A stretch of 29,777 nt of DNA, taken from IMG/VR virus record IMGVR_UViG_3300030433_000970, positions 1 through 29,777 of that record; one strand, written 5' to 3'. The notes under the pieces were generated by a model that worked only from the letters and a program-made list of their open reading frames with translations, was not told where the DNA came from and ran no database searches. The stretch comes from a virus (taxonomy: Duplodnaviria > Caudoviricetes). Positions 1-29,777 of the stretch are shown here, piece after piece (position 1 is the first letter of the stretch; each line of letters starts with the position of its first letter). Made by a program: the position numbers and the translations under genes.

Positions 1-40
1 TATTCCCTATTATGCCTAAATATACCTATTTGCGATATTC

Positions 41-62
41 ATTAGGTCCGTATTAGGTCCGT
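41..62. repeat. Perfect 11-bp tandem direct repeat (ATTAGGTCCGT x2)
   Basis: ATTAGGTCCGT at 41-51 and 52-62, in non-coding DNA beyond the end of the lysis module. Confidence 0.9.
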
Positions 63-75
63 TTTTATGTAGAGA

Positions 76-117
76 AGGCCTGGGGAAAGGAACAGCGAAT
101 TCTTAACACCCAGGCCT
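76..117 (-). terminator. Stem-loop at the 3' end of the late operon (possible terminator or regulatory hairpin)
   Basis: Perfect 9-bp GC-rich inverted repeat AGGCCTGGG (76-84) / CCCAGGCCT (109-117) with a 24-nt loop, overlapping the endolysin stop codon; only a weak U-tract follows. Confidence 0.6.
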
Positions 118-601
118 ATTTGTTAATATTAGATATCAACGATTTAAACTTAGCTACACTACCTTTACCTTTGCTAGTATTATATGCAATCTTCCACATG
201 GATCCAGCTTCATCAATAGTTTTAGGTAATGGTTGTGGTGACCGCCAGTATTTTAATCTAGCCATTACAATAGCTACAGCCATGTTATGTTCTAGGACCC
301 ATGACCAATCATTTAAATTCTCAGATTCCCATAAGCTAGGATCGGTCATAGTTGCTTTAGCGCATTGTTCTCTTACTACTTTTCTGTATTTTAAATAATG
401 CTTTACACATGATACAGCACTTTCAGGTTCAAACTGCCAAAAGCTTTTAGCTGGACCATTGTTTAATTGTTGTATGTACTCATACCTAGATTCAACGTAT
501 CCAGTCCAAAACAGTAGCTTAACGGCATTATTATGGTTGTACTTATGCCCTAACCGCTTTAAAGTATTTTTGATTAGATTTTTGACCTGGTCGTGGTTCA
601 C
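116..601 (-). CDS. Putative endolysin (lysozyme-like fold)
   Basis: Last gene of the late operon, after membrane-protein genes; helix ending in a catalytic-type 'ES' (TGYVESRY), then GPAKSFWQFEP and WKIAYNT, as in lysozyme-like phage lysins. Confidence 0.65.
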   Translation of the reverse strand: MNHDQVKNLIKNTLKRLGHKYNHNNAVKLLFWTGYVESRYEYIQQLNNGPAKSFWQFEPESAVSCVKHYLKYRKVVREQCAKATMTDPSLWESENLNDWSWVLEHNMAVAIVMARLKYWRSPQPLPKTIDEAGSMWKIAYNTSKGKGSVAKFKSLISNINK

Positions 602-840
602 TTTTTATCGCCTAGAAGTCCAGCAACAATATCAGTAACAACATCTACAAAGTCACGAAAAAGTTCAGATTCTCGCTCATTACTAGTAAATGGTATATTT
701 ATTTTAGCATCTAATTTTTCAGCTAAAGCAATTTCAAATTCTTCAGATTGTATATGTTCAATGAACTTTGCTTTTACATCTTCAGCTTGTTTCTCAGCAA
801 TATTCATTGCAGATGCTATGATTAGTTTTGTCATATTCAT
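598..840 (-). CDS. Hypothetical protein in lysis module
   Basis: 80-aa ORF abutting or overlapping its neighbours, in operon orientation. Confidence 0.75.
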   Translation of the reverse strand: MNMTKLIIASAMNIAEKQAEDVKAKFIEHIQSEEFEIALAEKLDAKINIPFTSNERESELFRDFVDVVTDIVAGLLGDKK

Positions 841-1065
841 TTAGAGTATCCTCATTATTAGGTTTACGATTATTGGTAATGCTATTAGACCTATGGCTCC
901 ATAAGTCTGTATAACAATTATGTCTTTCTCGTGTTTGTCTACCTTTCCATTAATTTTATCTAAATGTCTCTCAATTTTATTTATTGATTTAAACAATGTA
1001 AATTGTCTTTCGCTTAGTTGTGTAAGGTGTGCAATTATCTCTGTATGTTTTTCTTCGCTCATCAT
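841..1065 (-). CDS. Holin/XhlA-like membrane protein
   Basis: N-terminal coiled coil (IERHLDKINGKV) and one C-terminal hydrophobic helix (YGAIGLIALPIIVNLIM); ATGA-type overlap with the upstream ORF. Confidence 0.55.
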   Translation of the reverse strand: MMSEEKHTEIIAHLTQLSERQFTLFKSINKIERHLDKINGKVDKHEKDIIVIQTYGAIGLIALPIIVNLIMRIL

Positions 1066-1346
1066 TTACCTTTTCTATCTTTCCCAAAAATATTTATCTT
1101 GTACCACTTTTGTATTTCTTCTATCTCAGCATCATGTATTGCGGAGAGGTCATCAACTCTTTTATCAAGACTTCGTATTGATTCTTCAGCAACTCTAAGT
1201 CTTTGTTCATATTTGAAAATGATGCCGCCCAAGCATATGCATGATATAACAATATTGCGAATCCAGGCCAAATTAATTGATATAATCGCATTATCAGATA
1301 CAGTTCGTATGTTTGCGGAACGATACGTTTTTTCTTCATGAGTCAT
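1062..1346 (-). CDS. Small membrane protein with coiled coil (lysis module)
   Basis: Hydrophobic segment NIVISCICLGGIIF followed by heptad-like RLRVAEESIRSLDKRVDDL. Confidence 0.65.
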   Translation of the reverse strand: MTHEEKTYRSANIRTVSDNAIISINLAWIRNIVISCICLGGIIFKYEQRLRVAEESIRSLDKRVDDLSAIHDAEIEEIQKWYKINIFGKDRKGK

Positions 1347-1349
1347 CCC

Positions 1350-1433
1350 CTAGGTCCCAAGTATTACACAACCGCCTAGCACTACAAAAAGAAATACTAC
1401 AATTGATATATAATCTTTCCAATCTTCGTTCAT
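1350..1433 (-). CDS. 27-aa single-TM peptide (not in ORF track)
   Basis: Hand translation MNEDWKDYISIVVFLFVVLGGCVILGT*; its ATG overlaps the upstream stop (TAATG) and it fills the gap between two genes. Confidence 0.6.
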   Translation of the reverse strand: MNEDWKDYISIVVFLFVVLGGCVILGT

Positions 1434-1771
1434 TAGTGATGTCCATTCAAGCGACTAATAATCCCTTTGATTTCTGAGATTTGTGCATCCATATCTGCTA
1501 TGTCCCTGGATATAGCCTCATGCCTACGATTTCTTTCATCGCTTTGCTGTTCTGACTCGCGCTGTATCCTATCAACTAACTTTAAAACAATTGATTGTGT
1601 ATTAGACATTACTTCAGACATAGCACTAGCATTTTCCCTGATAGTTTCTAGTTCCTTATCCTGATTGGCCTGACTTTTTATAATGTTCGTAATCATAAAA
1701 CCGAACAATAACGCCATTACCCCAGTTACACCAAGGGTCCCATAAGCATCTAGTAATGTTGCTGTATCCAT
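1433..1771 (-). CDS. Putative holin-like protein (N-terminal TM, coiled coil)
   Basis: YGTLGVTGVMALLFGFMITNII hydrophobic helix plus long coiled coil; AAGGGA RBS; located in the lysis module. Confidence 0.6.
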   Translation of the reverse strand: MDTATLLDAYGTLGVTGVMALLFGFMITNIIKSQANQDKELETIRENASAMSEVMSNTQSIVLKLVDRIQRESEQQSDERNRRHEAISRDIADMDAQISEIKGIISRLNGHH

Positions 1772-1787
1772 ATCCGCATCCCTTCTA

Positions 1788-1991
1788 TTATCCCAGGCTA
1801 TCTTTCAGCTTAGTATAAAAATGGGTATGCCCACCTACTAATTCATCCATGTTAAACTGGGTATTATTTATTTTATTTTCAAGATTCTCCAAATGTGCGA
1901 CTAACTTCTTTTGGTCATCAGTCATTTTACTTATCGGATATTCTTTACCATCAATGGTGACTACAGGGTCGTTTTTCTTTTTCTGTGTCAT
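1788..1991 (-). CDS. Small coiled-coil protein (DUF6447-like; possible fibre-assembly protein)
   Basis: Start moved to ATG at 1991, which follows AGGAG; VTIDGKEYxxxxMTDDQK then coiled coil, typical of small ORFs after fibre genes. Confidence 0.7.
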   Translation of the reverse strand: MTQKKKNDPVVTIDGKEYPISKMTDDQKKLVAHLENLENKINNTQFNMDELVGGHTHFYTKLKDSLG

Positions 1992-2031
1992 TTTATTACT
2001 CCTAAACCAGTTAAGGTTTCGTTTGTGTTGT

Positions 2032-2370
2032 TTACTCTTCGCCATCTTCCAAAGCCTCGTAATCAGCTTTAATGGCTTCCCATGATTCTTTTGCACTAGT
2101 CAACTCTGCAATTTGACTTGTTAAATCGTTGATGGAATAATCAACTTCACTTAAATTGTACTGAGTTATTCTATCAGCAAGTTTGCTTCCAGTATCAGGA
2201 TTGAATTGCCTTGTTGCTATTTTAATTTCATCATGACTTTTTTCTGCTATTGCTTCTACAATAACATTTCCATCATCATCTGTTTGTTCTTCAACTGCTG
2301 GTAAGTCTACTATTTTTACTTTACTCAGTACGCTCCTTCCAGCATCTTTAGATTCTTTATAGTTTATCAT
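2032..2370 (-). CDS. Hypothetical protein downstream of tail fibre (possible chaperone)
   Basis: AGGAG RBS; acidic 112-aa protein with C-terminal coiled coil. Confidence 0.75.
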   Translation of the reverse strand: MINYKESKDAGRSVLSKVKIVDLPAVEEQTDDDGNVIVEAIAEKSHDEIKIATRQFNPDTGSKLADRITQYNLSEVDYSINDLTSQIAELTSAKESWEAIKADYEALEDGEE

Positions 2371-2383
2371 TTTATTCTCCTAA

Positions 2384-5300
2384 TTATTGATTATAATCTA
2401 TTTTATCAATTCTTATTTTGCTGTAAGTTGTATTCAATGGTACAGTTCCACTTGATTCTCTGTCTAAAACCAATGAAGTCACTTTTACCCAAGTGTTTAA
2501 AGAACCAGTAGTTATTCTTATTTGACCAGCCATAGCACCTGAATTGTAGTTAGCACCATTGCTTCTTATATACATAGCTTCTAATCCATAGCTATCAAGC
2601 AATGTGTTACTACTATTATAATGTTCAACATATGTAAGGCATGTAAATCTGTTACTAGCACTCTGTGCAGTGACAACTAAAGTAACAGATATTTCATATT
2701 CACCAGCCCTTTTTAATGTAATTTTTTCATCATTATCTGTATGACTTATATATGTTCCATTTTCAGTTGATGGCGTTCCAAATAAAATATCACCTTTTGT
2801 TAAAGAGACTCCAAAGTTGATGTTTGTTGCAGTAGTTGCACATTTAAATACTGTTGTTGGCGATACTGTTATTGATGGTAGTCCTTCAATACTAGCGTTT
2901 GTAAAATCTATATCAGAATTGAATGTTACCGCATCTTCATGAGTTACTTGTTGGTCAAAAGTAGCACTACCTTGAATTTTTAAACTTCCAGCAACGTCTA
3001 ACATAGCACTAGGGCTTGTATGGTTTATTCCAATGTCACCACTACTATTTATGTATAAACGACTAGTTGAACTACTAGCGGCTGTGAGATTTATTCCACC
3101 ACCACTTACTCCTCTAATTTGTCCTACACCACTACCATCTCTATGTAAAAGAATATAAGGGTCACCACTTGCCCTATTAATTCTCATACCATCTACTAAA
3201 TCAAGTTTATATGCTGGACTTGTAGTACCAATGCCTAATCCAGTAGAATGTAAAGTCATTTTTGTAGAATTACTTGTACGGAAATACAGCTTGTCACTAG
3301 AGTGTTCGTAAACAAATCCACCTTGTGAATATGAGTTAGTATCGCCTAAATAAATATTACTATATCCGAGATTACCACTCATTAATTGCATTTGTGCAGT
3401 ATGACTTGCGGCATTAGTATTGCCAATGTATAAAGCAGAATCACTATGTCTTGTATTACTACCACTTTTACGAATATCAACTGGACCATAAAAAGTAGAT
3501 GAACTATCTGCTTGATTAAGTGTTAATAAACTATAAGAACTAGTAGTCAAATCATTATGAAATCCATCTACTACTTTAGTACCTATAGTAAATTTTCTTT
3601 CACCACTTGTACCATCCATAGTCCCAGTATACCAACCATAATGATGACCACTTACACCATGATTATATGTTATACCTACTGGATAATCATCACCAGTATC
3701 TCTTATCTGTACTATTGTACCACTAGAACTATTACCCTGAATGTCTAATTTTTGAGAAGGTGAATCTGTACCTAAACCTGTTACTCCATTTGACTTTACT
3801 GTCATAAGGCTGGTACCATCATATTTCATTACATTTAATACTTTATCAGCAGTACCATCTCTAGTATTTTTTACTTCTAATCCATAATAGTTCCCACTTG
3901 GATTATCATTGTATCCAGCAATCCTTATTCCATTATTAGATTGTAATACTAACCTTCCATTATGGCTACCAGTTCTTACATTGTTAATAAAATCGTTTCT
4001 AAAAATATTTCTTATTGTACCACCACCATTTGGCAAAGAAGTACTAAAATCTATTGCACAATCAGCACTAGATTTACCAATACCAATTCTTGTTTCTGAA
4101 CCAGTACTTCTAACAGAAAACATATCCATTGAATTAGCATCATCTCTAACATGAAAAATTTGACTAGGTGTAGTTGTACCTACACCAACTTTGCCATCAG
4201 ATTTAACTGTTAACTTTGCAGAATTATTTATACCTAATGAAACTGATTGTCCAGTTGGTGCATTAATTACTGTTGACCCAGTTGGTGCTTGTTTTACTGC
4301 ATAATTATAACCAGTAGCATAATCAAAATGACTAAGGTACATATAATCAGTAACTGCACTAAAAAGTTTTGCCCTACCTAATATTGTTAAAGCATTTGTA
4401 TCAGGTGCTACTGATAAAGCACCAGCTGGAGAAGAAGTCTGAATTCCAACCTTGCCAGTATTGCCTATAAAAAACTGTACGTTACTACCATCAGGTTTAA
4501 ATTGCATTGTATTATTTACTGACCTTATAGAAGATGTTGTGCCATTAGTTGTATCGCCTAACCTTAATTGGTCTACAGTTTGTGCAGTTGCAAAATAACC
4601 AGTACTTCTTACATCAAGACCATATACTGGCGAGGTTGTGCCTATGCCAATTAAACCATCTCCAGCAATTGTCATTCTTGTTGTATTATTAGTTGCTAAA
4701 TGAAGAGGTATATTTCCATAAGTACCAAGTTGTACATTTGCACCAGCAAAAAGAAATCCCCTTAATGTAGAATTTTGATATAAATCGTTTTGACCTTGAA
4801 AAGATGTTCTGCCAGTTGTAGGTCTTGTGCTACTTCCAAAATTAAAATAAGCACTACCATTAACATCTAAATCTGTTGCTGGAGAAGTTGTCCCAATTCC
4901 AACATACCCAGTAGTATCTGCTATAACTACTTTATCAGTACCAGCTTGTTGAAATCTATGTGAAAATCCACCACTGCTACCTAATGCATTTAAATATAAA
5001 CCATTACCACTAGCTGACCTAAATGTTGAAGTAGCAGTAATAATACCATTTACATGAAATATACTTGAAGGACTAGTAGTTGCTACTCCTACATTACCAT
5101 TTGAACCATTAACAAAAATTCTGTTTTGATAACTTGCAGTTCCTATACCTATGCTATTTGTACCATGTTTAGGGTATATACTAATGTCCCCGCCACCAGT
5201 AGTACCAAGTCTATAATTTCTTACTTGTATATCAAATGTACCAGCACCCGCTGAATGTGCAATATCAGTTGGTAAACCAACAGAACCAGCATTTACATAA

Positions 5301-6082
5301 AATCCTTGATTGTGACCATCTCCCTTTACATCAAGAAAACCTCTAGCAGAAGTTGTGGTATCTGTACCCATTTTAATTTTACCATCAGTTTGGATACTCA
5401 TTCTTTGTGTATGTGTGCTAGTACTATGAGTTCTAGTTTGGAATATTAAACCTTGGTCTGCACCAGTTTTAAAACTTTTTATTGCTAAATATTCATAATC
5501 ACTTCCAACTGTTCTAAATCCAAAACCACCAGTTCCTGAACCAGCTATGTAGCTAAAATCAGACATATTGGTTTCTATTTTTTTGCTTGTAGAACTATGA
5601 AGAAGGGATATAGTTCCATGAGTTCCACCAAAGGAATTATTACCAGAACTATTAAAAGCATGACCAAGATTAGCTTGGTATTTTAAATAATAACTATCTC
5701 TATATATTTCGTGAGTACCACCACCAGGAAAACTTATTTTACTACTTGTTCCAAGAGATAAATATAAATGCCCATAAGATTCAGTATTCATATTCAAGCT
5801 TGAAGAACCAAGTGATATTTTATCATGCGCTCCATCTACTTGAAACTTTACTCCAGCACCATGGTCATTAAACCTAAATCCTCTTGTAGATGTAATATCT
5901 AAAAATTCACTTGTAGTACGAGGACCTTTATAAGCATCATAATAAGTATCACCACTTGTTACTTTTATATTTCCACTTACATGAAGTGCTTCACTAGGTG
6001 ATGAGGTCCCAACGCCAAGCTTACTTGTAACGCTTACAACACCGCTGGAATCTTCTGCAATTATTTTTTTAAATGTAGGCAT
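2384..6082 (-). CDS. Long tail fibre / receptor-binding protein
   Basis: 1232 aa, Gly/Ser/Thr-rich, about ten GxxG(I/V)GTTSPxxxL(D/H)V modules, and a beta-rich C-terminal head (GEYEISVTL) resembling C1q/BclA-type trimer domains. Confidence 0.85.
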   Translation of the reverse strand: MPTFKKIIAEDSSGVVSVTSKLGVGTSSPSEALHVSGNIKVTSGDTYYDAYKGPRTTSEFLDITSTRGFRFNDHGAGVKFQVDGAHDKISLGSSSLNMNTESYGHLYLSLGTSSKISFPGGGTHEIYRDSYYLKYQANLGHAFNSSGNNSFGGTHGTISLLHSSTSKKIETNMSDFSYIAGSGTGGFGFRTVGSDYEYLAIKSFKTGADQGLIFQTRTHSTSTHTQRMSIQTDGKIKMGTDTTTSARGFLDVKGDGHNQGFYVNAGSVGLPTDIAHSAGAGTFDIQVRNYRLGTTGGGDISIYPKHGTNSIGIGTASYQNRIFVNGSNGNVGVATTSPSSIFHVNGIITATSTFRSASGNGLYLNALGSSGGFSHRFQQAGTDKVVIADTTGYVGIGTTSPATDLDVNGSAYFNFGSSTRPTTGRTSFQGQNDLYQNSTLRGFLFAGANVQLGTYGNIPLHLATNNTTRMTIAGDGLIGIGTTSPVYGLDVRSTGYFATAQTVDQLRLGDTTNGTTSSIRSVNNTMQFKPDGSNVQFFIGNTGKVGIQTSSPAGALSVAPDTNALTILGRAKLFSAVTDYMYLSHFDYATGYNYAVKQAPTGSTVINAPTGQSVSLGINNSAKLTVKSDGKVGVGTTTPSQIFHVRDDANSMDMFSVRSTGSETRIGIGKSSADCAIDFSTSLPNGGGTIRNIFRNDFINNVRTGSHNGRLVLQSNNGIRIAGYNDNPSGNYYGLEVKNTRDGTADKVLNVMKYDGTSLMTVKSNGVTGLGTDSPSQKLDIQGNSSSGTIVQIRDTGDDYPVGITYNHGVSGHHYGWYTGTMDGTSGERKFTIGTKVVDGFHNDLTTSSYSLLTLNQADSSSTFYGPVDIRKSGSNTRHSDSALYIGNTNAASHTAQMQLMSGNLGYSNIYLGDTNSYSQGGFVYEHSSDKLYFRTSNSTKMTLHSTGLGIGTTSPAYKLDLVDGMRINRASGDPYILLHRDGSGVGQIRGVSGGGINLTAASSSTSRLYINSSGDIGINHTSPSAMLDVAGSLKIQGSATFDQQVTHEDAVTFNSDIDFTNASIEGLPSITVSPTTVFKCATTATNINFGVSLTKGDILFGTPSTENGTYISHTDNDEKITLKRAGEYEISVTLVVTAQSASNRFTCLTYVEHYNSSNTLLDSYGLEAMYIRSNGANYNSGAMAGQIRITTGSLNTWVKVTSLVLDRESSGTVPLNTTYSKIRIDKIDYNQ

Positions 6083-6088
6083 TAAGGA

Positions 6089-6238
6089 TTATCCGTTCTT
6101 TGTCATTTCCTTTTCGAGGTTACCAGCTAATCGTTCTAATAGCTTACCAAAGGCTATAGAATGTTCACCCTTAATGGTGGCCTGATTCATAACTTGTACT
6201 ATTAGATTTAATTGATTGGCATCTAATTCAACTTTCAA
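6089..6238 (-). CDS. 49-aa protein, probable fibre chaperone (not in ORF track)
   Basis: TTG start after AGGAG; MKVELDANQLNLIVQVMNQATIKGEHSIAFGKLLERLAGNLEKEMTKNG*; fills the gap before the fibre gene. Confidence 0.7.
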   Translation of the reverse strand: MKVELDANQLNLIVQVMNQATIKGEHSIAFGKLLERLAGNLEKEMTKNG

Positions 6239-6425
6239 GATTACTCCTATGCATTTTTCCCAGTTTTGTGATTACAGCATAGGCTTGTTCAATTTCCGTT
6301 CCCTCGAAATTACTTCTCTTAATTAATCTTAATAAAAAGTCAGTATCCCGAACATCTAACCTATGAACTATAGGCTGTTGAGGTTCGGGAATATTATCCG
6401 ACCTTTTCTTCACTATCTTAGACAC
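6228..6425 (-). CDS. Small protein, probable fibre chaperone
   Basis: 65 aa between fibre genes; helix-G-helix pattern similar to the adjacent 49-aa ORF. Confidence 0.7.
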   Translation of the reverse strand: MSKIVKKRSDNIPEPQQPIVHRLDVRDTDFLLRLIKRSNFEGTEIEQAYAVITKLGKMHRSNLES

Positions 6426-6429
6426 CTAC

Positions 6430-7836
6430 TTAAGCAGTTCTAACGTATGCCACCCCACCAGCTACCTGGAATCCACCAACTGGTACTGATGTGTCTGTTG
6501 TGTCTAATGTTGCTTTTACAGACTGCAATGCAATCCTGGTCCCACTAGATGGTAAGGCCGCTGAACTATTACTTCCAACAACCCAGGCACCTTCTGATGA
6601 ATCATACCAAAAACAAGCATTATCTCCTGACGAACCTTGTTCAACAACGATTCCAGCATCAACAGCTGTACCAGTTAAATCACTGTTAAGTACTAAGGTA
6701 TTATCTGCAATTTCTAATGTTTCTGTGTTAGTAGTAATGGTTGTTCCACTTACTGTTAAGTCTCCACCAACTGTTACATTACCAGTAAAAGAAGGACTTG
6801 CTAAAGGTGCTTTTGCATTAAGCTGAGTTTGAATATTAGATGTAACTCCATCAACATAATTTAGTTCGGCAGTTGTTGCTGTTACTCCATCTAATAAATT
6901 TAATTCTGTTGCAGTAGCTGTAACACCATCAAGAATATTCAATTCAGCAGTTGTAGATGTTACCCCATCAAGAATATTTAATTCTGATGCAGTAGCAGTT
7001 ACTCCATCTAAGATATTTATTTCATCTTTAGTTGCTGTTACTCCATCAAGAATATTTAATTCAGCGGCAGTAGATGTAACTTGAGTACCATTTAAATGAA
7101 AATGTACAGTTCTTACACTTCTTGTATGAATATCATCCCAAACATTACTAGCACCACCTAATTGAACACTTCTATTTGCAGTTGGTTGTAATATATCTTT
7201 GTTAGCAGAATCATCACCACTACTTATAAATTCCATAGTATCTGTATCATCATCGATACCAAACAATATTTTACCTTCAGCTGGTGAGCCATCAAATTCA
7301 AATTTAATTCTAGGTTTTTGGTCACTTACACCTATTAATAATGCATTGTTTGTAAGTTCAGTTACATTGCTAATAGTATTGTCAAGATTTATTGTTACAT
7401 CACCACTAGCACCGCCACCATTTAAACCAGTTCCAGCACCTACAGTTGTTATATCTCCTGATTGTGCATCAGCCCAACTAAATGTACCATCACCATCTGA
7501 TTGTAAAACTTGGCCTGAAGTTCCATTTGCACCAAGTCCAGCTAAGTGTACTGGGTCTACTGCGCCATCTGCAATTTCTGCTGAATTAACCGCATCATCA
7601 GCCATCTTTGCATTTGTTACTGCATTTGATGCTAATGCTGTAGCATCTACAACTCCCGATGCTAAACTAGTTGATAATGCTACTGCACCACTTCCATTAA
7701 AGCTTACTGCACTAGCAGTGACATCACCAGTAATACTAAAGTTTCTTGCTGTTGTTAATGTGGCACTAGAACCAGTTGTGCTTTGCGCTATAGTATCAGC
7801 ACTTGTTTCTGTAACCACCTTTTTAAATGTTGCCAT
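6430..7836 (-). CDS. Tail fibre / fibre-like structural protein
   Basis: AAGGAG RBS; fibre motifs ARNFSITGDVT, GTSGQVLQSDGDGTFSW, GDITTVGAGTGLNGG, KAPLASPSFTG; tandem 13-aa repeats. Confidence 0.85.
   Translation of the reverse strand: MATFKKVVTETSADTIAQSTTGSSATLTTARNFSITGDVTASAVSFNGSGAVALSTSLASGVVDATALASNAVTNAKMADDAVNSAEIADGAVDPVHLAGLGANGTSGQVLQSDGDGTFSWADAQSGDITTVGAGTGLNGGGASGDVTINLDNTISNVTELTNNALLIGVSDQKPRIKFEFDGSPAEGKILFGIDDDTDTMEFISSGDDSANKDILQPTANRSVQLGGASNVWDDIHTRSVRTVHFHLNGTQVTSTAAELNILDGVTATKDEINILDGVTATASELNILDGVTSTTAELNILDGVTATATELNLLDGVTATTAELNYVDGVTSNIQTQLNAKAPLASPSFTGNVTVGGDLTVSGTTITTNTETLEIADNTLVLNSDLTGTAVDAGIVVEQGSSGDNACFWYDSSEGAWVVGSNSSAALPSSGTRIALQSVKATLDTTDTSVPVGGFQVAGGVAYVRTA
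6847..7080 (-). repeat. Six tandem 39-bp coding repeats (VT[A/S]TxxE[L/I]NxxDG)
   Basis: Translation shows six consecutive 13-aa units followed by VTSNIQTQLN. Confidence 0.9.
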
Positions 7837-7862
7837 TTGTTACTCCTTATTATCTTGATGGT

Positions 7863-8492
7863 TTATGGTATAGCCACAAAAACCTGACCATCTTTGTTTA
7901 CAATATCCCCATCCGTTGGGCTAGATGGTAATGTTGAAACACTTTTTAATTTCAATGTACCATCATTTTTTGCTTCCAAACCATTGTCAGCATCTAAAAT
8001 CAATGTTCCATTTGGTCCATTAATTTCAATTTTTTCTTTCATTATTACTGGTCTAAGTAGATTTAATCTTGCGCCATTTGTGGCATCGTAATTAATTCTA
8101 GCTACGTTAACCTGGCTATCATTTGTTTGGTCCCTTAAACTCAACATATCTGCCTTTATATCATCAGCTGTAATATCATCTATAGTTAAATCACCAGTTA
8201 CAGATAAATCACCAGTAATAGATAAATTTCCATTCAAGCTATTTATCTCTAAGGTCCCAGCGGTCAACTCCCCAGTTACTGTTAAATCACCAGTGACTGT
8301 TGTATCTCCAGTTATTGTTGTAGTACCAATTATATCTAATGTGTCTGTACCTAGATATAAAGGACTGCCAACTCCTTCACCATCAAAAACACGCTTAGCT
8401 GTAGATTCCAAACCCTGATTAGGTGTGCTACTGGCTACAGTCAATAAATCTTTATATGTTTCCGCTGGTGTTTTATTTAATAATGATGCCAT
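7863..8492 (-). CDS. Minor tail/fibre-like protein
   Basis: GGAG RBS; 6-aa TGDL(T/S)V repeats suggesting a beta-helix; first gene of the fibre module. Confidence 0.7.
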   Translation of the reverse strand: MASLLNKTPAETYKDLLTVASSTPNQGLESTAKRVFDGEGVGSPLYLGTDTLDIIGTTTITGDTTVTGDLTVTGELTAGTLEINSLNGNLSITGDLSVTGDLTIDDITADDIKADMLSLRDQTNDSQVNVARINYDATNGARLNLLRPVIMKEKIEINGPNGTLILDADNGLEAKNDGTLKLKSVSTLPSSPTDGDIVNKDGQVFVAIP

Positions 8493-8543
8493 AATTACTC
8501 CGAATTTTTAATAATATGCAGAAGTATTAAACATATTTAAGCG

Positions 8544-11500
8544 TTATTTTTCATATTCATCTTGATTCCTAAGAAACCTATCCACCCTATTATTTATAGC
8601 ATCTTCTTGTTCTTGGGTTAATTGTGGGTTTTTATCAAGATAAGATTCAGCATATCTAACAAGCTTATTTACTTCAGCCTCTGTATAATTTTTTCTCTTA
8701 GAATTCTTAAACATGTTAAACATATATTCCAGTTCTGAATTCTTTCTAAACTCACCAAAAAAGTTTCTTATTAAAGGAACTTCATCTACTTTAAGATTAT
8801 TTTTATATAAATCAATTGGTGCGCTAATTAATCTTGCTACACTTTTACCTAATCCACCAGATAGATATTGAGTAAAGTATTCCAAAGTTTCAGGGCTTAC
8901 ATCCCCAAATCCATCTAAAGGACCATGTTCAGCACCGACAATCTCACCATCTTCATCATATATAAATTTATTTCCAGTCAAAGCATACCAAAATTCAGCA
9001 GATTCTTTATATACGGCTGGTGTGTTATCCCATGCTAGTTGTACATCAGCTGGTGCCTCCTGATATACTTCTGGATATATTGGGCCACCATAAAAATTTT
9101 TATTAGCACCTAACTGTATAAATGGCTTTACAATTGTAGGTGATATCATTTGTTCTATAGGTGAATCCCCTAATGGATTAAATGAAGCATTTATAGCTGT
9201 TAACAGCCTAAATAACTGGTCTGATTTATCGATTGGCTGTCCACTATGTGCGGCCCATGCAAAGTCTCCAGTAATGTTACCTACAACTTTAAATACATTA
9301 AATCCATATGGTAATCTAAATTTTAGATACTTATCACCTTCACCATATTTTGCTACGAAATAATTATCTTTTACAAAATTACCTAACTTATCATATTCTT
9401 CATTATCGTCAGCCATGTGATTTACAAAAGATTCCATAAATCCCATTGCTACTAATGTGGCTACAGCTTGTTGTGCTTTTTTAGATTTCCCTACAACTGT
9501 CATTATTCTGTAACTACCTTGCAATCCAGCATTAGCAAATAACCATAAACTATTTATTAATGGTCCCCATTCACCTTTTCTATTAAAGTTTATGGTTACA
9601 TTCTTTGCCGCTGATGCCGCTTTTGCATCTGAATAACCAGCATCTATCATAGCTTTAAATAATGTAAGTCTTACAGAAGATTCTGTTGCTTCGTTTAATG
9701 ACTCAACAAATCCTAATATATTTTTACCAGCATCTTTAATTGTGTTCTTGTCTTGACCTACTTTATTTAAACTCTTTTCTAATCCATCTAATTTTTGTTC
9801 TATGCTTTGTATATCAAAAAATCCAGTTTTACCACCAGCAAGTCTCATTCTATTGTATAAGTCACCCCACTCAGAATCAACTTCATCATTTTGAACAATA
9901 TCATAAACAGCTTTCCAACTATTTTTTAAGTTTGTGGGAGACAAAGCCTGACTTCTTATTTCACTACCTTGTTCAGCACTTATATTGATACCAGCTGTTT
10001 GAATGTCTCTGACAAAATTTGAAAATATGAATTCTACATTATATATAGTATTTACATATCTTAGGTATGTGTTAAAATTATTTAAAATAGGTATAGCTTT
10101 TGATACGCCTATACCTCGTAATGCTTTTGCTATTCTAGTACCTTTTGGTCCCTTGAAAATGATTCTCTTAGTTTTACCATCTACTTTAACATTTAAAACA
10201 TTATCCTGGTTTACTTTATTACCTTCACTATCTTTTGCAGATAATGGTGTCATATATTCAATTTCACCATTGTCATTATAAACTGGCTTATGACTAATAC
10301 CTTTAACTTCAAATGCATCACTTGGATACGCCTGGACCAAAGCTAATACTTTTTTATTTACCTCATTCTTTTCCGCTCTAATTATAGCACTATGCATTCT
10401 TTCAGCCGCACTAACAATAATATTCTTGACTGGCTTTTTACTACCTTTCGCTCTAGCATATTCTCTACCGCCAAAAATATTAAAACCCTTGCCTTTATCC
10501 ATGCCTAAATAACCGCTTGAATTCACTAAATTATCAGTATCATCCATCTCTCTAAATAATGGCACATAATTTTTAAATACTCCATCTTTCAGACTATCAT
10601 AATCCTTTTGACTTAATAAACCAGCATCTAATCTTACCTTTAGTTCTGGTTCAATAAATATTTGCCTAAACTCTTTAGTGTACGCTCTTAAATTTTTTAA
10701 GCCATACTTTTTATTTAGTTCAGCTTTTATTCTTTTAGCTTCGCTATTTGACATACCACTACCACCATCTTTATATTTAGATTTAGGTAATCCAGCTATG
10801 TAAGCATTTCTTTCTGCGGCATGTTGGGCATGTAAATACCTACTAAAATCATCAATAGATATACCAACATTTTTTATTAGTCTATTTACAAAACTATCTT
10901 GTTTATGACCATTAATAGCTATGTCATTAAAATCAGATATTCTTTCTGGCATTCTACCAACAGCTAATTCTGCGGCTAATGCAACATCTCGCTCTTCAGT
11001 GACTTTATTATTCTCTAAAAATTGACTTTCAATATCCTCTTGCCAGGTTATTATAGGCGTAAGGGCATCAATAATCTTTCTTCTTACAACACCAGAAATA
11101 CTTTCATCTGATAATTCTAATGGGGCGTTTTTTGTAGCCGACTTTATTTGTGCGGCTAAATTAGGATTGGGTCCTAGCTGGTAGGTTAACTGGTCTTGCT
11201 TGGCTTTCTTTTCAAGCGCTTCTCGAATTTGTTGTTCAACTTGAGGTCCATAATGATTGTCGAGCCTTTTTTGTATATCGGGTCCGAAGCTGTCGGAGAG
11301 TTTATTACGATACCGCTGTCCAGCACTATCTTTTTTCCAGTTGTTGTTTGTTCTTTCATAATTTATCCCTAGTTCATCTAAATTTAACTCCATCCCAACT
11401 TCTTTCATAACCCTTTTTATTGCTGAAGTTAGCTGGGTGCTATAGTTATTTATATCTACGCGCTTAACATTTGTAGGTATCATAAGAGCGCCATCATCAA

Positions 11501-14500
11501 AATATACTGATGGCATAAATTTTTTCGGTAACTCATCTTCTAAAATTGCTATAACAGCATCTTTATTAGCTTGTGTATCTAAATTAGGATGGCTTAAGCG
11601 TAAACCTAACATAGCACTATTTGGATTAGTTCTAGAATAGGCTACATTTTCTTTCTGTGTAATAAGCCCAATAGAATGCATTAAGCCTTTTACTGCTTGA
11701 GAACTGCCACGAACTTTAATATTTCTTCCATCAGTTTTTATAACTTTTAGGCCCATCTCTTTAGCTAGTTTTTTAATTGGCCCATTCAATATCTTCTTAT
11801 TTAATGATTCTTTTTGCCTTGGTCTGAGTCTTTCAAATGCATCACCATACTGCCTATACAAAGGACTATTTTTGTCCATGTCTAGCTTAAAAGATATTTG
11901 CGGCTTTATTAATTCCATTGCATCTGGTATTGACTGCCCATCAGAAGTTTCTGACATTCTAGCTATAGCTGTCCAACCAATAGCCTGGACCTGATGTGGC
12001 TTTAGGTTACCACCTAAATATCCCATCTCATTTAATTTATCAGTCAACTCATTCATATAACGACTAGCATATTCATACTGAGTTTCTGAAGGACCAGCAC
12101 CTTCCTGGTCAATAACTAACCCCTTCAAATCATTTTTATTTACAGCTAGTCTTTTTAAAATATTCATTAGCTTTCCGTCTATAAAACCAGCATCTCTAAA
12201 TGTATGCCTATCAATAGCAACTGGCGCTAATCCAAATGGGTCATCCATCATTACAGTTCTTGTAGACTTGCCTAATGCACTATCTAAAAAGTCATATAGT
12301 TTTGCCCCAGCACCTTTCACTACTCTTTTACCTTTTAAGGCTGATTTTATGTTTGTAGCAACGGATTCAGTTCCAGGTGTTTTAAATGATGGCAGTGCGG
12401 CTTTTAATTGTTCACCAGCTAAGAATGTATTAGACAATGCTTGTAATGGACTAGCCTGGACATTACCAAGTAACCATGCAACCATATAATTAACTGCATC
12501 CTTTTCTCCAAACTCTTCAACAAAACTAGGATATGCTTCTTCATACCATACAGCGGCTTTCATCACCTCTTCATCATTTAAAGTGCTTTCTACTTGACGT
12601 ATCCAATCTTCTGGGGTTTTATTTCTACCCAAAATCATTACACCGCCATTTTTAAGTTTTACCTCTACTCTTTTATTGATTTGTTGACCTACACCCCTGG
12701 CTCTTTTCTTAGCCTTAGATACTCTATTAGCCTTATCCTCATCTCCAACAACATCAGGATATAAACCAACAGCTTTTTCAACGACAGATGATTCTAACTG
12801 AAATGTTATATCATTGTTTCTAGGGTCAAATGTTCCTCTGTTAAATTGTGATTTTATTTGATTGGGTTCAAAAGCAACTACATGCATTGCTGGACCCATA
12901 ATAGGGCTAAACATGCCTGAGTATCTATCATGTGCATTGTTTAATACTATACCATCAAATCCAGCCGCTTCAATAACTCTTCTGATAAACTCATTACCCA
13001 TTAGCTTACCATCTTCATTTTCAATATCTGCTACAATATCAGAATCTTTCATTATCTTCATAAATTCTGACCCAGTTAATGACATATCAACTGCACTATT
13101 GAAAATCAACTGTTGTATTTCGCGAACAGAATCTTCATCATATCTATAATTCAAATCAGCAAAGATGTCTGGTATTGCATCTATCATATCTACTACTGGA
13201 CCAGTTTCATCTATTACCTCTCCAGTCTCTTCATCTAATTCATATTCATACTCTAAATATGTATCTGGTGTTATATCACCATCTTTAGAACCTAATACAA
13301 ATGGATTCTGTATGGATAAATACACTGGCATAACATTGCCTTTATTTTCCATAAACTCATCCATTATAAATTTATCGTATATCTGGTCTTGTCTCGCTGA
13401 CCTACCATACTTATCTCCAAATAAATCTTGTGCAGATTTTTGACTTTTAATTAATAAATCTGGACTTCCTTCTGTTGCATAACTACGATTGACATCATTT
13501 ATATTGCTAGAGAAATAAAATCCACTACCAAAATCTGATTCATGAAATGTTTCAGCTATATCAAATGTTTGAAAGTTTCTTGTTGTACCATGGAACATTC
13601 TTAATGGTGCGCTAGTGTCATCATCCCTAGTTATTTTAGAGTCTTTAAACCAGTTGCGAAATTCTGGTGTGTCTATACTTGGTTGTAATTCTTTATTACG
13701 AGTGTTATGCCAATTCTGGAAATTGGGGTCATCATCTAACCTATCTAGTAGCTGATAGGATTTTGGGGCTTTAGGATTCTTTTTAGTTGGTGGTGGATTC
13801 TGAAATTGTTCCAAATAGTCTTCACCATACAAAGCAATATCTTCATCAACCATTCTACCAAATTCTTCATTAACTTCAATTCCTTCCGTTGGTCCGCGCA
13901 TCTTATCAAAAACTAGCGTTCCATCGCTCATTTGGCCCATTTTTTCTATAAATTCGCTAGAAATGTCCTCTGGAATGTAAATTGCATCCTGAAATTCTTT
14001 CGATATCGTTTTAAAGCCGCCTATGGTGTATAAAATCGCATCTGAGAATAACTCAAGGTTACCATCGCCTTCCTCTGTAAAACGAAGATTATACCCTATT
14101 TCTGAAGCAAGTTTTCTGACGGACCTTGCCCAAATTTCGATTTTATCCGCTAAGGCTTTTTCTTCGGCGTTTTTTGAGTTTCTAAGCTGTTTGAGTCTTG
14201 CTTCGACTGCTTCTTCAAGAAGTGTGCTTCTATCCGCTCTGCTGGTGAGCGATATATTGCCTTGAATATCATTCGTGCCTCTTGCAGTGACTGCGAATTG
14301 TCTTTCTCCATCTTTGGATTCGACTTCTGAGAATCCATTGCTTTCTGGGTCATAACCTAACTCCCTTATTCTACTTTCTGAAAAAACTCTATCCCCATTG
14401 TCATCTGCATCGTATTCTATATTTAATGGGTTTGCTTCATCATCGTTGATTTCTTTTGCTGTTGTCTCTATTGTTATAGCATCTCTTTGCTGTACTTCAG

Positions 14501-15680
14501 CATCTACTTCATCATCTCCTGGGTTCATATCTTCGTTGGTAGCCATGATGCCATTGACTACGCTTTGCGCTGTAGATGGTCCATATTCCGCAGTAACATC
14601 TACTGCCATCCTTCCACCTTGTATTGGTAGTAAACCAGCGGCTGTTTGTTTTGCAGTCTCCCATGCTTCATCTACCATACTTTGCCAGGTCCTTGTAGGT
14701 ACACCTTCTAGTACAGCACCTACTTCTGTTGTTAGGAATTCTATACCTAACTGCAATTCTTCTTCTGCTATTTGTGTTGCCCAATCCTTTCCATATTGTT
14801 GTACCCACTTTCCAACTAAATCACTAGTAGACTTTGCTATAACATCATTAGCTTTTTTCTGTAAAGACTTAGGTATAACTTTACCAATCTGTGCTTGTTC
14901 TACTAAACCATAAAATAATCCACCAGTGTTAGCAAGTAAACTAGCTGTTCTTGGGTCCACATCTCTACTTAACATATTTTTAAGCATGTTTCCAGCGCCT
15001 TGTCTGGAAAAATAAAAACTACTACCTACAGCAAATCCAGTAGCGCCGCTCATAGGTACAGTTACTATTTCTTCTGGAAGTACTGCTTGTGGTCCCATTT
15101 GACCAACTATTGCCGCTCCAGTCATACCAGCCGCCGCTCCTGGTATACCAGCTTCAAATCCTTTTGACATAGAACCAGCTAATTGACCAGATGCCCTAGC
15201 TACATACTCTAAAAAGTTATCAGCCTCAATTGGGTCATTTTGCGCTATTGCCTCATACTGACTATATGCTTTTTTCAAATCTTCAAAATCTTGGCTACCA
15301 GGCACATTATGAAATGAATCATAAAAAGCTACATCAAAATCTGCGGCTTTCCTGGACCTCTTAAAAGACTTCTTAAATGTACCAATAATACCTAAATCTG
15401 GTTTTGTAGATACTGGCTTTTTCTGTTCTTCTTTCTGCGCTTCCATCGCATCGAAGATTCTTTTGTTATCAAAACCATCTTTGCGAAGTTTTTGTATCTG
15501 ATTTAGTTCTTTAGGCGTTTTAAACTTATCCTCTGGTTCAACAGCAAAATTAGGGTCATCACCTAATTCTAAAATTTTATCAACTATAGTTTGATTAGAC
15601 GTATCTGTAGTATCCTTGCTGGGCTGTATAGGACCAGACTTATTATGATAATATTGTCGTAAAAAATCTAAATCAGACAT
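8544..15680 (-). CDS. Giant internal virion (ejection) polyvalent protein: zincin-like, ART-PolyVal-like, HhH/glycosylase-like and LPD38-like domains
   Basis: 2378 aa in the ejection-protein position. ART-like motifs: TPEFRNWF, PLRMFHGT, GSGFYFS, VMPVYL, GFDGI, FEPNQIKS. Second domain: VAIDRH and PHQVQAIGW. C-terminal LPD38-like motifs: NFNRKG, LWLFANAGLQG, LPYGF. Confidence 0.75.
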   Translation of the reverse strand: MSDLDFLRQYYHNKSGPIQPSKDTTDTSNQTIVDKILELGDDPNFAVEPEDKFKTPKELNQIQKLRKDGFDNKRIFDAMEAQKEEQKKPVSTKPDLGIIGTFKKSFKRSRKAADFDVAFYDSFHNVPGSQDFEDLKKAYSQYEAIAQNDPIEADNFLEYVARASGQLAGSMSKGFEAGIPGAAAGMTGAAIVGQMGPQAVLPEEIVTVPMSGATGFAVGSSFYFSRQGAGNMLKNMLSRDVDPRTASLLANTGGLFYGLVEQAQIGKVIPKSLQKKANDVIAKSTSDLVGKWVQQYGKDWATQIAEEELQLGIEFLTTEVGAVLEGVPTRTWQSMVDEAWETAKQTAAGLLPIQGGRMAVDVTAEYGPSTAQSVVNGIMATNEDMNPGDDEVDAEVQQRDAITIETTAKEINDDEANPLNIEYDADDNGDRVFSESRIRELGYDPESNGFSEVESKDGERQFAVTARGTNDIQGNISLTSRADRSTLLEEAVEARLKQLRNSKNAEEKALADKIEIWARSVRKLASEIGYNLRFTEEGDGNLELFSDAILYTIGGFKTISKEFQDAIYIPEDISSEFIEKMGQMSDGTLVFDKMRGPTEGIEVNEEFGRMVDEDIALYGEDYLEQFQNPPPTKKNPKAPKSYQLLDRLDDDPNFQNWHNTRNKELQPSIDTPEFRNWFKDSKITRDDDTSAPLRMFHGTTRNFQTFDIAETFHESDFGSGFYFSSNINDVNRSYATEGSPDLLIKSQKSAQDLFGDKYGRSARQDQIYDKFIMDEFMENKGNVMPVYLSIQNPFVLGSKDGDITPDTYLEYEYELDEETGEVIDETGPVVDMIDAIPDIFADLNYRYDEDSVREIQQLIFNSAVDMSLTGSEFMKIMKDSDIVADIENEDGKLMGNEFIRRVIEAAGFDGIVLNNAHDRYSGMFSPIMGPAMHVVAFEPNQIKSQFNRGTFDPRNNDITFQLESSVVEKAVGLYPDVVGDEDKANRVSKAKKRARGVGQQINKRVEVKLKNGGVMILGRNKTPEDWIRQVESTLNDEEVMKAAVWYEEAYPSFVEEFGEKDAVNYMVAWLLGNVQASPLQALSNTFLAGEQLKAALPSFKTPGTESVATNIKSALKGKRVVKGAGAKLYDFLDSALGKSTRTVMMDDPFGLAPVAIDRHTFRDAGFIDGKLMNILKRLAVNKNDLKGLVIDQEGAGPSETQYEYASRYMNELTDKLNEMGYLGGNLKPHQVQAIGWTAIARMSETSDGQSIPDAMELIKPQISFKLDMDKNSPLYRQYGDAFERLRPRQKESLNKKILNGPIKKLAKEMGLKVIKTDGRNIKVRGSSQAVKGLMHSIGLITQKENVAYSRTNPNSAMLGLRLSHPNLDTQANKDAVIAILEDELPKKFMPSVYFDDGALMIPTNVKRVDINNYSTQLTSAIKRVMKEVGMELNLDELGINYERTNNNWKKDSAGQRYRNKLSDSFGPDIQKRLDNHYGPQVEQQIREALEKKAKQDQLTYQLGPNPNLAAQIKSATKNAPLELSDESISGVVRRKIIDALTPIITWQEDIESQFLENNKVTEERDVALAAELAVGRMPERISDFNDIAINGHKQDSFVNRLIKNVGISIDDFSRYLHAQHAAERNAYIAGLPKSKYKDGGSGMSNSEAKRIKAELNKKYGLKNLRAYTKEFRQIFIEPELKVRLDAGLLSQKDYDSLKDGVFKNYVPLFREMDDTDNLVNSSGYLGMDKGKGFNIFGGREYARAKGSKKPVKNIIVSAAERMHSAIIRAEKNEVNKKVLALVQAYPSDAFEVKGISHKPVYNDNGEIEYMTPLSAKDSEGNKVNQDNVLNVKVDGKTKRIIFKGPKGTRIAKALRGIGVSKAIPILNNFNTYLRYVNTIYNVEFIFSNFVRDIQTAGINISAEQGSEIRSQALSPTNLKNSWKAVYDIVQNDEVDSEWGDLYNRMRLAGGKTGFFDIQSIEQKLDGLEKSLNKVGQDKNTIKDAGKNILGFVESLNEATESSVRLTLFKAMIDAGYSDAKAASAAKNVTINFNRKGEWGPLINSLWLFANAGLQGSYRIMTVVGKSKKAQQAVATLVAMGFMESFVNHMADDNEEYDKLGNFVKDNYFVAKYGEGDKYLKFRLPYGFNVFKVVGNITGDFAWAAHSGQPIDKSDQLFRLLTAINASFNPLGDSPIEQMISPTIVKPFIQLGANKNFYGGPIYPEVYQEAPADVQLAWDNTPAVYKESAEFWYALTGNKFIYDEDGEIVGAEHGPLDGFGDVSPETLEYFTQYLSGGLGKSVARLISAPIDLYKNNLKVDEVPLIRNFFGEFRKNSELEYMFNMFKNSKRKNYTEAEVNKLVRYAESYLDKNPQLTQEQEDAINNRVDRFLRNQDEYEK

Positions 15681-15681
15681 A

Positions 15682-16428
15682 CTATTGGTTCATACTTTTA
15701 ATAAATGCATCGTATTCAGCTTTTAAACCAGCGCGTGTAAATTCGGCTTCAACTTTATCCATATCTCTATTGTACTTTCTTACAGCCGCTAATACTAATT
15801 CTTCCATATCAAATCTTAATTCTCTATCTCTCTTCTGAATAGCTAATCGTTTTTTTTCTGTCAACTCTTTAAGTTCTGCTTCTTTTGCTTTTATATCTTT
15901 TCTTCGTAATGTTTTAACATTTGTATCAGCCATACTTGGGCGTTTTAGTGCCTCGTATTTAGCATCTAACCCATCTATTTGTCTTTGTATGTTATTTATC
16001 TCATCATTACTTTGTGCTAGTTTGCGCTTGTATGGAACAAACTCTAATTTTATCTTGTCTCTTTCACTCTGAACTTTATCTATTTTTTTCTTTTCTGCTT
16101 TAGCTACTGACTCTTCTTCTTTTTTCGCTTTATCTGCAATTCTTTCCTTCCAATCGGATTGAGTTTTAAGGTTGTCTTTAGTTCTTTTATCTTGTCTAGC
16201 CTTACCTTCTTGAAATTTTTGTGCATCTGTTTTTTCTTTGACTTTAGCCTCATTCAATAACTTAGCCTTTTGTTCTGGACTAAGCTGTCTCCATAAATCA
16301 AACCTAGCCTTATCTTCACCTGGGTCAGGCATTTCTGTTTGACCTATATTTGTCTCTACATTACCAGAACTACCTCTATTAACTTTAGTAGAGGCCCTCA
16401 ATAAACTATCCATATAACCTTGTGCCAT
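15682..16428 (-). CDS. Putative ejection protein (charged coiled coil)
   Basis: Lys/Glu-rich helical 248-aa protein between the nozzle and the giant protein; AGGA RBS. Confidence 0.55.
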   Translation of the reverse strand: MAQGYMDSLLRASTKVNRGSSGNVETNIGQTEMPDPGEDKARFDLWRQLSPEQKAKLLNEAKVKEKTDAQKFQEGKARQDKRTKDNLKTQSDWKERIADKAKKEEESVAKAEKKKIDKVQSERDKIKLEFVPYKRKLAQSNDEINNIQRQIDGLDAKYEALKRPSMADTNVKTLRRKDIKAKEAELKELTEKKRLAIQKRDRELRFDMEELVLAAVRKYNRDMDKVEAEFTRAGLKAEYDAFIKSMNQ

Positions 16429-16437
16429 AATTAAATC

Positions 16438-17097
16438 CTATCGAGTTAAAATATCATAATTCCTAATTATCCAGTCTAACAGACTAGCTTTCTTTTCTTT
16501 GGCCATTTTCGTTTTTTCTTCAGGCTTTGTACTTTTTTCATCTTTATCAGATGTACCAAATAAATATTCATCTAGCGCTGTTGTTCTTGCTTGGTCAAAA
16601 TAACCATCTATACCAGTTGATGCCGCATCAAAGAAATCATCAGTAATGCTGTCACCTCTTTGCAACCTAGCTAATGCATTATTATAATCAATATTTTCTA
16701 TACCCTGACCAATTCTAGCCGCTTCCTCTAAACCTTTTACCTTGCTTTGTTCATTTGCTTGTGCAATCTCTTTTGCTATCCTAGCAAGTTGTAAAGTTGT
16801 TTGACCGCCTTGTTTAAGCATTTGTTCTGCTGGTATACCACTATTTTCCAAGCCTTGTTTTATAGCTAAGTTTCTGATATTTTGGTTACCCTCTTTTTGA
16901 GTTTGCTTAATATCTGAAATAACTTCATTCTTTACATTATTACCATAAAGACCTTCTTTTCCAATCTGCCTTTGCTTATTTAATAATGCAGTGGTATCGC
17001 TTGATACTTTTTGTTGTGGGGCTGGTCTGAAAAGCTTACTTAAACCTTTCATTACACCAGGGGCCGCCGCTAATAATCCTCTTGTATATGCATCCAT
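16438..17097 (-). CDS. Putative ejection / DNA pilot protein
   Basis: Ala/Gly amphipathic N-terminus (GLLAAAPGVMKGLSKLF), Gln/Ala-rich helix; position matches P22 gp7-like proteins. Confidence 0.55.
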   Translation of the reverse strand: MDAYTRGLLAAAPGVMKGLSKLFRPAPQQKVSSDTTALLNKQRQIGKEGLYGNNVKNEVISDIKQTQKEGNQNIRNLAIKQGLENSGIPAEQMLKQGGQTTLQLARIAKEIAQANEQSKVKGLEEAARIGQGIENIDYNNALARLQRGDSITDDFFDAASTGIDGYFDQARTTALDEYLFGTSDKDEKSTKPEEKTKMAKEKKASLLDWIIRNYDILTR

Positions 17098-17099
17098 AC

Positions 17100-17357
17100 T
17101 TAACTCACTTTCGTTCCAGTAAACATAAATGTGTTACCTTCATTATCCTTAAAATATATTCGTGACTGGTCACTAGTTGGTTCACTTGGCCCAATCTGAC
17201 CTTTTTTAATTGTAGTAAAAACAAACTGACCTGGTTTAATATCATTTGATTTTACCTCTCCAGTTGTTACCCTAGTCTTAGTTTCTTTTCTTCTAGTTTG
17301 AGTGACTTGCTGTACACCCTTGTCAGTTTTTTCATCTGCAAATCTTATTCTAGCCAT
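17100..17357 (-). CDS. Hypothetical virion protein
   Basis: 85 aa, overlapping the upstream ORF in the tail module. Confidence 0.7.
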   Translation of the reverse strand: MARIRFADEKTDKGVQQVTQTRRKETKTRVTTGEVKSNDIKPGQFVFTTIKKGQIGPSEPTSDQSRIYFKDNEGNTFMFTGTKVS

Positions 17358-17712
17358 CTATTTCTATCTCCAATTTTCTTATAACTACATCCTGATTATC
17401 ATTTTGAGTTTGTAACTCAATTGATAATGCCTTAGCCCTGGCTCCTACAGATGGCCTTCTACTAACTATTTTACTCCCACTACTATTTGCTGGAAAATCA
17501 ATAGAAAACAATGCTGTGCCAGTTAGTTCTCCATCCGCATATCCCTTGCATGTAATAATACTGCCACTATCATAATGGAGATTTATTCTCCTAATAATAT
17601 TTGCTTTATCATATCCACCACTAATATCAATTATACCAGTTTGATATTTGCCCTGGATTTTCTCAGTACTACTGCTATTATGTAATTCTCTTATTTCAGT
17701 CTTAAATGCCAT
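17350..17712 (-). CDS. Beta-sandwich protein resembling the C-terminal domain of podovirus nozzle proteins
   Basis: KYQTGIID, IRRINLHYDS, RAKALSIELQ, VIRKLEIE pattern; TAATG-coupled to the nozzle gene. Confidence 0.6.
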   Translation of the reverse strand: MAFKTEIRELHNSSSTEKIQGKYQTGIIDISGGYDKANIIRRINLHYDSGSIITCKGYADGELTGTALFSIDFPANSSGSKIVSRRPSVGARAKALSIELQTQNDNQDVVIRKLEIEIDG

Positions 17713-19970
17713 TATGGACTCGGATTAGGGTCATAGACTCTTACCCCATATAGGTCTAAGTCATCGTTAAGAGTAAAAAAATCTGATACTTCAAAATTTG
17801 TTAAATCTGTAAAAACATACTTTGTCCATATGCTTTGTAATAAATCATATATAAATATATTATTTGAATTGTTTCCAAATCTGCATATAAGCCTATCTCG
17901 TTTAATATCGTATACCACCTTGCTACTATCTTTATTGGTAATAGATTGATATACATCCTCAATTGGTTTAGTAATAGGAACAAATGTGAAATCTGGCCTT
18001 ATTTGAAACATATTATCATTAGCGCAAAAGAAAAGATTATCTTTAGCGTTTACAATACTTTCAGGCGCTATACACCCAACACTAGTATTTACCTCTAATA
18101 ATGTGAACAATGCTGGGTCCCCAGATGACACATCTAATCTGAATACACCTCTAGTCATAAATACTACTAGATTATTAAGAATTCTATTTAAACCATTTAT
18201 AGAACCACCTTGTTGGTCCAGAATCCTAATATAATTAGTACTAGGTATAATATCTGGCTGTCCTGGTTCGCTATACATAACAAAATCAGGATGATTCTCA
18301 GGATTTCCATTGGGGTCTAGTCTTACATTACCCACAAAGTGAGTATCACCAATCATTTGACTAAATTTATATCTAGTATCTACTTTCGTATCATCATCTG
18401 TAAATGGTGGCTGAAAACTATTTGTTAAACCAATATCATAAAAATGTAATACCGAGTGTGTGCTATCTCTTGATAATACATAATCTTTATATAAGTCTAC
18501 AGAATCATTATCAGAGTAAGCATCTATATTATCAAGCCTTACTGCTTTACCTACAGATTCTAAAACAACTCTTTGGCCATCACTTGCATTTACAGCAATG
18601 TATCCATTAGCACCATTAATACCAAATCTGTCCGAATCAGGTATGTCATATATTAAGGCCTTGTCATGATAAACTGTATTTGATATATCAGCTGTTTTAT
18701 TAGGCGTAGCTTGTATTACCCCAAGATTTGTAACTACGACTCTAACAATTTTACTTGTTCTGTTAAAAAAATAATTAGGGTCTGGTGCTTGAGTATTTAC
18801 AGCAACTATACCTTTTTGTAAAAGTGATGTAAATGTTGAATCATTTCTTGGTGCATCGTTAGAGTCAGCTACCCAATCTGTTCCATTGGAACTAGTTAAG
18901 TTTACAGTAAATATTCTAGGGCTGTTGTTTAAAGAGTTTATTGCATCATCTGTGCCATCATCATTTTCGCCTAGAATACAATATAATAATTGTACAGCAG
19001 ATTTAACACTGCTAGATGTATAATTTATTACATCAAGTACACCACCTGATGCTGTTAAAGAAGCATACTCATCTATAAAAGTATTACTAAATACATGACC
19101 ATTACCTTCATATACTGTTTTGTTTTTAAATACAACATTATCAGTATCGCTAGACGTATTTATTGGGACCTCACCAACTTGATAATAATTATCATCATTG
19201 CCAGTTTCTCTATAAATCTTTACACTGGTGATACGCGGATTAAAAGCATACGTTTTATTAGGCGCTGTACCAGTTCCTGATTGATTGGGAATTCTAATGC
19301 TAATTTTATTACATTTATTAGAATTGCTTGTTGTAACTGTTCTAAAAATTGATGGCAAAGGTAATTCTTGGCCACCATCAAAAATAGGACTAAGCTTATA
19401 ATTATATGTATCGTTATCTAAGGTAAGTCCAGTATTTGTACCTAGATTAACAGCTGTAAGTGACTGAAAATCAAGTTCAGATGTTGTTGGGTAACTTGGT
19501 GTAGCGTTTTGTGTGACATACTCATTAATTGTATCATTACCTTCAAAAAAATCACGACTAATATGTTGCAATATCTTAGCTGGATTATCAAGGTTATCTG
19601 TAGAAATTCTAAAATCTTGACCATGGTCATTCAAATCTACCCTGGTACTAGCTGTTACTGCGCTTCCTAAATCTTGTGCAGAACTAAAATTACTATTTAA
19701 TTTTTTTATTTTATTGTTATGGTCATCAAACCCAACCCATATAGCTGGTATTTCAGCGTTGCTAGTATCTAAGTTAGATGGTGACCAGTATTGTAATTGT
19801 GTTAAGCGTACACTAGAAACATCTGTCGCGCTACCTCTACCATCATGCTTTGTAAGTGTACCTGGCGTATCTAATGAAAAATTTTGATTTTGCCTTGAGA
19901 ATTCTAAACCAATATCAGTAGGGTCTGCGGCTGTAGCTACACCTTTAAATTCTTTAACATCAATTATCAT
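17712..19970 (-). CDS. Tail nozzle / DNA stabilisation protein (P22 gp10- / T7 gp12-like)
   Basis: N-terminal FKG...NFSLDTPGTLTK; beta-propeller-type motifs VMYSEPGQPD, LVVF, VGCIAPESIV, LFF, YDLLQSIW; follows the adaptors. Confidence 0.7.
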   Translation of the reverse strand: MIIDVKEFKGVATAADPTDIGLEFSRQNQNFSLDTPGTLTKHDGRGSATDVSSVRLTQLQYWSPSNLDTSNAEIPAIWVGFDDHNNKIKKLNSNFSSAQDLGSAVTASTRVDLNDHGQDFRISTDNLDNPAKILQHISRDFFEGNDTINEYVTQNATPSYPTTSELDFQSLTAVNLGTNTGLTLDNDTYNYKLSPIFDGGQELPLPSIFRTVTTSNSNKCNKISIRIPNQSGTGTAPNKTYAFNPRITSVKIYRETGNDDNYYQVGEVPINTSSDTDNVVFKNKTVYEGNGHVFSNTFIDEYASLTASGGVLDVINYTSSSVKSAVQLLYCILGENDDGTDDAINSLNNSPRIFTVNLTSSNGTDWVADSNDAPRNDSTFTSLLQKGIVAVNTQAPDPNYFFNRTSKIVRVVVTNLGVIQATPNKTADISNTVYHDKALIYDIPDSDRFGINGANGYIAVNASDGQRVVLESVGKAVRLDNIDAYSDNDSVDLYKDYVLSRDSTHSVLHFYDIGLTNSFQPPFTDDDTKVDTRYKFSQMIGDTHFVGNVRLDPNGNPENHPDFVMYSEPGQPDIIPSTNYIRILDQQGGSINGLNRILNNLVVFMTRGVFRLDVSSGDPALFTLLEVNTSVGCIAPESIVNAKDNLFFCANDNMFQIRPDFTFVPITKPIEDVYQSITNKDSSKVVYDIKRDRLICRFGNNSNNIFIYDLLQSIWTKYVFTDLTNFEVSDFFTLNDDLDLYGVRVYDPNPSP

Positions 19971-20929
19971 TACATATATCCGACACTGGTCCTATCTGCT
20001 ACAAAAGACATTTTACTATGGTCCTTATTTGCAACAGTGGCCCTAGCTTTTTCTCTATTTGCTACATATAGCGCATAGTGATTTTGATATTCTTTCATAT
20101 TACCCATGTCTTGATGTATCATAGCCTTAGCATAATCCACTAAAAAATAATGATATGCTTCAGGGATTTCAGGTTTTGTGTCAGTAAAATCAAACTGAAC
20201 GCCTTTAGTTCTACCAGCACCACCAATCCCTAATACATTCCAGGTTTCTACTATACTATTCCAGTTTGTACCATATGATGCAGAATATTGGTCACCTTCT
20301 CCACCAGTAACGAAAAAATCTTCATTGTCATTTGTAAATCCATTTGTTATGTTGGATATTACCATAGTACCCTCTAGGGCTTTTTCATATTCTATACGCT
20401 CAATGGTAGCTGTAGTGGTAGTTGAATTACTTGCACCAACTCTAGATTTAATAACATCTCCAGGCCTAAAGTATTCTGAAACAACATTATCAAATCTGAC
20501 TTTCTTCATACCTGACACTGAACGTAAACTTGTAGGCACACCAACATATGTCAATGTAAGTACACCAGTTTTTTGAGGCCTGGGTAACATAGCAAATTTG
20601 TTATCTTCTATATAATACTCAAATGGCCTACCAAGTTTGACAAGGTTAGTATCCAAATCCCTGGTGTAGTCATAAGAGTTCGACATAGCACGATGTAATA
20701 TGTGGGACCTAAATACTGGATTATCACACAACTCAATAAAGTCAGGCGGTAGTTCAACGTAATTTTTTTCCTTATAAAAATATATGTTTAATTTTTTTAT
20801 GTTGCATTTTGTAAATAATGCAAAATCTTCCTGGGCCTCATCTAAATATAAACCAGCCCTTTTATCTAACTGACCTATACGACCCTCAAATGGTACTAAT
20901 GTCCTAGCTATTAACTTATCCCATGTCAT
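19970..20929 (-). CDS. Head-tail adaptor-like protein 2, with internal insertion
   Basis: LPPDF, GRPFEYY, PRP, LTYVGVP and PEIPEAYHYFLVDYA motifs typical of adaptor/ring proteins. Confidence 0.65.
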   Translation of the reverse strand: MTWDKLIARTLVPFEGRIGQLDKRAGLYLDEAQEDFALFTKCNIKKLNIYFYKEKNYVELPPDFIELCDNPVFRSHILHRAMSNSYDYTRDLDTNLVKLGRPFEYYIEDNKFAMLPRPQKTGVLTLTYVGVPTSLRSVSGMKKVRFDNVVSEYFRPGDVIKSRVGASNSTTTTATIERIEYEKALEGTMVISNITNGFTNDNEDFFVTGGEGDQYSASYGTNWNSIVETWNVLGIGGAGRTKGVQFDFTDTKPEIPEAYHYFLVDYAKAMIHQDMGNMKEYQNHYALYVANREKARATVANKDHSKMSFVADRTSVGYM

Positions 20930-21569
20930 GGCCTACTCCAGTCGGTTGTTCGATAGTATACCTATCATTTAACATTTTTATCTGTTCCATTGCAGAAGCT
21001 TTAGCTAATTGTGACCTATCTGCTTTATTGTCCATTCTCCACAGTTCTGCTTCTGCTAAATCAATCATTATGTCATGCAATGCAGAATTCAATATAGGTT
21101 CTTGACTAGAACTAATATCTGCTGGTGTTTTTAAATAATATAAAACTGCGCTTGTAAAACCACCTACTTGTGCATTTGGTCTAATAGTTACATTATTACC
21201 AAACACCCAATACACTGGATTTACAGAATCAGCACCTAGATATTCATTTTCAAGTTTCTTTACATCCGAAAAAGGTATTCTAATTGCATACTTTGTCCCA
21301 AGCTGTACTGCACGAATACTATTTCGTATTGGGACCTGACTAGATTTATTAGTTGCATTACTTCCATCTAACGTAATTAAACCACCAGTACCACTTATTG
21401 TAACAGAATCTTTGAATTCTAACTCAGTTAAATAAGCTTCATGTAAAAAATTAGCTACCATTCTCTGTGCGCTATTTAAAGCACTATCTTTGGTAGCTGT
21501 ATTAAAATTGTTTTCGCCAGTATCCTCTAATCGAAGACCTAGCTTTGTGTGCATTTGAGTTCTTGTCAT
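20916..21569 (-). CDS. Head-tail adaptor-like protein 1
   Basis: First ATG at 21569; LNSAQRMV, NPVYW, YYLKTP, EPILNSALHDIMIDLA motifs; follows the capsid genes. Confidence 0.65.
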   Translation of the reverse strand: MTRTQMHTKLGLRLEDTGENNFNTATKDSALNSAQRMVANFLHEAYLTELEFKDSVTISGTGGLITLDGSNATNKSSQVPIRNSIRAVQLGTKYAIRIPFSDVKKLENEYLGADSVNPVYWVFGNNVTIRPNAQVGGFTSAVLYYLKTPADISSSQEPILNSALHDIMIDLAEAELWRMDNKADRSQLAKASAMEQIKMLNDRYTIEQPTGVGHDMG

Positions 21570-21577
21570 GTACTTCA

Positions 21578-21614
21578 AGAGTTCCCTGGTCCATAAGAAC
21601 CAGGGATTAACTCT
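21578..21614 (-). terminator. Hairpin after the capsid genes (attenuator or weak terminator)
   Basis: TCCCTGGT (21583-21590) / ACCAGGGA (21599-21606), extendable by AGAGT/ACTCT; intergenic at the head/tail boundary; weak U-tract. Confidence 0.6.
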
Positions 21615-21631
21615 ATCTCTTTATTTAACTA

Positions 21632-21895
21632 TTAAGATTCGATTGAACCAATGATAGCCCATGTTACACTAGCATCAGCCGCGGAAGTCTTAATATAAGG
21701 CTTACCATTAGTTGAGTCTATGTACAATGAACCTTTAGGACTTGCTTTAAGGTCACCAGAAGCACCAGTTGCTGGTGCGCCACCGCCGACACAAAAATCA
21801 ACTCCACCCATTTCCATTACGAAAATTTCGCCAACCTTCTTCTTTGCAACGCCTACAGCTTTACCCTTTTGGTCTTGATTCTGACTAATTGCCAT
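21632..21895 (-). CDS. Putative capsid decoration / minor capsid protein
   Basis: AGGAGG RBS immediately after the major capsid gene; GAP and SPKGSLYIDSTNGKPYIK motif seen in small structural proteins. Confidence 0.55.
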   Translation of the reverse strand: MAISQNQDQKGKAVGVAKKKVGEIFVMEMGGVDFCVGGGAPATGASGDLKASPKGSLYIDSTNGKPYIKTSAADASVTWAIIGSIES

Positions 21896-21906
21896 TATTA
21901 ACCTCC

Positions 21907-22899
21907 TTAATAGGAAGAAGCTAAGTCATATACACGACCTAACATTCTTGGGTTACTGCAAGTCAAAGCGCCTAACCAGTAAATGTGTGCTATAGAAGCA
22001 TCCTGATTGACTGGCTTATTAAAGCCCTGAAATGCAAAGTTACGAGAAGCGTGATGTCTAAATTTTAAATATTTAGAATTTAGGAAAAACATTTCCCCAT
22101 CAGGACAATGGTCATCAACAACGATTGGTGTACCACGATATAATAGATTCTGGAAACCAGCATCAGCCAAAGACTGAGAACTAGCACCAAATCTCTTCTG
22201 TGCTTGTAAAGATTCTTCATAAGCATCAAAGATAACTTGAGTAGTTACGATTATATCAGGTGCATCATTGTCAATAGTACACTGACCATACATTTCTCTG
22301 ATTATTTTCTGAATGTATGCGGCATTAGATGAATCAACCATATTTGCATAGGTTACACTATTACCAGCATCTTTTACATTAGCATCCCACCAAGTATAAG
22401 TAGTAGAGTCAATTCCACCCAAGCTTCTATCTACATTAATGATATGCTTAAGACCTAAGAATCCACTGCTTTCAGCTGGTGCTGTAGCAGATGAACCATC
22501 ATTGTCTGAGTAAAGTTGAGAACCGAAAAGGTCCTTTAGTGATTTTTCTGCATTTTTAACCTTTGCAGAGATAAGGTCTACTACGCGTTCACCACCAGAG
22601 TTCAACGCTTCTTCCCTACCAGAGTAAGTAATAGAAGCATGACACTGAACCCAATCGAAAGAAGCATCAGTAAACAACTCTTGTGGAGAAGTATCTAATA
22701 CATCATAACCATTGTAGAAACCTTTGGCACCTGACTTAGCATATTCAATAGGCTGAAGTACTTTATTACCACTGGCTGTTGGTTCAGAGTTTTGCAACAT
22801 TTTAAAAGTCAAAATGTTTGACTTGAAAATGTTATCAACAAGAACTGGAATGAATTTATCACGCGTAACAGCGGTTAAACTATCAATTGAAAGTGACAT
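21907..22899 (-). CDS. Major capsid protein
   Basis: 330 aa after the scaffold; VDNIF, NSGGERVVDLISAKVKNAEKSL, GFLGL, GGID, GFQNLLYRGTPIVVDDHCP, LTCSNPR patterns of an HK97-fold capsid family. Confidence 0.85.
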   Translation of the reverse strand: MSLSIDSLTAVTRDKFIPVLVDNIFKSNILTFKMLQNSEPTASGNKVLQPIEYAKSGAKGFYNGYDVLDTSPQELFTDASFDWVQCHASITYSGREEALNSGGERVVDLISAKVKNAEKSLKDLFGSQLYSDNDGSSATAPAESSGFLGLKHIINVDRSLGGIDSTTYTWWDANVKDAGNSVTYANMVDSSNAAYIQKIIREMYGQCTIDNDAPDIIVTTQVIFDAYEESLQAQKRFGASSQSLADAGFQNLLYRGTPIVVDDHCPDGEMFFLNSKYLKFRHHASRNFAFQGFNKPVNQDASIAHIYWLGALTCSNPRMLGRVYDLASSY

Positions 22900-22920
22900 T
22901 ATTCATTTTCCCTTAATTTA

Positions 22921-23805
22921 TTATTCAAAAAAATTATAGTTCTTTAATGCATCGGCCCTAGCAGACTTGTAATCCTTTGGTTTGCTAACTGGCTCTTCAT
23001 GTAACCCTTTAACTGCACCTTCAGGTTCAGGTATGCTTTTCATGGCTTTTGCATTTCTAGCCCTATTTACTGCGGTCTTAAAAGCACTATCTTCAGCTGA
23101 TGAATGGTAGGTTAAAACAAATGCATCTTGTAAACCATCAAAACCAGTAAAGCCTTTTTCAATGGCAGTCGTAATGACCTCATCCATTAAATTTTGGTCT
23201 TCTAGTTCAGGATGCTTTTGTTTGAGTTCAGTAAGGTCCTGGAGAACTTGCTTATCGGCTTCTTGAATTGCTTGTTCTTCTTCTTTCTCTCGCTGTAACT
23301 CGTTTAATCTATCTTCCAACTCCTGGACCCTATCTGAGTCCTTCGTGTCCTGATTTTGTATCTCTTCCGCTTTGCTAGGATTAAAGATGGGATGGTCATC
23401 ATCTAATACACTTCGTAAGGCTTCTATTGCATCTTCATCATTACGCAAGTCTTGCCACACCTTGGTTTCAGCTTCAAAAGCTTTTCTCTCAGCGCTTAGT
23501 TCTTGTGCTTTTTCCGTATTTGATTTCTGCCAATCGTTCTTATTATTAAATGCTTCAAGTGCTTGGCTAATCGTTTCTATATCGTACTCATTGCCATCTA
23601 ATTCCAAACTCTCGATTTCCATGCCATCATCCTGGCCTTCTGTTACCACCTCTTCTACTTGAGTTGATTGGTCCACAACGACATCTTCAAGTGGGGCTGT
23701 TGGTTCCACCCCTTGCCCAATAGGTGACTCATCAGTTGTTAAACTAGCCAATTCATCATTTGTTATAGATACACCTGAATAACTAGTTTTATATTCTTCT
23801 GACAT
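22921..23805 (-). CDS. Capsid scaffolding protein
   Basis: AGGAG RBS; very acidic, helical; DWQKSNTEKAQELSAERK resembles the DYTrKtQelae scaffold motif; directly upstream of the capsid gene. Confidence 0.75.
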   Translation of the reverse strand: MSEEYKTSYSGVSITNDELASLTTDESPIGQGVEPTAPLEDVVVDQSTQVEEVVTEGQDDGMEIESLELDGNEYDIETISQALEAFNNKNDWQKSNTEKAQELSAERKAFEAETKVWQDLRNDEDAIEALRSVLDDDHPIFNPSKAEEIQNQDTKDSDRVQELEDRLNELQREKEEEQAIQEADKQVLQDLTELKQKHPELEDQNLMDEVITTAIEKGFTGFDGLQDAFVLTYHSSAEDSAFKTAVNRARNAKAMKSIPEPEGAVKGLHEEPVSKPKDYKSARADALKNYNFFE

Positions 23806-23860
23806 AGATTCTCCTATTTTATGTTAAAATCTTTGTTATTTTTACAGAAGCATCAAACCA

Positions 23861-23995
23861 TCAATATGATGATTTAGAAGATTTTTTATATTTAACCTTA
23901 GCTTTCTTTTTATACTTTTTTACTTTGACTTTTTTCTTAGATGTTTTTGATGTTTCCATCACACCTACGACTGTCTTACCTTTTTTATTTTTCAT
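23861..23995 (-). CDS. 44-aa Lys-rich protein (not in ORF track)
   Basis: MKNKKGKTVVGVMETSKTSKKKVKVKKYKKKAKVKYKKSSKSSY* (19 Lys); ATGA overlap with the upstream stop. Confidence 0.65.
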   Translation of the reverse strand: MKNKKGKTVVGVMETSKTSKKKVKVKKYKKKAKVKYKKSSKSSY

Positions 23996-24300
23996 CTTTT
24001 GTAATATTTACTTTTACGTTGTAGTGTAGGACCTACACTATATTTCATTTTACGCTTCTTCTTTTTATCTTGAGGTAAAGGATTACCTTTACTATCCATA
24101 GCATATGTATCTTTTTTTGCCTTTTTTTCAGGTGCTGGATTCTTTTTATCATCATATGGAATCATTGACCTTATTTTCTTTTCTTTAGCAAACTTTACTC
24201 GCTTTTTAAGTTTTCGCTTAGCTTTTATAACTGGGTTTGCATCATTTACTTTTCTTACAACTTTTTTTAATTTTTCTAAATAAGCTTTTTTCTTACTCAT
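23992..24300 (-). CDS. Lys-rich basic protein
   Basis: 102 aa; TAATG-coupled to the upstream ORF. Confidence 0.75.
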   Translation of the reverse strand: MSKKKAYLEKLKKVVRKVNDANPVIKAKRKLKKRVKFAKEKKIRSMIPYDDKKNPAPEKKAKKDTYAMDSKGNPLPQDKKKKRKMKYSVGPTLQRKSKYYKR

Positions 24301-24449
24301 TACTTCCCCACTTGCTTCATTGCAGTTTTATGTGCTTTATCAAATGACATACCACGATTAATCAATGCTTTCATAACTTTCATATGCTTAGAAGTATGGT
24401 GCTTCCTATGCTTTTTAAGCATCTCCATATATTTTTCTTTGTTATGCAT
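24300..24449 (-). CDS. 49-aa His/Lys/Met-rich protein (not in ORF track)
   Basis: MHNKEKYMEMLKKHRKHHTSKHMKVMKALINRGMSFDKAHKTAMKQVGK*; overlaps both neighbours; resembles a small family recurrent in aquatic phages. Confidence 0.75.
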   Translation of the reverse strand: MHNKEKYMEMLKKHRKHHTSKHMKVMKALINRGMSFDKAHKTAMKQVGK

Positions 24450-24627
24450 ATTTCTTTCTCTTCTTTTTTAATGCTTCCTTATATGCATTTTTCTTTGATT
24501 GTGATTCTTTTAAAGCTTTAGCAGTTGGCGCACCTTTTTCACCAGGCTTTCTCATTCTTTCGCCACTACCAGCTTTTATTCTTTTTCTTTTAGCATGTAT
24601 ATTTGCCCATAAACCTCTTTTAGCCAC
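24442..24627 (-). CDS. Small basic protein (GLWANIHAKRKR family)
   Basis: GTG start after GGAG; the sequence GLxANIHAKRKRIKAGSGExMRKPGxKGAP is recurrent in aquatic phages. Confidence 0.8.
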   Translation of the reverse strand: MAKRGLWANIHAKRKRIKAGSGERMRKPGEKGAPTAKALKESQSKKNAYKEALKKKRKKYA

Positions 24628-24889
24628 ACTTACATCTCCATTTTCTTAATGCTTTATTTATTCTACTGTTAGGGTCCCTAGCTGTCTTAGCTGATGTTAA
24701 CCTCTTTTTCATTCCGCACATTCTTGCACAAAAACTTTTACGTCTTGATTTAGCTTTACCTTTGGGATTTTTCTTTGTTACTGGTGCTTTTAGGTTACCC
24801 CCAGTGGCACGATTATAACTGGCACGACCTTTAGCATTAAGGCCACCACTTTTAGACTGCCCTTCTTTTCTAGTCCATGCTTGGCTCAT
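24620..24889 (-). CDS. DUF6321-like basic protein
   Basis: ATG at 24889 after AGGAG; AWTRKEG, GGLNAKGRASY, RRKSFCARM, DPNSRINKALRKW motifs. Confidence 0.8.
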   Translation of the reverse strand: MSQAWTRKEGQSKSGGLNAKGRASYNRATGGNLKAPVTKKNPKGKAKSRRKSFCARMCGMKKRLTSAKTARDPNSRINKALRKWRCKCG

Positions 24890-26651
24890 TACCAACTCCT
24901 TGAATATTTTGTGCTAATGCTGGATTTGATTGTAGCTGTTGAAATATCTCATCTTCTGACATACCTTCAAACATAGATGGGTCCATCTGTTGCTGTGTTT
25001 CTTGTTGCTTTGCAATTAGCCTTTCAACGCCAGGTAGCCTCATGTTTTCTAAAATATATTGTGGGTCTTGAATCAATCCAGCTTGTGCTAGTGATAATAT
25101 CTTTTCTTCTACATAAGCCCTATTATCGGGTAACATACTTCCTACCCTAGCGCGTACCATTGTATCAATTTCACTAAACTCCATACCCATGTAGTTTATT
25201 TGCATATCTTGACCTTCTGCATCTGTTGTAGCTAAAGTATGTATGGATGTACCCATATTTTTAATCATAGCTATCCACATCTGACCGAGTATTTGCATAG
25301 CGGCATCTAACTGCCTTGCTTTAAAATCAATCTTACTTGTGGCCGCGCTTCTGTATACTTGCGCTTGAACACCACTAGTTACGTTAGGTTCTTGCTTACC
25401 CATTGTAGCTTTATTCACACCCGAAACAGTCTCAAACATATCTACCAGTAGTTGGTAGAAGTTAAAAACGTATCCTGGTATAGAAGCTGGTTGTAACATC
25501 TGTACTTGACCAGGACCTCGCTTACGAATCACAGAACCAGGTTTATTATTTATTTGGTCTTGAACATCTGCTGTTTCATCTACAACAAACATAGGATTAG
25601 CGATTAGATGTACATTATCCATAACCTGGGATGCAATTCGGTCCAGTGCAAGATTTATACTCTTTAGTCTTTTCGGTTCGGGTTTACCCCAGAACGAATG
25701 TGCGCTACCACCATTCTTCATAACAACGTAAGGAAATGGATAAGGACATCTATTCATTTTATCCAGGAACTGATACTTACTAGGCCCATCGTATAGTATG
25801 ATGTCGTTTGCCATGCACACCTTTCGTAGCCCACCTGGATATTTTGGTTTGCCAACCTTCTGTTTATCAGACTCTTCCTGAGTATATTCGACACTTCCAT
25901 CTCTCATATACACTTCAACCAGTAAGGCCCGTTCTTCCAAGTTTTGCATAGCCTCAGTTTCACCTTCAAAGTAATTAGTCTCTGTCCCATGTGAATCAGT
26001 TACCTGGATAAGTGATTTATCACCTTGTTTAACTTCGGTAATCTTTAATGCCTCATATTCATTTAACTTACCCATAGGCTTAACTAAATGTCCTTTTTCA
26101 GGAAATAATTCTTTTATTTCATATATTGGCCTAGGTGCCATATGAATAACCCATTGTGCATTTTCTAGCTTTGTAGCACTAGGATTTACATAAAAACTGA
26201 ATGGGTCCACAATGTCACAATCAGGTAAATCATCATGCATATTCCAGTTTATTTTTACAATACCAGTACCATAGACAAGATAGTCAGTAAGCCACTCAGG
26301 AACTAATGTTGCCATATCGCGCATATACCACAAATCATCTATTTGCGCTTGTAAAGTTTTGGCAACAAACTTTGATTCATCAGAAGCACCCACTGGTATT
26401 ACATCTATCTTCGGAGGCTGAGATGACATAATAGGTATTTGGGTATCAATAACATTTGCTATCATGTCTAAGGTTAACTGGTTTCTAAATTCAGGCATGG
26501 ACATACCTTCCCAATGTTCGCCCATATATAACTTTTCAGATTCACGCCACAATTGACCAGTTTTTCTTCTGGCCCTTTTTGCGCTATCCATCATAGCATT
26601 TATTTTCTTTACTAATTCTTTTTCTTCGTGGGTAGGTTTGTATTCTTGCAT
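24870..26651 (-). CDS. Portal protein (P22-like)
   Basis: 593 aa after TerL; YMGEHW, GTGIVKINW, VDPFSFYVNP, FPYV, SFWG, PGSVIR, SGVNKATMG, TSG motifs; Gln-rich C-terminus. Confidence 0.85.
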   Translation of the reverse strand: MQEYKPTHEEKELVKKINAMMDSAKRARRKTGQLWRESEKLYMGEHWEGMSMPEFRNQLTLDMIANVIDTQIPIMSSQPPKIDVIPVGASDESKFVAKTLQAQIDDLWYMRDMATLVPEWLTDYLVYGTGIVKINWNMHDDLPDCDIVDPFSFYVNPSATKLENAQWVIHMAPRPIYEIKELFPEKGHLVKPMGKLNEYEALKITEVKQGDKSLIQVTDSHGTETNYFEGETEAMQNLEERALLVEVYMRDGSVEYTQEESDKQKVGKPKYPGGLRKVCMANDIILYDGPSKYQFLDKMNRCPYPFPYVVMKNGGSAHSFWGKPEPKRLKSINLALDRIASQVMDNVHLIANPMFVVDETADVQDQINNKPGSVIRKRGPGQVQMLQPASIPGYVFNFYQLLVDMFETVSGVNKATMGKQEPNVTSGVQAQVYRSAATSKIDFKARQLDAAMQILGQMWIAMIKNMGTSIHTLATTDAEGQDMQINYMGMEFSEIDTMVRARVGSMLPDNRAYVEEKILSLAQAGLIQDPQYILENMRLPGVERLIAKQQETQQQMDPSMFEGMSEDEIFQQLQSNPALAQNIQGVGNEPSMD

Positions 26652-26873
26652 TTAATCTCCAATAATTGGATATTCACTTAAACCACTTGCAGTGGTAATA
26701 ATATCCATATATGCTTCACGAACATCAGGAGCCATCTCATTAAGTTCGTCATCTTCTGTAATTTCAACTCTAAACCATTCATGTGTTTCAAAATCATATT
26801 TCTCAACTACCCTCGTAACCCTGGCGTGTCTGTTTTGTTTGCCTCGAACTTTTGCATTAGTTTTTGAATCCAT
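26652..26873 (-). CDS. Hypothetical protein between TerL and portal
   Basis: Stop abuts the portal ATG and the ORF contains the portal RBS; start is uncertain because it overlaps the TerL 3' end. Confidence 0.55.
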   Translation of the reverse strand: MDSKTNAKVRGKQNRHARVTRVVEKYDFETHEWFRVEITEDDELNEMAPDVREAYMDIITTASGLSEYPIIGD

Positions 26874-28168
26874 GGTTTGGCTTCTTCTTCTTCTGGTTTA
26901 CCTATGGCCATCATTTGATATCTAACACTATCAAGAAGATGGTCAGGTCCAGTCGTATCTAAATCTTCAGGCCGCTTAATATCATGAACAAGCATTGGTA
27001 TAGTCTCGATAAACTTCCTACAAGTCTTGAAAACAAAAAACTTAGGCGGCGTTTCTTCATCCCATTTTAGATACTCGCGCAGAAGGTTCCAACCATTCAA
27101 GCGGTTATTATTAGCTTTTATTGCATTTATTCCACCTTTTCGTAACAAATCTGCTATTGCTTGATGGGACCCAGCTGGTATATCTGAACGATTTGAATTC
27201 ATTGGGTTACGAATCCACATACTAGGGTCACCTAAAGTCATTCTATATTCCTCACCCTCACTTAATGCATTAATTGCATCAATGTGACCACTTAATTCCA
27301 TTTCAGCCACATAATACTCCTTGTATAGGTAGCAATCACCACTAGGGCTTACTGCTATCCAACTAACAGCAAAAGGTGCCTTATAACCATAATCTATGCC
27401 GCGAAACCTATACCATGTACTAGGAATTCTAAATGGTTCTACGACATGCACATCATAACGCCATTGACTAAAATATTGTCCATAGTAGACATCCCAGTCA
27501 CCATCAAGCCATGCGCGGCGTAATTCTTCTGGTAACCCTTTTAACATTTCCATATATCCTGGGTCCTCGCGCATCAGTGTTGGATTGTCATGTATTTTAC
27601 TTGGTATGAATATTCTAGTCCTAGATGTTACTGGGTCGTAGTATGTTTTTTCTGGTTCATTAGATAAGAACCTAGATTTGAACCAATTATGACCAGGTCC
27701 ACCAGGATTACATGTTAAAAATATTTGGGGGGATAGCCCAATTGTGCTACGACAACTAGAAATAAGCTTCAAATAATCTTCTTCATCACCTATCAATGTA
27801 GCTTCCTCAATACCCATTTTATGGTATTCGTGACCCTGGTATTTCTGATAGGCTTGTTTATCCATTAAATGGCCAGTTCTAATAATGGCACCAGTGGGGA
27901 ATCTAAATTCTGCTGGATTACCAACAACATCTACATCCAGGTGCTTATACATCTGTGTAGCCCTATCTATGTAATCTCGTAAGTCATCGTAGTTTCTACG
28001 GATAATAAGGCCTCTATAAAGTGGATTATTAAGGTATTCGGGGTCTACCATCCATGCCATTAGACAGCTGGATTTACCTCCACCACGACTACCACCAAAG
28101 GCTATTTCAAATTCTTGCCTTGCTAGTGCAAATGCTTGTCTTGGGTGCGGTTCCCAATGTATTTGCAT
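26807..28168 (-). CDS. terL: Terminase large subunit
   Basis: ATG at 28168 after GGGAG; PHPRQ, Walker A GGSRGGGKS, Walker B MGIEEA, coupling motif TCNP, nuclease motifs GIDYG, DPS, DHLLDSVRY. Confidence 0.95.
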   Translation of the reverse strand: MQIHWEPHPRQAFALARQEFEIAFGGSRGGGKSSCLMAWMVDPEYLNNPLYRGLIIRRNYDDLRDYIDRATQMYKHLDVDVVGNPAEFRFPTGAIIRTGHLMDKQAYQKYQGHEYHKMGIEEATLIGDEEDYLKLISSCRSTIGLSPQIFLTCNPGGPGHNWFKSRFLSNEPEKTYYDPVTSRTRIFIPSKIHDNPTLMREDPGYMEMLKGLPEELRRAWLDGDWDVYYGQYFSQWRYDVHVVEPFRIPSTWYRFRGIDYGYKAPFAVSWIAVSPSGDCYLYKEYYVAEMELSGHIDAINALSEGEEYRMTLGDPSMWIRNPMNSNRSDIPAGSHQAIADLLRKGGINAIKANNNRLNGWNLLREYLKWDEETPPKFFVFKTCRKFIETIPMLVHDIKRPEDLDTTGPDHLLDSVRYQMMAIGKPEEEEAKPWIQKLMQKFEANKTDTPGLRG

Positions 28169-28170
28169 TT

Positions 28171-28386
28171 TTACTCCCCCCAGTATGTGTTTTTTCTGTA
28201 CTTGGTTTGTTCGTACTTTGTCATATCCTTCCAGCATTTAGGTAGATATTCAGCACGATTATCACAGCCACTTGCCAATCCGCAGTATGTGTATGTTTCC
28301 TTATCGACTACGCCACTATGTATATTGTAATTAGATTTGGTAGCAAAAGCGCATTTACGACTTATTTTCGGGCATACATCAAACAT
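28171..28386 (-). CDS. Small Cys-rich protein (possible Zn-binding)
   Basis: 71 aa with five Cys (CP, CAF, YCG, GC, KCW); AAGGGA RBS; stops 2 nt before the TerL start. Confidence 0.7.
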   Translation of the reverse strand: MFDVCPKISRKCAFATKSNYNIHSGVVDKETYTYCGLASGCDNRAEYLPKCWKDMTKYEQTKYRKNTYWGE

Positions 28387-28616
28387 ATTCTTCCCTTGGT
28401 TTTATTGGTTGTCTTTACGACTATAAAAAGTTTTTTCATATTCTGTCTGGGACTCCTACATGATATTCGGGCCGATGGGACCCGACCAATGGGATGGCCC
28501 CCCTCGCAAATAATTTAATCGGTGTCGATACACATTATAAATATTTTCACAAGGCAAAGCGACCCAGCCCATTACAATAACATGCAGACCTCCTCGGTAC
28601 AGCATCATCTGGCTCA

Positions 28617-28982
28617 CTATTGGCTCACCTCTGGCCCAGGGTCACCAACGTCACCAGGGGACTCGGTAGGCAGAAAAGTTTCGCTCACAGCCTGGCCAGT
28701 CGTACCTATTTTAGGTGGGTCAAGCGGCGCCTTCTCAGGCAGAACAATCACCCCAGTTATACCCTTCTGTTCCACTTCCAATTGCATTGCTTTTAAATCT
28801 GGAACCAGCTTTGGCAGTAGGATACGCCACGCTGATACCTGGCGCTTATCATCATCATTCATAGCTACATCAAATAGCTTCTGTATTAATTCGTTCTTCT
28901 GTGGGTGGTTACGAACCAGGTCCTTCACTGACGTTTTAGGCCTCCCAGTGGGATTACCTGACTCTCCTTTTGTAAATGGCAT
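28617..28982 (-). CDS. terS: Terminase small subunit
   Basis: N-terminal FTKGESGNPTGRPK (DUF5681-type motif), VPDLKAMQLE, GVIVLP; upstream of TerL. Confidence 0.75.
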   Translation of the reverse strand: MPFTKGESGNPTGRPKTSVKDLVRNHPQKNELIQKLFDVAMNDDDKRQVSAWRILLPKLVPDLKAMQLEVEQKGITGVIVLPEKAPLDPPKIGTTGQAVSETFLPTESPGDVGDPGPEVSQ

Positions 28983-29012
28983 TCTATTGTTTTTGCATTG
29001 TTAATTGACCTG

Positions 29013-29042
29013 ATTATATGGTAGGCAGATGTACGCTTTCAA
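29013..29042 (-). promoter_or_regulatory. Sigma70-like promoter for the packaging/late operon
   Basis: Minus strand TTGAAA - 18 nt - TATAAT, 30 nt upstream of the terS ATG. Confidence 0.55.
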
Positions 29043-29071
29043 CACATAATTATATTATTTTAAAATATTAC

Positions 29072-29101
29072 TTGCATATTATTATGCTACACTGCTACAT
29101 T
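29072..29101 (+). promoter_or_regulatory. Sigma70-like promoter for the divergent (early) unit
   Basis: TTGCAT - 18 nt - TACATT with an extended -10 TG, AT-rich upstream tract, followed by an A-rich leader and AAGGAG RBS. Confidence 0.55.
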
Positions 29102-29146
29102 TGACATGTCAAACAAACCAAGAAAAAAACAAAACAAGGAGATTAT

Positions 29147-29488
29147 ATGTTTTTAGTTACTGATTATAAAGTTAAAACCAACATCACAACTGAGTCTTTT
29201 AAGAAGTTCATCAAGAAGTGTATTGACTATGATATCTTCGCTAACATGGACCAGGGTGTTATCAAATTTCGTGCTGACTATGTTGTTGACATGCGACCAG
29301 CACATAGTGAAGCCAACTACGCTGTCTGGAACTGGATGGGTACACTCAGACTAGTTGATTACAGCCAACCAGATGCATTCTCAAAGCAGTCAGGTGACTG
29401 GCCAATCATTACTGATATCTATTTCAGTAAGGAACTCAACAATACAATCTGCATCCATACTACTCTCGATAGTTCTGAAGAAGAGTAG
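29147..29488 (+). CDS. Hypothetical protein (probable early gene)
   Basis: AAGGAG RBS, ATG, 113 aa; first ORF of the divergent unit. Confidence 0.8.
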   Translation: MFLVTDYKVKTNITTESFKKFIKKCIDYDIFANMDQGVIKFRADYVVDMRPAHSEANYAVWNWMGTLRLVDYSQPDAFSKQSGDWPIITDIYFSKELNNTICIHTTLDSSEEE

Positions 29489-29491
29489 CAT

Positions 29492-29551
29492 CCATACTGA
29501 TGATGGCCCAGGTGGTTCCTGGGCCGAAACACTAAGTGTCTATGGTAACCA
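29492..29551 (+). ncRNA. Type I hammerhead ribozyme
   Basis: Stem I CCAUA/UAUGG; core CUGAUGA (29497-29503); stem II GGCCCAGG/CCUGGGCC; GAAA; stem III ACAC-UAA-GUGU; GUC cleavage triplet ending at 29540; loop II UGGUU complementary to AACCA (29547-29551). Confidence 0.92.
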
Positions 29552-29574
29552 AAAATAACAAAAGGAACAGCGAT

Positions 29575-29777
29575 ATGAAATTAGCAAATAGATATTCAAA
29601 GGGTGTCACATTACACAGCAAGTCAGAAGGTGACTTAAGATATTCCCTCAGACGTAAGGTCATCAATGTAATCTATGACACCAACAGAAGATTACAAGCG
29701 CTTGGAATGGCTCGTCTACCTAGAATTGAGGTCAGGATTGTTAAGTCAGCTAACTATGCTGGAATGGCTTACATTGG
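29575..29777 (+). CDS. Partial hypothetical protein (runs off window)
   Basis: AAGGA RBS, ATG at 29575, open to the window end: MKLANRYSKG...LPRIEVRIVKSANYAGMAYI; weak resemblance to the N-terminal part of zincin-like proteins. Confidence 0.7.
   Translation, partial: MKLANRYSKGVTLHSKSEGDLRYSLRRKVINVIYDTNRRLQALGMARLPRIEVRIVKSANYAGMAYI

What the first reader, a model, noticed from the sequence alone, without database searches (positions are those of the whole stretch)
76..117. Late-operon terminal hairpin carries a perfect 13-nt antisense to the RBS downstream of the ribozyme: candidate ribozyme-plus-antisense switch
Seen: AAAGGAACAGCGA occurs at 86-98, inside the 24-nt loop of a perfect 9-bp stem, and at 29561-29573, where it is the Shine-Dalgarno and spacer of the plus-strand ORF starting at 29575. 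No start codon follows the copy at 86-98. The late transcript is minus-strand, so its 3' hairpin loop reads UCGCUGUUCCUUU, fully complementary to that initiation region, which lies 20 nt downstream of the hammerhead cut. Inference: a 3'-UTR-derived sRNA from the late operon silences an early gene, possibly acting on the ribozyme-released mRNA. Other early genes outside the window may share the same RBS.
Basis: partly seen in the sequence, partly recalled or inferred. Interest (0 to 1): 0.8.

Follow-up and report, generated by a model that had tools for sequence, protein, structure and literature searches.

The report
Late-RNA loop addresses integrase-operon ribosome sites
In this uncultured temperate phage and its relatives, the hairpin just after the last late gene has a loop that is the exact complement of a private tag in the ribosome-binding sites of the oppositely transcribed integrase and accessory genes; loop and tag change together between lineages, so the end of the late RNA likely turns those genes down, though no RNA or repression has been observed.

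Summary
Observation confirmed: the 13-mer lies at 86-98 in a 24-nt hairpin loop and at 29561-29573 before an ATG, 20 nt after a hammerhead cut site. Alone it is weak (42 repeats of 13 nt or more in the window). Relatives make the case. In five related phages the phage's own loop matches 20 of 28 leftward early-gene ribosome sites (integrase among them) by 8 nt or more, against 1 of 116 rightward genes. Four different loop sequences each go with their own tag, and stems change with compensation. One relative fits poorly: its tags match another lineage's loop better than its own. The ribozyme is a real type I hammerhead by covariation but is separable: tags occur without it and it without tags, so a coupled 'ribozyme-plus-antisense switch' is not supported. 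Best reading: a late-strand 3' hairpin RNA that likely represses translation of the integrase/accessory operon. No transcript was found. The att-like site of the closest relatives points to Marinimicrobia as host. Cluster K1 mycobacteriophages show the same layout for their unexplained SAS tags. The scan noted this layout before on other DNA.

The parts
76..117 (-). Terminal hairpin of the late operon: 9-bp G+C stem overlapping the stop codon of the last late gene, 24-nt loop; candidate antisense RNA module and weak terminator
   Evidence: same place in L001, L102, L004, L104, L097-L099; two stem pairs changed on both sides in L102
86..98 (-). 13 nt complementary to the tagged ribosome-binding site (anti-SD part plus spacer-specific part)
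   Evidence: unchanged in L001 and L102 while other loop or stem bases differ
94..98 (-). Predicted apical 5-nt loop on an inner 4-bp stem (90-93 with 99-102); the open bases are those complementary to the SD-to-start spacer
   Evidence: unpaired probability 1.0; similar inner stem with changed letters predicted in L104 and, weakly, L097/L098; not in L004
116..601 (-). Last late gene, 161 aa, phrog_3108 (unknown function); lysin-like by position only
41..61 (.). Two direct 10-nt repeats (41-50, 52-61), likely integrase arm-type sites of attP; relatives carry different repeat pairs at the same place, followed by the 3' part of a tRNA gene
   Evidence: arm-site role is inference
29492..29545 (+). 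Type I hammerhead ribozyme, one extra U between the CUGAUGA core and stem II, predicted cut after 29540
   Evidence: 9 copies aligned, 100% of 144 cells paired, 3 pairs changed on both sides; Rfam only sub-threshold, RF03152 17.9 bits against 56.3
29561..29573 (+). Tagged ribosome-binding site (SD core plus private spacer), the target of the loop
   Evidence: identical in L002; loop-target duplex -21.5 kcal/mol against -6.0 to -10.4 for loops of other lineages
29575..29777 (+). 5' part of the target gene; the full 141-aa orthologue in L002 has an HExxHxxGxxH motif and resembles SprT-like/phage metallopeptidases
   Evidence: (PF10263 E 0.025, below cut-off); motif name recalled
29147..29488 (+). 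First gene of the leftward early operon; ordinary AAGGAG site, not tagged here although its orthologue in L004 is tagged
28617..28982 (-). Likely terminase small subunit, first late gene, divergent from the tagged operon
   Evidence: weak; DUF5681 in the L001 orthologue; role inferred from position before terL

Best explanation
The hairpin after the last late gene carries a loop complementary to a lineage-specific tag in the ribosome-binding sites of the oppositely transcribed integrase/accessory genes, and it likely acts as a trans-acting antisense RNA, probably made as the 3' end of the late transcript, that would block translation of those genes late in infection. Inferred steps: late transcription runs through the lysis genes and ends at or is trimmed back to this stem; the open apical bases first pair with the private spacer of a tagged site, the inner 4-bp stem opens, and pairing extends over the Shine-Dalgarno core (10-13 bp, up to 18 with G.U pairs at one L001 leader site); 30S binding is blocked on integrase, accessory cassette genes and, in some lineages, the repressor leader, which would lock in lytic growth. 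The hammerheads cut the same operon into single-gene messages but are a separate layer.
For: Shown: own-loop match of 8 nt or more at 20 of 28 leftward starts against 1 of 116 rightward starts in five relatives (gene sets drawn by position after seeing the ORF lists, shadow ORFs and repressor genes left out; with all minus-strand ORFs kept the counts are 4/9, 4/14, 3/10, 5/10, 4/8). Four loop types each go with their own tag; the true pairing ranks first of 24 permutations; shuffles that keep the anti-SD core reach the observed match in 0, 17, 1, 1 and 12 of 2000. The orthologous 71-74-aa gene after the integrase has three different tags, each matching its own loop by 9-10 nt. The integrase start is tagged in L001, L004, L097, L098, L099 (8-13 nt) and L141, not in L104. 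Polarity: late-strand tails hold 4-7 T in 8 bases in 7 of 8 hairpins; inner transitions in matched sites keep G.U with the late-strand loop 7 times against 1 for the other strand, 4 transversions. Cluster K1 mycobacteriophages have a parallel layout where RNA-seq places late transcription.
Against: No RNA evidence: no RNA-run contig covers 76-117 or the hammerhead (uninformative). L004's tags match the L097-type loop better (mean 10.4 nt) than its own short loop (8.0). The window's own late-strand tail is the weakest (3 T in 8) and its plus-strand tail is more T-rich (5 in 8, inside the lysin codons); the terminator scan found none. The G.U count is small, not independent (L097 and L098 share changes, chance sites included) and C-to-T bias could give it. 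Only four independent loop types. Untagged genes lie inside the operons (8 of 28), and one rightward gene is tagged in L097/L099. The repressor-leader site was seen in L001, L102 and L089 only. My one blind prediction could not be tested because that contig ends before the hairpin.
Confidence: 0.58

Rival explanations
1. Same base-pairing, other timing: the hairpin RNA has its own promoter and is made in the lysogen, silencing integrase and accessory genes as an RNA immunity layer (as recalled for P1 C4 and P4 CI RNAs).
For: All covariation evidence fits equally. A TATAAT lies about 75 nt upstream of the loop in the window, L001, L102 and L004. Targets include integrase.
Against: That hexamer is the conserved Tyr-Asn codon pair of the lysin-like gene, has a poor -35, and is not kept in L104 or L097-L099. 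A site in the repressor leader fits repression in a lysogen badly.
Confidence: 0.17
2. The working RNA is the plus strand: a hairpin that shows a sense copy of the tag as a decoy for a protein that binds the tagged ribosome sites (CsrA/CsrB-like logic, recalled).
For: The plus strand folds nearly as well; the loop holds GGA; decoy and sites would also change together; the window's plus-strand tail is T-rich.
Against: Plus-strand tails have only 2-3 T in 8 in L004, L104, L097-L099. In L001 a two-way terminator-like hairpin lies between the repressor gene and the hairpin (by eye). No plus-strand promoter was found upstream of it. G.U bias favours the late strand. No candidate binding protein was identified.
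Confidence: 0.1
3. No RNA regulation: the tags are homogenised cassette borders used for gene shuffling (PeSL-like) and the hairpin is a plain terminator whose loop is a captured inverted copy.
For: The cassette genes differ between close relatives and are bordered by repeated hammerhead-plus-RBS units; PeSL-type shuffling is described in T4-like phages (PMC4122927, passages). L004 fits poorly.
Against: It needs a fresh inverted capture in each of four lineages at the same place; the 13-mer is kept while stem pairs change (L102); tags also mark non-cassette genes (integrase) and the repressor leader; a 14-24-nt loop is unusual for a plain terminator.
Confidence: 0.08
4. One reading: the antisense loop acts specifically on the ribozyme-released message, or controls ribozyme cleavage.
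For: In the window, L002 and some genes of L001, L004, L104 and L089 a tag lies 10-25 nt behind a hammerhead. One L001 hammerhead has the same 8-bp stem II arms as the terminal stem.
Against: Tags without ribozymes and ribozymes without tags in the same operon; none found in the L097-type loci; predicted target access is similar cut or uncut.
Confidence: 0.05

Closest known systems
Start-associated sequences (SAS) of Cluster K mycobacteriophages (PMC3203893, passages read; PMC11373665, passages and one section) and Cluster EF Microbacterium phages (PMC7302621, passages)
   Same: Asymmetric tag at the ribosome site of many non-structural genes, longer than SD pairing needs, function stated as unknown. 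K1 phages have one reverse copy; here it was found across a predicted hairpin loop in CrimD, Adephagia, SgtBeansprout and Niklas, in Adephagia between genes 92 and 93 where late transcription is reported to begin.
   Different: No sequence relation; the reverse copy is at the start, not the end, of the late transcript; no reverse copy was found in AnnaSerena (whole genome, 2 mismatches) or in the ~900-base stretches of Keshu and SirPhilip; SAS genes run in the same direction as late genes.
3'UTR-derived sRNAs OppZ and CarZ of Vibrio cholerae (PMC7398697, abstract and headings only)
   Same: The 3' end of an operon transcript pairs with a translation start region and inhibits translation.
   Different: They feed back on their own operon and are cut out by RNase E; here the targets are several genes of a different, opposite-strand phage operon, marked by a shared tag, and processing is unshown.
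Phage antisense RNAs of the lysis-lysogeny switch: lambda OOP and aQ, P22 sar, 24B_1 (review PMC12197685, parts 1-2 of 6 read); P1 C4 and P4 CI (recalled)
   Same: Phage RNA that base-pairs with phage mRNA to steer lysis versus lysogeny.
   Different: Those reviewed act on one target, mostly from the opposite strand of the same locus; none is described as a late-operon hairpin addressing a shared RBS tag. No Rfam family reached threshold in the window.
Clustered hammerhead ribozymes near prophage integrase genes (PMC3088659, passages)
   Same: Several intergenic hammerheads in a polycistronic phage-like operon near an integrase.
   Different: An extra U after the CUGAUGA core and a very short stem III in this family; no antisense partner in the passages read.
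sRNA terminator loops as regulatory sites: SdsR, RseX, ArrS on fepA (PMC11979758, abstract and headings only)
   Same: A terminator loop carries regulatory function.
   Different: A section heading says these act likely without base-pairing, and they need Hfq and RNase E; here the loop has 10-13 nt of exact complementarity.

Membership tests
Type I hammerhead ribozyme | CUGANGA, GAAA and UH core joined by stems I-III, stem I open | tested here: met
   one extra U before stem II (tolerated in some viroid hammerheads, recalled)
Type I hammerhead ribozyme | Covarying stems | tested here: met
   3 pairs changed on both sides, 100% paired in 9 copies; stem I never varies
Type I hammerhead ribozyme | Score above an Rfam hammerhead family threshold | tested here: not met
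   best RF03152 17.9 bits against 56.3
Type I hammerhead ribozyme | Self-cleavage | not testable with these tools
   no reads over the site
3'UTR-derived base-pairing sRNA | Lies at the 3' end of an operon on the mRNA strand, closed by a terminator-like stem | tested here: met
   8 of 8 hairpins within 60 nt of the last late stop codon
3'UTR-derived base-pairing sRNA | Conserved or covarying seed complementary to target start regions | tested here: met
   weakest in L004
3'UTR-derived base-pairing sRNA | A discrete stable RNA accumulates (processing or own promoter) | tested here: inconclusive
   only contigs, none over the hairpin in RNA runs; no convincing promoter
3'UTR-derived base-pairing sRNA | Target repression reversed by compensatory mutation | not testable with these tools
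   needs a reporter assay
Intrinsic terminator | G+C stem, short loop, U-tract | tested here: inconclusive
   stem met; loop 14-24 nt; U-tract good in relatives, 3 T in 8 in the window; scan found none
SAS of Cluster K phages | Asymmetric repeat at ribosome sites of many non-structural genes, conserved beyond SD pairing | tested here: met
   (relatives)
SAS of Cluster K phages | The Cluster K 13-bp consensus and upstream ESAS inverted repeats | tested here: not met
   tags here differ in sequence; ESAS-like repeats not seen in the leaders printed (by eye)
Rfam antisense RNA families (C4 and others) | Covariance-model match | tested here: not met

The most novel reading that the evidence does not exclude
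Temperate phages run an RNA-addressed regulon: they write a private address tag into the ribosome sites of integrase, accessory and repressor messages and put its complement in a hairpin at an end of the late transcript, so late transcription itself shuts off lysogeny functions without a protein regulator. Swapped-in gene cassettes join the regulon by acquiring the tag, hammerheads cut the operon into separately addressable messages, and the same logic explains the SAS tags of Cluster K1 mycobacteriophages.
Probability: 0.4. Interest if true: 0.85.

Novelty: new variant of a known kind. Interest (0 to 1): 0.7.

Why it matters
It would be a protein-free way for a phage to shut off a whole set of early genes, integrase included, using only the end of its late transcript, and the address can be rewritten lineage by lineage. 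It gives a direct test for a question left open in print since 2011 and restated in 2024, what the SAS tags of Cluster K mycobacteriophages do, in cultured phages. Matched loop-tag pairs from four lineages are also natural candidates for orthogonal translation switches.

Tried and rejected
Rfam at threshold: nothing in the window; sub-threshold hits at the hairpin are chance. Promoter/terminator scan at 1-700: no terminator, two weak promoter-like sites against 2.5 expected. Lysin-based search of viral contigs: of the 80 loci kept (of 547 confirmed), only L004 and L005 showed the hairpin in the part of the output I could see (rows L039-L047 were cut from view); the rest appear to carry the gene in another context. 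Exact tag-plus-ATG scan: 42 matches, of which only L085, L141 and L148 belong to this family; L145 shares one gene. Blind prediction for the record behind L089: untestable, contig ends before the lysis genes; the L084 record also lacks that end. Prophage search: nothing in genome contigs, only weak hits in 9 of 401 genomes of the suspected host phylum; no annotated close phage. RNA runs: small shares only, no cover of hairpin or ribozyme; no habitat or expression claim is made from them. Reverse SAS not found in AnnaSerena, Keshu, SirPhilip. The MAFFT alignment of the hairpins was too poor to count stem pairs, so stems were compared directly. PMC9262239 and PMC4351075 gave nothing on SAS function. 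Literature searches returned 0 papers; others listed none describing this layout.

Full report
Setting. The window is a whole 29,777-base virus record: a partial tailed-phage genome whose minus strand carries terminase, portal, major head protein and tail genes down to a last 161-aa gene at 116-601, and whose last 630 bases begin a divergent plus-strand operon. No annotated phage is close. Relatives in viral and metagenome contigs give the missing part: late genes, hairpin, a tRNA-like att region, an HTH repressor, a rightward replication block, and the leftward operon that ends in an integrase. L001 and L102 share 59 exact bases with the 3' part of tRNA-Ser(GCT) in three genomes, one titled Neomarinimicrobiota, against 29 with two Desulfovibrionaceae, so Marinimicrobia are the likely host of those relatives; the window's own att core is off the contig and no prophage was found in 401 genomes of that phylum.

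The observation. Coordinates, stem, loop, start codon and 20-nt distance from the hammerhead cut are all as stated. On its own a 13-nt repeat is weak: the window has 42.

The tag is shared. In L001 (95% identical last gene) the loop keeps the 13-mer, and 10-13 nt of it sit at the ribosome sites of 4 of 6 leftward genes, integrase included; there is a 12-nt copy in the repressor leader and a further 13-nt match in the operon leader that extends to 18 pairs if two G.U pairs are allowed (extension by eye). L141 has five tagged starts. L089 has a different tag at five leftward genes and in the repressor leader, but its hairpin is not on the contig.

Loop and tag change together. L004 (55%), L005/L104 (50%) and the distant L097-L101 group (29-30% in a replication-block protein, another lysin, another tRNA-like att segment) each have a hairpin at the same place with a different loop, and each loop matches that phage's own tags. 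With gene sets drawn by position after I had seen the ORF lists (shadow ORFs and repressor genes left out), own-loop matches of 8 nt or more occur at 20 of 28 leftward starts and 1 of 116 rightward starts; keeping every minus-strand ORF gives 4/9, 4/14, 3/10, 5/10 and 4/8. The true loop-genome pairing ranks first of 24 permutations of four types, and shuffles that keep the anti-SD core reach the observed value in 0, 17, 1, 1 and 12 of 2000, so the signal is in the spacer, not just the SD. The window's target pairs with its own loop type at -21.5 kcal/mol and with other loops at -6.0 to -10.4. Against: L004's tags match the L097-type loop better than its own (10.4 against 8.0 nt on average), L104's integrase is untagged, one rightward gene is tagged in L097/L099, and four types are few.

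Which strand. Both strands fold. Late-strand tails hold 4-7 T in 8 bases in 7 of 8 hairpins; the exception is the window (3), whose plus-strand tail has 5, inside the last codons of the lysin-like gene. Inner mismatches in matched sites keep G.U pairs with the late-strand loop in 7 cases against 1, with 4 transversions; the cases are few and not independent. L102 changes two stem pairs on both sides and keeps the loop 13-mer. The inner GAAU/GUUC stem is predicted, and a changed version is predicted in L104 and weakly in L097/L098; it hides most of the anti-SD part and leaves open the bases that read the private spacer. I infer a kissing start on the spacer followed by zipping over the SD, which would spare ordinary ribosome sites.

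The ribozyme. Nine copies share the core and pair in all 144 cells, with three pairs changed on both sides; Rfam gives only a sub-threshold hammerhead hit. Clusters of hammerheads near prophage integrases are known (PMC3088659, passages). They are not tied to the tag: in L001 one gene has both, one has a hammerhead only, three have the tag only, one has neither; no hammerhead was found in L097, L098, L099 or L101. Predicted access to the tag is similar in cut and uncut RNA. The coupled switch is therefore not supported.

Mechanism. Shown: position, complementarity, multi-gene tagging, covariation. Inferred: transcription on the late strand, stability of the 3' hairpin, pairing in the cell, repression, and timing late in infection. 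The main open alternative is the same RNA made from its own promoter in the lysogen; the only good -10 nearby is explained by Tyr-Asn codons. RNA-run contigs do not cover the element.

What is known. The closest described pattern is the SAS of Cluster K mycobacteriophages, whose role is given as unknown in 2011 and 2024, with one reverse copy in K1 phages (PMC3203893 passages; PMC11373665 passages and section 19). In CrimD 14 forward copies lie in the 47.8 kb fetched and the single reverse copy lies across the loop of a predicted hairpin; the region is found in 133 mycobacteriophage records, and in Adephagia it is the gene 92-93 gap where that paper places the start of late transcription. It was not found in AnnaSerena, Keshu or SirPhilip. 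I did not open the papers' supplements; Figure S3 of PMC3203893 lists the reverse sites and may say more. OppZ/CarZ (abstract), terminator-loop sRNAs (abstract and headings), phage antisense RNAs (parts 1-2 of a review) and PeSLs (passages) are partial parallels. Searches of an open-licence library listed no paper on this layout; subscription papers are not covered. After these tests I found that the scan has unchecked notes of the same layout in other phages, Cluster K included, and of a hammerhead pair in a look-alike genome; they are not independent support.

Verdict. Real and well supported by comparative evidence, unproven at the RNA level. New variant of trans-acting antisense control; interest 0.7.

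Noticed in passing
L116:46785-46870 (CrimD) and L123:1240-1320 (Adephagia): The single reverse SAS of K1 mycobacteriophages lies across a predicted hairpin loop on the mRNA strand, in the gap where late transcription is reported to start.
   Followed up: partly
L102:1990-2240: The repressor gene is missing between the att region and the rightward early block, yet its leader keeps a tag copy with one G.U-compatible change.
   Followed up: partly
L001:8364-9470 versus L001:1950-2180: The integrase lies about 6 kb from the att-like site, at the end of the variable cassette operon, whereas L097-L101 have it beside att.
   Followed up: no
L001:2000-2090, L004:1795-1890, L104:1853-1947: The att-like region carries a divergent 5' half before the host-identical 3' half of tRNA-Ser; ARAGORN calls a full tRNA only in L005/L104.
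   Followed up: no
L004:8860-8920 (minus strand): Hammerhead-like element before the integrase with CCGAUGA in place of CUGAUGA and a long stem III; possibly decayed or a variant.
   Followed up: no
L001:10278-10298 (minus strand) and window 77-84/109-116: Stem II arms of one L001 hammerhead are identical to the arms of the terminal hairpin stem; several stems in this family are built on GGCC/CCWGG words.
   Followed up: no
L097:9680-11400 and L098:9250-11000 (minus strand): In the lineage without hammerheads, a palindromic GTTTAAAC-containing repeat precedes most tagged leftward genes and the attP side of the integrase; a possible operator or processing site.
   Followed up: no
window 28400-28620: G+C-rich, repeat-containing stretch just after the terS-like gene, conserved in L002; may be a packaging or regulatory site.
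   Followed up: no
L112 and L114 (contig PCCQ01000029.1): An 8-kb element with integrase and a terS-like gene lies between two copies of the same tRNA-Ser 3' segment in a Neomarinimicrobiota genome; possibly a satellite using the same att site.
   Followed up: no
window 6875-7062: Short internal repeats (14-20 nt) in the 468-aa tail-region gene.
   Followed up: no
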